Source: a bacterium (GTDB taxonomy: Bacteria > JAJVIF01). Taken from it: a stretch of DNA of 64,000 nucleotides. Position 1 is the stretch's first letter. Each line of letters opens with the position of its first letter. Shown here piece after piece: positions 1 to 64,000 of the stretch. The translations under genes were made by a program, and so were the position numbers. The stretch is from contig JAJVIF010000004.1 of NCBI GenBank assembly GCA_022072165.1, positions 79,667 through 143,666 on the forward strand, read 5' to 3'. The notes beneath the pieces are model-generated. The model made no database searches, had not been told where the DNA came from, and saw only the letters and a program-made list of their open reading frames with translations.

Positions 1-917
1 GCGACCTGGGCGCAGGCGACTTCCAGATGGTGGATCGCTTCCTGCATCGCGGGGCTCTTGATGATCAGCAGTTCGCGCTCAGCTTCCTTGCTGAAGTCAT
101 CGATGGCGTGACGCACCCGCTCCAGGAACTCTTCGGGGTCAATGCGGGTCCGGGTGGGGATAGTCATCGCCAGGATCACCCCGGCGACTGTGGCATGAAT
201 GCCCGACTGGAGCATCGCCAGCCAGAGGAAGAATCCGAGCACCATGTACGGGGGAATCCGCTGAACCTGCAACGCGTTGAGGATGCCGAGCCCGGCCGTG
301 AGGAGTCCCACCATGCCGAGGGCACCCCAGTTGAGGTCGGTGGTGTAGAAGATGGCGATGACCGCCACCGCGCCCAGGTCATCGACAATCGCCAGGGCTG
401 TGAGAAAGACTTTGAGTCCCAGGGGGACCCGGGGACCGAGGAGCGCCAGGATGCCGAGGGCGAAGGCGATGTCGGTGGCCATGGGGACCCCCCAGCCACG
501 CTGGTACTCGCCCCCCTGGTTTACCAGCAGGTACAGCCCCGCTGGCAGCAGCATCCCGCCAATGGCGGCGGCAATCGGTAAGGCCGCCTGACGAGGTGAG
601 GCGAGTTCCCCCACCTGGACTTCCCGTTTGATCTCCAGCCCCACAAAGAGGAAGAAGAGGACCATCAGGCCATCGTTGATCCAGTAGTGCAGATCGTGGG
701 CCAAATGGAGCTTCATGAAGTGGATGTCGAGATGGGTGTGCCACAGGTCGTGGTAGGACTGCGCGAAGGGGGAGTTCGCCCAGATCAGCGCCACGATGGT
801 GCAGAGCAGCAAGAGCATGCCGCTCGCTGACTCGGTGGCGAAGAACTCCTGGAACGGATTGGAGGGGCGACTCAGATGAAGGGGAACTTCCCCGGTCGTG
901 GCACTGGATGAGCCCAT
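1..917 (-). CDS. nhaA: Na+/H+ antiporter NhaA; C-terminal end truncated by the window edge
   Basis: Minus-strand translation from ATG at 917 reads MGSSSATTGEVPLHLSRPSNPFQEFFATESASGMLLLL...WINDGLMVLFFLFVGLEIKREV...ALAIVDDLGAVAVIAIFYT, matching conserved NhaA motifs. GGAAGG RBS-like sequence about 12 nt upstream. Not in the ORF track because the ORF runs off the window. Confidence 0.85.
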   Translation of the reverse strand, partial: MGSSSATTGEVPLHLSRPSNPFQEFFATESASGMLLLLCTIVALIWANSPFAQSYHDLWHTHLDIHFMKLHLAHDLHYWINDGLMVLFFLFVGLEIKREVQVGELASPRQAALPIAAAIGGMLLPAGLYLLVNQGGEYQRGWGVPMATDIAFALGILALLGPRVPLGLKVFLTALAIVDDLGAVAVIAIFYTTDLNWGALGMVGLLTAGLGILNALQVQRIPPYMVLGFFLWLAMLQSGIHATVAGVILAMTIPTRTRIDPEEFLERVRHAIDDFSKEAERELLIIKSPAMQEAIHHLEVACAQV

Positions 918-1010
918 GGAGTACAGCAGCCTTCCGTGGCGGGGTTGCGCGCCTCTCTGCGCGGGGCCATTCTACATATCCCTTAATCAGCCTAAAACGT
1001 TGCCTGTCTT

Positions 1011-1559
1011 TCAGCCCTGTAGCGGCCAGCCGAGACGGTCCATCAGCGCGACTTCCCAGGTGGGATCAGTGAGGGGCCAGTGCGATGCGAGGACAGCGAG
1101 GTCACCGGTCTCCAGCGCGGTCCACATCAGCTGTCCCGGACTGCCGGGTTCCCCGGGACATTCCCAGCGACTTCCCGCCACCCGCTGATACCACGCCAGC
1201 AGTGTCGGGCAGCCTCGCGCTGCGGCTTCGGTCCGTACTCGCGCCATCAGTTCTTCCGCCGCGAGCGACTCTGGTGCGTGGGGAAGCAGGGCGCATTGCA
1301 CCTGCCAGCCCTGAAGGTGTCCGGCAACCTGTTGCGCGAGACCGAGTATGTCAGGCGATGCTGATGCCAGCACCCGCGCGGGCAAGTCCGACGACAACAG
1401 GTAACCGTAGCGACGCGCCATCGCCCGAAGAAGCCTGGAGGGCAGCCGCCAGGACCGGGGGTCCTGGCCGGTCGTGGCGAGTTCACGCTCCAGTGCCTGC
1501 AGTTCTTCCGCGACCTCGGCGATGCCGGCACACAGCACCATCAGCGCACGCCATCCCAT
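1011..1559 (-). CDS. hypothetical protein
   Basis: Track ORF 1011..1736; start placed at internal ATG (MGWRALMVL...). No recognisable domain and no clear RBS. Confidence 0.3.
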   Translation of the reverse strand: MGWRALMVLCAGIAEVAEELQALERELATTGQDPRSWRLPSRLLRAMARRYGYLLSSDLPARVLASASPDILGLAQQVAGHLQGWQVQCALLPHAPESLAAEELMARVRTEAAARGCPTLLAWYQRVAGSRWECPGEPGSPGQLMWTALETGDLAVLASHWPLTDPTWEVALMDRLGWPLQG

Positions 1560-1674
1560 CGCGAATCCGGCGCAAAAAAGTTGGGATGTCGGCGCAGATT
1601 TGTGGCGAGTGGCGGCATCACTCCTCCTGCATACGCCCCCGCAGTGAAACAGGGGCCGCCAGGGGAGGGACGCC

Positions 1675-1896
1675 ATGTCGACATCACAGTCCACCAGAGA
1701 ATGCGATCCGGAAGGGGAGGAGTGGTCGGGGTACACCCAGGATGCTGAGGTTCTGCGCCAGTGCCGACTGGTGCTGCGTCAGGACAGCTCCCGGGACTGG
1801 AGCATCGGAGCGCTGGCGCAGCGTCTCCACATCGCACCGGGACGCATCGGGCAGATTCTGACGGCGGCAGGCTTCGATCTCCCTGCTGAGGGCTAA
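1675..1896 (+). CDS. small hypothetical protein with possible helix-turn-helix
   Basis: 73-aa ORF preceded by strong RBS GGGGAGGGA 6 nt upstream of the ATG; segment WSIGALAQRLHIAPGRIGQIL looks like an HTH. Confidence 0.4.
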   Translation: MSTSQSTRECDPEGEEWSGYTQDAEVLRQCRLVLRQDSSRDWSIGALAQRLHIAPGRIGQILTAAGFDLPAEG

Positions 1897-2945
1897 GCCT
1901 GCCCACTGTCGCCAGACGCCTCGTCGCGCTTCTTGGGTTTGCGCCCCCGCTTCCCGATGCCCTTCACGTCCTTGACTTCCACGAAGTTCAGGATGGTGGA
2001 GAGCTTGAAGCGTCGCTGATTCCCCGGAGTCCGGATGCACTCCAGGAGTCCCTGGTTGGTGTAGCGGCGGACCGTGGTCTTACAGACATTCAGGATAGTG
2101 GCGGCTTCTTCCAGAGAGACGACGGGGTCGAGGAGTTCCTCGATCAGCTCTTCGCGCTTTTGTTTGGGGGAAGGGCGTCGGGTTCGGCGCGCTTCCTCTT
2201 CACGACGCGCCATGTGCTCCGTGTCGAAGAGGGTCGTTTGCTCCACTGCGGTGGCCACGACCGTCGGGGCTGGGAGAGGTGCCTCCACCGGCACATAAGC
2301 CGCCTCTTCCACCTCCGGGAGCGCTTCGACATACTCGTCATCGACTCCGGGCACCATCGCGAGGGCGGCCGTCTCCGTGGGGAACTCGACCATAGCGGGT
2401 GCTACAGAGAGCGCTTCAGCGCGTGGGACCTCAGTGGCTTCCGGTGGGGCGGAGGCCTGGCGCAGCAGGGCTGCTTCATCGTGGGGCGCGATCCGGGGCG
2501 CGGTCTGCTGCAGGAGGACTTTCCGCTCCCGCTCGATTTCCGCCTGGACTTCCGGGGTTAGGGGCTGGATGTCGGAGTCGAGTTCCGCCAGGTCATCAAG
2601 TCGCAGTACCCGGGGGGCCGGGTCGGCGGTGTCGCGACGCATAGGGCGTGGCGGCGCAGTCTGCGGCTGCGGTTCCGGCCGGGCAATGACATCGCTCAGG
2701 CGTGGTGCATGGTCCGGGGCGGGATGCGGTACCCGATGGGCGCTATCGGGCGTGGCGGGGCTGGGCTGTTCCAGGGCCTGGGCCGGCAGGGGGAGTCCGG
2801 AGGTGGGGTCCTTCGGCATCGCCGGGGCCTCCCCACGCGCCACCGCCTCCTCCTGCTTCTGCAGCATCCGCCGTGTCTCACGCTGGACATAGCGTCGCCA
2901 TTCACTGATGGAGACTGGTTCCGGCTTCGGATCACGTCCCGCCAT
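1893..2945 (-). CDS. DNA-binding protein with C-terminal excisionase/MerR-type HTH and long Pro-rich N-terminal region
   Basis: C-terminal VSLEEAATILNVCKTTVRRYTNQGLLECIRTPGNQRRFKLSTILNFV resembles excisionase-family HTH; start at ATG 2945 (MAGRDPKPEP) with AAGGGG RBS; stop from track. Confidence 0.6.
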   Translation of the reverse strand: MAGRDPKPEPVSISEWRRYVQRETRRMLQKQEEAVARGEAPAMPKDPTSGLPLPAQALEQPSPATPDSAHRVPHPAPDHAPRLSDVIARPEPQPQTAPPRPMRRDTADPAPRVLRLDDLAELDSDIQPLTPEVQAEIERERKVLLQQTAPRIAPHDEAALLRQASAPPEATEVPRAEALSVAPAMVEFPTETAALAMVPGVDDEYVEALPEVEEAAYVPVEAPLPAPTVVATAVEQTTLFDTEHMARREEEARRTRRPSPKQKREELIEELLDPVVSLEEAATILNVCKTTVRRYTNQGLLECIRTPGNQRRFKLSTILNFVEVKDVKGIGKRGRKPKKRDEASGDSGQA

Positions 2946-3194
2946 CGTTGCACCCCTTCGCGTTAGTCCCTGGCACCCCGCTGGCAAAGTGCGGGGCTGG
3001 GAAAATAGTATAAGGTTGCCCCGAGTCCCGTGCCAGCCAAATGCCCGTTACAAGCACTTGCACTTTCCACAGGCCTTGTCGTAAAATCAAACCGCTCCCA
3101 CAGTATTTCGTGGTTCCCGGCCGGTGGCACTGGCCACCAGCGGGTATCATGTAGCTACCGCGCCGTGCGGCATCGCTGAGTCTTCGAGGGCATC

Positions 3195-3833
3195 ATGCGT
3201 AGCCTGACATCATGGCACTCCCGGACCCTCCTGCTAGGCGTATGCGCCCTGCTGCTGGCGGGTTGTGGGGGCGAGAAGCTCGCGATCACGTCGCCCGACG
3301 TGCCTGGGCAACAGTTGACCAATCCTGATCCGGGGAATGGCGTGGATGGGACTTTTATCCCGTACATCCCGCCGCCCACCGATCAGGGAGGCAAGGACCC
3401 CATCCCGGCCTTCACCGATCCGGGCATGACGAGCCAGTCGGGGCAGAACTCCGACGGCACCGGCCTCGGCAATCCGGTCTACACCCCGAATGATTCCGGC
3501 CTCGACCTCCTGCTGGATGTCCAGTTCCCGGCAGGTGGTGGCTTCACGGTTGATGTCGAAGGCTCCGATGGCAAAACCCGCCTCTTCAACAGCGAGGATG
3601 GCGGCCTCGTCGGACCCGGCTTCACCACCGGCGGTGCGCCTGGGCCCTCCTTCGACCCTGGCACCGGGGTCCTCCAGATCCCCCTCACCATGGGCACCGA
3701 CGCGAGTGTCTACCTGACGGTCACCATTTCCACCGGCCAGGAGCAGACAAACGAGTCGCATACCATCCGGCTGCCGCAGGGCTGGACGCCCCTCGACCCG
3801 AACATGGGTGGGACTGGCGCCCAGATGTTCTAG
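3195..3833 (+). CDS. secreted lipoprotein, function unknown
   Basis: N-terminus MRSLTSWHSRTLLLGVCALLLAGCGG is a signal peptide with lipobox LLAGC; Gly/Thr/Pro/Asp-rich mature part. Confidence 0.6.
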   Translation: MRSLTSWHSRTLLLGVCALLLAGCGGEKLAITSPDVPGQQLTNPDPGNGVDGTFIPYIPPPTDQGGKDPIPAFTDPGMTSQSGQNSDGTGLGNPVYTPNDSGLDLLLDVQFPAGGGFTVDVEGSDGKTRLFNSEDGGLVGPGFTTGGAPGPSFDPGTGVLQIPLTMGTDASVYLTVTISTGQEQTNESHTIRLPQGWTPLDPNMGGTGAQMF

Positions 3834-3972
3834 CGCTCCCGAGCGCCAGGACCTTGTGGCAACGCAAGAGTTGTTTACAACCTCGCCCCCCGGATCGCCG
3901 GGGGGTGTTGCTTTTGCTGGGTGATGGCACGGCACTGCGACAGATGTCTGACACTCCCCGGAGGGCTTGGCG

Positions 3973-4245
3973 ATGTCCTGGGATGATGAATGGCAGCAGT
4001 TGTTGCCGATGCTGGGGAGTCTGCCGGAGCTGATCGCGCTGGTGTGCCTGTTCGTGCTGAACAACGCGCTCTGGATGCGACTTCTCTTTCAGTGGCAGGA
4101 CCAAGGGAGTCGGGCACTCTGGGAAGGGGTCCGGCAACTCACACTACTCACTCAAGAGGTGAGTCAGATCCGGGAATGGCTGGTGTTTCAGACAGAAATG
4201 CTGGAGGCGGGTCAGGAGGCGGTGGAATATGAGGACAAATTGTGA
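3973..4245 (+). CDS. small hypothetical membrane protein
   Basis: ATG at 3973 preceded by GGAGGG RBS; hydrophobic stretch LPELIALVCLFVLNNALWMRLLF. Confidence 0.3.
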   Translation: MSWDDEWQQLLPMLGSLPELIALVCLFVLNNALWMRLLFQWQDQGSRALWEGVRQLTLLTQEVSQIREWLVFQTEMLEAGQEAVEYEDKL

Positions 4246-4330
4246 CCGTTTGTGGAGAGGATCAGGGCTATCGTGCTGTCATCGCCATCGGAAGACTTCG
4301 CACTAAACAAATGCGTAGTACCTTTGGTGC

Positions 4331-7300
4331 ATGACGCCCATGCTTGACCATCCCAGACTCCTCCTCACCCTCGACCCCGACCAGGCCCAGGCCGCCGCCA
4401 TGGTGGACCGGCACCTGCTGGTTGTCGCGGGACCGGGAGCGGGCAAAACCCGGGTGGTCATCGGACGCATCCAGCACCTCCTGACCCACGGTGATGCCGC
4501 CGGGCAGCCGGTGGCCCCCTCGGAAATCTGCTGCATCACCTTTACCAACAAAGCCTGCTCCGAAATCGTGGCGCGCATCCGCGACCACTTCCCCGCTGAA
4601 GCGGAAGAGATTACAGTCCGGACGTTCCATGGCCTCGCCCGGGAGATCGTGCAGCGCTTCCACGAAGTTGCGGACCTCCCCCGGCATTTCCACATCATCG
4701 ACGAGGCCACGCAGGACGACATCCTCCAGTTCGCCTGCCGCAAACATCAGTTACGTCGCGACCCGCTGGTGCTGCGTCGCCTGAAGTCCCATCTGGATCT
4801 TGAAAAGAGCGCCATGCGCTATCCCCTGACGCATCCCCAGGCGAAGGGGGCCGCCCTGGAGGAACTCCCCCGGCTCTATACCTACTACCAGTCGTTCTTG
4901 CGGGATCATGGGATTCTCGATTTCAACGACCTGCTGCTGGCGGCGATCCAGATTCTGATGGGCTCCCGGGAGGCGGTCCGCTGGGTGCAGGGACGCTGTC
5001 GGTTTTTGCTGCTCGATGAGTTCCAGGATGTCAATCAGGCGCAGTACGAGCTGATCCGGTTGCTGGCGGGACCCTCAATGACGGTCCTGGCAGTGGCCGA
5101 TGGCAACCAGATGATCTATGGCTGGCGGGGGTCTAACTCGGCGTACCTGCATCTGTTTCGCCGGGAGTTCGAGGCGGAAGTCATCGAACTGACTCGCAAC
5201 TACCGGGCGGCGGAGGACCTGCAGGTCCTGGCGCGTCAGCTCATCCACCACAACACGCCGGATCGGCCGGTGCCGCCGCTGGCACCGACCCTCACAGACA
5301 AACATGCCACGCACTTCCAGTTGCTCGATGAAGACGAGGAAGTCCTGGCGATTCGCAAGGTGATCCAGGCAGCGCTCAAGAGCGACCCGACCCTGCAGTA
5401 TCGCGACATCGCCATCCTCTACCGGACCCACGACATCGCGGATCGGCTGGAGCGGGATCTCGCGTTGGCCGACATTCCGGTGCAGCGGGTCCGGAAGCAG
5501 ACCGAGGAACTGGCTGGGGGCATCGAGCATCTGGTGGCCTACCTGCGGCTGTCGCAGCATCTGTTTGACTGGGACCTCTATCGCGCGATGGAGTATCCGC
5601 GTCGGCTCCTCTCCCCCTGGGAAAATCTCTGGGTGAATCAGGCGCATCAGGCTGCCGAACTGCCGCTGCTCGATCTGCTCAGCGGCGAATTGCCCTCCAC
5701 CATCAGCCCGCTCTCACAGGGGAAGCTCCGCCGGTTCGCGACTCTGGTGCGGGAGCTCCACGCCCACGAAGCGACTCAGGCGCCCTCTGCCTTTTTTAAA
5801 CAACTGGTCGCTTCATTGGGTGAGTTTCGCTCACCCTTCACCGAGGACGAAGAAAACGCACTGCTGGAGCGCCTGCAGCAGGGAGATGGGCAGGAGCAGG
5901 AGACCATCGCCGGGATGCATCAGTTCCTTCGGGAAAGTCCCACCGGACGCTTCCTGGTGGTCCACAACGGCACGGTTACCGGCTTGCTGGCCGCGCTGAT
6001 CAGTCGGGAAGCGATCCGGGAGTATCTTCATCGGCAGATGGCTGTCGGGACCTGCGAACTGATGCATCAGTCGCAGTGGGAAAAGCTTGCCGCCGATGCC
6101 AGAGGTGCGGAAGTCTGTGTCCTGACCCTCGGACTCTCAGCGGAGCAGGACACGCTGATGCGTCAGCGAGCCGGCGAGGCGAGTCTCAGCGGTCCCTGGC
6201 TGACGCTGGCCCCGCAACCGCCGTTTCCGGGGGAGTCGTTTGAGGTCGCCCTCGATGTCTGGGGCTGGTGGGCGTGGTGCCTGGCGCAGCCGCTCACTCC
6301 CCTGACCGGCGATGGGGTCTACATCGATCTGGAAACCACCGGCAAAGAACCTTACCGCTGTCACCTGCTGGAAGTGGCAGCCCTGCGAGTCGATCTGGCG
6401 ACCGGCGCAGTCCGGGATCGGTATCAGACATTCGTGCAACCACCGGGCACGATTCCCTCGAAGGTCCAGGAAATCACCGGCATTACCGAGGCCATGGTGG
6501 CCGAAGCGCCGCAGGCCGGGCGGGTGCTGCCGCAGGTCCTGGAGTTCATCGGGACCCTGCCGCTCATCGGCCATAACCTCGAGGGCTTCGACCTGCCGAT
6601 CCTGCGTCGGTACGCCCAGCATCTGGCGCAGGTCGAGCTGACGAATCTCCCGGTCGACACGCTGCGCTGGGCGCGGGAGTTGTTGCCGCGACAGAGCCAT
6701 TCCCAGGAAGCCCTCTGCCAGCGTTTCGGACTCGCCCCGCCGGAGGGAGGGCAGCACCATCGCGCGATGGTCGATGTGGAGTTGCTGCATCAGTTGGTGC
6801 CGCATCTGACCCGACTGGATGCCATCAAGCGGGGTCTTCTCTTCAGCCAGACCGCCCTCGTCCTGCTGGCCCTGGCGAGCTACCAGGATGAAACCGCGCC
6901 GGATGCCCTTCGCATCGCGATCCGGGAAGCTGGCAAGCGGATTCTGCAGCGTCATGAAGAAGACGACCGGGATCTGGCGATGCTCATCGGACGTCACTTC
7001 ACGGAATTCCAGGCGGCGCGACTCGTGGCGCTTCTCAAGCTCCTCCAGGAAGAGCCCCTGGGGGATGATGCGGCGTATGACCGCTTTGCGCGGCATGTCG
7101 CGGCGTTGCGGGAGCAGATGCTCCGCTTCGAGGAAGCGCATCCGACCGAAGGGGTCCGGGAGTTCCTGCAGTTTCACTATCTCCTGAGTGATCAGGACTT
7201 TCTCTCCAGCGAAAACACGGTCAAGCTCCTGACTGTTCATGCGGCGAAGGGCCTGGAGTTCGAGGTAGTGATCATTGTGGGCCTGGAGCAGGGGAGCTTC

Positions 7301-7522
7301 CCGCATCACCTTGCGATTCGGCATCTGTCCCGCATCGAGGAAGAACGTCGCCTGCTCTATGTCGCCCTCACCCGGGCGCGACGCAAGGTCTATCTCACCA
7401 GCGTCGAGACGCGACACGGACGGTATCGTCCGCCGAGCATGTTTCTGCGGGAGCTGCCGCGTCAGGTGTTGCGACGCTTCCGGTCAGACAAGCTGAACCG
7501 TCGACGGGGCCGTGCGGCCTGA
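4331..7522 (+). CDS. UvrD/PcrA-family SF1 DNA helicase with an embedded DnaQ-like (DEDDh) 3'-5' exonuclease domain
   Basis: Walker A VVAGPGAGKT, motif II LLLDEFQDVNQ, motif III AVADGNQMIYGWRG, motif IV NYRAA, C-terminal LLTVHAAKGLEFEVVIIVG and YVALTRARRKVYLT. Between motif IV and motif V: YIDLETTGKEP (Exo I), GHNLEGFDLPIL (Exo II), HHRAMVDVELLHQL (Exo III). Confidence 0.9.
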   Translation: MTPMLDHPRLLLTLDPDQAQAAAMVDRHLLVVAGPGAGKTRVVIGRIQHLLTHGDAAGQPVAPSEICCITFTNKACSEIVARIRDHFPAEAEEITVRTFHGLAREIVQRFHEVADLPRHFHIIDEATQDDILQFACRKHQLRRDPLVLRRLKSHLDLEKSAMRYPLTHPQAKGAALEELPRLYTYYQSFLRDHGILDFNDLLLAAIQILMGSREAVRWVQGRCRFLLLDEFQDVNQAQYELIRLLAGPSMTVLAVADGNQMIYGWRGSNSAYLHLFRREFEAEVIELTRNYRAAEDLQVLARQLIHHNTPDRPVPPLAPTLTDKHATHFQLLDEDEEVLAIRKVIQAALKSDPTLQYRDIAILYRTHDIADRLERDLALADIPVQRVRKQTEELAGGIEHLVAYLRLSQHLFDWDLYRAMEYPRRLLSPWENLWVNQAHQAAELPLLDLLSGELPSTISPLSQGKLRRFATLVRELHAHEATQAPSAFFKQLVASLGEFRSPFTEDEENALLERLQQGDGQEQETIAGMHQFLRESPTGRFLVVHNGTVTGLLAALISREAIREYLHRQMAVGTCELMHQSQWEKLAADARGAEVCVLTLGLSAEQDTLMRQRAGEASLSGPWLTLAPQPPFPGESFEVALDVWGWWAWCLAQPLTPLTGDGVYIDLETTGKEPYRCHLLEVAALRVDLATGAVRDRYQTFVQPPGTIPSKVQEITGITEAMVAEAPQAGRVLPQVLEFIGTLPLIGHNLEGFDLPILRRYAQHLAQVELTNLPVDTLRWARELLPRQSHSQEALCQRFGLAPPEGGQHHRAMVDVELLHQLVPHLTRLDAIKRGLLFSQTALVLLALASYQDETAPDALRIAIREAGKRILQRHEEDDRDLAMLIGRHFTEFQAARLVALLKLLQEEPLGDDAAYDRFARHVAALREQMLRFEEAHPTEGVREFLQFHYLLSDQDFLSSENTVKLLTVHAAKGLEFEVVIIVGLEQGSFPHHLAIRHLSRIEEERRLLYVALTRARRKVYLTSVETRHGRYRPPSMFLRELPRQVLRRFRSDKLNRRRGRAA

Positions 7523-7989
7523 GTCCGGTTCAGGGTCGATTAGGTTTGTTGAATCGCAGGCGGACCGCTGGCTGGATGGTATGGATGTCGTTCGCGACGC
7601 ACTCTCACGCAAAGGGGTATCGACCCATGAAGAACTGGTCTCCTGAACGCAAGCGCATCGTGATTCTCATCGGCGCGCTCGCCCTGCTGGTCATGACGAT
7701 GCAGGTAGTGACGGTGGGGCAACGCCTCGCCAGTCTGTAGCTCCAGGGCTGTCAAGTATCTGAATCACGCCCCCCGGGCTTGCTGATGGGGGGCCGGTCA
7801 CCCGGCATGACTGCCCGCGATCAAGGGTCGATGGGTCCATGAACTCCCGGTGGCTGGTCCGGCCCGTTGTCAGCGCCTGGGGGCGCGTGCTGTTTTGTGC
7901 TGCTGATGTGTGATGGTGTCGCAGCAAGCCACGCCGTTACCGCTGAGGGACTGCTCTGATGGACCGCGGCGCTTGCGCCGCTTCTTCAA

Positions 7990-8300
7990 AAATGCGATCC
8001 CCTAAGTGGCCCCCGGTCGCTGCGCCATTCCCCGATCAAGCCCCCGGTCGCTGCGCGACCACCCCCTAAGCGGCCCCCGATCGCTGCGCGACCACCCCCG
8101 CAAGCGGGGGGGGGGAGGGAAGGTGTGCAAAAGCTCAGAGGGGCGACCGGGGGTCGCCCCTCCGAAAGTCGATGAATCATCTGGTGGGTCGACCTCCAGG
8201 TCGATGGGTGCTGGGACTTCAGTCCCCGACACACCAGCGCATGGACCCGTACGGACCAGACATCACGTCCCAGGTCTAAAGACCTGGTGTCCGGCGCAGC
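7990..8300. repeat. GC-rich palindromic intergenic repeat element, copy A (inverted relative to copy B at 28480..28840)
   Basis: Reverse complement of this segment shares blocks with 28480..28840: GGTCTTTAGACC(Y)GGGACGTGAT, GGGACTGAAGTCC, CCCATCGACCT(R)GAG(R)TCGAC, CCACCAGA, CCTCCCTCCCCCCCGCTTGCGGGGG, GAGGGGCGACC...GGTCGCCC. Confidence 0.7.
8011..8108. repeat. three imperfect tandem copies of a ~32-bp unit (AAGCGGCCCCCGGTCGCTGCGCGACCACCCCCT-like) inside repeat copy A
   Basis: Units at about 8011, 8041 and 8069, each containing the palindrome GGTCGC-TGC-GCGACC. Confidence 0.6.
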
Positions 8301-8428
8301 CGCCGGGGGCCTCCTGTCGTGACCGCACCTACGCCACCTGCAGCAACCCATGGCGCTTGTATACTCGGGGGACGACACCAGCAGCCTGTCGGAGCGACAG
8401 CCTGCCTGCCAGGGGAGGGGACACCACC

Positions 8429-8944
8429 ATGAGTCTGCGCGGCAAAGTCATCAAGCTCGGTGACAACATCGACACCGACCTCATCATTCCGGCCCGCTAC
8501 TGCAACATGTTTAAGGAAGAGGAACTCGGACCCCATGCGCTGGCCGGGATCGAAGAGCAATATGTCGCGAAGCATGTGGCGCGGGGCGACATCCTGGTGG
8601 CCGGCAGCAACTTCGGCTGCGGGTCCTCCCGGGAAGCCGCGCCGGTCAGCCTCAAGGGGGCCGGTTTCGCCTGTGTCATCGCTGATTCCTTCGCACGCAT
8701 CTTCTACCGCAACTCCTTCAACATCGGGCTGCCGATTCTGGAGTGCCCGGAGGCCGCGATAGGGATCAGCCAGGGGGATGACGTCGAGATCGATCTCGCC
8801 TCCGGGGTCATCACGAACCACACCACCGGTACGAGCTACCAGGCCGCACCCTTTCCCCCCTTCATCCAGGAGCTGGTGCAGGCGGGGGGCATGGTCAACT
8901 ATGTGCGTCAGCGCCTGGAAGCGCAGGCGGTCCCGGCAGAGTAA
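8429..8944 (+). CDS. leuD: 3-isopropylmalate dehydratase small subunit-like (aconitase swivel domain, LeuD family)
   Basis: MSLRGKVIKLGDNIDTDLIIPARY...GDILVAGSNFGCGSSREAAPVSLKGAGFACVIADSFARIFYRNSFNIGLP is typical of short LeuD; ATG at 8429 preceded by AGGGGAGGGGA. The track ORF extension back to 8006 runs through the repeat and is not used. Confidence 0.8.
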   Translation: MSLRGKVIKLGDNIDTDLIIPARYCNMFKEEELGPHALAGIEEQYVAKHVARGDILVAGSNFGCGSSREAAPVSLKGAGFACVIADSFARIFYRNSFNIGLPILECPEAAIGISQGDDVEIDLASGVITNHTTGTSYQAAPFPPFIQELVQAGGMVNYVRQRLEAQAVPAE

Positions 8945-8992
8945 TCCGTCGACGCAGCCCGGCGGCCATCAGGACAGGTCCCTAACAACGCA

Positions 8993-9024
8993 CATCGCCC
9001 CCGGGGAGTCATCCGGGGGCGATG
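8993..9024 (+). terminator. perfect 12-bp stem hairpin downstream of leuD (terminator-like, no U tract)
   Basis: CATCGCCCCCGG-GGAGTCAT-CCGGGGGCGATG about 50 nt after the leuD stop. Confidence 0.25.
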
Positions 9025-9260
9025 CTGGTTCTCAGGCCGGGCTTATGGGGCTCCCTGTCAGCCTGGTGCGGGTGGCAGCGCAAGGAGGCGTGGATCATCG
9101 CCGGGTGCAGGAAGTCGGGAAGGTCAGGCACAGACTGCATCCCTGCTCCTGGCGTGTCCCACATGAGGAACCTACGGGGGCGGCGCTTAATATGTCAAGA
9201 GAGTTGACACGAATTTTGGCGGCAATGGCCCTTTCAGCGCCTGTGCTTTAATCACTCTGA

Positions 9261-10127
9261 ATGCCAGAGAGTGCCTCATTGCCGCCGGCGCCGCCGCCTC
9301 TTGATCCGCACCGGCCGCAGCCGGTGATTCAGCTACGCCATGTCACCTGCGGCTATGGGACGGTCCCGATCCTGCGGGATCTTTCCTTTGACATCTGCGA
9401 GGGCGAAGTCTTCGTCATCATCGGGGGGTCCGGGAGCGGAAAAACCACGCTATTGCGGACCCTCATCGGCTTTGCCCAGGTGCTGGAGGGGGACCTCTGG
9501 ATTCTGGGGCAGCACGTGACGACCCTGCGGGAGTCGGCCTGGAGTCGCATTCGCGAGCGGATGGGCATGGTGTTCCAGAAGGCCGCCCTCTTTGACAGCC
9601 TGACGGTGTACGAAAATGTCGCCTTCCCTCTGGTCGAGCGCTACCCGAAGATGAAGCCCAAGGAAGTGGCGCAGCGGGTCTTCGACATCCTGGACAGTGT
9701 CAATCTCGGCGGGACCGAATCGCTCTATCCCAATGAGATTTCCGGCGGTCAGGCCAAGCGGGTCGGGCTGGCCCGGGCACTCATTGATAAGCCAAAGATT
9801 CTGCTGTACGACGAGCCAACCTCGGGCCTCGACCCGGTGATGACCGCGAATGTCGATGGTCTGATCCTGCAGGCGAAGGCGCAGTACGAGGTCACGAGTG
9901 TGGTGGTGAGTCACGACATGAACAGCGTCTGGCGCATTGCCGACCGCGTGGTGGTCCTGCATGAGCGTCGGCTGCTCGCACTGGGGACACCGGAAGACAT
10001 ACAGTCGCATCCGGACGACGAATTGCAGCAGTTCATCGGGGGGCGACTCCCGTCGGACAATCCGCTGGGACAGGTGCTGGAGCAGTACGGTCATCAGCGA
10101 CCCTCCATGAGGGAGCGTCGGCTATGA
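9261..10127 (+). CDS. ABC transporter ATP-binding protein, MlaF/Mkl-like
   Basis: Walker A GGSGSGKTT, signature ISGGQAKRVGLARAL, Walker B ILLYDEPTSGLD, H-loop SHDM; overall resembles MlaF. Confidence 0.85.
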   Translation: MPESASLPPAPPPLDPHRPQPVIQLRHVTCGYGTVPILRDLSFDICEGEVFVIIGGSGSGKTTLLRTLIGFAQVLEGDLWILGQHVTTLRESAWSRIRERMGMVFQKAALFDSLTVYENVAFPLVERYPKMKPKEVAQRVFDILDSVNLGGTESLYPNEISGGQAKRVGLARALIDKPKILLYDEPTSGLDPVMTANVDGLILQAKAQYEVTSVVVSHDMNSVWRIADRVVVLHERRLLALGTPEDIQSHPDDELQQFIGGRLPSDNPLGQVLEQYGHQRPSMRERRL

Positions 10128-10212
10128 CGCCAGTGCGGGAAGTCTGCGACAATCGCCTGCACTGGGTGCCAGCCGCGGCCTGCTGGAAGGCCGTCGCCGG
10201 GAAGGAGTCCCC

Positions 10213-11850
10213 ATGAGCTCGCGCGCGGTTCTGTCGCCCAGCGCCAAAGTCGGCATCACCACCGTGGCGGTCACCATCGTCGTGATCATGGTGGGCTTTT
10301 TCTTTGGCTGGTGGACCCGCAAGAGCAAAGATGGTTTTGAGCTCTGGATTCACTTCGACAACATCCGCGGTCTGACCCGGGACGCCGAGGTGCTGATTAA
10401 CGGAGCTCCCGTAGGGCGGGTGATGTACTGGGATCCCGCCGAAGACAAGGGTCTGAATGTGCAGGTCCGGATCAACGACCCGAAGCTCCGGATTCATCAG
10501 AACGCTTCGGTGGTGATCACGGCGGAAAGCGTCCTGGGGAAAAAGGTCATCTCCATCACCCAGCCGACCTCCGGGATTCCGGTCTATGTTGAGGAGCCCG
10601 GTAAACCGCGACGCTGGTCAAATCCGCAGGAGCCGGTCTACCGCTTCGAAGCCGGGACGATGGCAGTCGGTAATCAGATTTTCCGGATGCTGGGGGCGAA
10701 GCCGATACGGCTGGGCGAGGTCATCTCGGTGACGCCCGACTCGCCGGGGCACGACCGGGTGACGCTGCGACTGGAAGGGGAGCCGATTCAGTCTGAGGAG
10801 TCGCTCTTTCCGAGCCGGATTGCGGGCGTGCCGGGGACGGTGGGGATGCTGTATCCGCCCGTGCCATCAGGGGAATATCTAAAAGGGACCAAAGAGCCGG
10901 AGGCTTCGGACATCATTTCGTCGGTGAACGATGTGGTCCGGGAGATCAACGGGCTCATCAGCACACTTTCGCCGCAGATTCAGTCCATCACAGGACACCT
11001 TGATGAGGTGCTGGTGAGTGTCCGGGACATGCTGGACAAGAATCAGGTCGATGCCCTGTTTACCGCGCTTGAGCGCGAACTGACCGATACCGGACGAAAC
11101 ATTGATCTCATCACCAACGACCTGCGGGGGCTGATCTCCTCGACGGAGCCCGGGTTGCTGCGGACCCTGGGACATGCCGAAGCTTCGGCGGCCAATGTGG
11201 AGTCCATCACGGGTGAGATGAGCAGCTTCATCGCGGATCCGGCCAAGCGGGCGCAGATCGAGAGCATGTTGACACAACTGGAGCAAAGCTCCGCGCGGAT
11301 CAACGCCATCCTGGAGGACATCGAGTCGCTGACCGGCGATGAGCAGGTTCAGACCGATCTCAAAGGGACCATTTCCACCGCCCGGTCGGTGCTGCAGCAG
11401 GCAGACACCACGCTGCAAAAAGTGAATCAGGCCACCGCCTCCCTGGGGGGGCATGAGCTTGGGGTGATGCTGCGACAGCGCTACGAAGTGGAGTCCCGGC
11501 AGTCGTACACCGATGCCCGGATCATGCTCGACAAGCCGAAGGAGTATCAGCTCTACCTGGGAGCGTCAGACATCGGCGAAGGGGGGAAGCTCGACCTGGG
11601 GTACGGGTGGTACCTGGGCGAGAACGTCGTGGCGCGCGGCGGGCTGCGACGGGGCAAGCCGGGTGTCGGGGCTGACCTCTACTTTGACCCCTTCCGGCTC
11701 TCCACGGATCTATATGACGCCAACGATCTGCGCCTCGACATCAACGGCACCTGGTTTTTCGATGACCAGCTGGGGCTCTATGTTGGGCTGGATGATGTGC
11801 TGGACGAGGGGACCGACCGGGTGAATGTCGGTGCGACGCTGAAATTCTAG
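10213..11850 (+). CDS. MCE/MlaD-family protein with N-terminal TM anchor and long C-terminal extension
   Basis: TM helix ITTVAVTIVVIMVGFFFGWW followed by MCE-like core FDNIRGLTRDAEVLINGAPVGRVM; ends ...NVGATLKF. Confidence 0.8.
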   Translation: MSSRAVLSPSAKVGITTVAVTIVVIMVGFFFGWWTRKSKDGFELWIHFDNIRGLTRDAEVLINGAPVGRVMYWDPAEDKGLNVQVRINDPKLRIHQNASVVITAESVLGKKVISITQPTSGIPVYVEEPGKPRRWSNPQEPVYRFEAGTMAVGNQIFRMLGAKPIRLGEVISVTPDSPGHDRVTLRLEGEPIQSEESLFPSRIAGVPGTVGMLYPPVPSGEYLKGTKEPEASDIISSVNDVVREINGLISTLSPQIQSITGHLDEVLVSVRDMLDKNQVDALFTALERELTDTGRNIDLITNDLRGLISSTEPGLLRTLGHAEASAANVESITGEMSSFIADPAKRAQIESMLTQLEQSSARINAILEDIESLTGDEQVQTDLKGTISTARSVLQQADTTLQKVNQATASLGGHELGVMLRQRYEVESRQSYTDARIMLDKPKEYQLYLGASDIGEGGKLDLGYGWYLGENVVARGGLRRGKPGVGADLYFDPFRLSTDLYDANDLRLDINGTWFFDDQLGLYVGLDDVLDEGTDRVNVGATLKF

Positions 11851-11939
11851 CGCCGCCCGAGTCGGAAGGAGAGACGGTCCTGGCGACGCCAGATGCCACC
11901 GCTGCCGCCCCGCCTGTCCCCACCAGACGTCCCTGGGGC

Positions 11940-14900
11940 GTGCTGCTCTTGCTGCTCGGGCTCCTGCTGGTTGGGGGCCTGACCTGGCGTCTGTTGATCT
12001 CGCCTCAAGCCGTGATTCGCGCGCTCATCGCCCAGGGAGTGCCGATGCTGGAAGCCCAGACCGGACTCCTCTGGGAATACAACCCGCAGTCGGTGACAGT
12101 CTTCGGCAACACCATCACGCTCCAGCAAGTACGCCTTCTGCTACCGGAAGATCGCACTCCCGTAGCGGAAGTAGACCGGCTGGTGATTCGGCTGCGGTGG
12201 CGGTCGCTGATTCAGCGGGATCCCCTGACTGGCAGCGCAGAGGTCGCCCGGAGTCTGCGGGGTGTCACGCTGGACGGCCTGCAGGTGCATGTGCGACGTA
12301 CTGATGCGGGATTTGATCTGGTCGAGCATTTGCGACAACGTCCGCGCACCGGACCGACCCAGCCACTGACAGCATCGATCAGCATCCGTGGCGCAACGCT
12401 CCATTACACCGACTTTCCGCTGTTGCCTGATGGGTCGCGGGACTGGACCACGCCCCTCTCTTTCGCTGTGGGCTGGCAGGCGGATGGCCGACTACAGCAG
12501 GGAGTGCTGACCAACAGTGTGCTGCGAGTGACACCGGTCAGTGCGCGAGATGACGTGCTGCTGCTCGCGACGGGGGGTGCTGATTTCCAGCAGGGCTACA
12601 GCTTCACGCTGAGTCCTGATGTCTCCGTGGCTGACCTGGGGCGGGAGGGTTGGCTTGGTCCGTTGCTCCAGGTGCTCGGACCATCCGCAGAGTCCTATGG
12701 CGCGATGTTCACTGGCGGGAGTCTGACAGGGCAGGTCCTGGCGGTCGGGGATGTCAGCGGAGGGTTGCCTGAGACTGCCGGAGACCTCCGGGTGCGCAAC
12801 CTCGTGGTGCGTCATGCCCTGCTGGGGGCCGAGGAAGCGCAAGTGGCGCTGGATGTCACGCTCCAGCCTGGTAAGTGGCGCATTACGCATGGCACATTGC
12901 ACTACGGCTCGTGGGAACTGGCCTTTTTAGGGGCGGTGGACCCGACATCCGGGGACTGGCCAGTCGATCTGCGGTTTACCGCCATGGGGTTCGAGTTGCC
13001 TGAGATTCCGGTCCCGCTGCCCTTTGCGGAGAGCATCGGTTACCACGGACCCCTCACCGCCGCCGGCCAGGTGCAGGGGCCGATTGGCGATCCGGAAATC
13101 GTGGCAACCGTCCTGGGACCCCGGGTGCTGCTGGCGGGACAGCCCTTCGAGCTGTTGCCATCGACGGTCCGTTACCGGCGGCAGATTCTGCGCCTGCAGG
13201 CCACCGCCAGGAGCGCAGGGCGGCAACTACTGGTTGCCGGGAGTGCCGACCTGGCAGGCCAGACATCAGGCTTTCAGATAGAGGCCCGGGAGCTGGAGGC
13301 GATGCTCGTGCGCAAAGCATTGCCGGCGTTCAGCACGGTGCCGCTGGAGGGGCCGCTGAATGCCGCCATCACTATCCTGAACTCGCCAGGGGAGCCGACC
13401 TGGACGGATATCCAGCTGGCGAGTCGACAGGGGACCTTTGCTGGTGCCCCCTATGGCGCGATGCTCGGCAAGCTCCGTCTGGCGGGGGAAGCAGTAGATA
13501 TCCAGCGGGTCATGCTCACACTCCCCGATGGAGCCCCGGGTGCGATTCACGCGCAGGGGACCTGGACACCCGGGGGAGATCTGCAGCTGCATGCGGAGTG
13601 GGGTGGTCTTGACCTCGCACGCTATCTGCCGGGAGGGTACCTCCGGGGTGAGGGCTTCGGGAGACTGGACCTGCGCGGCACCGACATCGCGCCGGAGGGC
13701 GACTTCACCCTCCAGGTGCTCGATGGTTCGCTGGGCAGCTTTCCGTTTCAGCGTCTACGGCAGACTGGACGATTGTCGGAAAGTCGACTGGAGCTGACTG
13801 ATGGGACGCTCGTGCTGGAGCGGGGCAATGTGTCGCTGCATGGCGTGATTGATCTGGCGGCGACTGAACAGGTGTCGCTGCAGCTGGATTGCTCGCAGCT
13901 GGGCGGGCTGAGCTTCGGGCCAGTCGATGTGCGATCCGTGTCCGGCGAGTTGACGCTCCGTGGTCCCCTGACGAATCTGAAGCTGGAGCAGCGAGTGCAT
14001 GGGGAAATCGAAGTGGCCGGGCTGGAGTGTACGGCGACTGCGGCGCATCCACTGGAACTGACGCTGTCGCAGATGGGGATCCAGACCGCCATGACCCCCA
14101 TGTCCTGGCTGGGACTGTATGACCAATGGAGCCGTGTGGCCCCAACTATTCGTCAGGACTGGGTGCTGAGCCATCAGGGAGCGATTCATGTCGCCCCCAC
14201 CGGGATGAACACAACATTTGATCCGCACTTGTCCGCCGCGATTCGCAAGGCCGCTCCCACCCTGGGACATCTGATGCTTGAGGCAGATGAGGAGTCCGCC
14301 GACGTGTTGCCTGTCACAGGCGATGTGATCCTGGCGGGAGGCTGGGAGGGTCGCAATGGGGTCGCCCTGGGAGAGACATCGCTCACCAGCGAGCTGCTTC
14401 AAATTGGTCCCACGCGACTGACGCAGGTAACCGGGAGACTGGGGCGCGAGGAACCGGGGCCGCTGCAGGTTGCGCTCCGGGGATCGCGGGAGGAGTCGGC
14501 GTTCAGCGTCGAGGGGACACTGACACCGGCGGCGATCCTGGGGGAGAGTCCGCTGGACCTTCACCTCGCGCTGGATCACTGGCCCCTGTCAACCGTCGTC
14601 GCCCTCACCGCGCCAGGAATCGCCCCGCAGATTGATGGGCTCCTGACGGGCGGCGGACGCCTGCAGGGTCCGCTGGCAGCGCTGGAAACCACACCCGCCA
14701 CGGCAGGGGCTCCGGGGCATCTCCATTTCGCGCTGCATGATGGACGGCTGGGCGAGTTGCGCGACATCACCGGAGATCTCGTGATGGCGTTGCGTGAAGG
14801 GGAGTTTCGTTTACACGAGCTGGCCCTGACCGGAGCAGAGGACTTCCGGGTCCGGGGACAGGGGACCATTTATCTGGCGTCGGACCGTTTCAGTGATTCC

Positions 14901-16874
14901 CGGGCAGTGTTCAACATGAGCGGGTTGCCGCTGGAGCGACTCCGTCCGCTGTTCGGCGAGAACCCACCGGAGATGAGCGGGCTGCTGGAATGCAGCGCGC
15001 AGTACGCCTCCCTCAACGGGATTCCCGGGATCCAGGGGCTTCTCAGCATTCAGGCCCCGCGAATCGGATTACTACAGCTTGATCGTCTCCAGGCCCTGCT
15101 GCTGTACAACCCATTCACGCGACGACTCACCATCGAGCGGGAACGTCCGCTGTTTGTTGAGAAGCAGAGCTACCGGCTCCTGATGCACGGGCGCGTGGAT
15201 TTTCCGGAGGATCAGTCGCCGCAGCTGTCGCTGGAACTGGAGACACCGGCATCACAGGCGATGCTGCCCGTAGCGGCGGTCATCAAGCCGAACGAATACT
15301 ACTCCGCGCAAGGGGGGATGGAGTCGCTCTTCCTGAGAGTTCGCGGCACCCTGCTACAGCCTCGACTCTATGGCGACGCCGAGATCAGCCTGAGCGATAT
15401 CCGGTGGCTCGGCCAGCCGGTGCTGGCGAAAGCGGAGGGGACGCTCCACTTTGATGAACAGGTCCTGCTGCTGGAGGACCGGCAGTTCTGGATCGAGAAC
15501 AGTGATGGTGGAAAGACCGGGCGTCTGGCACTGGAAGGACGCCTGGACCTGGGGGCGTTGCTCGGCGCACAGGCGACCCGGGAACTCGGCGCGGTCCGCC
15601 TGCGCCCCGCATCACCGGGGGCGGTCCTGCCGCTAACCGGTTTCGGTCTCCACGCCGGACTCATGGTGCCCGAGCCCGGAGCCCCAGGGGCGGGACGTCC
15701 CCTGGGACTCCGGCTCTCCGGGGAAGAATTGCTGCTCACTGGCGACATCGCGCTGGGTTCCGGCAGTGTCGACATCGGTGGCCTCACACGCCTAGCGGCG
15801 ACGCCGGCAAATCTGGCGAGCCGGGAAGGGGTCGCGGGCAGCAGCGCCACGCGAGTCCCCGGCCCGATGGTGTCGTTCGATGTTGGGATGTCGATTCCCG
15901 AAGGCTTTCAGGTGACTGGTCCGACGGGGCTCAAGATGACTTTGGCGGCAGGACGGGTGCAGGTCACTGGTAACCTGTTGACTCCCAGCATCGTGGGAAC
16001 CATCTCCGCCCGGAGTGGGAGTCTGGGAGTGCTCGGGAAAGAGTTCCGTCTGGTGGAACCGGCGGTGCTGACCTTCAACAGCCTCTACGGTCTCGATCCG
16101 CTGATCCAGGCCCGGGCAGAAACCCGGGTGGATACGACAGACCCCTCATCGCTTGGCGGACGACGAACGGTCATCATCACGGTCACAGTGAACGCCCAGT
16201 TCCAGGACCTCGGGGAGAGCAACACGCCGGGGTTGTCGTTCAGCAGCAACGATCCGCAGTACGGCACCGCAAGCCAGATTCTGGCACTCCTGGCGGGCTT
16301 CGGTGGAGATCGTCCGCAACTGGCTGGCGTGGATGATCCCCTGGGAGAGCGGCTCCTCAAGGGCTTGGGAAATGCCGCAGTCAGTATTCCGGGACAAGTG
16401 GTGGGTCAGTTCTTTGAGGAAGAGGGCTTTCGTCGGTTTCTCATTGGCACCAATGTCGATGGGGACCTCTTCATCGATGCTGAGTACGAGCTGTACAAGC
16501 AATTCTCCGTGGACTACCGGCAGGAGTTTGGGGTGGACCGCGACTGGGAAGCGGGAGTCCGCTATGAGTTCCGGAATAACTCGTACTTCCGGCTCGGGAC
16601 CAACGAAGACTACGACTTCATCGCCGCGCTGGAATACCGGATTCCGTTGGGGACCCGTCAGGTGAAGGCGAGTCGGCGAGAGATAGCGGAAGAAGAGGCC
16701 GCACTGGCGGCTCGGGAAGCGGACCGGGATGCGGCGGCGCAGGCACCAGTCGATCCAGCGGGCGTCCGGGATGACAATGCCACGATCGAGGAGTTGCCCG
16801 GCGCCCCAGAGGTGATCTCTGAGGCGCGGGAGCAGACCGAACGTCATCTGGAGGAGATACAGGAGCAGGAATGA
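11940..16874 (+). CDS. TamB/AsmA-like giant envelope protein (translocation and assembly module TamB family)
   Basis: 1644 aa from a GTG start, N-terminal signal anchor LLLLLGLLLVGGLTW, long beta-rich body, C-terminal region resembling TamB DUF490 (GTNVDGDLFIDAEYELYKQFSVDYRQEFGVDRDWEAGVRYEFRNNSYFRLG). Confidence 0.8.
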   Translation: MLLLLLGLLLVGGLTWRLLISPQAVIRALIAQGVPMLEAQTGLLWEYNPQSVTVFGNTITLQQVRLLLPEDRTPVAEVDRLVIRLRWRSLIQRDPLTGSAEVARSLRGVTLDGLQVHVRRTDAGFDLVEHLRQRPRTGPTQPLTASISIRGATLHYTDFPLLPDGSRDWTTPLSFAVGWQADGRLQQGVLTNSVLRVTPVSARDDVLLLATGGADFQQGYSFTLSPDVSVADLGREGWLGPLLQVLGPSAESYGAMFTGGSLTGQVLAVGDVSGGLPETAGDLRVRNLVVRHALLGAEEAQVALDVTLQPGKWRITHGTLHYGSWELAFLGAVDPTSGDWPVDLRFTAMGFELPEIPVPLPFAESIGYHGPLTAAGQVQGPIGDPEIVATVLGPRVLLAGQPFELLPSTVRYRRQILRLQATARSAGRQLLVAGSADLAGQTSGFQIEARELEAMLVRKALPAFSTVPLEGPLNAAITILNSPGEPTWTDIQLASRQGTFAGAPYGAMLGKLRLAGEAVDIQRVMLTLPDGAPGAIHAQGTWTPGGDLQLHAEWGGLDLARYLPGGYLRGEGFGRLDLRGTDIAPEGDFTLQVLDGSLGSFPFQRLRQTGRLSESRLELTDGTLVLERGNVSLHGVIDLAATEQVSLQLDCSQLGGLSFGPVDVRSVSGELTLRGPLTNLKLEQRVHGEIEVAGLECTATAAHPLELTLSQMGIQTAMTPMSWLGLYDQWSRVAPTIRQDWVLSHQGAIHVAPTGMNTTFDPHLSAAIRKAAPTLGHLMLEADEESADVLPVTGDVILAGGWEGRNGVALGETSLTSELLQIGPTRLTQVTGRLGREEPGPLQVALRGSREESAFSVEGTLTPAAILGESPLDLHLALDHWPLSTVVALTAPGIAPQIDGLLTGGGRLQGPLAALETTPATAGAPGHLHFALHDGRLGELRDITGDLVMALREGEFRLHELALTGAEDFRVRGQGTIYLASDRFSDSRAVFNMSGLPLERLRPLFGENPPEMSGLLECSAQYASLNGIPGIQGLLSIQAPRIGLLQLDRLQALLLYNPFTRRLTIERERPLFVEKQSYRLLMHGRVDFPEDQSPQLSLELETPASQAMLPVAAVIKPNEYYSAQGGMESLFLRVRGTLLQPRLYGDAEISLSDIRWLGQPVLAKAEGTLHFDEQVLLLEDRQFWIENSDGGKTGRLALEGRLDLGALLGAQATRELGAVRLRPASPGAVLPLTGFGLHAGLMVPEPGAPGAGRPLGLRLSGEELLLTGDIALGSGSVDIGGLTRLAATPANLASREGVAGSSATRVPGPMVSFDVGMSIPEGFQVTGPTGLKMTLAAGRVQVTGNLLTPSIVGTISARSGSLGVLGKEFRLVEPAVLTFNSLYGLDPLIQARAETRVDTTDPSSLGGRRTVIITVTVNAQFQDLGESNTPGLSFSSNDPQYGTASQILALLAGFGGDRPQLAGVDDPLGERLLKGLGNAAVSIPGQVVGQFFEEEGFRRFLIGTNVDGDLFIDAEYELYKQFSVDYRQEFGVDRDWEAGVRYEFRNNSYFRLGTNEDYDFIAALEYRIPLGTRQVKASRREIAEEEAALAAREADRDAAAQAPVDPAGVRDDNATIEELPGAPEVISEAREQTERHLEEIQEQE

Positions 16875-16929
16875 ATCGGGTACGATGCCCGAGGTCCTCA
16901 CTCCCCCGCTGTCCGGAGCGCCAGTCGCC

Positions 16930-17244
16930 ATGATGATCATCTTCTCGGTCACGCCCTTTGGGGTCGGTGAGCATCTTTCGGAGCAGGTCGCCCGGGCGGT
17001 GAAAATCGTGGCGGAGTCCGGGTTGCCCTATCAGGTGACGCCCATGGGGACGATCATCGAAGGGGAGTGGGACGCGGTGATGGCAGTGGTGAATCAGTGC
17101 CGGCTGGCCATCCTGGAGGAATGTCCGCGGGTCGCCATTAAATGCTGGATCGATGATAAACAGGGTGTCACAGACTCCATGGGCCACAAAACTCAGGTCT
17201 TGCAGGAGCGTCTGGGGATGCCCCTGAAAGTCACCCCCGGGTAG
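16930..17244 (+). CDS. MTH1187/YkoF-family protein (thiamine-binding-like fold)
   Basis: MMIIFSVTPFGVGEHLSEQVARAVKIVAESGLPYQVTPMGTIIEGEWDAVMAVVNQC matches the MTH1187 family pattern. Confidence 0.7.
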   Translation: MMIIFSVTPFGVGEHLSEQVARAVKIVAESGLPYQVTPMGTIIEGEWDAVMAVVNQCRLAILEECPRVAIKCWIDDKQGVTDSMGHKTQVLQERLGMPLKVTPG

Positions 17245-17463
17245 GCCGCTATACTGTCAGGCCGCGATGACGGCAGGCGCGATTTCGGGCGGTGGCCCAT
17301 GTCTGGTGCAGACAACGCTGCCATATCGTCAGGACACCGACCGCACTTCCCGGTGTCGAGGCGCGGGACCACAGCGCTCTCCAATGCGAGCGTCGCGCAG
17401 CAGCAGCCTTCTGATTCCACGTACTGCCGGCGGATCAACCGGAGCCGGCGATGAGGAGCATGC

Positions 17464-18216
17464 ATGACCGAGGGAACGCACGAGGATCAGTTACGGGAAG
17501 CCGTACTGATGCTCAAGGGGTGGCTGGAGCATCTGGATCCGACTGTCGAGATTGACGGTCTGGAGACAGATGAGGAAATCGTGCTGGATGTCGATGCGGA
17601 CCAGATGGGTCTGGTGATCGGCCGTAAGGGGAGCGTGCTGGAGTCCCTCCAGTACCTGATGAACGTCATCATGTTCCGGCGCTACGAGAATCCAAAGCCG
17701 ATTCACCTGGATGCCCAGGGCTACCGCGCCAAGAAGGAACAGTTACTCAAGAGCCAGCTCCTCGATGCCCGGGACCAGGTGATGGCCCGCAATCGTGAGC
17801 AGGCCCTGCCACCTATGAGCGCAGCGGACCGCAAGCTGGTCCACTCGCTGGCCCGGGATATCCCCGGCATCGCGACCGTCTCCAAGGGGCTGGGGGCGAA
17901 TCGCCTCCTCTTCGTGGTCCCCGAAGCGATGGAAGAAGAATTCACCAATCTGCCGGATCACAAAGTCCGCTTTCCCCGCTTCGATGATGATCGCGGTCGG
18001 GGAGGACGTCCTGGCGGTCGTCCTGGTGGCGGTGGTGGCGGCTATCGCGGTGGTGGTGGCAGCTATCGGGGCGATGGCTCCGGTGGGGGCTACCGCGGCA
18101 GTGGCGGCGGTGGCTATCGCGGCGGTGGGGGCGGCGGACGTCCCGGTGGGGGCGGCGGGTACCGCGGCGGCGGTGGTGGTGGCTATCGCGGTGGCGGCGA
18201 CCAGGGTCCCCGCTAG
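17464..18216 (+). CDS. khpB: KH + R3H RNA-binding protein KhpB/Jag with Gly/Arg/Tyr-rich C-terminal tail
   Basis: KH GXXG motif LVIGRKGSVLESL, R3H motif RKLVHSLARD; last ~70 aa are GYRGGGGG repeats; GAGGAG RBS upstream. Confidence 0.8.
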   Translation: MTEGTHEDQLREAVLMLKGWLEHLDPTVEIDGLETDEEIVLDVDADQMGLVIGRKGSVLESLQYLMNVIMFRRYENPKPIHLDAQGYRAKKEQLLKSQLLDARDQVMARNREQALPPMSAADRKLVHSLARDIPGIATVSKGLGANRLLFVVPEAMEEEFTNLPDHKVRFPRFDDDRGRGGRPGGRPGGGGGGYRGGGGSYRGDGSGGGYRGSGGGGYRGGGGGGRPGGGGGYRGGGGGGYRGGGDQGPR

Positions 18217-18246
18217 CGATCCACACACAATCGACTCAGTGGCAAC

Positions 18247-18265
18247 GGCAGGAGTTACTCCTGCC
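18247..18265. terminator. 8-bp stem hairpin between convergent khpB and BNR genes
   Basis: GGCAGGAG-TTA-CTCCTGCC; no clear U tract. Confidence 0.25.
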
Positions 18266-19697
18266 GTGGCGCGTTTATCGAGACCTGCTCAGCCGCGGCC
18301 AGGGTCATGGGCCAGGTGAGTCCCCACATGCTCGCCTGCGGTGCAGCAACCTGGATGCTCCCGCTCCCTTCTTCCGGGAGCGACACAATCTGACGCTGAA
18401 ACAGCACGCTCGCCTGCGTTCCATTAAAGGCCAGGTCCAGCGGGTAATCGCGACGTTGCGCGTTGTAATCCCCCATCAGCACCGCTGGCGTTGACCAGGT
18501 CGCGCCGGTATCGCTACTCCGGGTCCACTGCAGCTGATGAGCGTCCGGAACCACGATCTCGTTGGCATCGAGGGCATACACCAACAGCAACTGTTGCTGA
18601 CTGCGTGCGAGTTGCGGCTGAGCAGTCGCGATGCCAGTGATGCTGCTTAACGGTGAGGCGACCTCTCGCCAGGGCCCCGGTCCATCGGCGACCAGGACCG
18701 TCAGGTCGTAGCCGCGCAGTTCCCCCGCTTGCGGTGGTCCCCAATGACCAATGGCGACCGCCCAGCCCCCCTGGGCATCGACCGCCGCGACCGGTCGCTC
18801 GGTGAATTGCCCCGGGATGACCGGCATCAGGATCTCTGGCGAGTCTGGTGGAGTCTGGTGCCAGTCGAAGCGCCAGGCGAGGACCGCACTGTCGACTTCC
18901 CGCTGGCTCGACTCGACCCGTGGTGGCGCTTCGGCCCGGAGGGTGAGGAGAGTCGTACCCGCCGGTCCGATCCGGACATCGGGAGGTTGCCAGGTCTGCC
19001 AGTCGCTGGAGCGTCGCAGGCCCGGTCCCGGCACAAACTCGACACTCGCCGCATCAGCGGTGAAGCACTGGATGCCTGAAGCTCCGAGGTTGTCGGTCCA
19101 GGGGATCACCAGCATCACCAGATCGTGATTTGTCGCGAGGATGGGGAACGTCGGAGTCCCGGGGAGCGCGGAGTCCGGGATGCTCCACGACTGCCAGGCA
19201 TCGCCGGGAGCGCCACGAAAGACGGTCACTTGCGATTGCCCCTCCCGCATCTCCCGAACCGCCACCCAGGTACGCGGAGATTCATCCGCGCTGGCGCCGT
19301 GAGTCCAGATCACCGAAGGCTGCACCTGTCCAACAACCGGTCCGGGCTCCGGGTGGCTGGTGACCGGCTCGCGCCTGGTGGCGGTGGCTGTTCCGAAAGC
19401 GACCGTCGTCTGATCGAGGGCCAGATACGCCGTCAGCAATCGGCCATCGGGGAGGGCGGCGAACTGTCGACGGGGATACCGGGCGGCCAGCAATGCCGGA
19501 GGCAAATCCGGGTCGGTGAGCTTCAGCAGGAGGCCCCCCGGAGGGACCAGCGCGACTTGCATAGTCGTGGGGACCACGGTGGCGGACATTAGCCGGGTAT
19601 GACCACGTTTGCGCTCGCGATCCGTACGCACCACCAGCATGGCGAGCAATGCTACGAGCAGGAGCGGCACACCGAAGGCGAGGAGCGAGCGCTTCAT
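18255..19697 (-). CDS. membrane-anchored BNR/Asp-box repeat protein (beta-propeller-like)
   Basis: N-terminal anchor MKRSLLAFGVPLLLVALLAMLVV; Asp-box SSDTGATWS. Confidence 0.6.
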   Translation of the reverse strand: MKRSLLAFGVPLLLVALLAMLVVRTDRERKRGHTRLMSATVVPTTMQVALVPPGGLLLKLTDPDLPPALLAARYPRRQFAALPDGRLLTAYLALDQTTVAFGTATATRREPVTSHPEPGPVVGQVQPSVIWTHGASADESPRTWVAVREMREGQSQVTVFRGAPGDAWQSWSIPDSALPGTPTFPILATNHDLVMLVIPWTDNLGASGIQCFTADAASVEFVPGPGLRRSSDWQTWQPPDVRIGPAGTTLLTLRAEAPPRVESSQREVDSAVLAWRFDWHQTPPDSPEILMPVIPGQFTERPVAAVDAQGGWAVAIGHWGPPQAGELRGYDLTVLVADGPGPWREVASPLSSITGIATAQPQLARSQQQLLLVYALDANEIVVPDAHQLQWTRSSDTGATWSTPAVLMGDYNAQRRDYPLDLAFNGTQASVLFQRQIVSLPEEGSGSIQVAAPQASMWGLTWPMTLAAAEQVSINAPRQE

Positions 19698-19706
19698 GGA
19701 GGGGCA

Positions 19707-21083
19707 TTATGGAGTCGTGGGCGGTGCGATGTGCGCGAGGATAAGCTCATGCGCGTCGGGACGCCCTTCGGTGGCATCGCGATAGAGCGCCAGCCAGCCG
19801 CCATCCGGGCTGGCGGCCAGTCCCAGGAGGAGCTCCATCCCGGTGTCCCCATCGCCGAGATTCAGGAAGCTGGTGCGAGTCGGACGCTGGGAGCGGGAAG
19901 TGAGGAGGACGAAGCGGAGGTCCGGTGCCGCAGCAACCGGACGGCTCTCGCTCCAGGCGAGCAGGCGGGTCGGGCCTTGCCGTGCCAGCATGACCGAATG
20001 CGCGCGGGATTCCGTCTGATGGTCATTGAAGTCCCCCTCGGAATCCCAGGACCCATCTGGCCGCAGTCGCCAGAGGACCGGCTCCCGCGACCAGGCATTG
20101 ATCTCATGGAGGCCTGCGATCTTGTGTCGCTTCAGCTTGTCCCGCCAGGCCGCCGACTGGAAACGGACCACCGCCTGTGTGGCGGCGATGCTGACTTCGC
20201 CGCTCGGACCGACTGTCAGTTGTGGTTCAGCCTGCCAGAACCGCTCCTGCGGCTGATCGAGCATCCGGCTGGGCTCGAACGCCAGGGTCGCCAGCGGAGC
20301 GCGTGTGACATAGAGAAAGAGTCCTCGGTCGGGAAAACGACGTCCATCGGTGTAGGCGACATAGAGCCAGTCGCCGGTGACCCCGGCGCTGAAGGCCCCT
20401 TTCGACGCACCGGTGGGGTCATCATCGACTGGCAGCAACGCCGCAGGTTGGTCGCCTGCTGGCAGCGCCCGCCAGCAGCGGAGGTGATCGCGGGTCCGCT
20501 CCTGAGTTTCCTGCAGCAGCACCGCAACCTGACCGGGTCCCAGAACCACAGGTAACGGGAGACTCAGGCTCTGTCCCGGAGTGGCTATCAGATCAGGACA
20601 GGCGCGACTCCAGGCCGCACCGGCGTCATCAGACCGCAGCAGGGCCATGGAGGTGGTGCCGGTACTGCCGGGGGGCATCTGGTCTGGGACCGCGACCAGC
20701 GCCAGGAAGAGGACACCGTCCGCTGGATCCCGGGTCAGGGAGCCGTGAATCACCCGCTGTCGGGCGATGAGGGCCGAGGCCTCGATCGCCTGCGCGAACG
20801 TCTGCCCGCCATCGGCAGAGTGGGTGATCCAGATACTGCTTCCTGAGGGTCCCGACAGGGAAAACAAGACCCAGGCATCCTCGCCAGCGACCAGCAACTG
20901 GGAGCCCAGTCCACTGGTCGCGCAGATGGCCTGTGCGCCCGTCGGCTCCTGGTGCAACAGGAATCGCCGGGTGACCGGCGGCGGATCGGTGCGGGATGGG
21001 GTGGGGAGGAAGTCACTAAAAAGAGCCAGCGTCAGGGCGCAGAGCAGGAGTAACGTCGCGATGACAGGTCCGCGCCAGGCCAT
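19707..21083 (-). CDS. membrane-anchored BNR/Asp-box repeat protein, paralog-like neighbour
   Basis: Asp-boxes SADGGQTFA and SDDAGAAWS; start placed at MAWRGPVIATLLLLCALTLALF (track ORF extends to 21140). Confidence 0.6.
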   Translation of the reverse strand: MAWRGPVIATLLLLCALTLALFSDFLPTPSRTDPPPVTRRFLLHQEPTGAQAICATSGLGSQLLVAGEDAWVLFSLSGPSGSSIWITHSADGGQTFAQAIEASALIARQRVIHGSLTRDPADGVLFLALVAVPDQMPPGSTGTTSMALLRSDDAGAAWSRACPDLIATPGQSLSLPLPVVLGPGQVAVLLQETQERTRDHLRCWRALPAGDQPAALLPVDDDPTGASKGAFSAGVTGDWLYVAYTDGRRFPDRGLFLYVTRAPLATLAFEPSRMLDQPQERFWQAEPQLTVGPSGEVSIAATQAVVRFQSAAWRDKLKRHKIAGLHEINAWSREPVLWRLRPDGSWDSEGDFNDHQTESRAHSVMLARQGPTRLLAWSESRPVAAAPDLRFVLLTSRSQRPTRTSFLNLGDGDTGMELLLGLAASPDGGWLALYRDATEGRPDAHELILAHIAPPTTP

Positions 21084-21138
21084 ACAGCATTGTACGGGAG
21101 TGCTGGTGCTGCCGGGGGAGAGGGAGTACGCTTGAGTC

Positions 21139-21435
21139 ATGCCGATCTACGTCTACGAAACCGAAGACGGAAAGTGCGCGGACTGCGGGGGTCGCTTCGA
21201 GATGTTCGAAGGGATCCACGATCCGCCGCTCACCGCCTGTCCGGCCTGCGAGCGGGCGGTCCATCGGGTGATGGCTCCGGCACAGGTGCTGATCCGCAGC
21301 GGCAGCAGCGACCCGATCGCCCGGGCTCAGGAAAAGGGCTTCAAGGCGCTGAAGCGGGATGATGACGGGTCGCTGGTGGACATCAAGACCGGGAAGAAGT
21401 TTCAGGGGCCCCTGCCGGACCTCGATGGGGCCTGA
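21139..21435 (+). CDS. FmdB-family zinc-ribbon protein
   Basis: MPIYVYETEDGKCADCGGRFEMFEGIHDPPLTACPACERAVHRVMAP matches the FmdB zinc-ribbon pattern (two CxxC pairs). Confidence 0.75.
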   Translation: MPIYVYETEDGKCADCGGRFEMFEGIHDPPLTACPACERAVHRVMAPAQVLIRSGSSDPIARAQEKGFKALKRDDDGSLVDIKTGKKFQGPLPDLDGA

Positions 21436-21477
21436 AGCTGTGGTATTTTCTCTGTCCCCCTGATGGGGAAGGGCCGT

Positions 21478-21554
<77 letters not shown>

Positions 21555-21647
21555 TGCTGTTTTTAATGGATGCTGCTGCCCTGGGGCTCAGCTTTGCTAC
21601 ACTCCCTGAGCTTGCAGTAACCCGGAGCCCGCAGGAGGCCCCTCGCT

Positions 21648-22529
21648 TTGGCAACGCTACGCGCCATCAAGAACCGCATCCGGTCGGTCACCAACATCCG
21701 CCAGATCACCAAGGCTATGGAAACGGTGTCGGCCACTAAGCTCCGACGCGCCCAGTCGCGGGCGGAGCAGGGTGCCCCCTACGCCGACAAGATGGGCGAA
21801 ATCCTGGCGAATCTCGTGGCCAGCCTCCCCAAAGGGACCCAGGTCCAGCATCCGCTGATGGAAGTCCGCAGCGAGGTGAAGACGGTCTGCCTCGCCGTCG
21901 TGGCATCAGACAAGGGGCTCTGTGGCTCCTTCAACACCAACGTGGCCCGCGTGGTCAAGCAGGAAGCCGCCCAGTGGGAAGCCCAGGGCGTGAAAGTCCT
22001 GATTCTCCCCATCGGCAAGAAGATGCGGGAAGTCTTCAAGCGCGACCCCCGGGTGATCGAGGGCTACGCCAATCTCGACCAGACCATTCCGTTTAGCGAA
22101 CTGAAAATGATCACGGACCGTCTCACCGGACTCTTCACCTCCGGCGATGTGGATCGTGTGGACTTCATCTTCACCCGCTTCATCAATGCGGCGGTCCAGC
22201 GGGTGGTCTCTGAGCCTTTCCTCCCCCTGAGCCGGGTCTCGGCAGATGATGCTGGCGGGACAAAGGAACGGGACTATGTTTTCGAGCCGGATCCCCAGAC
22301 GCTGTTCGTAAGTCTGCTGCCGGCCTATGCCCGGGTGAAGGTCTTCTTTGTGCTGGCGCAGAACTATGCGTCGGAACATGCGGCCCGTATGGTGAGCATG
22401 AAGAACGCCACCGACAACGCATCGGACCTGATCAAGAATCTGACCCTGCAGCGCAACAAGGCGCGTCAGGCCGCGATCACCAAGGAACTCTCGGAAATTG
22501 TCGGCGGCGCGGAGGCCCTGAAGGGCTAG
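21648..22529 (+). CDS. atpG: F-type ATP synthase gamma subunit
   Basis: (M)ATLRAIKNRIRSVTNIRQITKAMETVSATKLRRAQ... is characteristic of AtpG; TTG start preceded by AGGAGG. Confidence 0.9.
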   Translation: MATLRAIKNRIRSVTNIRQITKAMETVSATKLRRAQSRAEQGAPYADKMGEILANLVASLPKGTQVQHPLMEVRSEVKTVCLAVVASDKGLCGSFNTNVARVVKQEAAQWEAQGVKVLILPIGKKMREVFKRDPRVIEGYANLDQTIPFSELKMITDRLTGLFTSGDVDRVDFIFTRFINAAVQRVVSEPFLPLSRVSADDAGGTKERDYVFEPDPQTLFVSLLPAYARVKVFFVLAQNYASEHAARMVSMKNATDNASDLIKNLTLQRNKARQAAITKELSEIVGGAEALKG

Positions 22530-24193
22530 ACGCTAACCCCGCGTCGACGCTGCATTCTCAGGACCTGCTGCTGTCGCGCGCTTCGGGCGCGCTGCATGAT
22601 GCGCGCGGCAGGAGCCCCGGCAACCCACCCGACTCCCGTGCGTCCGAGATCGCTGAGGATCTCGTCCGCTGCCATCGCGCCGGTGAGTGCGCCCCCTTCC
22701 ATGTAGCCCTGGAAATCGACACTGCAATGCTCGCCGCAGAAGTGGACATTTTCGAAGCGCTCGATCTCCAGCCCCGAAATGGTGCTGTACTGCCCTGGCC
22801 GATAGGCGCTGTAGGAGCCCCGGGTGAGGGGATTCCCCGGCCAGTATTCACGCAGGACCGTCCCGGTGCTCTCATCCGTGAGGCCATTGAAGACTGGCTC
22901 CAGTTGCGCCAGACAGGCCGCCTGGGCCTGCGCGACTGCAATCTGACCAATGGCGACAGCCGGTGCGCCGCCGGTGTAGTTGGTGAGGATGCCCGCCGTG
23001 CCGGGCTGCAGCCGGCTCGTGTCCCAGGTGCACTGATACCCGGCATCCGAATAGGTTTCACCCGTCGCGCCCTGGTCGCGCCAGAGTCGTGACGCAAACC
23101 CCATCATCAGCTTCGTGTTTTGGCCATAAGCCAGGTCGCGAATGGCCGCGACTTTCTCCGGCGGGAAGGCGAGGAAGTTCTCGACCGACCGCAGCACACT
23201 GAAGGGGATGGCCAGGACCACATGCTCGACGGAAACGACGAGAGTCGAGGTACCCGGCCGCTCGAAGAAACAGCGGGTCCGGCCATCGGCCCGGCGGTCC
23301 AGCGCGACCAGACGGGCTCCCAGGGTGATTTGCCCGTCCTGTAACCCCTCGGCAAGTCGCTGCGGGAACTGGTCGTTGCCCTCCGTGGCATGGAAGCGTT
23401 CATCGGATTCTCCGAAGAGGCTGAGCTCTGTGGTGTCCGTGCCGACGAGGTAAATGAGATTCAGGCAGTTGGTGTCATTGGCATCGAGCCCGTACTCGAT
23501 GACATACGCCACTTCCAGCAGCTTGCGGATGGGTCCGGATGCGCCGACTTCATCGAGCCACTCGCTGAGGGACAGGGCGTCGAGACGGGCGAAGCCCGCA
23601 TCGGTCTCCGCCTCGGCGTATGCGTCCTCGATACTGGCTGCCAGTGGTGCGAACGCCAGCAGGAGTTCATCCGGTGTCTGAATGGCGTTGTTGAAGTACG
23701 CCGTGAAGGGGGTGAGATCCTCGGGATCCGTGTCGAAGTCCGTGAGGGCGATGCCGAGTTCCTGCGCCAGATCGAGCATAGTCTCGTGGCCCGAGTCGAT
23801 GAACTCACCCCCCCGTTCGCAGACCAGCCCGGCGAACGTGGAGCGGTCGGACCACATCCGTCCGCCGATCCGCTCGCTCGCTTCGTAGACCTGGGCGATG
23901 ACACCCGCCTGCCGCAGGCGATAGGCGCAGTGGAGACCAGCGATGCCGGCCCCGATCACAATCACGGACTGTTCGATATTGGTGTAGGTAGCCCCAGTCC
24001 CTTCGCTCGTGGCACATCCGGCACCGAAGAACGCGCCAGCGCCCAGCGCGAGGCCGGTCTGCAGGATCTGACGACGCGGGAGGATGGGTCCGTGGTCGTC
24101 GGCGGTGGCCTGGCTTGTGGCTGGAGCCTTTGCTGCCAATTTCAGAAGCTGGGTGAGGCGTCGGAATAGCGCGGTATGTGCCATGGGCGGCAT
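22526..24193 (-). CDS. flavin-containing amine oxidase family protein with twin-arginine (Tat) signal
   Basis: Tat-like PRRQILQTGLALGAGAFFGA; FAD-binding VIVIGAGIAGLHCAYRL...YEASERIGGR; 4-bp convergent overlap with atpG stop. Confidence 0.75.
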   Translation of the reverse strand: MPPMAHTALFRRLTQLLKLAAKAPATSQATADDHGPILPRRQILQTGLALGAGAFFGAGCATSEGTGATYTNIEQSVIVIGAGIAGLHCAYRLRQAGVIAQVYEASERIGGRMWSDRSTFAGLVCERGGEFIDSGHETMLDLAQELGIALTDFDTDPEDLTPFTAYFNNAIQTPDELLLAFAPLAASIEDAYAEAETDAGFARLDALSLSEWLDEVGASGPIRKLLEVAYVIEYGLDANDTNCLNLIYLVGTDTTELSLFGESDERFHATEGNDQFPQRLAEGLQDGQITLGARLVALDRRADGRTRCFFERPGTSTLVVSVEHVVLAIPFSVLRSVENFLAFPPEKVAAIRDLAYGQNTKLMMGFASRLWRDQGATGETYSDAGYQCTWDTSRLQPGTAGILTNYTGGAPAVAIGQIAVAQAQAACLAQLEPVFNGLTDESTGTVLREYWPGNPLTRGSYSAYRPGQYSTISGLEIERFENVHFCGEHCSVDFQGYMEGGALTGAMAADEILSDLGRTGVGWVAGAPAARIMQRARSARQQQVLRMQRRRGVSV

Positions 24194-24230
24194 TCTAGCC
24201 CGTCCGGTCCACCCGGTACACTGGTGCGTC

Positions 24231-25094
24231 ATGAGCCTGACCGACGCCCTGCGCCACGCCATTGCTGAGGACGCTGCATTGCAGGCGCTGGATCAGGCCG
24301 ATGCACCGCGGCTCGAACTTCTCCTGCGCTTTGTGGTCGAGGCGTTTCCGACCGGGTCGCCCGCTGAGGCCGTGCGGTTCGCCCAGCGGGTACTAAATCA
24401 GCAGTCGCTGGTGATGAAGCGGGATGCCCATGGGAATCGCGACCAGTGGCTGAGTCCGGAAGAGCGTCTGCTCCTGGCGCAGCAGGAGGTCGACTGGACT
24501 GCCCTCGGACATCTGGTGCGCGCCGCTTTTCGCCGGTCCCAGGGAGAGCCGGCGGAACTGGCAGCGCAGCGACAGCCCCTGCCCCTCAGCGCCAGTGACC
24601 ACCATCACCCGGCGGAGCTGGATCCGCATCAGCCATGGATGGCACAGGCCGGCTGGATCGAGGCGCTGGTCGGGCGTGCCGAACAGCTGGTGCAGAAGTG
24701 GGAGTCGGGGGATTTGCGCGAGTCGCCCTGGGAGCAGCGACATACCCTGGTGCCTGAGGTGCTGACGCTTCTGGCACGACCAGGCGAAGGTGCATTCCCG
24801 CACCGTGGGCTCGTCTGGGGCTACGCCGGGTTCCTCGCACGGCTGGAACGCCTCGGGCAACTGCGGACCACCGCGAATCACATGCTCGATCCCGCCACTA
24901 TTCTGGAGCATCAGCAGCAGCGTCGGTGGGTCCCGCCGACGCTGGCGCTGGTGCAGTACCTAAGCGCTCTGGCGATTGCTGCGGGCAGTGCTGGCGATGG
25001 GGCTGCTGGCGAGCTGTTAGCTGGCATCGAGGCGGGGTATGCGACCGGCGTTCTGGAGGATGCCGCGACCAGTCCGATGCCTGCAGGACGGTAG
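24231..25094 (+). CDS. hypothetical protein
   Basis: Track ORF 24084..25094; start placed at MSLTDALRHAIAED. No recognisable domain. Confidence 0.4.
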   Translation: MSLTDALRHAIAEDAALQALDQADAPRLELLLRFVVEAFPTGSPAEAVRFAQRVLNQQSLVMKRDAHGNRDQWLSPEERLLLAQQEVDWTALGHLVRAAFRRSQGEPAELAAQRQPLPLSASDHHHPAELDPHQPWMAQAGWIEALVGRAEQLVQKWESGDLRESPWEQRHTLVPEVLTLLARPGEGAFPHRGLVWGYAGFLARLERLGQLRTTANHMLDPATILEHQQQRRWVPPTLALVQYLSALAIAAGSAGDGAAGELLAGIEAGYATGVLEDAATSPMPAGR

Positions 25095-25116
25095 CGACGG
25101 GCGTACACTTTCGCGC

Positions 25117-25608
25117 ATGACAACTCGCACTTCCGGCCTCCGCGCCCTCATCGCACTCTGTCTCACCTCGCTGCTGCTGGTGGCCGCCTGTGATGGCTCT
25201 ACACCTAAGGAAGAGCCGAAGGCCGAGCCCCCAGCGGGTGGTGCGGCCCAGACCGATCCGTCGCAGGTCCAGCAGCCGGGCGACCCCAATCCAACCAACA
25301 CACCCGCCGGTCAGGTGCCAGCGCAGCAGCCGGTCGATACGCCGCTGGCCACGGTCGAGGTCCCGGAGGGGACCCCGATGGAGAGTGATCAGGAGCAAGC
25401 GCTGGCGCTGCTGAACTACATGGAGCGGAACAGCGATGCCCCGCGCTGGGTCATCACCTGGCAGGGCGGGGCGGCGTCGCTGGACCTGGACAGCGTCACG
25501 GGGATCCTGCAGCGACGGCTGCCGGACGGATCAACCGCACGATTTGAGGGGATCGACAAGGGGACGGTCGAAGAGGTCGCGAATGGCAAGCGCGGCTGGG
25601 GCGGTTAA
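25117..25608 (+). CDS. lipoprotein, function unknown
   Basis: MTTRTSGLRALIALCLTSLLLVAACDGS (lipobox LVAAC), Pro/Glu/Ala-rich linker. Confidence 0.5.
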   Translation: MTTRTSGLRALIALCLTSLLLVAACDGSTPKEEPKAEPPAGGAAQTDPSQVQQPGDPNPTNTPAGQVPAQQPVDTPLATVEVPEGTPMESDQEQALALLNYMERNSDAPRWVITWQGGAASLDLDSVTGILQRRLPDGSTARFEGIDKGTVEEVANGKRGWGG

Positions 25609-26753
25609 GAAGGCGCCGGTTCAAGGACCTGGATGATGCCGTTGGCAAAGTAGACCCGCTCCCGGGTGTGGGTGGGTGATTCCGTAAGGATTCCAAGCTC
25701 CACCAGGCGGAGAGTGTGCTCTTTGACCGCGTTGTAACTCTTGCCGGTGATCTTTGCCATCGACGGGATGCTGATCCAGGGCGATTCGAAGAGCTGATCG
25801 ACAATCTCGTACGCCAGCCCGGCCCGGGTCTGGGTTTGCAGCAGGACCTGGTAACCCTTACGCAGTGCCAGTAGCTCCTGCGCCAGGAAGCGCGCCCGGC
25901 TCGCCTGCTCCGCAAAGCCGGTGAGCAAAAACTCAAGCCACGCCTGCCAGTCTCCGCTCATCGACACTCCCGTGAGCAGGTCGTAATAGGTCTGACGATT
26001 CCGCTTGATGTAATCGCTCAGGTCAAGCGCCGGGAAGCTGAGGACCTGGTCCTGTACCAGGTGCAGCAGCATCAGGAGTCGGCCTGTCCGGCCATTTCCA
26101 TCCAGGAACGGGTGGATCGCCTCGAACTGGTAATGGGCGATGGCGATTCGTGTCAGCAGCGGAAACTCGCTCGGTGCATGCAGGAATTGCTCCCAGTTGC
26201 TGAGCAATGCAGGGAGTTCATCAGCAGGAGGAGGAACATACCGGGCTTCCGCTGGAGTGCGTCCCCCGATCCAGACCGGAAGGCGTCGGAGTTCACCCGG
26301 CGAGGCGGAGTTGCCCCGGACATCCGCCAGCAGCATCCGGTGCATTTCCCGGACGATCCTCAGACAAAGCGGAAGCTCCTGCAGCAACTCCATCCCCCGA
26401 TGCAGCGCAGTGACATAATTGAGTACCTCCTCGGCATCGGGGTTAGCAGCACCAACTCCGCCGGTCGCTTCGAATTCCAGGAGTCCACGGTAATCAGTTG
26501 TCGTTCCTTCTATCCGACTCGACTGCACCGCTTCTCTTCTGGCGAACGCATGGGTGAGCAACATCGGGTTGGACAGGTTTTGCAGCAACCCATTGAGTTC
26601 CCGCAATTCGCCCTGCGCTGTTGCTTCCAGCCGGGTCAGACTCCAGGAGGCCGACAGGGTGGGGGGGAGCATTGCCGGGACAAACGCCCGGTAGTTTTCC
26701 AGCTGTCGCCAGCTGCCTGCTGCTGATCCAGGAGAAACGGGAGTATCTGCCAC
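25605..26753 (-). CDS. Fic/Doc-family protein (putative AMPylase) with N-terminal inhibitory-helix motif
   Basis: Canonical Fic motif HPFLDGNGRTGR; upstream SSRIEG fits the (S/T)xxxE(G/N) inhibitory motif; start uncertain (GTG 26753 with AATGGGG RBS, TTG 26789 or ATG 26672). Confidence 0.8.
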   Translation of the reverse strand: MADTPVSPGSAAGSWRQLENYRAFVPAMLPPTLSASWSLTRLEATAQGELRELNGLLQNLSNPMLLTHAFARREAVQSSRIEGTTTDYRGLLEFEATGGVGAANPDAEEVLNYVTALHRGMELLQELPLCLRIVREMHRMLLADVRGNSASPGELRRLPVWIGGRTPAEARYVPPPADELPALLSNWEQFLHAPSEFPLLTRIAIAHYQFEAIHPFLDGNGRTGRLLMLLHLVQDQVLSFPALDLSDYIKRNRQTYYDLLTGVSMSGDWQAWLEFLLTGFAEQASRARFLAQELLALRKGYQVLLQTQTRAGLAYEIVDQLFESPWISIPSMAKITGKSYNAVKEHTLRLVELGILTESPTHTRERVYFANGIIQVLEPAPS

Positions 26754-26780
26754 CGCCCCATTATTGCAGAAATCAACTGA

Positions 26781-28379
<1,599 letters not shown>

Positions 28380-28405
28380 CAGGCGCGCCGGATCAAGCTT
28401 TGAAG

Positions 28406-28439
28406 CGACGGGACTCCAGCGGGTCCCGTCGTTTTTTTG
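28406..28439 (+). terminator. rho-independent terminator after atpD
   Basis: GACGGGAC-TCCAGCGG-GTCCCGTC followed by GTTTTTTTG. Confidence 0.75.
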
Positions 28440-28479
28440 TGTGACGCGATGAAGTGCCCCACACACGGACCCTCTTCCG

Positions 28480-28840
28480 GAGCCCGGGTCTTTAGACCCG
28501 GGACGTGATTCTTGGCCCGCACAGCCCTATGTGTCGAAGCGTTAGGGACTGAAGTCCACCGACCCATCGACCTAGAGATCGACACCCCGGTCGACCATGA
28601 GGTCAACCCACCAGACCAATCGATTTCCTCCCTCCCCCCCCGCTTGCGGGGGGGGGGCGGCGCAGCCGCCGGGGACTTTCTCGGTGGGAGCGCAGCAACC
28701 GGGGGCTTCTGCGCCGCTCGCGCCGCAGTCCATACCGGAGAAAATTCGCATTGCACTCGACTCGGAGGGGCGACCCCCGGTCGCCCGGTGCCCCGACGCC
28801 CGCGTCGGTGGGGGCCGCGACGCCCCGTCGCGGATATGAA
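28480..28840. repeat. GC-rich palindromic intergenic repeat element, copy B
   Basis: Shares sequence blocks with reverse complement of 7990..8300; contains C8-GCTTGC-G10 (28634..28657) and GAGGGGCGACC-CCC-GGTCGCCC hairpin. Confidence 0.7.
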
Positions 28841-29094
28841 GATGTTGGTTGAAGAGCGGAGCGGCGCAGCACGCCACGCCGCTACGTTCTGTTCGTGAAT
28901 TGCCCGGTCGGCACGACTGATCAGCAACTCCCCCCACATAGGCCCCCGTCAACGCACTGATCTGCACCGGCGGTAGTGGCGCGGCGTGCTGCGCCGCTCT
29001 GGCTTCATGTGTTGATTGCTGGCCAAAACAAGACGGCCCCCGGATGGGAGCCGTGCGTCCGTTGCATACAGCGTTGCAGATGTCAGCGACCCTG

Positions 29095-29679
29095 CTACAG
29101 CAGCGTCTGATGCTCCTCATTGCCGACCACGTCGGCCTTGGCAGCGTGGTGGAGCATGTCGGTGTTGTCGACGAAGTCTGATGGTGGACCCGCGACCGGC
29201 ATGGGAGCATTCCGCTCCACCGACGCGAGTTCCTGATGCCGGATCCGCTGGGCATAGCCCTCGTAGGTCGCGATCATCGGCAGATCATGCGCGTCTTTCG
29301 CCGTCTGCAGGAGCCCGTAGAGGGCTTCCTTCGCTTCTTTGAGCTTGCCCCGGTCGATGAGGCGTTCGATATAGGGATCCCGCAGGTCCGCCGAAGCTTT
29401 GGACGCGAGATCTGTCTCAGGTCGTGTCGCCTCCCGCGTGAAGCCCATGTGCAGGGCCGAAGCCCCGACGGTCTCCGCCGTGTCGATGACCGGCCCGCTG
29501 TATTGCGGCTCCCGGTCGGCGGTCACAGCGCAGGCGATCCAGGCGATGGGGCCGGCGACCAGTGCGAACAGCCCCCAGAGGCTGCCGTTGCGTCCCTCCC
29601 CTTCGGCCCGGGAATATGTCAGGGCGGCACCGATCAGCCAGATCAGGCCTACCAGCCCGTACGCGATATATGAATTCAT
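29095..29679 (-). CDS. hypothetical membrane protein
   Basis: Start ATG 29679 with GGGAGG RBS; two hydrophobic helices (YGLVGLIWLIGAALTY, LWGLFALVAGPIAWIACAV). Confidence 0.5.
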   Translation of the reverse strand: MNSYIAYGLVGLIWLIGAALTYSRAEGEGRNGSLWGLFALVAGPIAWIACAVTADREPQYSGPVIDTAETVGASALHMGFTREATRPETDLASKASADLRDPYIERLIDRGKLKEAKEALYGLLQTAKDAHDLPMIATYEGYAQRIRHQELASVERNAPMPVAGPPSDFVDNTDMLHHAAKADVVGNEEHQTLL

Positions 29680-30064
29680 GGCACCTCCCTCGAGTCGTAC
29701 GTCGAGCGCACGTAATACGAGCGCATAGGCAGCAGTCCCGCGGCTGACAGGTAGCATCAGACGCGGCGCGGCAACGCGCTTTTGGTGACCCTGGTCGTAA
29801 CTTCGGAGTCTGACAGTCCCCTGCGAGTTCACGCCGCCTAGCGTGACCCGGCTGGGGTATGGGTCAGTATACCATCCTGACATTCGCCATAGGTGCGACC
29901 TGGCCTGATTTCATCAGGGTCCCGGTACAATGAAGGTATCGCCCGGCACTCCAGCGGGAGCTGGCGTGAAGGGACGGGTCGCTCAGGCCCCCTCGCTCAT
30001 CTTCTGGACATCGCGGAGCTGCCACGATCCCCCACGGATGGTGCACGCTCCCAGGGACCCTAAC

Positions 30065-32815
30065 ATGCGCTTCGCTGCTCTCCTCGGACTCAGTCCGCTT
30101 CTGCTGCTTGCGGGATGTACCTCGACCGCCGACTCACTTGCGGTGCCTGCTGACGTTCCGCTACCTGGTAACGTCGCCAGTACGGTGGCCGCTGGAGTGT
30201 CGGGACTCTGGGGGCTCTATGACCTCACCATCGATGCGGAGTCGCTGAGCGCGGCCACGATCCTGCTGTCGCCCCGGTCGCTCCAGGCGAATGACGATCT
30301 GTACCTCCTTTCGATCGATGCGTTCCTGCAGCCCGGGTCGTTTCAGATCCGGCAGGTGACGGTCAATGGAGGGGACCTGGTCCTGACCTGGCGTCTGACC
30401 CATCCCTTCCCAGCCCCCCAGGACCCGGCTGGGACACCGAATGGCTCCACGAACCGGGCGGACCTGGGGATCGCCGGGATGCTGGCGTTCCTGCTGGATG
30501 CCCCCGCGACCGGTAACACGTACTTCACCGACGTCATCGCCAACACCGCGCTGGTCGCGAACCCCGATGCCTATGTCCGACCTGCCGCGGTGATCGTGGA
30601 CCCGGGCATGACCGCGAATACTTTTCCGTATCAGGCCTTTGTGGATGAAAGCGGCAACGGCAGCCGGGTCGGCATCTCCAATGGCGGCGATGTCACCGGC
30701 AACTTCGGCAGTGATGGCTGGACCCGGGCGGAGCTCGGTGCGGGCAACGATGGCTGGACCGGCTACGGTGTTCTGCATCAGGGGCAGGCGAGCGAGCGGG
30801 AAGTCCGGGTCCCCCTCGCGGCACTGCAGGCAGCGGGTCCGGTGTCACTCAAAGTCGCGCTGATCGCGAAGTACAACGACCCCCGGGGCGGACTGACTCC
30901 CGCTGAGAAGAAGGCGAATCGCCTCCCCCCCGCGAGTCCAGACGCGAGTCGCTTCGCCTACCGGATGCCGCATGGTGCCCTGGATGTTGCGGCCATCGAA
31001 GCGCTGCCCGAGTCGGGCGGGTTCATCCCCAATACCATCAGCGCGAGCACCCTGCGCTTCCGGGTGGTGGACTGGGATGCCCGGGCGACCGATACGACCT
31101 TCCCGGACCTGAGCGACGATCCGGCCTTTACGACGGTCGCCCCGGGCGAAAGCGGGATCCCGAGTCTGGCTATCTCGATCCCCGGCGTGCTGGGGAGTGC
31201 CGCGGTCGAGGACCTGTGGGATGCCAGCACGCTCACCGACGATGACTCAGCGTATGGTGGCGACAGCACGGCGGACAGTGGCCGTCCGGGTGATGCCCTG
31301 TATTTCGAGAAGGCAGTCACCAAAGCGGCGGGATCGGGGCAGGTAAGCGGCAACTTCACCGGACTGGTGCGGGTGTCCGATCCGGAGCCCACTAATCTCA
31401 TTACGGCGCTCGACCCCGCGTCCCTGCTGCCCCTCACCAGCGGCCAACCGGCGAATGTCACCTATCAGGCGTTCCAGGTCATGATGGCCCCCTCCGCAAC
31501 TCCAGGCTGGGCCGTGCAGCATGGGGGGACCGGGAATGACCTGCTCTATGCGGTCCATGCGACTCCCACGGGGGACTGCTATGTCGGCGGGGCATTCCTG
31601 GGAGCTGTTGACTTTGGGTTCGGCTCAGTCTCTCCCTCCGGGAGCAGCGACGCCTGGCTGCTCAAGCTGGATGCCGAGGGTGCGCCGGTGTGGGTCCGGA
31701 CTTTCGGCGGGACCGCCGGCGACCAGGTGAATCGCATCGCCACTGATCCGGTCACCGGTGATGTCGTGGTGACCGGGCTCTTCAACAACAGTTGCGACTT
31801 CGGTAACGGGACGCCCCTGGCGGCGGTCGGCAGTACCGACATCTACATCGCAAAGTACACCCCCACCAACGCCTTCGTCTGGGCCCGGGCTTATGGGACC
31901 GCCGGGGCAGATTCCGGACGGGGCATCGCGGTGGATGCCGCCGGTGAGGTGGTGGTCAGCGGCTCAGCGGTCGGGACCCTCGACCTCGGCGGAGGACCCG
32001 TGGCGGGGGCCGGACTCGCGGATGGCTGGCTCCTGAAGCTAACCAGCGGCGGGACCCATGTCTGGGACCGCCGCATCATGGGCTCGAGCATCGATTTCGC
32101 CCAGCGCGTGGCGGTCAACAGCAGCAACGAGGTCTATCTCGCCGGCGAAGCGCGTTCGATTGATCTCGGCGCGGGGGTTATCTGTTCTGCCGGTGGCGCG
32201 GATGGCTATGTGCTCAAGTACACCAGCACCGGGACCCTCCTCTGGACGCACTGGTGGGGGAGCAGCACCAATGATCTGGTGGATGACCTGGCGGTCGACA
32301 GTACGGGGGCGGCCTATGTTTGTGGCCCCTTTGGTGGGTCGCTCTCCCTGGGAGGTCCGGTGATCACCAACGCCGGCGGCTTTGATGGCTATCTCGTCAA
32401 AGTCAGCAACAGCGGTGTCTACCAGTGGGATTACACCATCCGGACCAGTGCAGTCACCCAGGATCGCATTCAGGGACTCGCCGTGAGTCCCACGGATCAG
32501 GTCACGATCTGCGGCGTCTTTGGCAACGATGTCGACTTTGGCGGCGGTCCACGGACTCACTCCACCAGTGGCGAGGATGCCTTCGTCGCCCGCCTTGCCT
32601 CCGATGGCACCTGGTTGTGGGATGCCATTTACACCGGGACAGGCAATCAGTCGCTCATCGATGTCGCCTCGGATAACGCGGGGGATGTCCGGAGTGGGGG
32701 GACGTTCCAGAACAGTGTCGATGCCGATCCAGGGGTGGGGGTCCAGACCTTCACGGCGGTCGGCGGGATCGATGCCTGGACCACGAAGCTCAAGGCGGCA
32801 ACCGGCCGCTTCTAG
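30065..32815 (+). CDS. large lipoprotein with beta-propeller-like repeats (SBBP-type)
   Basis: MRFAALLGLSPLLLLAGC lipobox; C-terminal half has repeated motifs DAWLLKLDAEG, DGWLLKLTSGG, DGYVLKYTSTG, DGYLVKVSNSG, DAFVARLASDG. Confidence 0.7.
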   Translation: MRFAALLGLSPLLLLAGCTSTADSLAVPADVPLPGNVASTVAAGVSGLWGLYDLTIDAESLSAATILLSPRSLQANDDLYLLSIDAFLQPGSFQIRQVTVNGGDLVLTWRLTHPFPAPQDPAGTPNGSTNRADLGIAGMLAFLLDAPATGNTYFTDVIANTALVANPDAYVRPAAVIVDPGMTANTFPYQAFVDESGNGSRVGISNGGDVTGNFGSDGWTRAELGAGNDGWTGYGVLHQGQASEREVRVPLAALQAAGPVSLKVALIAKYNDPRGGLTPAEKKANRLPPASPDASRFAYRMPHGALDVAAIEALPESGGFIPNTISASTLRFRVVDWDARATDTTFPDLSDDPAFTTVAPGESGIPSLAISIPGVLGSAAVEDLWDASTLTDDDSAYGGDSTADSGRPGDALYFEKAVTKAAGSGQVSGNFTGLVRVSDPEPTNLITALDPASLLPLTSGQPANVTYQAFQVMMAPSATPGWAVQHGGTGNDLLYAVHATPTGDCYVGGAFLGAVDFGFGSVSPSGSSDAWLLKLDAEGAPVWVRTFGGTAGDQVNRIATDPVTGDVVVTGLFNNSCDFGNGTPLAAVGSTDIYIAKYTPTNAFVWARAYGTAGADSGRGIAVDAAGEVVVSGSAVGTLDLGGGPVAGAGLADGWLLKLTSGGTHVWDRRIMGSSIDFAQRVAVNSSNEVYLAGEARSIDLGAGVICSAGGADGYVLKYTSTGTLLWTHWWGSSTNDLVDDLAVDSTGAAYVCGPFGGSLSLGGPVITNAGGFDGYLVKVSNSGVYQWDYTIRTSAVTQDRIQGLAVSPTDQVTICGVFGNDVDFGGGPRTHSTSGEDAFVARLASDGTWLWDAIYTGTGNQSLIDVASDNAGDVRSGGTFQNSVDADPGVGVQTFTAVGGIDAWTTKLKAATGRF

Positions 32816-33369
32816 CGGGTCGCTGTTTTCTTCGGATCGGCAGGTTCAGCGGGCGCAGGATCGCTGGCCAGCGTCGGCATGGCCCCGACTTCCCGCCGCC
32901 CCAGGGCGTACTCCAGTCGCCGGAAGCCCCGGGTGTGCGCCCATTCGCGACGGGAGAGCGGCTCGATCAGGATGGCGGTCATCCCCCCCCACTTGGCGGC
33001 CAGCAGGTCGGTGAAGAGCTGATCGCCACATAGGGCGACCTGTGTCGCGGGGAGCCCGAGTGTCCGGAGATTCCCCCGCAGGCCGATGTTCAGCGGCTTG
33101 TAGGCCCTGGGGGTCTCGGGGAGCTCCAGCAGCGTGGCCATGCGACGGATCCGGTTTTGCTGGGCATTGGAATAGAGGGCGATCCGGAAGCCGCAATCTT
33201 TCGCGTCCTGCAGCCACTGCCGGGCGGCGGGGGTGAGGTCGTATTGATCGTGATGCGCGAGGGTGTTGTCGAGGTCGAGGAGGAGCCCCCGGAGTCCCTG
33301 CTGCCAGAGGTGGTCCAGGGGCACCGCTTCAAGCGCGTCGCAGTGATAGTGGGGCTGAAAGAGGGTCAT
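32812..33369 (-). CDS. HAD-IIIA family phosphatase (YqeG-like)
   Basis: LRGLLLDLDNTL motif I, C-terminal GDQLFTDLLAAKWGG. Confidence 0.65.
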   Translation of the reverse strand: MTLFQPHYHCDALEAVPLDHLWQQGLRGLLLDLDNTLAHHDQYDLTPAARQWLQDAKDCGFRIALYSNAQQNRIRRMATLLELPETPRAYKPLNIGLRGNLRTLGLPATQVALCGDQLFTDLLAAKWGGMTAILIEPLSRREWAHTRGFRRLEYALGRREVGAMPTLASDPAPAEPADPKKTATR

Positions 33370-33482
33370 CGGTATGGTAAGGGGATGATAGCCGACCCGG
33401 AGATCGCTTCTTTGAAAACAGGCAGAAAGGGACCCCGCCGTTGCTGGTGGGGTCATAGTTGGAAGCACCTTGTGATGGCGGC

Positions 33483-34781
33483 TTAGTAGTTCCAGAAGTC
33501 GGAGTACTCGATGGCTCCAAGAGGGGTGATGAGGTGATTGTGATGCGGCAAGCCTACTCCTGGCATGGCGACGACACCCTCAAAGTCGACTGGCTGTGAC
33601 GAGCCATCATGGATCAGCGTGCCATCGTAGGTCAGATCGTCATAGAATCCGTCGTCGTCTGTGTCTTTCAGCTCCACGATCATCTCAAAGACTGGAGCGT
33701 TCGACTCCCAGGTGTCTGGCTCGGGCTCTACGAACGGATGTCCGTCGGCATAACAACAACCGACGGGTGCGATGGTCCCGGTGTTGGTCCGAATTTTCGC
33801 GTGATAGATCAGCGATGACTTGTGCTCTTCGATCGTGGCTGTCCCAAAGGTGTTGAGATAGAAGGCGTCGGACCACAGGAAGAGATCCGGGGCGGTGGTC
33901 GACGGAATCGCGGCATTGCCAAGCATGGTGGACAATCTGCCGTATTCTCTGAGCCCAAAGGCGACAGTGGTTCCGGCCAAACCGTCTGCGACTCCCTGGC
34001 GATACACCTGCTCTGCCTGAGAGTGAGGGCCCCCTTCCGCATTGAATTCCTGGATCCAGCTTTTTAGAACCTGGCCGATCTGAATCCAGTTTCCGGTATG
34101 GGGCCGGGCGATCAGGAGATCGATGTAGGTCTCTTCAAGTTTCTGCTGCAGGGCCAGATCGTAGTCAGCATACGGAAACACGGACTTATCCAGCCGACCA
34201 GACTCCACGGCGATTCGCAGAAAGTCGCCATAAACCGTGATCAGTGGCAGGATTTGGACACCATAACGCTGTCGCTTCGTGGCTTCTCCAGCGAAGGACC
34301 AGTTGTCGAACTGGGGACCCGCCACCACTGGCTTCTTCCACTTGGCGGTGTGGTCCGCTGCATCGGTGGCGACGAGCTCCAGCATAAGGTTGCCCTCGCC
34401 TAACCGCTTGTCCGCCGTGAAATCGAGGCGAAAGGCGCCAGTCTGATGGTCGAAGTAAGAATTCGGTGCGGCCTGTAACAGGTGATCCAGGTTCAACTCT
34501 ACGGACTGCTGTGTCGAGATGTTCAGCACATGCAGCTTCAGGGCATTCGGGTCGCCAGGCGAGAGCCCCGCCTGAGACTGCACTGATCCCTCGAAGAGGG
34601 TGAAGCCGTGAGGGAGAAACTCCCAGGCGCCTGGAGTGGATGTCATGATGAGTTCGATAGGACCCGTTCCTGCCAGGCGGTCGGGCGTGGGGCTGGTCTG
34701 ATTGGGTTTCCCAGCCTGACAGCCGAAGAGACTCAGGCCAGCCAGGCACAGGAGGAACCAGAGGGATGTCGTGGCCTTCAT
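33483..34781 (-). CDS. lipoprotein, function unknown
   Basis: MKATTSLWFLLCLAGLSLFGC lipobox; start overlaps upstream gene stop in a TAATG arrangement at 34781. Confidence 0.6.
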   Translation of the reverse strand: MKATTSLWFLLCLAGLSLFGCQAGKPNQTSPTPDRLAGTGPIELIMTSTPGAWEFLPHGFTLFEGSVQSQAGLSPGDPNALKLHVLNISTQQSVELNLDHLLQAAPNSYFDHQTGAFRLDFTADKRLGEGNLMLELVATDAADHTAKWKKPVVAGPQFDNWSFAGEATKRQRYGVQILPLITVYGDFLRIAVESGRLDKSVFPYADYDLALQQKLEETYIDLLIARPHTGNWIQIGQVLKSWIQEFNAEGGPHSQAEQVYRQGVADGLAGTTVAFGLREYGRLSTMLGNAAIPSTTAPDLFLWSDAFYLNTFGTATIEEHKSSLIYHAKIRTNTGTIAPVGCCYADGHPFVEPEPDTWESNAPVFEMIVELKDTDDDGFYDDLTYDGTLIHDGSSQPVDFEGVVAMPGVGLPHHNHLITPLGAIEYSDFWNY

Positions 34782-35047
34782 TAACAGATACCTCCTCTCA
34801 GCGCGACCTGTCGAGCCGCTTCCCTACAGAGGTCGTTGACTGCTGTTGCTACGCCGGAGGGGACCTGACCACCACTATTGGTGCGAATCCAGTTCATGGG
34901 ATTTTGCAGGACGGTACCGATGCTGCCAACAACCCCGTTCGCTGCTCCCCCTGGCTGTGAACTGCATCCGGCCCACAGCAATGCGAGGACGAGTACGCTC
35001 ACTACAGGCCAGCTGTCACGGGGCCGCAGCTTGGTATGCTGTTCCAT
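34781..35047 (-). CDS. small lipoprotein
   Basis: MEQHTKLRPRDSWPVVSVLVLALLWAGCSS (lipobox LWAGC), AGAGGGA RBS upstream. Confidence 0.45.
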   Translation of the reverse strand: MEQHTKLRPRDSWPVVSVLVLALLWAGCSSQPGGAANGVVGSIGTVLQNPMNWIRTNSGGQVPSGVATAVNDLCREAARQVALRGGIC

Positions 35048-35086
35048 GTTGTTCCCTCTGTAAAGGGTTAGAGTGAATGCAATCTT

Positions 35087-35106
35087 ACACACACACACAC
35101 ACACAC
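35087..35106. repeat. dinucleotide microsatellite (AC)10
   Basis: ACACACACACACACACACAC sits 40-60 nt upstream of the 35047 start codon, in the divergent intergenic region shared with korA. Confidence 0.9.
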
Positions 35107-35304
35107 GACTGCCTGCGATGAAAATCTCAAAATTTTCTCTGGAGTTCCGCACTGCCCGACTGCCGGACAGTTTTGGGTACTGAAACGCAGAATTCCGCTG
35201 AAACTAGGGTAGAGTGTGTGCTTGTGTCCCGGCACTGGTTCGCCGGGCCAAACTGGGGTGTCCTGACCCTTGGACCACCCCCGAAAGTCAGGTTCCGGAG
35301 CATC

Positions 35305-37143
35305 GTGGCCACTACCATCGAGTCCGCGTCAGCGCAGAGTGCCGGCATCAAGCTAAATGACCTGGTGATTCGCCTCGCCGGGGAAGGGGGCGAAGGCGTC
35401 GTGTCCACCGGCCGGATGCTGGGCGACGCATTTGTCCGTTGCAACCTGAAGATTTTCACGTTCCAGACCTTCCCGGCAGAAATCAAGGGTGGGACGGTGA
35501 TGTACCAGCTGCGGACCAACGCGCAGCCGATCCGTACCCAGGGCGATGTCGCGGACTGCTTCGCGGTTTTCACCCAGGAGGGGTACGACAAGTACGCCGC
35601 GCAGATGCCCTCCGACAGCTATGTCCTGTTCAATGCCGATGAGGTGAAGGGGGTCTCGGACCGCTTCACTGCGACTTATGGGGTCCCGATGACCGCCCTT
35701 GCCCGCGAGGTGGGGGATGTCATCACGAAGACGACCGTGGGTGCCGGTGCCATCGCCGCCATGCTCCACATGGATCTGTCGATCTTCGAGGACCTCCTCC
35801 GCAAGCGTTTCGCCAGCAAAGCGAAAAAGCAGATTGCCGAGGCCCAGGCGAAAGGGACCTGGCAGGAGGGGCAGGAAGCGCCCATCGTCGCGGTCAACCT
35901 TGCCGCGCTCCGGGTCGGCTATGAATTTTTCCGGAAGCTCGAGGCGGAGAGCAACGCCACGACGCCGTTCCGGATTGAGCCAATCGCCGGCGAGCAGAAG
36001 ATGATCGCCACCGGGAATCGCATGATTGCGCTCGGTGCCCTCGCCGCGGGTTGCCGCACCTACGCCGGCTACCCCATCACGCCCGCCACGGACATTATGG
36101 AAGAGCTGGCGAAGTTCATGCCGCAGTTCGGCGGCTCCGTGATGCAGGTGGAGGACGAAATTGCCGCGCTGGGGGTGGTGGTCGGGGCCTCCTACGCTGG
36201 TCAGCGGGCGTTCACCGCGACCTCCGGACCAGGTGTCAGCCTCATGATCGAGATGCTGGGGCTCGCCTCCATGCTGGAGCTCCCCATCGTGATCGTCGAT
36301 GCCATGCGGGCGGGACCCTCTACTGGGATGCCCACCAAGACCGAGCAGGGCGACCTCTACATGGCAGCCTTCGCGGGGCATGGGGATTCCCCGCGCATCG
36401 TGCTCGCGCCCCGCACGGTCACGGACTGCTTCTGGGTGATGGTGGAAGCCTTCAATCTCGCCGAGAAGTACCAGGTGCCGGTGCTGGTGCTGACTGACCA
36501 GTCGCTGGCGGCCCGCAACGAGTCCGTGGATCGTCCCGACCTCTCCCTCATCGAACTGGAGCCCCGGCTGGTGCCCACCACCGAGCAGCTGGAGCACTTC
36601 GCCCGGTACGAGATCACCGAATCCGGCGTCTCGCCCTTCGCGGTCCCCGGCACCCCCGGTGGGATGAACTTCTCTACCGGTGTGGAGCACGATGAGGGGG
36701 GCAACATCAAGCACGACCCGTGGGTGCACCGGGAAATGACCCAGAAGCGGTTCCGCAAGCTGCAGACCGCTATTGCCGCCGGCGATCTGAACAGCATCGA
36801 GCCCTATGGCGACCCGGCAGCGAAGCTGGGGATCCTCGCCTGGGGATCCAACTACGGGATCATTCAGGAAGCGGTCGACCTGGTGGCGGCGAAGGGCGTG
36901 GTGGTGGAGTTCCTCTGCCCGCGCACGCTCTTCCCGGTGGTCCGCCCGGAACTGGAGCCATTCCTCCAGAAGTACGATCAGGTCCTGGTCCCGGAGAACA
37001 ACTTCCAGGGGCAGTATCTGACCATCCTGCGGAACGAGTTCCCCGAGCTGGCCAGCAAGCTCAAGCCAGTGCATAAGTACGAAGGGCTGCCTTTTACCCC
37101 GTCGGAGATTGCCGACGCCATCATGGAAGCGGTGCAAGCATGA
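35305..37143 (+). CDS. korA: 2-oxoacid:ferredoxin oxidoreductase alpha subunit
   Basis: GTG start with GGAG RBS; KLNDLVIRLAGEGGEGVVSTG and GYPITPATDIMEEL are typical of KorA/PorA family. Confidence 0.85.
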   Translation: MATTIESASAQSAGIKLNDLVIRLAGEGGEGVVSTGRMLGDAFVRCNLKIFTFQTFPAEIKGGTVMYQLRTNAQPIRTQGDVADCFAVFTQEGYDKYAAQMPSDSYVLFNADEVKGVSDRFTATYGVPMTALAREVGDVITKTTVGAGAIAAMLHMDLSIFEDLLRKRFASKAKKQIAEAQAKGTWQEGQEAPIVAVNLAALRVGYEFFRKLEAESNATTPFRIEPIAGEQKMIATGNRMIALGALAAGCRTYAGYPITPATDIMEELAKFMPQFGGSVMQVEDEIAALGVVVGASYAGQRAFTATSGPGVSLMIEMLGLASMLELPIVIVDAMRAGPSTGMPTKTEQGDLYMAAFAGHGDSPRIVLAPRTVTDCFWVMVEAFNLAEKYQVPVLVLTDQSLAARNESVDRPDLSLIELEPRLVPTTEQLEHFARYEITESGVSPFAVPGTPGGMNFSTGVEHDEGGNIKHDPWVHREMTQKRFRKLQTAIAAGDLNSIEPYGDPAAKLGILAWGSNYGIIQEAVDLVAAKGVVVEFLCPRTLFPVVRPELEPFLQKYDQVLVPENNFQGQYLTILRNEFPELASKLKPVHKYEGLPFTPSEIADAIMEAVQA

Positions 37144-38015
37144 CAGACGTGATGACGCCAGAAGTCGTGGCCAAGAAGCCGAACGACTACAAGACCAGCA
37201 TGAAGCCGATCTGGTGCCCCGGCTGTGGGGACTTCGGTGTCCTTTCCAGCCTCTATAAGGCCATGGCGGACCTCAACATCGAGCCGCATCAGGTGGCCAC
37301 CGTCTCCGGCATCGGCTGCTCCGGTCGATTCCCCGGCTTCGTCTCCAGCTACGGCCTGCATACGGTGCATGGTCGCGCTCTCACGGTCGCGACCGGCGTG
37401 AAGGTCGGCAATCCCGACCTCCATGTCATTGCACTGGGGGGCGATGGCGATGCCTTCTCGATTGGAGGGAATCACCTGGCCCACGCCGCGCGCCGTAATC
37501 CGGACATCACTTACGTCATCATGGACAACGAAGTCTATGGGCTCACCAAGGGGCAGTATTCCCCCACCACCCATGGTGGCTGGCTCTCCAAGACGGATCC
37601 CTATGGCGAAACCGAAGGAGCGTTGAATCCGGGCGAGCTCCTTATCAGCTATGACACCGCCTGGTATGGACGGGGCTACTCCGGCAAGCCGAAGCAGCTC
37701 ACCGACCTCATGAAGGAAGCGATCCAGTTCCCCGGCTTCGCGGTGGTTCATGTCATCAGCCCCTGCACGACTTTCCGGGGCCTGAACTATCAGCATGAGT
37801 TCGCCACCAAGCTCCGGGATCTGCCCGAAGGGTACGACCCCACCAACAAGCTGGAGGCGTATCGCATGGTGCAGGATCGTGACGAGTGGTACATGGGGTG
37901 CATTTACAAGAACCCCAACAAGCCGACCCAGCAACAGCGCCTGGATCATGTGAAATCGAAGGCCACACAGGTGGAGCAGAGCCTCACCGCGATCTTCGAC
38001 TCGATGACCCATTAG
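37140..38015 (+). CDS. korB: 2-oxoacid:ferredoxin oxidoreductase beta subunit (TPP-binding)
   Basis: IWCPGCGDFGVL and GGDGDAFSIGGNHL TPP motifs; 4-bp overlap with korA. Confidence 0.9.
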   Translation: MTDVMTPEVVAKKPNDYKTSMKPIWCPGCGDFGVLSSLYKAMADLNIEPHQVATVSGIGCSGRFPGFVSSYGLHTVHGRALTVATGVKVGNPDLHVIALGGDGDAFSIGGNHLAHAARRNPDITYVIMDNEVYGLTKGQYSPTTHGGWLSKTDPYGETEGALNPGELLISYDTAWYGRGYSGKPKQLTDLMKEAIQFPGFAVVHVISPCTTFRGLNYQHEFATKLRDLPEGYDPTNKLEAYRMVQDRDEWYMGCIYKNPNKPTQQQRLDHVKSKATQVEQSLTAIFDSMTH

Positions 38016-38129
38016 CGTCTGGCATCGGCCGTTACGCAACAGCGCTCCCGGACCTCCGGGAGCGCTTTGTTTCAGGCGGCGCGATGCGGTGTGACTACAG
38101 GACGCCTGTGTCGATGGTGTAGCGGGCGG

Positions 38130-39755
38130 TTAGTAGGTGCACTCCAGCTCGCCATACCAGGGCGACCGGAGCGCCGAGGGAAGCGTCACTTTCGCCCCGA
38201 GCATGACATGGGGGTAGTACATCCGCTTTGGGAAATTCTCGGGGTTGCGTGCCTGATGGACTGTCACCACGAGAGTGTCTTCAAAGACCGCGACCCGCCA
38301 GCGGATTAGTTCGATGATCCGCTCCTGGAGCTCCTCCGGGAAGGGGACCCAGCCATGCCAGGTGAGGCTCCCGTTGCTGGAGTCGAAGAGTCCGAGTCGC
38401 AGGATGGGTTTGCCCTGATTGACGCTGGCCGGGGGAAAGATGACGACATGCAGCACCAGGAGTTCCGTATCGCTCCAGCCGACCAGGCGATACGGCGGGG
38501 TGGCGGTGATGGGCAGCTCGTTCTGGACCGCATCGATGAGTGACCGGTCCGTGATTGTGCTCGTGGACCCGGTGTCGACCCGTTCGATCTGGATACTGTG
38601 GACCTGGGCACCTTCCACGATCTTCCACATCGCCAGCTCGGTGCCCCCTTTGCGCTCTTCCAGCCAGCCCTGGGCATACGACAGCAGCTCATTCGGTATG
38701 GGCCGCGCGGTATGGGCATAGCGATGTGCCGGATAGCCGGTGGACTCGAGGCTCACGACGATGGGAGGCTGACGCAGGGGCTCGGTCCAGTGCCGATGAA
38801 AGTGCGTGGGGCCCTGGGCTTGCGTGGTCCGCTCCCTGGCGGCTTTCAGATCGATGCGGGCGGTGGGGTCGGTCAGCGCGACACCTCCTGGTACCTGCAA
38901 CGTCCCCAGCGCGCTCTCTCCGCGCATGGTCGGGCGGATGCGGAGTACGCCGGCGCGATCGCTGTGTGCCAGCCAGGTGGAAATCACCGGAGGCAGAGGA
39001 TTGCGCTGATACATGGCGTAGTCGGAGAGTTCGACGGTCACCGGGAGTGGCACCCGGGAGGTTCCGGTGCCGGTCTGGGGGTCGACCCAGGCGAACTCGG
39101 CCGGGGCGAGTCCTTCCTTCCGCTGCTGGATGGCAGCTTCGGTCTTCGGCTCCACCAGGAGTCCCAGACGGGATCCGGTGGTGGGCAATAACTCGACCCC
39201 ATGCATCACTTCTCTGGTGAGGAGGGCGGGGTCCAGCAGTACCCGGTGTTCTTCGACGAGGGTGTCAGGATTCAGGGCCAGGAGGGCTGGCGTGGTGCCC
39301 TGATCCGTCCCGATAAACCAGAGCCGTCCCTTTTGCCCGGTGCCGTGATAAGCCCAGAACTTGTCAGGGATGTGCTCAGCGTTCTTGGTGCCGTCAGTCC
39401 AGCGCTCAATGCGGACCTGATGCTTCTCCTGACCGAGGAAGTAGGGCCCATCGGGGGTCAGGATCCAGGGGGAAATCGTGAGTTGCTCGTGGCCGATTTC
39501 CCGCGATGTGGGAATCGACCAGGTGGCGTCGAGTTGCGGGCCGCCGACCGCCCAGGTAGCGGGGAGTGGTTTGGGCTGCGGGACGGGGATGCGCCACCAC
39601 CACCAGAGGGCGAGAATCGGCCCGACTGTCAGCGCCAGCGCGGCGAAGGCGCATCCTCCGCAGCAGGAGCGGGGACGTGTCGTCGCCGGGGGGCCGGGGA
39701 CGGTGCCCTGGGCAGAAAAGGGAGCGGCTGGTGGCGGGATCGAGGTACGGCTCAT
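38130..39755 (-). CDS. hypothetical membrane-anchored protein
   Basis: 541-aa ORF, N-terminal hydrophobic segment CAFAALALTVGPILALWWWW; no domain recognised. Confidence 0.5.
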   Translation of the reverse strand: MSRTSIPPPAAPFSAQGTVPGPPATTRPRSCCGGCAFAALALTVGPILALWWWWRIPVPQPKPLPATWAVGGPQLDATWSIPTSREIGHEQLTISPWILTPDGPYFLGQEKHQVRIERWTDGTKNAEHIPDKFWAYHGTGQKGRLWFIGTDQGTTPALLALNPDTLVEEHRVLLDPALLTREVMHGVELLPTTGSRLGLLVEPKTEAAIQQRKEGLAPAEFAWVDPQTGTGTSRVPLPVTVELSDYAMYQRNPLPPVISTWLAHSDRAGVLRIRPTMRGESALGTLQVPGGVALTDPTARIDLKAARERTTQAQGPTHFHRHWTEPLRQPPIVVSLESTGYPAHRYAHTARPIPNELLSYAQGWLEERKGGTELAMWKIVEGAQVHSIQIERVDTGSTSTITDRSLIDAVQNELPITATPPYRLVGWSDTELLVLHVVIFPPASVNQGKPILRLGLFDSSNGSLTWHGWVPFPEELQERIIELIRWRVAVFEDTLVVTVHQARNPENFPKRMYYPHVMLGAKVTLPSALRSPWYGELECTY

Positions 39756-39801
39756 GCGGCTCCTGCTGGTTGGTCAGAGTCCGGAGTGAGGAGAAGGCGG
39801 C

Positions 39802-40125
39802 CTACGGTGCCGCGGCAGCAGGAGGGCCACCGCCCATCATGTTTTCGCGCTGATAGACCGAGTGCCGGGGGGGACCCGCCAGGATCTCCATGCCCCAGCG
39901 CTGCGCGGCCCGGAAGGCATCGGACTGGATGAACGCCATGAATTGTTCCCGGGTCTCCCAGTTGCTGTAGATCATGTAGGAACCCTGCTGATTGACATCG
40001 ACATAGAGCCGGGTTTCCTGGTGTCCCTCCATCCCCTGCATGGCGGTGATAACGTCTTTGGTGTAGTTCTCGAAATCCGTCTCGTGGCCGGGTTTCACGT
40101 CGTAGTTAAGTCCGAAGGTGAGCAT
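39802..40125 (-). CDS. ABM-domain (antibiotic biosynthesis monooxygenase-like) protein
   Basis: About 107 aa from MLTFGLNYDVKPGHETDFENYTKDVITAMQGMEGHQETRLY, resembling ABM fold proteins. Confidence 0.55.
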   Translation of the reverse strand: MLTFGLNYDVKPGHETDFENYTKDVITAMQGMEGHQETRLYVDVNQQGSYMIYSNWETREQFMAFIQSDAFRAAQRWGMEILAGPPRHSVYQRENMMGGGPPAAAAP

Positions 40126-40212
40126 GGATAAGCCTCGTGCGTAGGGTCTCTCTCTCGTAGGGGCCGGACAAAACCGGCGGCTGAGGATAGTGCATCCTCC
40201 ACGCCGCAAATG

Positions 40213-40995
40213 TCACCGTTTCGCAGCGACCGGGGTCGCCTGCTTGCGGGGTGCGAGCAGGAGACGCTCGCCGGGATAGTCGATGTGACAGGTGTAGCGG
40301 CTCAGGATGCCGAGCCCCAGACGCCCCATCAGGACCGCACCAGTCTGTGGGACATGCACCGCTGGCCAGGAGGGGAGCGCCTGTTGTCGGCAGCGCAGGC
40401 CGGTGGTCTCAAAGCGGACCGGCCCACCAGACTCCTCCGGACTGGCGAAGCGCTCGATGTCAAAGCTCTCCGCTTCGATGAGGAGTCCTCCGGCGTACGC
40501 CGTCTCCAGTCGGACCTCCAGCGCTTCACCTGCCAACTGGAGCGGAATCAGAGCCTGTCGGTCTTCCAGGCGCAAGGGGAGCTCGTGCGTGACCTCAAAG
40601 GGGGGAGGGCCATCGAGAATCAGGGTCTGCTGATCCCAGTCGATCGTGAGGGCGATCTCGGCGAAGAGGGGATAGCCCAGGAGGCCCTGGATTGGCTGGC
40701 CGGTGGTAGCGCGATAGGGGAGGTCGACTGCCAGCACCTGGTCGGGCTGCTGCCGGAAGCGTCCCAGTTGCAGCAGTTCGCCCTCGAGGGTGTCCGCCTC
40801 GACTCCTTCCCCCTCGATGTCCACGCAAAGGGACTCCACCGCTTCCCCCTGCTCGATGGGGTGCATCCCCCGATGCAGGACATGCCAGCCAGCGGCGGAA
40901 TCGAGGAGCCAGGGGCCACGACGTCCGCCATAGACCACCTGCACTTCGATGAGATTGCCCGGTCCCCGGGCAAAGCCGACTGACAGCGGCGCCAT
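40213..40995 (-). CDS. hypothetical protein, possibly pepsin/retropepsin-like fold with degenerate active site
   Basis: LLDSAAGWHVL resembles the D(S/T)G(A) aspartic protease motif with Gly replaced. Confidence 0.4.
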   Translation of the reverse strand: MAPLSVGFARGPGNLIEVQVVYGGRRGPWLLDSAAGWHVLHRGMHPIEQGEAVESLCVDIEGEGVEADTLEGELLQLGRFRQQPDQVLAVDLPYRATTGQPIQGLLGYPLFAEIALTIDWDQQTLILDGPPPFEVTHELPLRLEDRQALIPLQLAGEALEVRLETAYAGGLLIEAESFDIERFASPEESGGPVRFETTGLRCRQQALPSWPAVHVPQTGAVLMGRLGLGILSRYTCHIDYPGERLLLAPRKQATPVAAKR

Positions 40996-41031
40996 AGCGC
41001 TGATGATACGGATGTCTGGCGGTGATGGTCG

Positions 41032-42489
41032 TTAGCGGCTCTGCTGATAACGGGCGAGGATGAGCTGGCGCTGGGCGGCCCGGTCGATGATGGGGGCGGG
41101 GTAAGAGAGTCCGGCGGGGTGCCGCAGCGGATCGTGGATCACCGCGTCGGGCAAATGGGCCAGTTCCGGCAGCCAGCGTCGCAGGTACACCCCATGCGGA
41201 TCAAACTTCTGCGCCTGCGTGACGGGATTAAAGATCCGGAAGTATGGCGCTGCATCGGTACCGATGCCCGCAGTCCATTGCCAGCCCAGGGTGTTGTTGG
41301 CGAGACTCCCATCGATGAGATGCGCGAGGAACCAGTCCGCTCCGAGTCGCCAGTGGAGGCCCAGGTCCTTGGTGAGGAAACTCGCGGTGAGCATCCGGGC
41401 GCGATTGTGCATGGTGCCAGTGGCCCCAAGCTCCCGCATGGCGGCATCGATGACCGGATAGCCCGTCTGCCCCTCGCTCCAGGCCGTGAAGGCGATGGGG
41501 TCATCGCGCCAGGTGAGGGTGCGGTAGCGCTCCTGAAACGCATCCCGGACAGTCTCGGGAAAGTGCCAGAGGATCGCGTGGGCGAAGTCGCGCCAGGCTA
41601 CTTCCTTGATGAACTTCTCCAGACTCGCTGCGGGACTCCCGGGTTGCCACATCCGTGCTGCTGACTGCGCGATGACCTCCCGCGAGGAGAGGCAGCCGCT
41701 CTGGAGGGCCGCGCCGAGACGTGATGTCACATCGCGGCCGAGGAAGTCGCGACCGTCAGCGTAGTCCGCCACCGGACCCTCCAGGAACGCGGTCAGCTGC
41801 CGCCGCGCCGCGCCTTCGCCGCCGGTGAGATTGGTCGCGGCATCACCGGGGTTCCGTCCGAGGGAGTGCAGGGTCGGGAGCGGATCGGCGGGAACCGAGG
41901 CGATCCAGTCGGCGGATCCGGCAGGCAATCGTGGAGGCGGCAGGATGGCGGGGGGATCCGCCTGCCAGCGACCCCAGAGGTTCCGCCAGAAGGGGGTGTA
42001 GACCCGGTAGGGTTCCCCGGACTGTTGCGCGAGTGACGCCAGTGGCAGAGTCGTGGTGGACTCGATGGCGTGGACGGCGACACCGTGGCGCGTACACCAG
42101 TCGCGGATGGCGCTGTCCTGACGCACAAAGCCCGGTTCCACCTGGGGCGTCAGATAGAGCGCATCGGCCTGGACTTCCCTCAAGAATGTGCAGACCGCGT
42201 CCTGGTACTGCGCCAGCGGGTCTGACATCAGCATGTCATCGGTGGGGATCAGGCGAAAGCAGAGGCCCCCATCGAGACGTTCCAGATTGCGCTGCAGCGC
42301 CGCGATGGACTCCAGGAGAAAGCCCGCCCTCAGTGGCGCGGTCAGCGGGTGTCGCATCCGGTGCTCGTGCATCAGAAAGACCGGCAACACCAGGTCACAG
42401 TCGCGGGAGGCAGCGGTGAGGGCGGGGTGGTCAGCGGTCCGCAAGTCGAGGCGGTACCAGACGACACCGCGTCGGTAACGGGAGATCAT
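41032..42489 (-). CDS. deoxyribodipyrimidine photolyase/cryptochrome family protein
   Basis: TGYPVIDAAMRELGATGTMHNRARMLTASFLTKDLGLHWRLGADWFLAHLIDGSLANNTLGWQWTAG, FAD-binding region of photolyases; start at MISRYRRGVVWYRLDLR. Confidence 0.85.
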   Translation of the reverse strand: MISRYRRGVVWYRLDLRTADHPALTAASRDCDLVLPVFLMHEHRMRHPLTAPLRAGFLLESIAALQRNLERLDGGLCFRLIPTDDMLMSDPLAQYQDAVCTFLREVQADALYLTPQVEPGFVRQDSAIRDWCTRHGVAVHAIESTTTLPLASLAQQSGEPYRVYTPFWRNLWGRWQADPPAILPPPRLPAGSADWIASVPADPLPTLHSLGRNPGDAATNLTGGEGAARRQLTAFLEGPVADYADGRDFLGRDVTSRLGAALQSGCLSSREVIAQSAARMWQPGSPAASLEKFIKEVAWRDFAHAILWHFPETVRDAFQERYRTLTWRDDPIAFTAWSEGQTGYPVIDAAMRELGATGTMHNRARMLTASFLTKDLGLHWRLGADWFLAHLIDGSLANNTLGWQWTAGIGTDAAPYFRIFNPVTQAQKFDPHGVYLRRWLPELAHLPDAVIHDPLRHPAGLSYPAPIIDRAAQRQLILARYQQSR

Positions 42490-42563
42490 CGCCTGAGGAT
42501 AGCCGCCCGGCGGGTCAGGTGGGGCAGGCTGATGTGTGAAGGCAGCGCAGCCGCGAGGCGGCC

Positions 42564-42923
42564 TCAATAGCCGACGATCCGGACCCCGCAGAACACACAG
42601 TAGCGACGTCGCGAGGGCTGCTCTTCCCCGCACGAGGGGCAACGGGGGAGGGGCGTCCCTGCAGTGGGCGAACTCCCGTCCACCTTCTGGCCACAGCCGA
42701 CACAGAAGCAGGCCCCCTTCAGGAGCGGAGTCTGGCAGGCAGGGCAGTCGAGGCCGGAGCACTGACGAAAGACCGTTTCGCAGGCGGCACACAGTTCATC
42801 GGATTCCCGGACGCCTTCGCCACAGACTGGGCAGGGGAGCAGGGTCCCGGTGCTGCAGGCAGGACACCAGGCGGCCCCCTCGGGGATCAGCGCGCCGCAT
42901 TCCTGGCAGGTCGGGGAACTCAC
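42564..42923 (-). CDS. multi-zinc-ribbon domain protein
   Basis: Repeated CxxC pairs (CQECG, CPAC, CPVCG, CAAC, CPAC, CVGCG, CPSCG, CVFCG). Confidence 0.5.
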   Translation of the reverse strand: MSSPTCQECGALIPEGAAWCPACSTGTLLPCPVCGEGVRESDELCAACETVFRQCSGLDCPACQTPLLKGACFCVGCGQKVDGSSPTAGTPLPRCPSCGEEQPSRRRYCVFCGVRIVGY

Positions 42924-42976
42924 CAGCGGGAGGATACAGGGTTGAGACGCAAGCCCAGGCAGGTGCTGGACTCGAC

Positions 42977-43990
42977 TTACAGGTCGAGGAGTCCTGCAGG
43001 GAGCTTGCGCCAGACACCAGGCTGGTCGGTCTTGTACTGCCAGACCAGCGAGTTTTGCGAATCCAGCAGGGACTCATGGACGATCATTGCAAACCGCTGG
43101 TTCCGAAACTTCTTTCCGGCCGAAGGTTCCCCTCTGGTCAATTGTGCCTGCCGCTTGGGCGCTTCGCCCTTCTCCGATGATGGAGGGGTGGCGTACTCGA
43201 TGATGTAGTTTTCTGAGGTGGCGAACATGACCCACCGGGTATTGTTCACCTCATAGTGAAAGCGCCATTGGCCGGCCTGCGAATGCCAGACTTCCACCGG
43301 TCCGACTTCCTGCTCAATGATCTCCAGTGTCTGGGGGGGAATCCGGAGCCCGAGTTGTTTTTCCAGCCACTGCCCGCCAGGGACTTCGGACGCGGGGGCG
43401 AAAAGCAGTCCCCGGGCGATCCCGTGCAGCAGCTGGAGACCCAGTGGGTCGTGGATACTGAAGCGCAAAATGTGTGGCAGCTCCAGTTCATCCTTGGGGC
43501 GGGGACCCACATTGTGAAACCAGGTACCCTTCGTTTTGCCTTCAAACGGGGCCTCGACATACCAGAGTCCATTGGTGGACTTGTAGCAGCGCCAGCCGTG
43601 GGGTGGCATGACGTCCAGGCGGATGGGCATCAACTCCCCCTGGGCATCGAAGGGTACCAGCGGTAGCGGACTTTCCAGCTCGGGCTGACCGCCCCCGAGC
43701 CAGGCATGAATCACGTCATCCTGGTTACGGGTCGCCGTGCCGATGGCTATCGCAAACGCCTGCAACGAGTTGAAGAGACGTTGCTCCTCAGACTGATTGA
43801 GCCGCTGGGCTATGAACGCCTCCTGCTCTCGTGCTGCTTGCTGGCTTGCGGAGGCGCAACCGCAGCCCAAGATGACACTCAGCATCAGCAGGAGCACCCA
43901 ACCGGAGCCCACGTGGACTGGCAAGTTGCCTGAGCCATACGGCTGCTTCTGCCTATTCACAGCAGCTGCACAGGAAGAGTCTGTGAGCAT
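42977..43990 (-). CDS. lipoprotein, function unknown (downstream partner of Cys-rich protein 1)
   Basis: Hydrophobic segment plus lipobox WVLLLMLSVILGCGC; start uncertain (ATG 43990 or GTG 43913). Confidence 0.5.
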   Translation of the reverse strand: MLTDSSCAAAVNRQKQPYGSGNLPVHVGSGWVLLLMLSVILGCGCASASQQAAREQEAFIAQRLNQSEEQRLFNSLQAFAIAIGTATRNQDDVIHAWLGGGQPELESPLPLVPFDAQGELMPIRLDVMPPHGWRCYKSTNGLWYVEAPFEGKTKGTWFHNVGPRPKDELELPHILRFSIHDPLGLQLLHGIARGLLFAPASEVPGGQWLEKQLGLRIPPQTLEIIEQEVGPVEVWHSQAGQWRFHYEVNNTRWVMFATSENYIIEYATPPSSEKGEAPKRQAQLTRGEPSAGKKFRNQRFAMIVHESLLDSQNSLVWQYKTDQPGVWRKLPAGLLDL

Positions 43991-44495
43991 CTTTATCCTC
44001 CTCGGTGGGTTCAGGCCAGCAATGCAGGTGTTCCTGGCGGGGGCAGCAGGCGTCACAAATCTGATCGTCACCAGTCCAGATGGGCGGACTGGCCTCCTCT
44101 CTCCACGTAAAGCGTGCATCAACCCCTAGTTCCCCACACGGGATGGGTGGGAAGTTCCCAGGGTGCCCAGGATGCTCGTTCTCTATCTCCTCGTAAAGGC
44201 GCTTAAAGTCTTCACAGGTTTCCTGATTCACGCAGGCATACATAGCAGAGTAACCACCGTATTCCGCAGCGCCCCCAGAGATAGCGATGGGTTCTGAGCA
44301 GCTCGGAATCGGAAAGGTGTCACAACAGCAGATGAACTCCGAGAGTTCAAAGTCGAGCGTGGTGTAAAGCGAGATCGCGATCGGGACGCAGCACCCATCT
44401 GGCACGTTTTGCGCCTGGGAAGTCTTCGCGGGGGCTAGCTGTGTCGCGGCCAGCAGTAGCAGCAGCACTGAAAAGTGAAGGGACTTGTGTTTCAT
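43953..44495 (-). CDS. secreted cysteine-rich small protein 1
   Basis: Signal peptide MKHKSLHFSVLLLLLAATQLAPAKTSQA, AAGGA RBS, about 18 Cys including CC and CCC clusters; start overlaps upstream lipoprotein stop (ATGA). Confidence 0.5.
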   Translation of the reverse strand: MKHKSLHFSVLLLLLAATQLAPAKTSQAQNVPDGCCVPIAISLYTTLDFELSEFICCCDTFPIPSCSEPIAISGGAAEYGGYSAMYACVNQETCEDFKRLYEEIENEHPGHPGNFPPIPCGELGVDARFTWREEASPPIWTGDDQICDACCPRQEHLHCWPEPTEEDKDAHRLFLCSCCE

Positions 44496-45508
44496 CGGTT
44501 TTCATTCCTTTCTGGTGCAGACTCCAGACGTGGGACCTCGACATAATCCCACTGATGGGCGGAGAGATCTTCCCAGAGGACCATCTCCTGCAATTGCTGG
44601 GCGATGTGGGCCGACAGGCCTGACTTTCCATAAGGAATGGCAGGACGGTAGTTCAGCAACTTCTTTTTGGGATGAATCTGGAGGTCGTGCCACAAGTCAG
44701 GTATACCTGGACCTGTGAGATGGAGTGCCACTGCGGTGTTATCTGGACGTTTGTACGCCATGATCGAGGGATAGAGAGCCAGCAGGGCTTCCCAGGGCTC
44801 CTGCTGCATTTTGAGATGGAGCGCGTCGAATGCCTGCGACGGCGATTCAGGCATTTGTTTGTAGTACCAATGGTAATGAGTGATGATGCTTGCCAGACTT
44901 CCGGCCCTTCGTGCGCAGAGGTCCTCAGCATCTGGTTCGTGCTCGAAGCCCGGCTTATACTCGCCGGCCAGCGGACGCATAGGCTCATAGCCCTCCCAGC
45001 CGCCGTGAAGGGCCACCCCGAAGTGATCCTCAACCGGGTAGACCGCGATGCTCAACAGGGGCACATCCCCATGTGTCTGAACTACCGGCCAGGGCTCTCC
45101 ACTTTCAAGACAGGGCCAGTAAAGAACCTCAGACGCCAATTCGTTCCAGTTGTTTGGTGCAGTCAACCGGGCCGCTGATGGCACCGCAATTGGGCCAAAG
45201 TAGTAGTTCACCAGGGCCGAATTGACTTCCGCAAAAGTCAGACGTGCCTGGACTTTGGTGATCCCGAGTGGACCATAAGATCTGGCGACCTTCCAGAAGT
45301 CGAAGTAATCGACAGGTTTTTCCTGACGTTTGGTCGCAGTAGAATTCGCAGGCACTTGAGCCAAATCAGTTAGTTTTCCACTATCGCTGACCTGTACCGA
45401 TTTTTCGGCTGAGTTGACCCCGCTGCACCCCATCAGGTACTGGCAGGCCAAGGCAGTCATGAGAGCGACCGTGAGCACGTTCTGACGGGTATTTGTGCGC
45501 TGAGTCAT
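44492..45508 (-). CDS. lipoprotein, function unknown (downstream partner of Cys-rich protein 2)
   Basis: MTQRTNTRQNVLTVALMTALACQYLMGCSG (lipobox); begins 5 nt after the stop of the upstream Cys-rich gene. Confidence 0.55.
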   Translation of the reverse strand: MTQRTNTRQNVLTVALMTALACQYLMGCSGVNSAEKSVQVSDSGKLTDLAQVPANSTATKRQEKPVDYFDFWKVARSYGPLGITKVQARLTFAEVNSALVNYYFGPIAVPSAARLTAPNNWNELASEVLYWPCLESGEPWPVVQTHGDVPLLSIAVYPVEDHFGVALHGGWEGYEPMRPLAGEYKPGFEHEPDAEDLCARRAGSLASIITHYHWYYKQMPESPSQAFDALHLKMQQEPWEALLALYPSIMAYKRPDNTAVALHLTGPGIPDLWHDLQIHPKKKLLNYRPAIPYGKSGLSAHIAQQLQEMVLWEDLSAHQWDYVEVPRLESAPERNENR

Positions 45509-45513
45509 AGGTT

Positions 45514-46029
45514 TCAGCTCGCTTTCTTGTAAGGGCAAGGTGGCAAGTCTGTTTCACACCGCATTCGCGCTTCATGCGGGCAGAAGGGCTCATTGGGACT
45601 TTGTGGAATCGGACAGTCCACAAAAATCTGACCTGGGCATGGAGGTTGGCCTTTTTCTGCCGGCTCTATTAATGCAACAACGTTCCCATAACAGAGTTCC
45701 AGACACCAGCCTTGTCCATCCCTGATGCAGTCAGTGAAGCCTGGTGCAGCTTCAGCGCAATCACCGCAGCGGCACGCTGATCCAAAGGACTCGTTACATT
45801 TCTTGGAGCTTTGGGAAGAGATACCAATCCAGTAGGTCAGCCCGTTGGCGGCACAGTCGCAGGAGTATACTTCTTGGTCATTGCACGGTTCATCGTCTTC
45901 AGTACAAGTCAGGCAGCAATGGCCATAGGCATGAGCCTGACTGACATAACCTGCTTCCGGAGTCGTCCACAAGCTGCCGCACAGGAGCGCCAGGACGATC
46001 ACCATGAGACGTCTGATCTGCATCGTCAT
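45514..46029 (-). CDS. secreted cysteine-rich small protein 2
   Basis: Signal peptide MTMQIRRLMVIVLALLCGSLWTTPEAGYVSQAHA followed by YGHCC...; about 20 Cys. Confidence 0.5.
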   Translation of the reverse strand: MTMQIRRLMVIVLALLCGSLWTTPEAGYVSQAHAYGHCCLTCTEDDEPCNDQEVYSCDCAANGLTYWIGISSQSSKKCNESFGSACRCGDCAEAAPGFTDCIRDGQGWCLELCYGNVVALIEPAEKGQPPCPGQIFVDCPIPQSPNEPFCPHEARMRCETDLPPCPYKKAS

Positions 46030-46071
46030 CCCCCAAGAATGCTGGGGACTGCATACTAATGCACAAGGTTA

Positions 46072-46091
46072 CTCTCTCTCTCTCTCTCTCT
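46072..46091. repeat. dinucleotide microsatellite (CT)10
   Basis: CTCTCTCTCTCTCTCTCTCT sits 43-62 nt upstream of the 46029 start codon, between the M16 peptidase stop and the Cys-rich gene 2 start. Confidence 0.9.
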
Positions 46092-46136
46092 GTCAAGGCG
46101 ATGCCGGAAAATTATTGGCGATGAGCCGACACGCGG

Positions 46137-48866
46137 TTACTCCAGCGAGACGGCGGGGGTGAAGAGGTCGCCGGTCACGGCCAGCCAGGCATTGGCGGGC
46201 TGGAAGTACGTCGTCGCGACCCGGTTCGCCTCCTCCACCGTGACCCCGGCCATCCGCTGGAGGAGCTGCCAGTCGAAGTCCCAGGGGAGATCCCGGGCGA
46301 CATTGAGCGCCATCGCCTGTGATTGCGCCTGCATCCCAGCCAGCGACATCAGGGTTTGCCCCCTGCTGTAGGTGACAGCGGTTGCGAGCTCTTCGGCTGT
46401 GATGCCCTCGGTGGCGATGAGCCGAAACTCCCGCTGCAGGCCGGTGATGGCCTGCTCCCACATTTCAGGCCGTGTCCCAATCCGGGCCGACAGGATGCCG
46501 CCATCACGATACGCCTCCACCCGGGAATAGGTGCCATAGGCCAGCCCTTCCTTGCCCCGCAGCCGGTCAAACAGCCGGGAGAGCCAGCTGCCTCCCAGCA
46601 CCATGTTGACCGCCTGGATCGCCGGGAGGTCCGGGTCATGCAGGGCGACGCCGGGGAGTCCCAGCACACTCATCGTTTGGGCCTTGGCGGTCTGCTGGAC
46701 AATCCGCTGCAGGCCCGTGGCGCTCCGGGGGATAGCGGGAGAGAGCACGGTGCCGGTCTGACGTTTCCGCACCGGTAACCCTCCAAAAATGGTTTCCAGC
46801 TCAGGCTGCACAGTGGCGGGATCGATGTCACCTGTCAGGGTCAGGACTAACGTAGAGGGATCAAAGATGTGCACCGCGTGATCCAGCAGATGCTCCCGGG
46901 TCAGAGCACTGACCGCCGCAGGGCGTCCCAACGGCGGACGGCCGTACGCCACGTCCTGGCCCCACATCGCCAGCGTCAGCTGATCATGTGTGGTGTTGTA
47001 CGACTCATCGGCCCGGGCGGTGATCTCCGCGAGAAGGATGTCGCGGGCGACTGCCACTTCCTCTTCGGGGAAGGTGGCCTGACTGATGAGATCGGCGATC
47101 AACGGCAATGCTGTGGCGAGGTCATCGGCGGCATAGAGTCCGCTCAGCGAGGTGGTGTCGTAGCTGACACTCACTTCGAAGCGTCCGCCGAGGTGGTCGA
47201 TGAGTCCCAGGATGTCATCGGCAGAACGGGTGGTCGTCCCCTTGGTCAGGGTCCGCTCCAGCAGCGCGCCGAGTCCGTTGGTCTCCCAGGACTCCAGATC
47301 GAGTCCCTGCGGCGCGGCGAGAGTGAGCCCCACCGTCCCGGTCCCAAGGACCGGCTTCACCAGCACCCGCATCCCGTTCCGGAGCGTCAGCGTGGTGGGT
47401 GCCGCCCCCGCTCCGGCGGCCTGACTGGCGGGATAGATCGGCTGTGTGGATGTCCCCAGCCGGCCGATGTCGCCAGGTCGCTCCAGGGGAGCGGCTGAGG
47501 GGTCCAGCAATGACCAGTTCGGGGTCAGGGGAGCCGCACCAGTCTCGGCGGTGGCGAGGCCGAGGGTGATGTGCGCGGCGGGGAGGAAATGCTGCGCCGC
47601 CCACTGGACATCCGCAGCGTTGACCCCCGCCAGGCGAGCGGCATAGTCTTCGAAGAAGAGGGGAGACCCGGTGGCGTTGATGTAATAGCCGAGGGTGTAG
47701 GCCTGACTCTGGACATCCTCCCCCAGGAACAAATGCTGGAGCATCAGCTGTCGGCGCGCGCGGTCAAGCTCGCTCGCGGTGGGGCCCTGCTCCTTGAGCT
47801 GCCGAATGACCCTGAAGATTTCCTCGGTAGCAGCGAGGGTCTGCGCGGGGTCCGCCATCTCCGCGCTGAGCCAAAAGGCGGACTGCGTGATCAGTTCTTG
47901 TGTGCTGGTAGAGATGTCGGAGACGAGCCCGAGCTCGTCGCGCAGACGTCGCACCAGCCGACTTGCATCCCCCTGTCCGAGAATCGCGGCCAGCACCTGC
48001 AGAGCATAGGTTTCATCGGCACGGGCGGCGGTTGTGGGCCAGACAGCAGCGATGTGATTGGTGGCGTAGTCCCGGACTCCCACCAGCGACTGCGGCGCAG
48101 TCTGGGAGTAGGGAGTCGTGCCGGGGTCCGGGGCGATTTCAGTCGGCTGCCAGGCACTGAACTCTTCGGTGAGGATCTGCAGCGCATCCTCCGCGTTAAA
48201 GTCACCGACGGCAATGGTGAATGCGTTGTTGGGACCATAAAAGCGACGGTAGTACTCCCGCATCTGCTCATTGGTCTGGGCATCGAGGGTCGGGGCATCG
48301 CCGATGACCGGATGCCGATAGCCAGCGTGGGCCATGGCTGCCGGGAGCACCAGATCGCCCAGGAACCAGCCGGGGTTGTCGAGTCCCTGCCGGAGCTCTT
48401 CCTTCACGACTTCGCGCTCCCGTCCGAACTCGCTGTCCAGGAGCACGGGCTGGCTCACGAGGAGGGCGGTCATATGCGCGATTTCCCGGAGCTTGTCGGC
48501 GGGTCCGACATGGAAGTAGTTGGTGTTGTCCTGATCCGTGGAGGCGTTGTTGTCGATGGCGTTCTGAAACAGGATGCGGTTGAAGTCATCCAGGGGCATC
48601 CCGACTGATCCATCAAAGAGCATGTGCTCGAGGAAATGGGAGATGCCGGCATCGGCTGGTTGCTCGTTGCGGGCCCCGACCCGAAACCAGGTATTCACGA
48701 CCGCCACTGGCGCCGCGTGGTTCTCGACAATGAGCAATTGCATCCCATTGGGAAGGGTCGCCATGAGCATCCCCCCGGGAGTGCGGACCGGTTCGGCAGC
48801 GGGGGCAGGGGTGGCAACGGTGAGGGACATCAGGACTCCGGTGAGCAGCAGCACGAGGGCGCGCAT
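46137..48866 (-). CDS. secreted tandem M16-family zinc peptidase (pitrilysin/insulinase-like)
   Basis: Signal peptide MRALVLLLTGVLMSLTVATPAPAAEP; inverzincin motif HFLEHMLFDGS (HxxEH); about 900 aa consistent with two M16 units; GGAGG RBS. Confidence 0.85.
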   Translation of the reverse strand: MRALVLLLTGVLMSLTVATPAPAAEPVRTPGGMLMATLPNGMQLLIVENHAAPVAVVNTWFRVGARNEQPADAGISHFLEHMLFDGSVGMPLDDFNRILFQNAIDNNASTDQDNTNYFHVGPADKLREIAHMTALLVSQPVLLDSEFGREREVVKEELRQGLDNPGWFLGDLVLPAAMAHAGYRHPVIGDAPTLDAQTNEQMREYYRRFYGPNNAFTIAVGDFNAEDALQILTEEFSAWQPTEIAPDPGTTPYSQTAPQSLVGVRDYATNHIAAVWPTTAARADETYALQVLAAILGQGDASRLVRRLRDELGLVSDISTSTQELITQSAFWLSAEMADPAQTLAATEEIFRVIRQLKEQGPTASELDRARRQLMLQHLFLGEDVQSQAYTLGYYINATGSPLFFEDYAARLAGVNAADVQWAAQHFLPAAHITLGLATAETGAAPLTPNWSLLDPSAAPLERPGDIGRLGTSTQPIYPASQAAGAGAAPTTLTLRNGMRVLVKPVLGTGTVGLTLAAPQGLDLESWETNGLGALLERTLTKGTTTRSADDILGLIDHLGGRFEVSVSYDTTSLSGLYAADDLATALPLIADLISQATFPEEEVAVARDILLAEITARADESYNTTHDQLTLAMWGQDVAYGRPPLGRPAAVSALTREHLLDHAVHIFDPSTLVLTLTGDIDPATVQPELETIFGGLPVRKRQTGTVLSPAIPRSATGLQRIVQQTAKAQTMSVLGLPGVALHDPDLPAIQAVNMVLGGSWLSRLFDRLRGKEGLAYGTYSRVEAYRDGGILSARIGTRPEMWEQAITGLQREFRLIATEGITAEELATAVTYSRGQTLMSLAGMQAQSQAMALNVARDLPWDFDWQLLQRMAGVTVEEANRVATTYFQPANAWLAVTGDLFTPAVSLE

Positions 48867-49012
48867 GGGGCCTCCAGGCATACCTCCCGGGCTGGTGGGT
48901 CCGGGGAGGGTGAGAAAGGCGAAGTGCCGGGGGGAAGGATACGCGAGCCGCCCGGGGGGCCGGGCGGCGAAGGCAGGCTTACATCAAAGTCGGTCGGTCG
49001 TGCCGACGAGCC

Positions 49013-50074
49013 TCAGAGCCCTGGGAGGATGGCATCGGCGGCGGGGGTCAGAGTGAAGGCCGCCAGGGGCTGCCAGGCGAGACCCTCCACGGCATCGGCC
49101 CGGAGTCCCTGGGTGACGAACTCTCCCGGTCCCGACACCGTGACCTGCACGATGCCAGCTTCCTCGAGGCCGCTGGGGTAACGGAGCAGGAAGCGCAGAT
49201 GTGTCCCGGCAGGTTCACTAAAGAGGGCGAACCCGCTGGCGGTGCCATCGGTGAACGCCGCGCTGTCGATGGGGTCCAGATTGACCGGACCCAGCGCGGT
49301 TCCCCAGCCGATCTCTTCCATGCTTGCTGGCATCTGTCCGGTGTTAGCCAGGGTCGCGCTGGCGGCGTGGAGCCACTGGCTCAGCGCTTCTGCGACCCGG
49401 GCATCCTGCAGGGGACGGGCGGTCTGGCGGTACCCCTCCAGGATCTGCTGCCGGACTGCAGGCCGGCTGCTCTCGCGCTCGGCGGCCAGCATCGTGTCGA
49501 GGCTGTCAGGTGTCAGACTCTCCAGCGCTGCGATCTTCGGATTGACGAGCGGCGCAGGCGGCGCGGACTGACCCATACGGACGGGCTCCAGATGGAGGAG
49601 TCCATCGGTTTCGCCATAGACCGGGAGGTGTCCGGCAGGGGGCTGATTTGCCACGAGGGTCAAAGTCCACTGCGCGGCCTGCGAGCGCCAGGCTTCCGGG
49701 GTCACGGTGCCGGTGAGCGGGTCGGTGGTCGCGGCAGCGAGGATGCCCGTTGCGGGGTCGGCCAAAGTCCAGGCGAAGACAAAGGGGGCCAGGCCCTCCG
49801 GAGTCGCGGGCCAGCTCCCCTGGACCTGCGAGGCCCGGATGGCTCCCTGCGAGATGCCATGAAAGGTCAGGGGCAACAGAGAGAACCAGGTCGCAGAGTC
49901 CCGTTGCTGCAGACGAGTCGTGCGGGTCGCGAGCCAGGCCTCGACTCCCTCCACCTGCTGACTCCGGGGCTGATCGTTGACCGCAGTTGCGGTCTCCTTG
50001 GGGGGCGCGGTGATACACGCCGCGATGAACAATAGCGGCAACGGCACCAGCCAGCACAACGTACGGGTAGTCAT
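49013..50074 (-). CDS. lipoprotein, function unknown (downstream partner of Cys-rich protein 3)
   Basis: MTTRTLCWLVPLPLLFIAAC lipobox; strong AAGGAG RBS. Confidence 0.55.
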   Translation of the reverse strand: MTTRTLCWLVPLPLLFIAACITAPPKETATAVNDQPRSQQVEGVEAWLATRTTRLQQRDSATWFSLLPLTFHGISQGAIRASQVQGSWPATPEGLAPFVFAWTLADPATGILAAATTDPLTGTVTPEAWRSQAAQWTLTLVANQPPAGHLPVYGETDGLLHLEPVRMGQSAPPAPLVNPKIAALESLTPDSLDTMLAAERESSRPAVRQQILEGYRQTARPLQDARVAEALSQWLHAASATLANTGQMPASMEEIGWGTALGPVNLDPIDSAAFTDGTASGFALFSEPAGTHLRFLLRYPSGLEEAGIVQVTVSGPGEFVTQGLRADAVEGLAWQPLAAFTLTPAADAILPGL

Positions 50075-50165
50075 GGGATTCTCCTTGTGAGTTCTCACTT
50101 TTGTGGGACTTTTCCTCAGTGCGATCGGCTAAGAAAGACTGCTAGCATGGGCTGGTGGGCGCAGG

Positions 50166-50543
50166 CTAACAGCACTCTGCGGACTCCTCCTCACCACAGA
50201 CGAAAGGCTCTCCAATCGGGTACGACGGATAGCCGGGTGGGAAGCAAGTGCAGCTTCCTGCGCAGGTATAAGAAGTGTAGGTCTTGTACTCTCGCCAGTG
50301 TTGACCTGTGCATGGGATGCAGTTTAGGCAAGCACAATTTGCGGGAGGGCAGCTCAGGAATGCAGCTTTCTGAATATTGTAAAAGTGTGTACAAGGTGAG
50401 AAGCCCGACCCGTTCCAGCACCAGCAAACCTCAAAGCCGGTGCCCCCAAGAGAGATCTCCATCTCGCAGCAGTCTGCAAAAGTAACTGATGGGAGCAAAA
50501 GCACGCTCCAGCCTAGTACAGCAGAAAGGAAAAACCTTAACAC
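50166..50543 (-). CDS. secreted cysteine-rich small protein 3
   Basis: GTG start at 50543 with GGAGGA RBS (track ORF extends to a TTG at 50585); signal peptide ending VTFA then DCC...; ends ...EEESAECC. Confidence 0.5.
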   Translation of the reverse strand: MLRFFLSAVLGWSVLLLPSVTFADCCEMEISLGGTGFEVCWCWNGSGFSPCTHFYNIQKAAFLSCPPANCACLNCIPCTGQHWREYKTYTSYTCAGSCTCFPPGYPSYPIGEPFVCGEEESAECC

Positions 50544-50782
50544 GGGTTTCCTCCAGGCTGGGATTTGGGTGATCGGACGCGACAAAATCTACCCTGCTTC
50601 CTCATTGCAGTCAATGAGCTTTTCTAAAAAATGCGTCCATACTGAACGAGTTGCTGCAGCAATGCCGCCAGCGCTGCATCGCTGGTAGTATCAATCGGCA
50701 AACGGCGGTGGGTCTGAAGAGCAGTTTCCCGCATCGGGCAGTATCAGCTAAAGAGGGGAGCGAAGGCCGGTACAATCAGCAG

Positions 50783-52339
50783 ATGCCCTTCGAAGTGACC
50801 TTCGATGACCAGCCCTATCCCCTGCCACCGGAGTTGGTGCCACCCCCCTTAGGGTTGCTGCCCGCCGATGAGGGGCCAGATAAACTCGCCCTGTTTGAAG
50901 CGCTTGGGCGGCTACAGCGCGACCTCTCCCGGCTCTCCGGACGCCTCCAGCTCAACATCAAGAGTCAGCAGGAAGGGCAGATGAAGGTCGAGGAAGCGAT
51001 GGGGGCTCTGGAGTCCCGCTTCCGCGAAGCGAGCCTGGTGAAGCCCCCGCCACCCCCGGTCGTGACTGGTGGTGGGGCGAGCCTCGAACAGTTGACCCCC
51101 CATCTGGCGAAGCTGAGCGAGCAGCTGGTCGGCATCCAGCGGAAGGTCAATCCCCTCAGCGAGCAGCTCGAAGCGGTGAAGGGGAGTTACAGGGAGAAGG
51201 TCGAGGAGAGTCAAATCGAGCGGATTCTCCCGGTCCTCGACTCCTTCGAGCGCCTCTTCGAGCAGGCGGGTCAGAGTGAAGACCCGAAGATGCAGAAGTG
51301 GCTCGAAGGAGTCCGGATGATCTACAACCAGCTGCGCAGCTTCCTGCGAGGTCAGGGGGTCGAGGAGATTCCGGCTCTGGGTGAGGTGTTTGATCCGAAG
51401 CTCTTCGCAGCGGTCGGGACCGACCCTACGGATGCGTATCCGCCGAACGTGGTCAGCCGGGTCGGTCGGACTGGGTATCGCCGTCAGACCGAATCGGGTA
51501 CGAAAATCCTGCGAGTCCCGGAAGTCTTTGTGGCCAAGCCTCCGACGGAAGCGATGCGCCTCGATGAGTCGCAGCTGACCCGGGCGGAAATCCTGGAGCA
51601 GCAGCGTCGGGAGGATGCGGGGGAAGTTTCTGCGTCATCATCGTCGACGTCTGCGCCTCCGCCAGCGACTGCTGCACCACCTGCACCACTCATCGCTGCC
51701 CCACCGGCCCCATCACCAGCGCCTGTCGTGATGACGGAGCCTGCACCGGAGCCACCACCAGCGTTAGTTGCAGAATCTGTAGCAGAGCCAGCCGCCGCCG
51801 AGGATCTGTTACCCGATCCTGCGACTCTCACCATTGGTCCGGGGGAGGACAAGTTTGCCGACATCCGGGCGAAGGCGGAAGCCGCGCTCAAAGGGCTGTT
51901 CGAGCCCGCCGCGCATCTGGAGTCCGCCCATCCGACCCCGGTGGCGGAGCCGCCAGCACCATCCGTGTCGCCATCGCAGCAGACCAGCTTCGCTGGCTGG
52001 GGTGGTCTTGGGACCGAAGCGACTGTGCCGGACACGCCACCGCAGATGCCAGCAGTCGAGGGAGGAGTCCCGATGGATGCACCGCCGCTGGAAGGGGGAG
52101 GCGAGGAGTACTACGCCTCCGGGGATGGGTTGTATGAACTCCGGATGGCGCGGGGTCTGAGCCTCGCGGACTTCTGGGGACATGCGTTCGGCAAGCAGTT
52201 GGGTGACCAGCAACTGATGGACCTGGGGGAAGCGGTCGAGCGGGAAGAGGAGTGTATCGATGAGAAGGAGCTGCGTCGGCTGGCTCAGGGTCTGGGACTG
52301 ACCGTCGAGGACCTGCTGCCACTGCTCCGTCGGGAGTAA
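50783..52339 (+). CDS. grpE: GrpE-domain nucleotide exchange factor with long Pro/Ala-rich C-terminal extension
   Basis: ILPVLDSFERLFEQAG, EGVRMIYNQLRSFLRGQGVEEIPALGEVFDPKLFAAVG and VGRTGYRRQTESGTKILRVPEVFVAKP match GrpE; followed by about 250 aa of P/A/E-rich sequence. Start uncertain. Confidence 0.7.
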   Translation: MPFEVTFDDQPYPLPPELVPPPLGLLPADEGPDKLALFEALGRLQRDLSRLSGRLQLNIKSQQEGQMKVEEAMGALESRFREASLVKPPPPPVVTGGGASLEQLTPHLAKLSEQLVGIQRKVNPLSEQLEAVKGSYREKVEESQIERILPVLDSFERLFEQAGQSEDPKMQKWLEGVRMIYNQLRSFLRGQGVEEIPALGEVFDPKLFAAVGTDPTDAYPPNVVSRVGRTGYRRQTESGTKILRVPEVFVAKPPTEAMRLDESQLTRAEILEQQRREDAGEVSASSSSTSAPPPATAAPPAPLIAAPPAPSPAPVVMTEPAPEPPPALVAESVAEPAAAEDLLPDPATLTIGPGEDKFADIRAKAEAALKGLFEPAAHLESAHPTPVAEPPAPSVSPSQQTSFAGWGGLGTEATVPDTPPQMPAVEGGVPMDAPPLEGGGEEYYASGDGLYELRMARGLSLADFWGHAFGKQLGDQQLMDLGEAVEREEECIDEKELRRLAQGLGLTVEDLLPLLRRE

Positions 52340-52364
52340 ACTGGTTCACGAGGAGGACGTCGAC

Positions 52365-53063
52365 GTGGAAACGCTGATCGGACAGGGCGCATACACGTTG
52401 CGTGAAGCCGGGCGCATCCTCGGACGTCCGAAGCGTTGGGTCGAGGGCTGGCTGAAGTCGTTAGACCGCACCAAATCCGGTGTACTGCAGGACCGTTGGG
52501 TGTTTGAAGATGTTCGTCTGCTCACTTTTGCAGATTTAATCGAGCTATACCTGATTTCGGAATTCCAGGAGGTCGGGATCAAACGTGCTGTCATCAGAAA
52601 GGCAGCACAGACTCTGACCGAGCGCTACAACTCGCCGCACCCCTTCTCCCTGCGTGCCTGTTTCGCCGATGTGCAGGCGATCTTTTTTAAGTATCAGGGC
52701 GTTCAGGGTGAGTTGAATGAGGATGCTTCCGGCCGGAAGGGACAGCTGGTGATCCCGGCACTTCTGGATGTCATCAGGCATGTCGAAACTCGGCTGGAGT
52801 TTGATGCGGATGGGAAAGCAATTCGGTTCTGGCCGATGGCTACCGGCACTAAGCGTGGTTTGGTGGTGCTGGATCCGATGCGCCAGATGGGGCGACCAAT
52901 CGTGGCGGCCTGCGGCGTTTCCACCCGGGTGCTGGACCTGGCTGTTAAAGCCGAGGGTGTGGAGTATCTGAACGACATCGCGAAGTCCTATCGGGTGTCC
53001 CCTGCTGATGTCCGTGCGGCCGTTGAGTATGAGGAATCATTGCTGCACCGCTCCGCTGCATGA
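52365..53063 (+). CDS. DUF433-domain protein (antitoxin-like) with extended N-terminal region
   Basis: GTG start with AGGAGGA RBS; C-terminal GRPIVAACGVSTRVLDLAVKAEGVEYLNDIAKSYRVSPADVRAAVEY resembles DUF433. Confidence 0.55.
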   Translation: METLIGQGAYTLREAGRILGRPKRWVEGWLKSLDRTKSGVLQDRWVFEDVRLLTFADLIELYLISEFQEVGIKRAVIRKAAQTLTERYNSPHPFSLRACFADVQAIFFKYQGVQGELNEDASGRKGQLVIPALLDVIRHVETRLEFDADGKAIRFWPMATGTKRGLVVLDPMRQMGRPIVAACGVSTRVLDLAVKAEGVEYLNDIAKSYRVSPADVRAAVEYEESLLHRSAA

Positions 53064-53485
53064 AAATCCTGCTGGACGAGCATCATCCTGTGGAGGTTCA
53101 GAATGCCCTGAACACCCTGGGTGATGTGGCGGAAATGATGATTAGGCTGCTGCAACAGGGAATGTCCGATGAAGCACTGTTGGCCTACTCAAAGCAGGAA
53201 AAGTTTGAAGTCTTCCTGACCGCAGACCGAGGTATGCGAGGGAAGCAGACGCACAGGGCCAGCCTGGCCGGCTTCCTAGATATGGGTTGCGTGATCTTCC
53301 TGCCAGCGAAGTACACAAAGCTGGGTCGGTCGCAAAAGGCTGCCTGGCTGCTGGAGTATTGGCCTGACATCCGCAGTGTGGTGGACAAATGTCCTGCCGG
53401 TCACTTCATCAAAGTGACTGCGACAGGACTGCCGCAGATTCGGCCGTACAATCCCCCGACTCATTCAAGCGGGGGACCGGTGTAA
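53060..53485 (+). CDS. DUF5615-family (PIN-like) protein, putative toxin partner of DUF433
   Basis: MKILLDEHHP... N-terminus typical of DUF5615; ATGA overlap with upstream gene. Confidence 0.6.
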   Translation: MKILLDEHHPVEVQNALNTLGDVAEMMIRLLQQGMSDEALLAYSKQEKFEVFLTADRGMRGKQTHRASLAGFLDMGCVIFLPAKYTKLGRSQKAAWLLEYWPDIRSVVDKCPAGHFIKVTATGLPQIRPYNPPTHSSGGPV

Positions 53486-54381
53486 CGACGCTGGACCTCC
53501 AGCACCTGATATGGCAGCGCAGCGAAGAGGTGTTGACAGGGCAAACTCCGTAAATCGACACCACCCACATAAGTCGACACCCAGGCATCTTTCAGCTGAC
53601 GCAAGCCCTCGGTGAAGAGCGCTCGCCCGTAGCCCTGTCCCTGCGCCGCGGGCTCGACATGCAGTGCCAGTAACGCGCCAGTCCGGGGATCGGCGGGCCA
53701 GCTTTGCGGCAACACCGCTCCGATGGGCCGCCCGTTGTGGTAGCCGATCCGCCAGCGCTGAGGTTCCAGTTGCGCCCCGGCAACCTGCCGCATCGCGAGC
53801 AGGGTGGCGGTGGCAGTCCCTTCAGGCATCGCTCCAATGGTTTCCAGCATCTGTCCGAACTGGAGATTGCCGACATCATGCAGGCTCCGCCAGGCGAGGG
53901 GGAGCTGCTTTGTGGGAGGAGTCCAGCCTGCCAGATCAGCTTTGAGCATGGACTGCTCATCGAGGTCCTGAAAGCCCATCGCCACGAAAAGCTGATCCAG
54001 CCGATCCGGGTCGCCCTGCACAGGGTCCAGTAGCAGGACCCCTTCGATCTGCTTAATCTGCCGCGACCAGCACTCCGCCAAAAAGCGGGCCAGCAGACTC
54101 CGCCCGATTTCATCGATGTGAGCGGGGTCGGGGATGAGGGGGGCGAGGACCTCCGCGCGCCGTCCGGGGCGAAAGCGTGCCCGGAGGACTCCCAGCCATT
54201 GCCCCCGGGATCCTTCAGCGACCAGGAACTCGGCGGGGTCGAAATCCGGGGCATGGAGGGCCGGCACCAGCCGATTCAGGGCGGCTTCGGCGGTCCCACC
54301 CGTCAGGGACTGGGTCAGGGCGACCCACTGGGGGCCTTCCACGGGCGTCAATGAGCGGACCGAGAAGTGCAAAGGAGCCAT
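53461..54381 (-). CDS. GNAT-family N-acetyltransferase (two-lobed)
   Basis: ALLALHVEPAAQGQGYGRALF resembles GNAT motif A. Confidence 0.55.
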   Translation of the reverse strand: MAPLHFSVRSLTPVEGPQWVALTQSLTGGTAEAALNRLVPALHAPDFDPAEFLVAEGSRGQWLGVLRARFRPGRRAEVLAPLIPDPAHIDEIGRSLLARFLAECWSRQIKQIEGVLLLDPVQGDPDRLDQLFVAMGFQDLDEQSMLKADLAGWTPPTKQLPLAWRSLHDVGNLQFGQMLETIGAMPEGTATATLLAMRQVAGAQLEPQRWRIGYHNGRPIGAVLPQSWPADPRTGALLALHVEPAAQGQGYGRALFTEGLRQLKDAWVSTYVGGVDLRSLPCQHLFAALPYQVLEVQRRYTGPPLE

Positions 54382-54569
54382 GCTGAAGGGGCATTATGGA
54401 CGAGTCTGGCGGGTACAATAGTAAGTCGCGACCTCTGGCCACCGGTTCCGGTCCCTGGGCCTTCCACTGAGGGATGACAGGTGGAGAGAGAGATGCCAGT
54501 CGCCGCTGTCACCAGCCCGGCCGTCGTTGGCCCGGTGTTGCCCAGGAAGTAGTGAGGCTCGCCACTCTC

Positions 54570-55688
54570 ATGGCTGTCTGTCAACCAGGGACTGCTCCCA
54601 CGACGCTCGAACGGAGCATCGGGACGTTGTTTGGGCTGGCCATCGGGGATGCCCTGGGGGCGCCGGTGGAAGGCTGGCCCCGGGAGACGATCCGAACGGC
54701 GCTCGGTTTTGTGCGGGATTATCAGTACACGATTTTGGGGCGGGGGACCGTCAGCGATGACACCCAGATGACCTTGGCCCTCGCCGAAAGCATCACGCAG
54801 GAGAGGCAGTTCGAACCGGAGCATTTCGCTTTCTGTCTTGGCGAATGGATGCGGAAGCACGACCAGGGGATCGAGGCCGCCCGTGGGGCGAGCAAAACAG
54901 TCACCCTCACCACCCGGGCGCTCTACCGGGGGATCCCCTGGACCGAGACCGGTCAGCCCTCAGCCTCGAATGTCCCGGCCGTCCGGGTCGCGCCGCTGGC
55001 GCTCTACCACCTGCACAGCGATGAGGCTGCGCTGCTGCGGGATGTGGAAGATTCCGCGCTCCCGACGAATGTCGATCCCCTGGCTATCAGCGGCGCGAAG
55101 CTCATCGCCCTGGCGATCCGGGCGCTGCTCCGGACCGATCCTGGCGAGTTCTCACCATCATCGTTCCTCGATTACCTTGAGATCCATGCCCGCCATTTCT
55201 CGCCCCGTCTGGCAGAAGCCCTACGACCCATCCGGGAGTTTCTCTGTCAGACCCCGCTGGAAGATCAGGTCTTCGGGTCGCCGGTGGCAGGCTATGCCCA
55301 TCCGGAGTACTGCCTCGACCTGCAGGCGGAAATCATGGACCGGTTCGAGGTGCTGCAGCGGATCGGCACCGGCAAGTTCGTGCTGGAGTCGATCCCGGCG
55401 GCAATTTACTGCTTCCTGCAGAGCCCCCACAATTTCGAGATGAGCATTACGACCGCTGTCAATGCGGGGGGCGACACCGACTCCATCGCAGCAATGACTG
55501 GTGCCCTGTCCGGGGCGTTTAACGGCACCACCGGGATCCCGCAGCGCTATCTGGAAGAACTGGAGCATCGGGATCGACTGATGGACCTGGCGACCCAGCT
55601 CTATGCGATGGCGGATGACTCGGACCATACGGAGCCGACCACCTGGTCGTTGTCGGTGCAGATCACCCAATTGCGCCAGTCGGAGTGA
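54570..55688 (+). CDS. ADP-ribosylglycohydrolase family protein (DraG/ARH-like)
   Basis: GTLFGLAIGDALGAPVEGW and TAVNAGGDTDSIAAMTGALSGAFNG are the two signature ARH motifs; start approximate. Confidence 0.8.
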   Translation: MAVCQPGTAPTTLERSIGTLFGLAIGDALGAPVEGWPRETIRTALGFVRDYQYTILGRGTVSDDTQMTLALAESITQERQFEPEHFAFCLGEWMRKHDQGIEAARGASKTVTLTTRALYRGIPWTETGQPSASNVPAVRVAPLALYHLHSDEAALLRDVEDSALPTNVDPLAISGAKLIALAIRALLRTDPGEFSPSSFLDYLEIHARHFSPRLAEALRPIREFLCQTPLEDQVFGSPVAGYAHPEYCLDLQAEIMDRFEVLQRIGTGKFVLESIPAAIYCFLQSPHNFEMSITTAVNAGGDTDSIAAMTGALSGAFNGTTGIPQRYLEELEHRDRLMDLATQLYAMADDSDHTEPTTWSLSVQITQLRQSE

Positions 55689-56338
55689 GCGATTCGTTTC
55701 AGTCGTTGCTGGCGGACTATCGTGCTCTGGCCCTGACGGACCCTTTTCAGCCACCCCGTGATCTTGAGGTCTACGCCCGCTGGCAGCAGTCACCAACGGA
55801 GGCGGTGGTCATGGCCGGGAATCTGGCGGCCTCGCTCTGCATCCTGGGGCGGGACCTGGGGAAAGACGAGGTCCGCTATCAGCAGCCGCTCATCGGCGCA
55901 GCGGGCCAGAAAGTGCGTCGCACCCTGCAGCAAGTGCTGGCCCCCTCGACCCTCGAGGACAAGCCCTGGTTTACGGCGGGTCTGGCGCATTACTGCATCA
56001 CCAACACGGTGCCGTACAAGCCGCTCGGCAACGCCCCATTTAGTGAGACCACCAGGGAAAAGTGTCGTCCGCTGGTGGAGCGATTCTTAGCGGACCTCTG
56101 GCAGGGAGATGTGCTGATGCCGCTGGGGCTTGGTGCGCTGGAATGGTGCCGTCCCTATGGCGCTGCGACCGTCGATCGCTTCGTCGCCCTCCCGCTCCCC
56201 GCCTGGCATGAGGCGGAGGGGCAGATCAAAATCGGCGGCAAAGTCATCCGCCTGCTCCCCCTGCCGCATCCTTCACCGCTGAGCCAGTACTCGCGTCATT
56301 TTCCCGAGTGGCTGGCTGCCCGCATCGCGCAGCTGTAA
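55685..56338 (+). CDS. uracil-DNA glycosylase superfamily protein with non-canonical motif A
   Basis: C-terminal LPLPHPSPLSQ (HPS motif) and N-terminal ILGRDLGKDEV...LIGAAGQKV in the position of the GE(A/G)PG...F(V/I)G.AG motif; GTGA overlap with ARH stop. Confidence 0.6.
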   Translation: MSDSFQSLLADYRALALTDPFQPPRDLEVYARWQQSPTEAVVMAGNLAASLCILGRDLGKDEVRYQQPLIGAAGQKVRRTLQQVLAPSTLEDKPWFTAGLAHYCITNTVPYKPLGNAPFSETTREKCRPLVERFLADLWQGDVLMPLGLGALEWCRPYGAATVDRFVALPLPAWHEAEGQIKIGGKVIRLLPLPHPSPLSQYSRHFPEWLAARIAQL

Positions 56339-56472
56339 CGGCACGCCGGTCGCGCCAGCAGCGCGATTGTTTCCCCCGCGATACCGGGAAATCGGGGCTG
56401 ACCGGTGTCGATTGTGCGGGCGACATCCTATCCTGAGAGGAGTCGACCACCTCTCGCTTGCCGGAGCTTTCC

Positions 56473-57504
56473 ATGCACTACCGTCTGTTGGCTAACACGG
56501 GACTCTACGTTTCCGAACTCTGTCTTGGGACGATGACATTCGGGGGACGGGGCAACTGGAAAGTGGTCGGTGCGCTGGATCAGGCGGCATCCGAAGCGTT
56601 GGTCAGGCAGGCCCTGGAAGGCGGCATCAACTTCTTCGACACTGCCAATATCTATTCAGAAGGCGAGTCGGAGACGATCTTTGGGCAGGCCCTGCAGAAC
56701 CTGGGGACCGACCGTGAGACGCTGGTGATCGCGACCAAGTGCCGGGGTCGGATGGGGGCGGGTCCGAATCAGGTGGGTCTGAGCCGCAAGCATATTTTTG
56801 AGGCGGTCGATGCCAGTCTGCGCCGGCTGCAGATGGACTACATCGACCTCTACCAGATTCATGGGGTCGATCCCCTGACTCCCATCGAAGAGACCATGGA
56901 TGCGCTGGATGCCCTGGTCACCAGCGGGAAAGTGCGCTACATCGGATACTGCAACCTGCCCGCCTGGTACGCGATGAAAGCGCTGGCCTACGCCGGCAGC
57001 CGACAGCAGGCGCGATTTATCAGCGCGCAGATGTACTACTCCATCGCGGGTAGGGACATCGAGCGGGAAGTCGTGCCGCAGGTGCAGGATCAGCACCTGG
57101 CGCTCCTGCCCTGGAGTCCCCTGGCGGGGGGGCTCCTCTCCGGCAAGTTTGATCTCGACTCTCCCGGCCCGGAAGGGGCGCGACGTGCCAGCTTTGATTT
57201 CCCGCCGGTGGATCTGGATCGGGCGCGCGGGGTCCTGCAGGTGATGCGGGAAGTCGCGACTGAACAGGAGCGGAGTGTCGCGGAAGTCGCGCTGGCCTGG
57301 CTTCTGACCCGCCCGTATGTCACCAGCGTGATTATTGGGGCCCGGACCCCGGAGCAGCTGACGGCGAATCTGCAGTCGACGGATGTCGAGCTCACGGCGG
57401 ACCAGGTCACGCGCCTTGATGAAGCCAGTGCACTGCCCCCGGAGTACCCCGGCTGGATGGTGGGGCGTCAGGCCGGCGACCGGATCCCCAAGGACGCGCG
57501 TTAG
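56473..57504 (+). CDS. aldo/keto reductase
   Basis: MHYRLLANTGLYVSELCLGTMTFGG..., INFFDTANIYSEGESE, YIDLYQIHGVD typical AKR motifs; GGAG RBS. Confidence 0.85.
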   Translation: MHYRLLANTGLYVSELCLGTMTFGGRGNWKVVGALDQAASEALVRQALEGGINFFDTANIYSEGESETIFGQALQNLGTDRETLVIATKCRGRMGAGPNQVGLSRKHIFEAVDASLRRLQMDYIDLYQIHGVDPLTPIEETMDALDALVTSGKVRYIGYCNLPAWYAMKALAYAGSRQQARFISAQMYYSIAGRDIEREVVPQVQDQHLALLPWSPLAGGLLSGKFDLDSPGPEGARRASFDFPPVDLDRARGVLQVMREVATEQERSVAEVALAWLLTRPYVTSVIIGARTPEQLTANLQSTDVELTADQVTRLDEASALPPEYPGWMVGRQAGDRIPKDAR

Positions 57505-59042
57505 ACTGCCACGCCGGCCCGGTCCAGGGAGCGGTACTGGATGGCTTCCGCGATATCAGCGGTGGAACAGGCTTCCCGTCCATCCAGGTCCGCAATGGTC
57601 CTGGCGATCTTCAGTACCCGGGTGTAGGCACGCGCCGACAGCCCCAGCGAGTCCACGGCCCGTTTCAGGAGCGACTGTGCCTCCGGGGGGAGGGGCCGGT
57701 CCTGCTCAATCAGACGGGCTGGGGCGATCGCGTTGCTGGAGTACGGCGTCCCCTGGTACCGCCGCAACTGGCGCTCCCGGGAGGCCAGCACCCGCTCCCG
57801 GACCTGCGCGCTCGATTCCCCCTCATGCTTCAGTCGCAGATGCTCGTAGGGGACACGCGGCACGATGACATGGAGGTCGATGCGGTCCATGAGTGGACCT
57901 GAAATGCGCTTGAGGTAAGAAGCGACCTGCTGCGGCGAGCAGGAACAGGTCCGCAGGCCATCGCCGTAGAACCCGCAGGGACAGGGATTCATCGCTGCGA
58001 CCAGGGAAAACTGTGCCGGGAAAGTGACGGTCGTGGAGGCCCGGGAGATCGTGACCTTGCCATCCTCCATCGGCTGACGCAGCACTTCCAGGACATCCCG
58101 TCGGAACTCCGGCAGCTCATCGAGAAAAAGCACTCCCAGATGCGAGAGGGAGACCTCGCCGGGGGTCGGGAAGGAGCCGCCACCGATGAGCCCCGCTCCG
58201 GAAATTGTGTGGTGTGGCGACCGGAAGGGGCGATGCTGAATCACGCCGGTTGATTCCGGGAGGAGTCCCATGATGCTGTAGATCTTGGTGATCTCCAGGG
58301 CTTCCTCGAATCCCAGGGGGGGGAGGATGCCCGGAAGGCGCTTCGCGAGCATACTTTTGCCTGATCCCGGAGGGCCGACCAGCAGGATGTTGTGACCGCC
58401 GGCGGCGGCGATCTCCAGCGCCCGTTTCGCCTGCTCCTGGCCTTTGACTTCGGACAGATCGAGATCCGCCAGCTCCTGTAACTGCTGCTCGAAATTGCCG
58501 GGAGCCGGGGGCTGGACCGGCAACGCCGCCTGTTCATCGGCGAGCGCTTCCACGACTTCCGCCAGGGTCCCCACCGGGTGAATCGGCAGCTCCTGCACCA
58601 GAGCGGCCTCCGCGCCGTTTCCCCGGGGACAGATGAAGCCCTTTGCCTGATCCCGCTTGCACTGGATCGCGGCGGGCAACACGCCGGTGACTCGCCGGAC
58701 CTGCCCATCCAGGGCCAGCTCGCCCATCACCGAGAGCCCCTCCAGACGTTCCGGGCGGATCTGATGGCTCGCCGCGAGAATGCCCAGCGCAATCGGGAGG
58801 TCGTAGGCCGGGCCGACCTTGCGAACATCCGCCGGGGCGAGATTGACCGTGATCGGCTTCATGGGAAATCCAAAGCCGCTGTTCTTGATGGCCGCACGCA
58901 CCCGCTCCCGGGACTCCTTCACGGCGGCATCTGGCAGCCCGACAATGTCAAAACGGGGTAACCCCTGGGCGACATCGATTTCGACGGACACCGGATGGGC
59001 ATCGACACCGACAATGCCGGCGGAACGGATAGCTGACAGCAT
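57501..59042 (-). CDS. YifB/ComM-family Mg-chelatase-like AAA+ ATPase
   Basis: MLSAIRSAGIVGVDAHPVSVEIDV..., Walker A LLVGPPGSGKSM, GVLFLDELPEF, C4 cluster NPCPCGFYGDGLRTCSC. Confidence 0.9.
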   Translation of the reverse strand: MLSAIRSAGIVGVDAHPVSVEIDVAQGLPRFDIVGLPDAAVKESRERVRAAIKNSGFGFPMKPITVNLAPADVRKVGPAYDLPIALGILAASHQIRPERLEGLSVMGELALDGQVRRVTGVLPAAIQCKRDQAKGFICPRGNGAEAALVQELPIHPVGTLAEVVEALADEQAALPVQPPAPGNFEQQLQELADLDLSEVKGQEQAKRALEIAAAGGHNILLVGPPGSGKSMLAKRLPGILPPLGFEEALEITKIYSIMGLLPESTGVIQHRPFRSPHHTISGAGLIGGGSFPTPGEVSLSHLGVLFLDELPEFRRDVLEVLRQPMEDGKVTISRASTTVTFPAQFSLVAAMNPCPCGFYGDGLRTCSCSPQQVASYLKRISGPLMDRIDLHVIVPRVPYEHLRLKHEGESSAQVRERVLASRERQLRRYQGTPYSSNAIAPARLIEQDRPLPPEAQSLLKRAVDSLGLSARAYTRVLKIARTIADLDGREACSTADIAEAIQYRSLDRAGVAV

Positions 59043-59158
59043 GGCGGGACTCCTCGGCAGGACAGATACGTTGCCCCTGGTGGGGCGTTGTCGGGGGGAG
59101 TGATGCCGCCCCTGCGACGGATTCCGCGCAGTTTGTGCAGAAAATCCAAAATTTCTTT

Positions 59159-60055
59159 TTAGGGCGTCCGGGATCGGCTGGCGCGACGGGTATCCCAGGC
59201 AATGACCCCGAGGCCACCCAAGGTCAGGACCATCCCGAGCCCCTGCACAGGCGTGAAGCGTTCCCCAAGCAAGAGGGTCGCCAGCATCAGCGCTGATAAG
59301 GGGATCAGCAACGTCACCAACAGGGTATTAGTGGGGCCGGCACTCTGGAGGAGTGAGAAGTAAAGGAGATACGCGATCCCAGTACACATGACACCAAGCG
59401 CCAGGACCGCCCAGAGCAGGGTCGCCGAGGGCATCGGCAAGTTCCAGGGGGGCGAGACGATGAGGATCACCGGGAGGAGGGTCGCGGCGGTGCAGATGAG
59501 CGAACCGGTGGCTGTGACAGTCGATGGCAGGTGCACGAAGCGACGTCCCCACAACCCCGCGACCGCATAGAGCCCCGCACCGATGACCACTGCCAGCGCG
59601 CCGATGACGGCATCGAGATTCCCCTCCATCGCTTCCGGCCCGGCAATAGCGCCGACTCCTCCAATGCCCAGGAGGAGTCCAAGGACCCGCAGTGGGGTGA
59701 GAGGCTCCTGCCGGGTATACCAGTGCCCGAGGGCCGCACTGAACAGGGGAGTCGTGCTGTTGAGCAATGAGGCCAAACCAGCGCCGACAAACGCCTGCCC
59801 CCAGAAAATGAGGGAGAAGGGGAGGATGATGTTGATCAGGCCCATGATGACCCAGTCGCGCCAGACTATTCCAATAGCGGGGAGCCGATGCCCCTGCAAG
59901 CGCATGATGACCCAGAGCATCGCGGCCGCGATGCAGGTTCTGGCGAAGATGAACCACTGCAGGGGCCATTCCCGGAGGGTCAGTTCGCCAAAGTAAAACG
60001 ACGAGCCCCAGATGAGGCCGAGCAGGAGCAACTGTCCCCATTCGAGCGGGGTCAT
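59159..60055 (-). CDS. DMT-family (EamA-like) transporter
   Basis: About 10 hydrophobic helices; start placed at MTPLEWGQLLLLGLIWGSSF. Confidence 0.7.
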   Translation of the reverse strand: MTPLEWGQLLLLGLIWGSSFYFGELTLREWPLQWFIFARTCIAAAMLWVIMRLQGHRLPAIGIVWRDWVIMGLINIILPFSLIFWGQAFVGAGLASLLNSTTPLFSAALGHWYTRQEPLTPLRVLGLLLGIGGVGAIAGPEAMEGNLDAVIGALAVVIGAGLYAVAGLWGRRFVHLPSTVTATGSLICTAATLLPVILIVSPPWNLPMPSATLLWAVLALGVMCTGIAYLLYFSLLQSAGPTNTLLVTLLIPLSALMLATLLLGERFTPVQGLGMVLTLGGLGVIAWDTRRASRSRTP

Positions 60056-60086
60056 TGGTCGCGGCGAGTTGATAACAGGTGGAGTG

Positions 60087-61328
60087 TCAGACACCGGGGT
60101 CCCGCAGGAGACCCACGAGGTCCAGGATCGGGCGTGTCCAGGCGCTGACAGGCAGATCGCGATAGACCTGATGCTTCACAAGAATCACGACCAGGTCCTG
60201 CTGCAGCACTTCTTCCAGCGATGCTCCCACGAGGGAGGTCGGCACCACCGCGAGCGGATCGTGCACCAGGACTGTTCCCGGACGTTCATCGGTGCAACGT
60301 TGCGCGATATGCAGCGCGGGGGACTCCCGCAGGTCGGCGACATCTGGCTTATAGGTCAGCCCCAGGAAGCCGAGTGTGGTCGAGGGGCTCACGCGGTCGG
60401 CCATCGCCAGAATCTGCGTGGTGACCCACTCGGTTTTGTACTCATTGACACGGCGCGCTGTCCGGATGAGATTGGCATCGGTCGGAGCGGCGTCCACCAG
60501 AAACCAGGGATCGACTCCGATGCAATGCCCGCCAACTCCGATGCCTGGCTCCAGAATGCGGACCCGGGGGTGGTGGTTGGCGAGGGCAATGACCTGAAAT
60601 GGGTCCACTCCCAGATGGGCCGCGATGAGGCTCACTTCGTTGGCGAAGGCGATATTGACATCGCGATAGGCGTTCTCGACCAGCTTCACGGTCTCCGCGG
60701 TGGTGGCATCGGAAATCAGCAGCTGACCCGACACGAAGCGCCCATAGAACCCTGCCGCGGCAGCGCTCGCTTCAGGAGTCGTGCCGCCCAGAATCCGGTC
60801 ATTGGCGCGCAATTCTTCCAGCAGTCGCCCTGGCAGAACCCGTTCCGGGCAATAGGCCAGATGGAAGTCGACCCCGGGGGTGAGTCCGCTCCCCTGGGCG
60901 AGGATCGGTGCCAGGATCTGGGTCGTGGTGCGGGGCGGCGAGGTCGATTCGAGGATCACCAGACATCCTGAAGTCAGGTGGGGCGCAATGGCCGCACCGG
61001 CCGCTTCCACCATCCGCAAATCAGGGGCTTTGTTTTCAAGAAACGGTGTCGGGACCGCGATCAGAAACGTCCGTGCGGGTACCGGTGTCGTTTGCGCCGT
61101 GAGCTGTCCCGAGGCGACCGCTGTTCCAACGAGGGCTGACAGCGCGGGTTCCGGGAAATGGGGAATCCCGGCGTTCACCGATTCCACGATGGCGGCATCG
61201 ATGTCGACTCCCACGACTCGCAACCCAGTGCTGGCCGCCAGCGCTGCGGTTGGCAGGCCGATATAGCCGAGGCCTACGACACACAGGTCGATAGTCGTGC
61301 TGGCGGTGGTGTCAGACGTTGGAGTCAC
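60087..61328 (-). CDS. nucleotide-sugar dehydrogenase (UDP-glucose/UDP-ManNAc dehydrogenase family)
   Basis: N-terminal Rossmann VVGLGYIGLPTA, catalytic region GGHCIGVDPWFL. Confidence 0.85.
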   Translation of the reverse strand: MTPTSDTTASTTIDLCVVGLGYIGLPTAALAASTGLRVVGVDIDAAIVESVNAGIPHFPEPALSALVGTAVASGQLTAQTTPVPARTFLIAVPTPFLENKAPDLRMVEAAGAAIAPHLTSGCLVILESTSPPRTTTQILAPILAQGSGLTPGVDFHLAYCPERVLPGRLLEELRANDRILGGTTPEASAAAAGFYGRFVSGQLLISDATTAETVKLVENAYRDVNIAFANEVSLIAAHLGVDPFQVIALANHHPRVRILEPGIGVGGHCIGVDPWFLVDAAPTDANLIRTARRVNEYKTEWVTTQILAMADRVSPSTTLGFLGLTYKPDVADLRESPALHIAQRCTDERPGTVLVHDPLAVVPTSLVGASLEEVLQQDLVVILVKHQVYRDLPVSAWTRPILDLVGLLRDPGV

Positions 61329-61365
61329 AGCGCCGGGGATTATCCCATCCTGCTAGACTGGAGCT

Positions 61366-62163
61366 ATGACTACGGACACCTCGCCGCTCACCGACCTCCT
61401 GACCCGCATCGAATCCACCCTCCGCGCCGGCGATTTCTCAGGCGCAAAAGCCCTGCTCGACAACGCGCAGGATCTCGCCGCCAGCGCCGATCCGCTGACC
61501 CAGGCCCGCGTGCAGAAGCTCCTGGGGGACTTTTGGCGCTACCAGAGCAATCCCTATGAAGCAGCGAGCCTGTACGAGCAGGTCCTGGGTGCCGCGACTG
61601 CGGCGGGGGATCAGCGACTTCTGGCTGACACGCAGCTGGCCTATGGGCGGCTCAAGATGCCCCAGGGTCAGCAGGACCTCGCCTGGGGGCTGTATGAAGC
61701 CGCAGGCGCGATCTATGCTGCTCTCGGCGAGCCGGGCCTGCAGGGGCAGACGCTGGCGGGACAGGGGGATGTGGCGTTTCATCGGGGCGATGCGGCCACC
61801 GCCCGGGCGCTGTTTGATCAGGCGCTGACGCTCTGTCGGCAGGGAGAAGATGCCCTGGGTGAGGCGCACACGCTGAAATCGCTGGGGCGTCTGATTCAAC
61901 AGCAGGAGGGGGCCGAGGCGGCTCTCGTCACACTCAAGGCGAGTGTGGAGGCGTATCAGAGATCGGGCTTCAAGTACGGGGAGGCGTTTACCTGGCAGTA
62001 TTACGCCCAGGTCCTGGGGCAGGAGCGGCGGCTGCCGGAAGCCTCAGAAGCGCTGGGGCAGGCGGCGGATCTTTTCCACGCGATCGGCTTGCCGGGTCAG
62101 GAAGGCCGGATGCGCGATTTCAAGGCGCAGGTCGATGCAGCCATCGCGGACGGTCTGAGATAA
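61366..62163 (+). CDS. TPR-repeat protein
   Basis: Repeated helical hairpin pattern (LGDFWRYQSNPYEAASLYEQVL..., LAYGRLKMPQGQQDLAWGLYEAA...). Confidence 0.55.
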   Translation: MTTDTSPLTDLLTRIESTLRAGDFSGAKALLDNAQDLAASADPLTQARVQKLLGDFWRYQSNPYEAASLYEQVLGAATAAGDQRLLADTQLAYGRLKMPQGQQDLAWGLYEAAGAIYAALGEPGLQGQTLAGQGDVAFHRGDAATARALFDQALTLCRQGEDALGEAHTLKSLGRLIQQQEGAEAALVTLKASVEAYQRSGFKYGEAFTWQYYAQVLGQERRLPEASEALGQAADLFHAIGLPGQEGRMRDFKAQVDAAIADGLR

Positions 62164-62179
62164 GCGAAAAGGGGCTGAC

Positions 62180-63163
62180 CTATAGCCCGGCCTGGAGGAG
62201 ATCCAGCAGCCGGATCAGCCCCAGCACCCGGTCGTCGTCATCGACCACCGGCGCTTGCTGATGCTGACGCTCCCGCATTCGTTCGAGTACGACACTCGCC
62301 AGTTCATTCGGATACGCCCGCTTCGGATTCGGGGTCATCACGTCACTGACCGGCAGGGCGAAGGTCGCTTCGATGGTCCGGTCGCGACTCCGGTCCAGGG
62401 TGCGACGGACATCGCCATCAGTCAGGAACCCCGCGAGACGGCCATCCGGATGCTGGATCATGATCGCCCCGAGATGGGTCCGGGTGAGCGCATCGATGGC
62501 CTGCCCAAAGGTGCTCGCGACCGGGAGCATCGCGGCGGTCGCGCCATCGTGCATCACATCTTCCACCCGGAGTAGCAGGCGTTTCCCCAGCGTGCCTCCC
62601 GGATGAAACTGCGCGAAATCAGCCGCTGAGAGCCCCCGCTCTTCGAACAGCACGATCGCCAGGGCATCGCCGAAGGCCATCAGCGCCGTGGTCGATGTGG
62701 AGGGGACCAGATTGTGGGGGTCCGCTTCGGCGGGGACACCGATGTTGCAGACCAGGTCGCAGGCCCGGGCGAGCGTGGAGTCCGGACGTCCCGTGAGGGC
62801 GACCAGCCGCACCTGACGTCGGCGCAGGCTCGGCAATAACTGCAGCAGTTCTTCGGTGGTCCCGGAATTGGAGATCAGCAGGACCAGGTCGCCATCCTGG
62901 ACCAGCCCAAGGTCGCCGTGGAACCCTTCAGCGGGCGACAGAAAGTATGCGGGAGTGGCGAGGGACTGGAGCGTCGCGGTGATTTTGCGTCCTACCAGTC
63001 CGCTTTTCCCCATCCCCATCAGGATGATCCGGCCGCGACACTGCAGACAGTCATCCACCAGGGTGGCGAAGGTCTCATCGAGTTGGGCCGCGACCTGCTG
63101 GAGGCCCTCAGCCTCGGCGGTCAGGATGGCCCGTGCCCGGGTGAGACGGTCAATGGCGTTCAT
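62180..63163 (-). CDS. kpsF: KpsF/GutQ-family arabinose-5-phosphate isomerase (SIS + CBS domains)
   Basis: SIS domain GRIILMGMGKSGLVGRKI...LLISNSGTTEE, followed by CBS pair. Confidence 0.85.
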   Translation of the reverse strand: MNAIDRLTRARAILTAEAEGLQQVAAQLDETFATLVDDCLQCRGRIILMGMGKSGLVGRKITATLQSLATPAYFLSPAEGFHGDLGLVQDGDLVLLISNSGTTEELLQLLPSLRRRQVRLVALTGRPDSTLARACDLVCNIGVPAEADPHNLVPSTSTTALMAFGDALAIVLFEERGLSAADFAQFHPGGTLGKRLLLRVEDVMHDGATAAMLPVASTFGQAIDALTRTHLGAIMIQHPDGRLAGFLTDGDVRRTLDRSRDRTIEATFALPVSDVMTPNPKRAYPNELASVVLERMRERQHQQAPVVDDDDRVLGLIRLLDLLQAGL

Positions 63164-63198
63164 GAGCGCATTGAAGCACAGAGGTGTCGGCGAGTTTG

Positions 63199-63744
63199 TC
63201 AGTCATCGGGCAGCTCCGGCAGCGCGATGTCCCGCCAGCGCAGGGAGGGATACCCGAGGTCCTGGGCGAAGTAGGCCAGCAGCGGTGCGCGGCACTCTTT
63301 CCGCATAACGCCGCCGATCACTTCGGGGAGTCGCTGGACCGTGTCGGGGTCATTCGGCCGGGGGGCGAGGATCGCGGGATTGGTCAGGATGTCGAGGGCG
63401 GTGCCGCAGGCCCCAAGAATGAGGTCGTACTCACCAAAAACCACCCGTCCGATGCGGTAGTGAAGGATCGCGCCGCTGCACATGGCGCAGGGCTCCAGTG
63501 TGGAGTAGAGGGTAATGTCCTGGAGATTGAGATTGGTGGCCTCCGGGAGTCCCAGGGCGCGTAAACAGGCCATTTCCGCATGGCAGGTGAGATCGTTGAG
63601 GGCGTGGCGAAGGTTATGTCCCCTGGCGATGATTACGCCATCCCGGACCGCCACTGACCCGATCGGGACTTCCCCTTCGGCCAGTCCCTGATGGGCTTCC
63701 GCGACGGCCTGCTGCATCAGGGCGAGATCGTTGGGTGTCAGCAT
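63199..63744 (-). CDS. tadA: tRNA-specific adenosine deaminase
   Basis: HAEMACL and PCAMCSGAI zinc-binding deaminase motifs; start placed at MLTPNDLALMQQA. Confidence 0.8.
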   Translation of the reverse strand: MLTPNDLALMQQAVAEAHQGLAEGEVPIGSVAVRDGVIIARGHNLRHALNDLTCHAEMACLRALGLPEATNLNLQDITLYSTLEPCAMCSGAILHYRIGRVVFGEYDLILGACGTALDILTNPAILAPRPNDPDTVQRLPEVIGGVMRKECRAPLLAYFAQDLGYPSLRWRDIALPELPDD

Positions 63745-64000
63745 GAGAGGGATTGTACCGGGGCGGACCTGGGGTCCTTTGAGAGTCATAAACTCTGACT
63801 CAATCTGGATGGTATGTCAGCGAAATGGTGGCCGATAGTGGCTCCAGGCCGCATGCACACCGGACAGGGTGACATCTGTGTAAGAGGAGCCCGGTGAGGG
63901 ATGGTTCCGGGAGCACGAGCGTGGTAGGTTAGAAGTCCTGCGCTTGTTGCTTCGCCACACTCTGTCCGTAGTACTGTCACGAAAGCAGGCACACGATGGC

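Follow-up and report, generated by a model that had tools for sequence, protein, structure and literature searches.

The window analysed here is a stretch of 64,000 nucleotides from a bacterial contig. It contained two co-oriented, adjacent genes, antitoxin first, as in toxin-antitoxin (TA) modules of the VapBC45 type. They lay between a gene for a GrpE-domain protein and a convergent acetyltransferase gene, in the following layout:

50783..52339, forward strand: GrpE-domain protein, ~518 aa (Pfam GrpE, 1.9e-24)
52350..52356, forward strand: Shine-Dalgarno sequence GAGGAGG of the antitoxin gene, read off the sequence, 8 nt 5′ of the GTG
52365..53063, forward strand: VapB45-like antitoxin gene, GTG start, ORF of 232 aa
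53060..53063, forward strand: ATGA start/stop overlap of the antitoxin and toxin genes (ATG at 53060-53062, TGA at 53061-53063)
53060..53485, forward strand: toxin gene, predicted PIN_10/DUF5615 PIN-like nuclease, ATG start, ORF of 141 aa
53461..53485, both strands: 3′-end overlap of the toxin gene (forward) with the GNAT gene (reverse), 25 bp
53461..54381, reverse strand: GNAT acetyltransferase, 306 aa, convergent (Pfam Acetyltransf_1, 3.5e-7)

The 4-bp overlap described in the earlier note was present, the ORFs 52365..53063 and 53060..53485 sharing the ATGA, and the translation of the second ORF begins with MKILLDEHHP, as had been read there. The junction reads ...GCTGCATGAAAATC..., with ATG and TGA fused, which suggests that translation of the two genes may be coupled. 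An overlap of the form GC(A/G)TGA recurred in three metagenomic loci (L007, L008 and L009), in L012 and in a pair on a Methylobacterium plasmid (L020). The genes of the Paracoccus and Geminocystis plasmid pairs were 5 and 101 bp apart, with no overlap. At the assigned start, the antitoxin N-terminus, METLIGQGAY, lines up with those of homologues, such as MATLLGQGAF in L012; the GGAGGA of the Shine-Dalgarno sequence was kept in the junction alignment with L010 and L012. The pair was identical across five independent assemblies, and the toxin ORF was full length and intact in all of them.

Gene callers give 518-530 aa for the upstream GrpE-like protein, with a linker rich in Pro and Ala and, at the C-terminal end, a conserved domain of ~75 aa. 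The gene stops 25 bp short of the antitoxin start codon (21 bp in L012), and a promoter and terminator scan of this gap found no sigma-70-like promoter or terminator-like site. Given so short a gap with neither signal detectable, the pair is probably transcribed together with the GrpE-like gene. The sole inverted repeat upstream of the antitoxin gene was imperfect (15 nt, 80% complementary) and was not kept in L010 or L012, and a three-way junction alignment with these two loci revealed no conserved operator palindrome. No CIRCE heat-shock operator was found within the window, and an Rfam scan detected one tRNA only, far from the pair. The GNAT gene, correctly placed by the earlier note as convergent and directly downstream, has its 3′ end within the toxin gene, an overlap of 25 bp; it was syntenic in L010 and L011/L012, and the 3′ overlap was kept in L011 and L012, at 22 bp. 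We rejected it as a TacT/AtaT-like toxin partner, as it is convergent, encodes a two-domain protein of 306 aa and is not accompanied by a small antitoxin gene.

Within the antitoxin gene, three features were delimited:

52365..52700, forward strand: predicted MerR-like winged helix-turn-helix (HTH) and long helices, residues 1 to ~112, aligning with residues 17-118 of 5af3
52863..53030, forward strand: DUF433 domain, residues 167-222 (Pfam 19.3 bits, cutoff 23.6, E = 1e-3)
53055..53060, forward strand: C-terminal Ala-Ala, putative ClpX degron (A231 and A232 near-invariant or invariant in family alignment A2)

Residues 9-220 of the antitoxin aligned with Rv2018 (VapB45, PDB 5AF3; phmmer E = 1.2e-6), and the profile of the antitoxin family matched 5af3 with E = 1.2e-27. 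The AF2 model of the antitoxin (pLDDT 76.7) had 5af3 as its best Foldseek match (E = 9.6e-8, TM 0.67/0.72, 223 columns, ~21-22% identity), followed by MerR-family DNA-binding domains. Judged by alignment and predicted fold together, the antitoxin is homologous to Rv2018 over its full length, with a winged HTH and a DUF433 domain. On its own it missed the Pfam thresholds of DUF433 (PF04255) and HTH_66 (PF21321), giving no HTH_66 match and, in the N-terminal region, only a sub-threshold HTH_23 match at residues 10-31. We attribute these low scores to divergence, since the Rv2018 alignment spans both domains. HTH_66 and DUF433 were both carried by antitoxin relatives: among 13 family members, eight matched HTH_66 and seven MerR_1, and DUF433 was matched by 10 of 13 relatives (best 4.3e-8). 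The DUF433 domain is the best-conserved part of the family (VVLDPxRxxGxP ... GVST), with V168, L169, D170, P171, G176 and P178 invariant in A2. It would be the toxin-binding, neutralising part of the protein, and the region in front of it, ~165 aa, would comprise a DNA-binding module and a helical linker. The N-terminal part of that region, which the earlier note had treated as extra, is predicted to be an operator-binding module of the HTH_66 type.

The DUF433-like segment that the earlier note had seen at the end of the first protein thus corresponds to Pfam DUF433 at residues 167-222, though below cutoff. Its description of the protein as an unusually long DUF433 partner did not hold. A length of 232 aa is standard architecture beside PIN_10 toxins, Rv2018/VapB45 being an example, and it is ordinary here because a two-domain DUF433 antitoxin is the usual partner in the VapBC45 type. 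The fusion of a MerR-like HTH to DUF433 has been on record since Makarova et al. 2009 (PMC2701414), and Matelska et al. 2017 (PMC5499597) set up DUF433-PIN_10 as a class. A long DUF433 protein beside a PIN-like gene is therefore a recognised architecture and no anomaly. The expectation of a shorter protein comes from the short DUF433 (COG2442)/PIN pairs, such as Synechocystis VapBC10 (ssr2962/slr1767); PIN-COG2442 pairs have been predicted or demonstrated to act as VapBC-type TA systems (PMC2701414; PMC3834315). The present pair shares with them a DUF433 antitoxin, a PIN-like toxin scoring on DUF5615 and the operon layout. Unlike the present antitoxin, with its ~165 aa of MerR-like HTH and helices in front, their antitoxins are single-domain proteins of ~70-110 aa, and the present toxin scores higher on PIN_10 than on DUF5615.

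The toxin matched Pfam PIN_10 (PF18478; 28.7 bits, cutoff 26.2, E = 1.4e-6) over residues 1-70 only and, less strongly, DUF5615 (PF18480; 25.4 bits, cutoff 23.8) over residues 1-60 only. Both scores exceeded the Pfam gathering values, bearing out the DUF5615 PIN-like identity proposed in the earlier note. PIN_10 was matched by all 24 aligned toxin relatives (best 2.2e-27), four of which also touched Mut7-C, and by the partner proteins of all three plasmid pairs (Methylobacterium, Paracoccus and Geminocystis). Three aspartates, all kept here, were the sole invariant columns among 24-27 toxin sequences in the alignment:

53075-53077, forward strand: codon of D6
53168-53170, forward strand: codon of D37
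53225-53227, forward strand: codon of D56

The AF2 model of the toxin (pLDDT 85) showed an alternating beta/alpha arrangement. Fold searches with it returned no specific PIN fold match and no VapC structures, and a phmmer search of PDB with the toxin sequence gave nothing meaningful. The toxin family profile produced a sub-threshold PIN match in PDB (1o4w, E = 0.33) across D37...D56. PF01850 was not matched by the toxin or its relatives in Pfam, and NCBIfam and PADLOC scans of antitoxin and toxin gave no matches. The toxin is very divergent, with only 5 matches at E <= 1e-3 among 1.84 billion representatives.

We consider it probable that these genes form a chromosomal type II TA module of the VapBC45 (Rv2018/Rv2019) type, a known kind of TA of which the present copy is divergent yet intact. 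The Pfam matches, the 5af3 alignments and the PIN_10 matches of relatives all agree with the toxin-antitoxin-like DUF433/DUF5615 pair that the earlier note had recognised. By homology, the 141-aa protein would be a PIN-like nuclease of the PIN_10 class and Mut7-C group, acting as a Mg2+-dependent endoribonuclease. Free toxin would cut rRNA and mRNA by means of the acidic D6, D37 and D56, arresting growth. DNA binding and repression of the operon are predicted for the MerR-like winged HTH of the antitoxin, and the C-terminal DUF433 domain would bind and neutralise the toxin. The conserved Ala-Ala probably marks the antitoxin for degradation by ClpXP, which under stress would free the toxin. The ATGA overlap would couple translation of the two genes and, in the present lineage, both are probably co-transcribed with the GrpE-like gene 25 bp upstream.

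The prototype, VapBC45 of Mycobacterium tuberculosis, in which this type was first characterised, resembles the present pair in several respects. Antitoxin precedes toxin in both, the sizes (232/141 aa here) compare with a 5af3 antitoxin chain of 241 residues, and the antitoxin combines a winged HTH with DUF433, aligning end to end and with a predicted fold that superposes on 5af3. The antitoxins of both end in Ala-Ala; in VapB45, whose level rises when ClpP2 is depleted, this C-terminus is a typical ClpX degron (PMC8165232). The toxin falls within the PIN_10 cluster for which Matelska et al. 2017 (PMC5499597) give a link to Rv2018. In both E. coli and M. smegmatis Rv2019 proved toxic; it is neutralised by Rv2018 and cleaves rRNA in a metal-dependent manner (Kim et al. 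2016, PMC5175181); the metal-dependent RNase and antitoxin expected here are taken from that work by analogy. The Rv2019 D4K mutant was still toxic (PMC5175181), so that even for the prototype no settled role can be given to the first Asp. The present pair differs from VapBC45 in lying 25 bp behind a GrpE-like gene, an arrangement syntenic across lineages, in its low antitoxin identity to 5af3 (~21-22%) and in a toxin divergent enough to have only those 5 matches.

Canonical VapBC modules (PIN PF01850 with an AbrB, RHH, PhD or MerR-type antitoxin) follow a similar overall logic. Overlapping genes are common to both, as would be a DNA-binding antitoxin, predicted here, and a metal-dependent PIN-like RNase built on acidic residues. 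D37...(T)xD56 resembles the third and fourth PIN acidic motif, the 1o4w match across it being sub-threshold. Unlike canonical VapC, the present toxin lacks a PF01850 match, and VapC structures were absent from the fold-search results. For the Mut7-C group, of which no structure has been solved, the core is predicted to lack H3 and S3 (PMC5499597). Counting against a VapBC45 assignment are the weak Pfam membership of both proteins, the lack of NCBIfam and PADLOC matches, the strong divergence of the toxin and the failure to find a conserved operator palindrome or a sigma-70-like promoter upstream.

The neighbourhood of the pair (GrpE-like protein, GNAT and ADP-ribosylglycohydrolase) was shared with L010 and L011/L012. 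Identity to L011/L012 was 43% for the toxin, 53% for the antitoxin and 61-83% for the flanking proteins. Compared with L010, dN/dS was 0.068 for the toxin, the lowest value of the locus except for the ADP-ribosylglycohydrolase; the antitoxin value was 0.18, and purifying selection acts on both genes. Values for the GrpE-like gene were discarded, having been computed from a start coordinate one base out of frame. The corresponding dS was 0.22-0.34 for the pair and 0.29-0.48 for the neighbours. With this neighbourhood shared by a relative that has only 61-83% identity in the flanking proteins, the pair did not arrive recently and has been vertically inherited at its present position. Stable vertical inheritance beside housekeeping genes is atypical for a selfish TA module and also counts against the VapBC45 reading. 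A search for empty sites among genome contigs with the ADP-ribosylglycohydrolase found nothing. The ADP-ribosylglycohydrolase alignment recovered only relatives of ~24-49% identity from other phyla, and a metagenome scan with the GNAT alignment only recovered the L011 contig again. That these scans found almost no close relatives indicates that the lineage is rare.

This conservation raises another reading, which we regard as unlikely: a descendant of a VapBC45-type module may have been co-opted in the GrpE-like operon and may no longer be an autonomous addiction or defence module. Such a form could be a stress- or chaperone-linked regulator with an RNase, or a tripartite chaperone-TA system like TAC. 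The order GrpE-like, antitoxin, toxin, convergent GNAT has been kept while the flanking proteins diverged to 61-83% identity, and purifying selection on the pair equals that on its neighbours. The shortness of the gap behind the GrpE-like gene, free of promoter- and terminator-like sites, also fits; other family members (L007-L009 and the plasmid pairs) have upstream gaps of their own, of ~90-600 bp. The GrpE-like protein is itself atypical, with ~518 aa and a conserved extra C-terminal domain. However, adjacency and a missing consensus promoter are weak evidence of co-regulation in an unknown phylum, and the conservation of synteny is shallow, covering three related lineages only. The pair also keeps what an ordinary TA module has, namely every Asp of catalytic type and the Ala-Ala degron.

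TAC itself (HigB1-HigA1-SecB(TA) of M. tuberculosis) likewise has a chaperone-system gene co-oriented with and tightly linked to a type II TA pair, and a ClpX degron on the antitoxin is treated in a review that covers TAC (PMC8165232). The linked gene here, however, is upstream and encodes a GrpE-domain protein, and GrpE is a nucleotide-exchange factor, unlike the holdase SecB. The antitoxin also ends where its homologues end and hence lacks a C-terminal chaperone-addiction extension, so that the resemblance of the pair to TAC is positional only. It is improbable that, in this uncultured lineage, the pair has become fixed in an operon headed by the GrpE-domain protein, with its C-terminal HTH-like domain, and forms with it a three-gene stress module linked to the chaperone cycle. 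If it did, release of the toxin would be coupled to the state of proteostasis and not to plasmid or phage events, and the module would be a counterpart, built on GrpE, of the TAC systems that depend on SecB.

The GC content of 53101..53160, estimated at about 55% in the earlier note, was exactly 0.55. The pair as a whole had a GC content of 0.569 (56.9%) against a window mean of 0.636 (63.6%), or -2.5 sd (sd 0.026 for 1121-bp windows); 3% of the 1121-bp windows were as low or lower, and the lowest-GC block of the window lay elsewhere, at 44.3-46.1 kb. GC3 of the pair was 0.65, compared with 0.72-0.79 in the neighbours, and all three codon positions were lowered, which marks the dip as real but modest. 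This might point to a lower-GC TA cassette recently inserted by horizontal transfer between the grpE-like and GNAT genes, the more so as divergence is faster in the TA proteins than in the neighbouring ones. The family is also mobile elsewhere: similar pairs occurred on plasmids of several phyla, and family members lay beside transposase, resolvase and ArdC genes. The earlier note had looked to mobile elements for related pairs, and these were indeed found on the Methylobacterium, Paracoccus and Geminocystis plasmids; a tblastn search of a phage collection gave no match. Recent arrival at this locus is nevertheless very unlikely and largely refuted by synteny, as position, orientation and even the GNAT 3′ overlap are the same in L011/L012, at a toxin identity of only 43%. 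Synonymous divergence from L010 equals that of the flanking genes, and no flanking repeats, integrase, tRNA or transposase accompany the pair. In L012 the pair and its neighbours differ little in GC3 (0.72-0.74 and 0.74-0.78), and the lower GC is partly a matter of amino-acid composition, since GC1 and GC2 are down as well. The lower-GC patch of the earlier note thus stands as a dip but does not mark a recent acquisition. A modest GC dip alone is no sign of recent horizontal transfer; here synteny and synonymous divergence show long vertical residence.

There is very little chance that the pair is an inactive remnant, a DNA-binding protein with a harmless partner that has lost its nuclease activity: the toxin is extremely divergent in sequence, Pfam models reach only its N-terminal half and fold searches gave no specific PIN match, but it keeps the family-invariant D6, D37 and D56, is complete and undamaged in every assembly, has a confident model (pLDDT 85) and evolves with a dN/dS of 0.068.

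The assignments add labels, VapB45-like antitoxin and PIN_10 (VapC45-like) toxin, to two proteins left essentially unnamed by automatic annotation; the antitoxin is a "hypothetical protein" in the source annotation, and for both proteins NCBIfam has no match and Pfam scores are marginal. The toxin forms, with P0017 and P0018, a subfamily that is among the most divergent PIN_10 members, and this subfamily could help to define the truly essential residues of a structurally uncharacterised PIN-like group.

We assign the pair at 52365..53485 to the known VapBC45 / DUF433-PIN_10 class, as a divergent and previously undescribed member, and homology supported its reading as a toxin-antitoxin system. 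The genes at the locus were as follows.

50783..52339, + strand, GrpE-domain gene (Pfam GrpE 1.9e-24; about 518 aa, atypically long)
52365..53063, + strand, antitoxin gene from the ORF list (GTG start, 232 aa)
53060..53485, + strand, toxin gene from the ORF list (ATG start, 141 aa)
53461..54381, - strand, GNAT gene (306 aa; Acetyltransf_1 at 3.5e-7)

The ORF list and the sequence bore out the two-gene arrangement described in the earlier note. The toxin ATG and the antitoxin TGA share a 4-bp ATGA overlap within ...GCTGCATGAAAATC..., which would imply translational coupling of the two genes. A ribosome-binding site (GAGGAGG) lies 8 nt 5′ of the antitoxin GTG. The GNAT gene was indeed convergent directly downstream, sharing the last 25 bp of the toxin gene (53461..53485). 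This 3′ overlap is without a terminator-like structure. The conserved toxin tail ...SSGGP may be under constraint from the opposite strand, which encodes the GNAT C-terminus ...GPPLE.

The second protein matched PIN-like families, as had been proposed. In a Pfam profile search it scored over the gathering thresholds of both PIN_10 (28.7 vs 26.2) and DUF5615 (25.4 vs 23.8), the matches being confined to its first 60-70 residues. Its sequence is very divergent: exhaustive phmmer among 1.84 billion representatives gave five matches at E <= 1e-3, and a profile search added 26 further proteins, all annotated PF18478. All 24 aligned members matched PIN_10, four of them also touching Mut7-C. The only invariant columns were D6, D37 and D56, in agreement with the "3-4 active-site residues" of the Mut7-C group (PMC5499597), while F80, L81, W101 and P102 were nearly invariant.

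A DUF433 segment in the first protein was recovered at residues 167-222, though the Pfam score was sub-threshold (19.3 bits vs 23.6). More was learned from solved structures. Residues 9-220 aligned with residues 17-236 of 5af3, the crystal structure of the Mycobacterium tuberculosis antitoxin Rv2018 (VapB45) (phmmer, E = 1.2e-6), and a family profile of 13 members matched the same span at E = 1.2e-27. With the AlphaFold model (pLDDT 76.7), Foldseek ranked 5af3 first (E = 9.6e-8, TM 0.67/0.72, 223 columns), ahead of MerR-family DNA-binding domains; HTH_66 (PF21321), MerR_1 and DUF433 were found by Pfam in relatives. These results give the protein as a whole the Rv2018/VapB45 architecture, the "extra" N-terminal region being a MerR-like winged helix-turn-helix and a helical linker. 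The long DUF433 partner is therefore not the oddity it had seemed: the architecture is known, solved by crystallography and covered by a Pfam model. Fusions of COG2442/DUF433 with a winged HTH, "eg. Rv2018", linked to PIN genes such as Rv2019, were described by Makarova, Wolf and Koonin 2009 (PMC2701414), and the PIN_10 cluster and "DUF433-PIN_10" system were defined, citing 5af3, by Matelska et al. 2017 (PMC5499597).

We infer all functional steps for this pair. By homology with Rv2019 the toxin would be a metal-dependent endoribonuclease, which the antitoxin, like Rv2018, would neutralise. Rv2019 proved toxic in both E. coli and M. smegmatis, Rv2018 gave rescue, the rRNA cleavage by Rv2019 is EDTA-sensitive, and its toxicity is abolished by E41K and by D98K (Kim et al. 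2016, PMC5175181). The DUF433 domain is the probable toxin-binding module, since it is the best-conserved part of the family alignment (VVLDPxRxxGxP...GVST) and constitutes the whole antitoxin in short DUF433 pairs. The same argument makes the MerR-like N-terminus a putative DNA-binding, autoregulatory module. The family C-terminus is almost invariantly Ala-Ala, an ending that in VapB45 has been called a typical ClpX degron, VapB45 being up on ClpP2 depletion (review of M. tuberculosis antitoxin proteolysis, PMC8165232). This conservation may be partly forced by the overlapping ATG.

The pairing recurs elsewhere. At three metagenomic loci with distant antitoxin homologues, the protein encoded directly after the homologue had at least 123 aa (L007, a lower bound as the gene runs off the contig end), 137 aa (L008) and 135 aa (L009). 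The latter two matched PIN_10, and a GC(A/G)TGA overlap was common to all three. Related pairs also occurred on plasmids or beside mobility genes, a point raised in the earlier note: L009 lies amid resolvase, DDE transposase and ArdC genes, and tblastn found full-length antitoxin homologues on 13 plasmids from Alphaproteobacteria, Thermus, Cyanobacteria and others. Each of the three plasmids opened had a PIN_10 gene immediately 3′ (70-89 bits). Phage records gave no antitoxin match by tblastn.

The earlier hand count of 55% GC for 53101..53160 was exact. The pair has 56.9% GC vs 63.6% (sd 2.6%) in equal-sized windows, placing it in the lowest 3%, with the dip present at all three codon positions; in the distant relative (L012) it was nearly gone at GC3. 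The recent acquisition hinted at by this patch was contradicted by synteny and divergence. The pair was identical in five independent assemblies (0 nucleotide differences). A close relative's contig (L010) and the distant relative (L011/L012) share the order GrpE-like gene, antitoxin, toxin, convergent GNAT, ADP-ribosylglycohydrolase and UDG, and L011/L012 keeps the toxin/GNAT overlap at 22 bp. Identity to the distant relative was 43% for the toxin, 53% for the antitoxin and 61-83% for neighbours. Against L010, dN/dS was 0.068 (toxin), 0.18 (antitoxin), 0.089 (GNAT) and 0.11 (UDG), and dS ranged over 0.22-0.34 in the pair and 0.29-0.48 in neighbours. We conclude that the pair descended vertically alongside its neighbours and that purifying selection acts on it, although it evolves more quickly at the protein level than they do; we do not regard the GC dip as evidence for recent transfer. 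An orthologous empty site was not found in genome and metagenome collections, as the lineage is nearly absent from both. The ADP-ribosylglycohydrolase (54474..55688, +) is exceptionally conserved, its protein being 100% identical to that of L010 (dS 0.29) and 83% identical to that of L011, and its stop overlaps the start of the UDG-family gene (55685..56338, +) by 4 bp.

The antitoxin starts 25 bp past the stop of the GrpE-domain gene (21 bp in L012), and the interval holds no promoter-like or terminator-like site and no conserved palindrome. Other family members have upstream gaps of their own, of 90-600 bp. It is thus plausible that the pair is transcribed together with the GrpE-like gene. 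The product of that gene consists of a GrpE domain, a Pro/Ala-rich low-complexity linker of about 200 aa and, at the C-terminus, about 75 conserved aa (YELRMARGLSLADFWGHAFGKQ...LAQGLGLTVEDLL), a segment that resembles an XRE-type HTH (HTH_3 score only E = 0.076); the L012 counterpart of this protein has the same architecture at 63% identity. That the pair was domesticated into a chaperone-linked role with this atypical protein seems to us improbable: gene position is the sole positive evidence. No dnaK, dnaJ or hrcA gene or CIRCE element adjoins the GrpE-like gene. An imperfect inverted repeat (52303..52365; 15-nt arms, 80% complementary, 33 nt apart) reaches across the stop codon of the GrpE-like gene and the ribosome-binding site of the antitoxin gene, and could sequester the latter site in the mRNA; neither L010 nor L012 conserves the repeat.

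The lowest-GC block of the window, at about 42977..46100 (about 0.54 at 44.3-46.1 kb), makes a more likely variable or acquired insert than does the toxin-antitoxin pair. Its unannotatable ORFs comprise a 381-aa ORF, a 348-aa lipoprotein-like ORF and two of the Cys-rich ORFs listed below; in L010 the interval between photolyase and M16 peptidase holds only a 127-aa zinc-ribbon gene. The window has three small Cys-rich ORFs, each with a signal-peptide-like N-terminus.

43953..44495, - strand, Cys-rich ORF, 180 aa
45514..46029, - strand, Cys-rich ORF, 171 aa
50166..50585, - strand, Cys-rich ORF, 139 aa (no Pfam match)

All three carry CC and CxC motifs and fall within the patches of lowest GC in the window (0.525-0.55); they may belong to one family of secreted, Cys-rich proteins.
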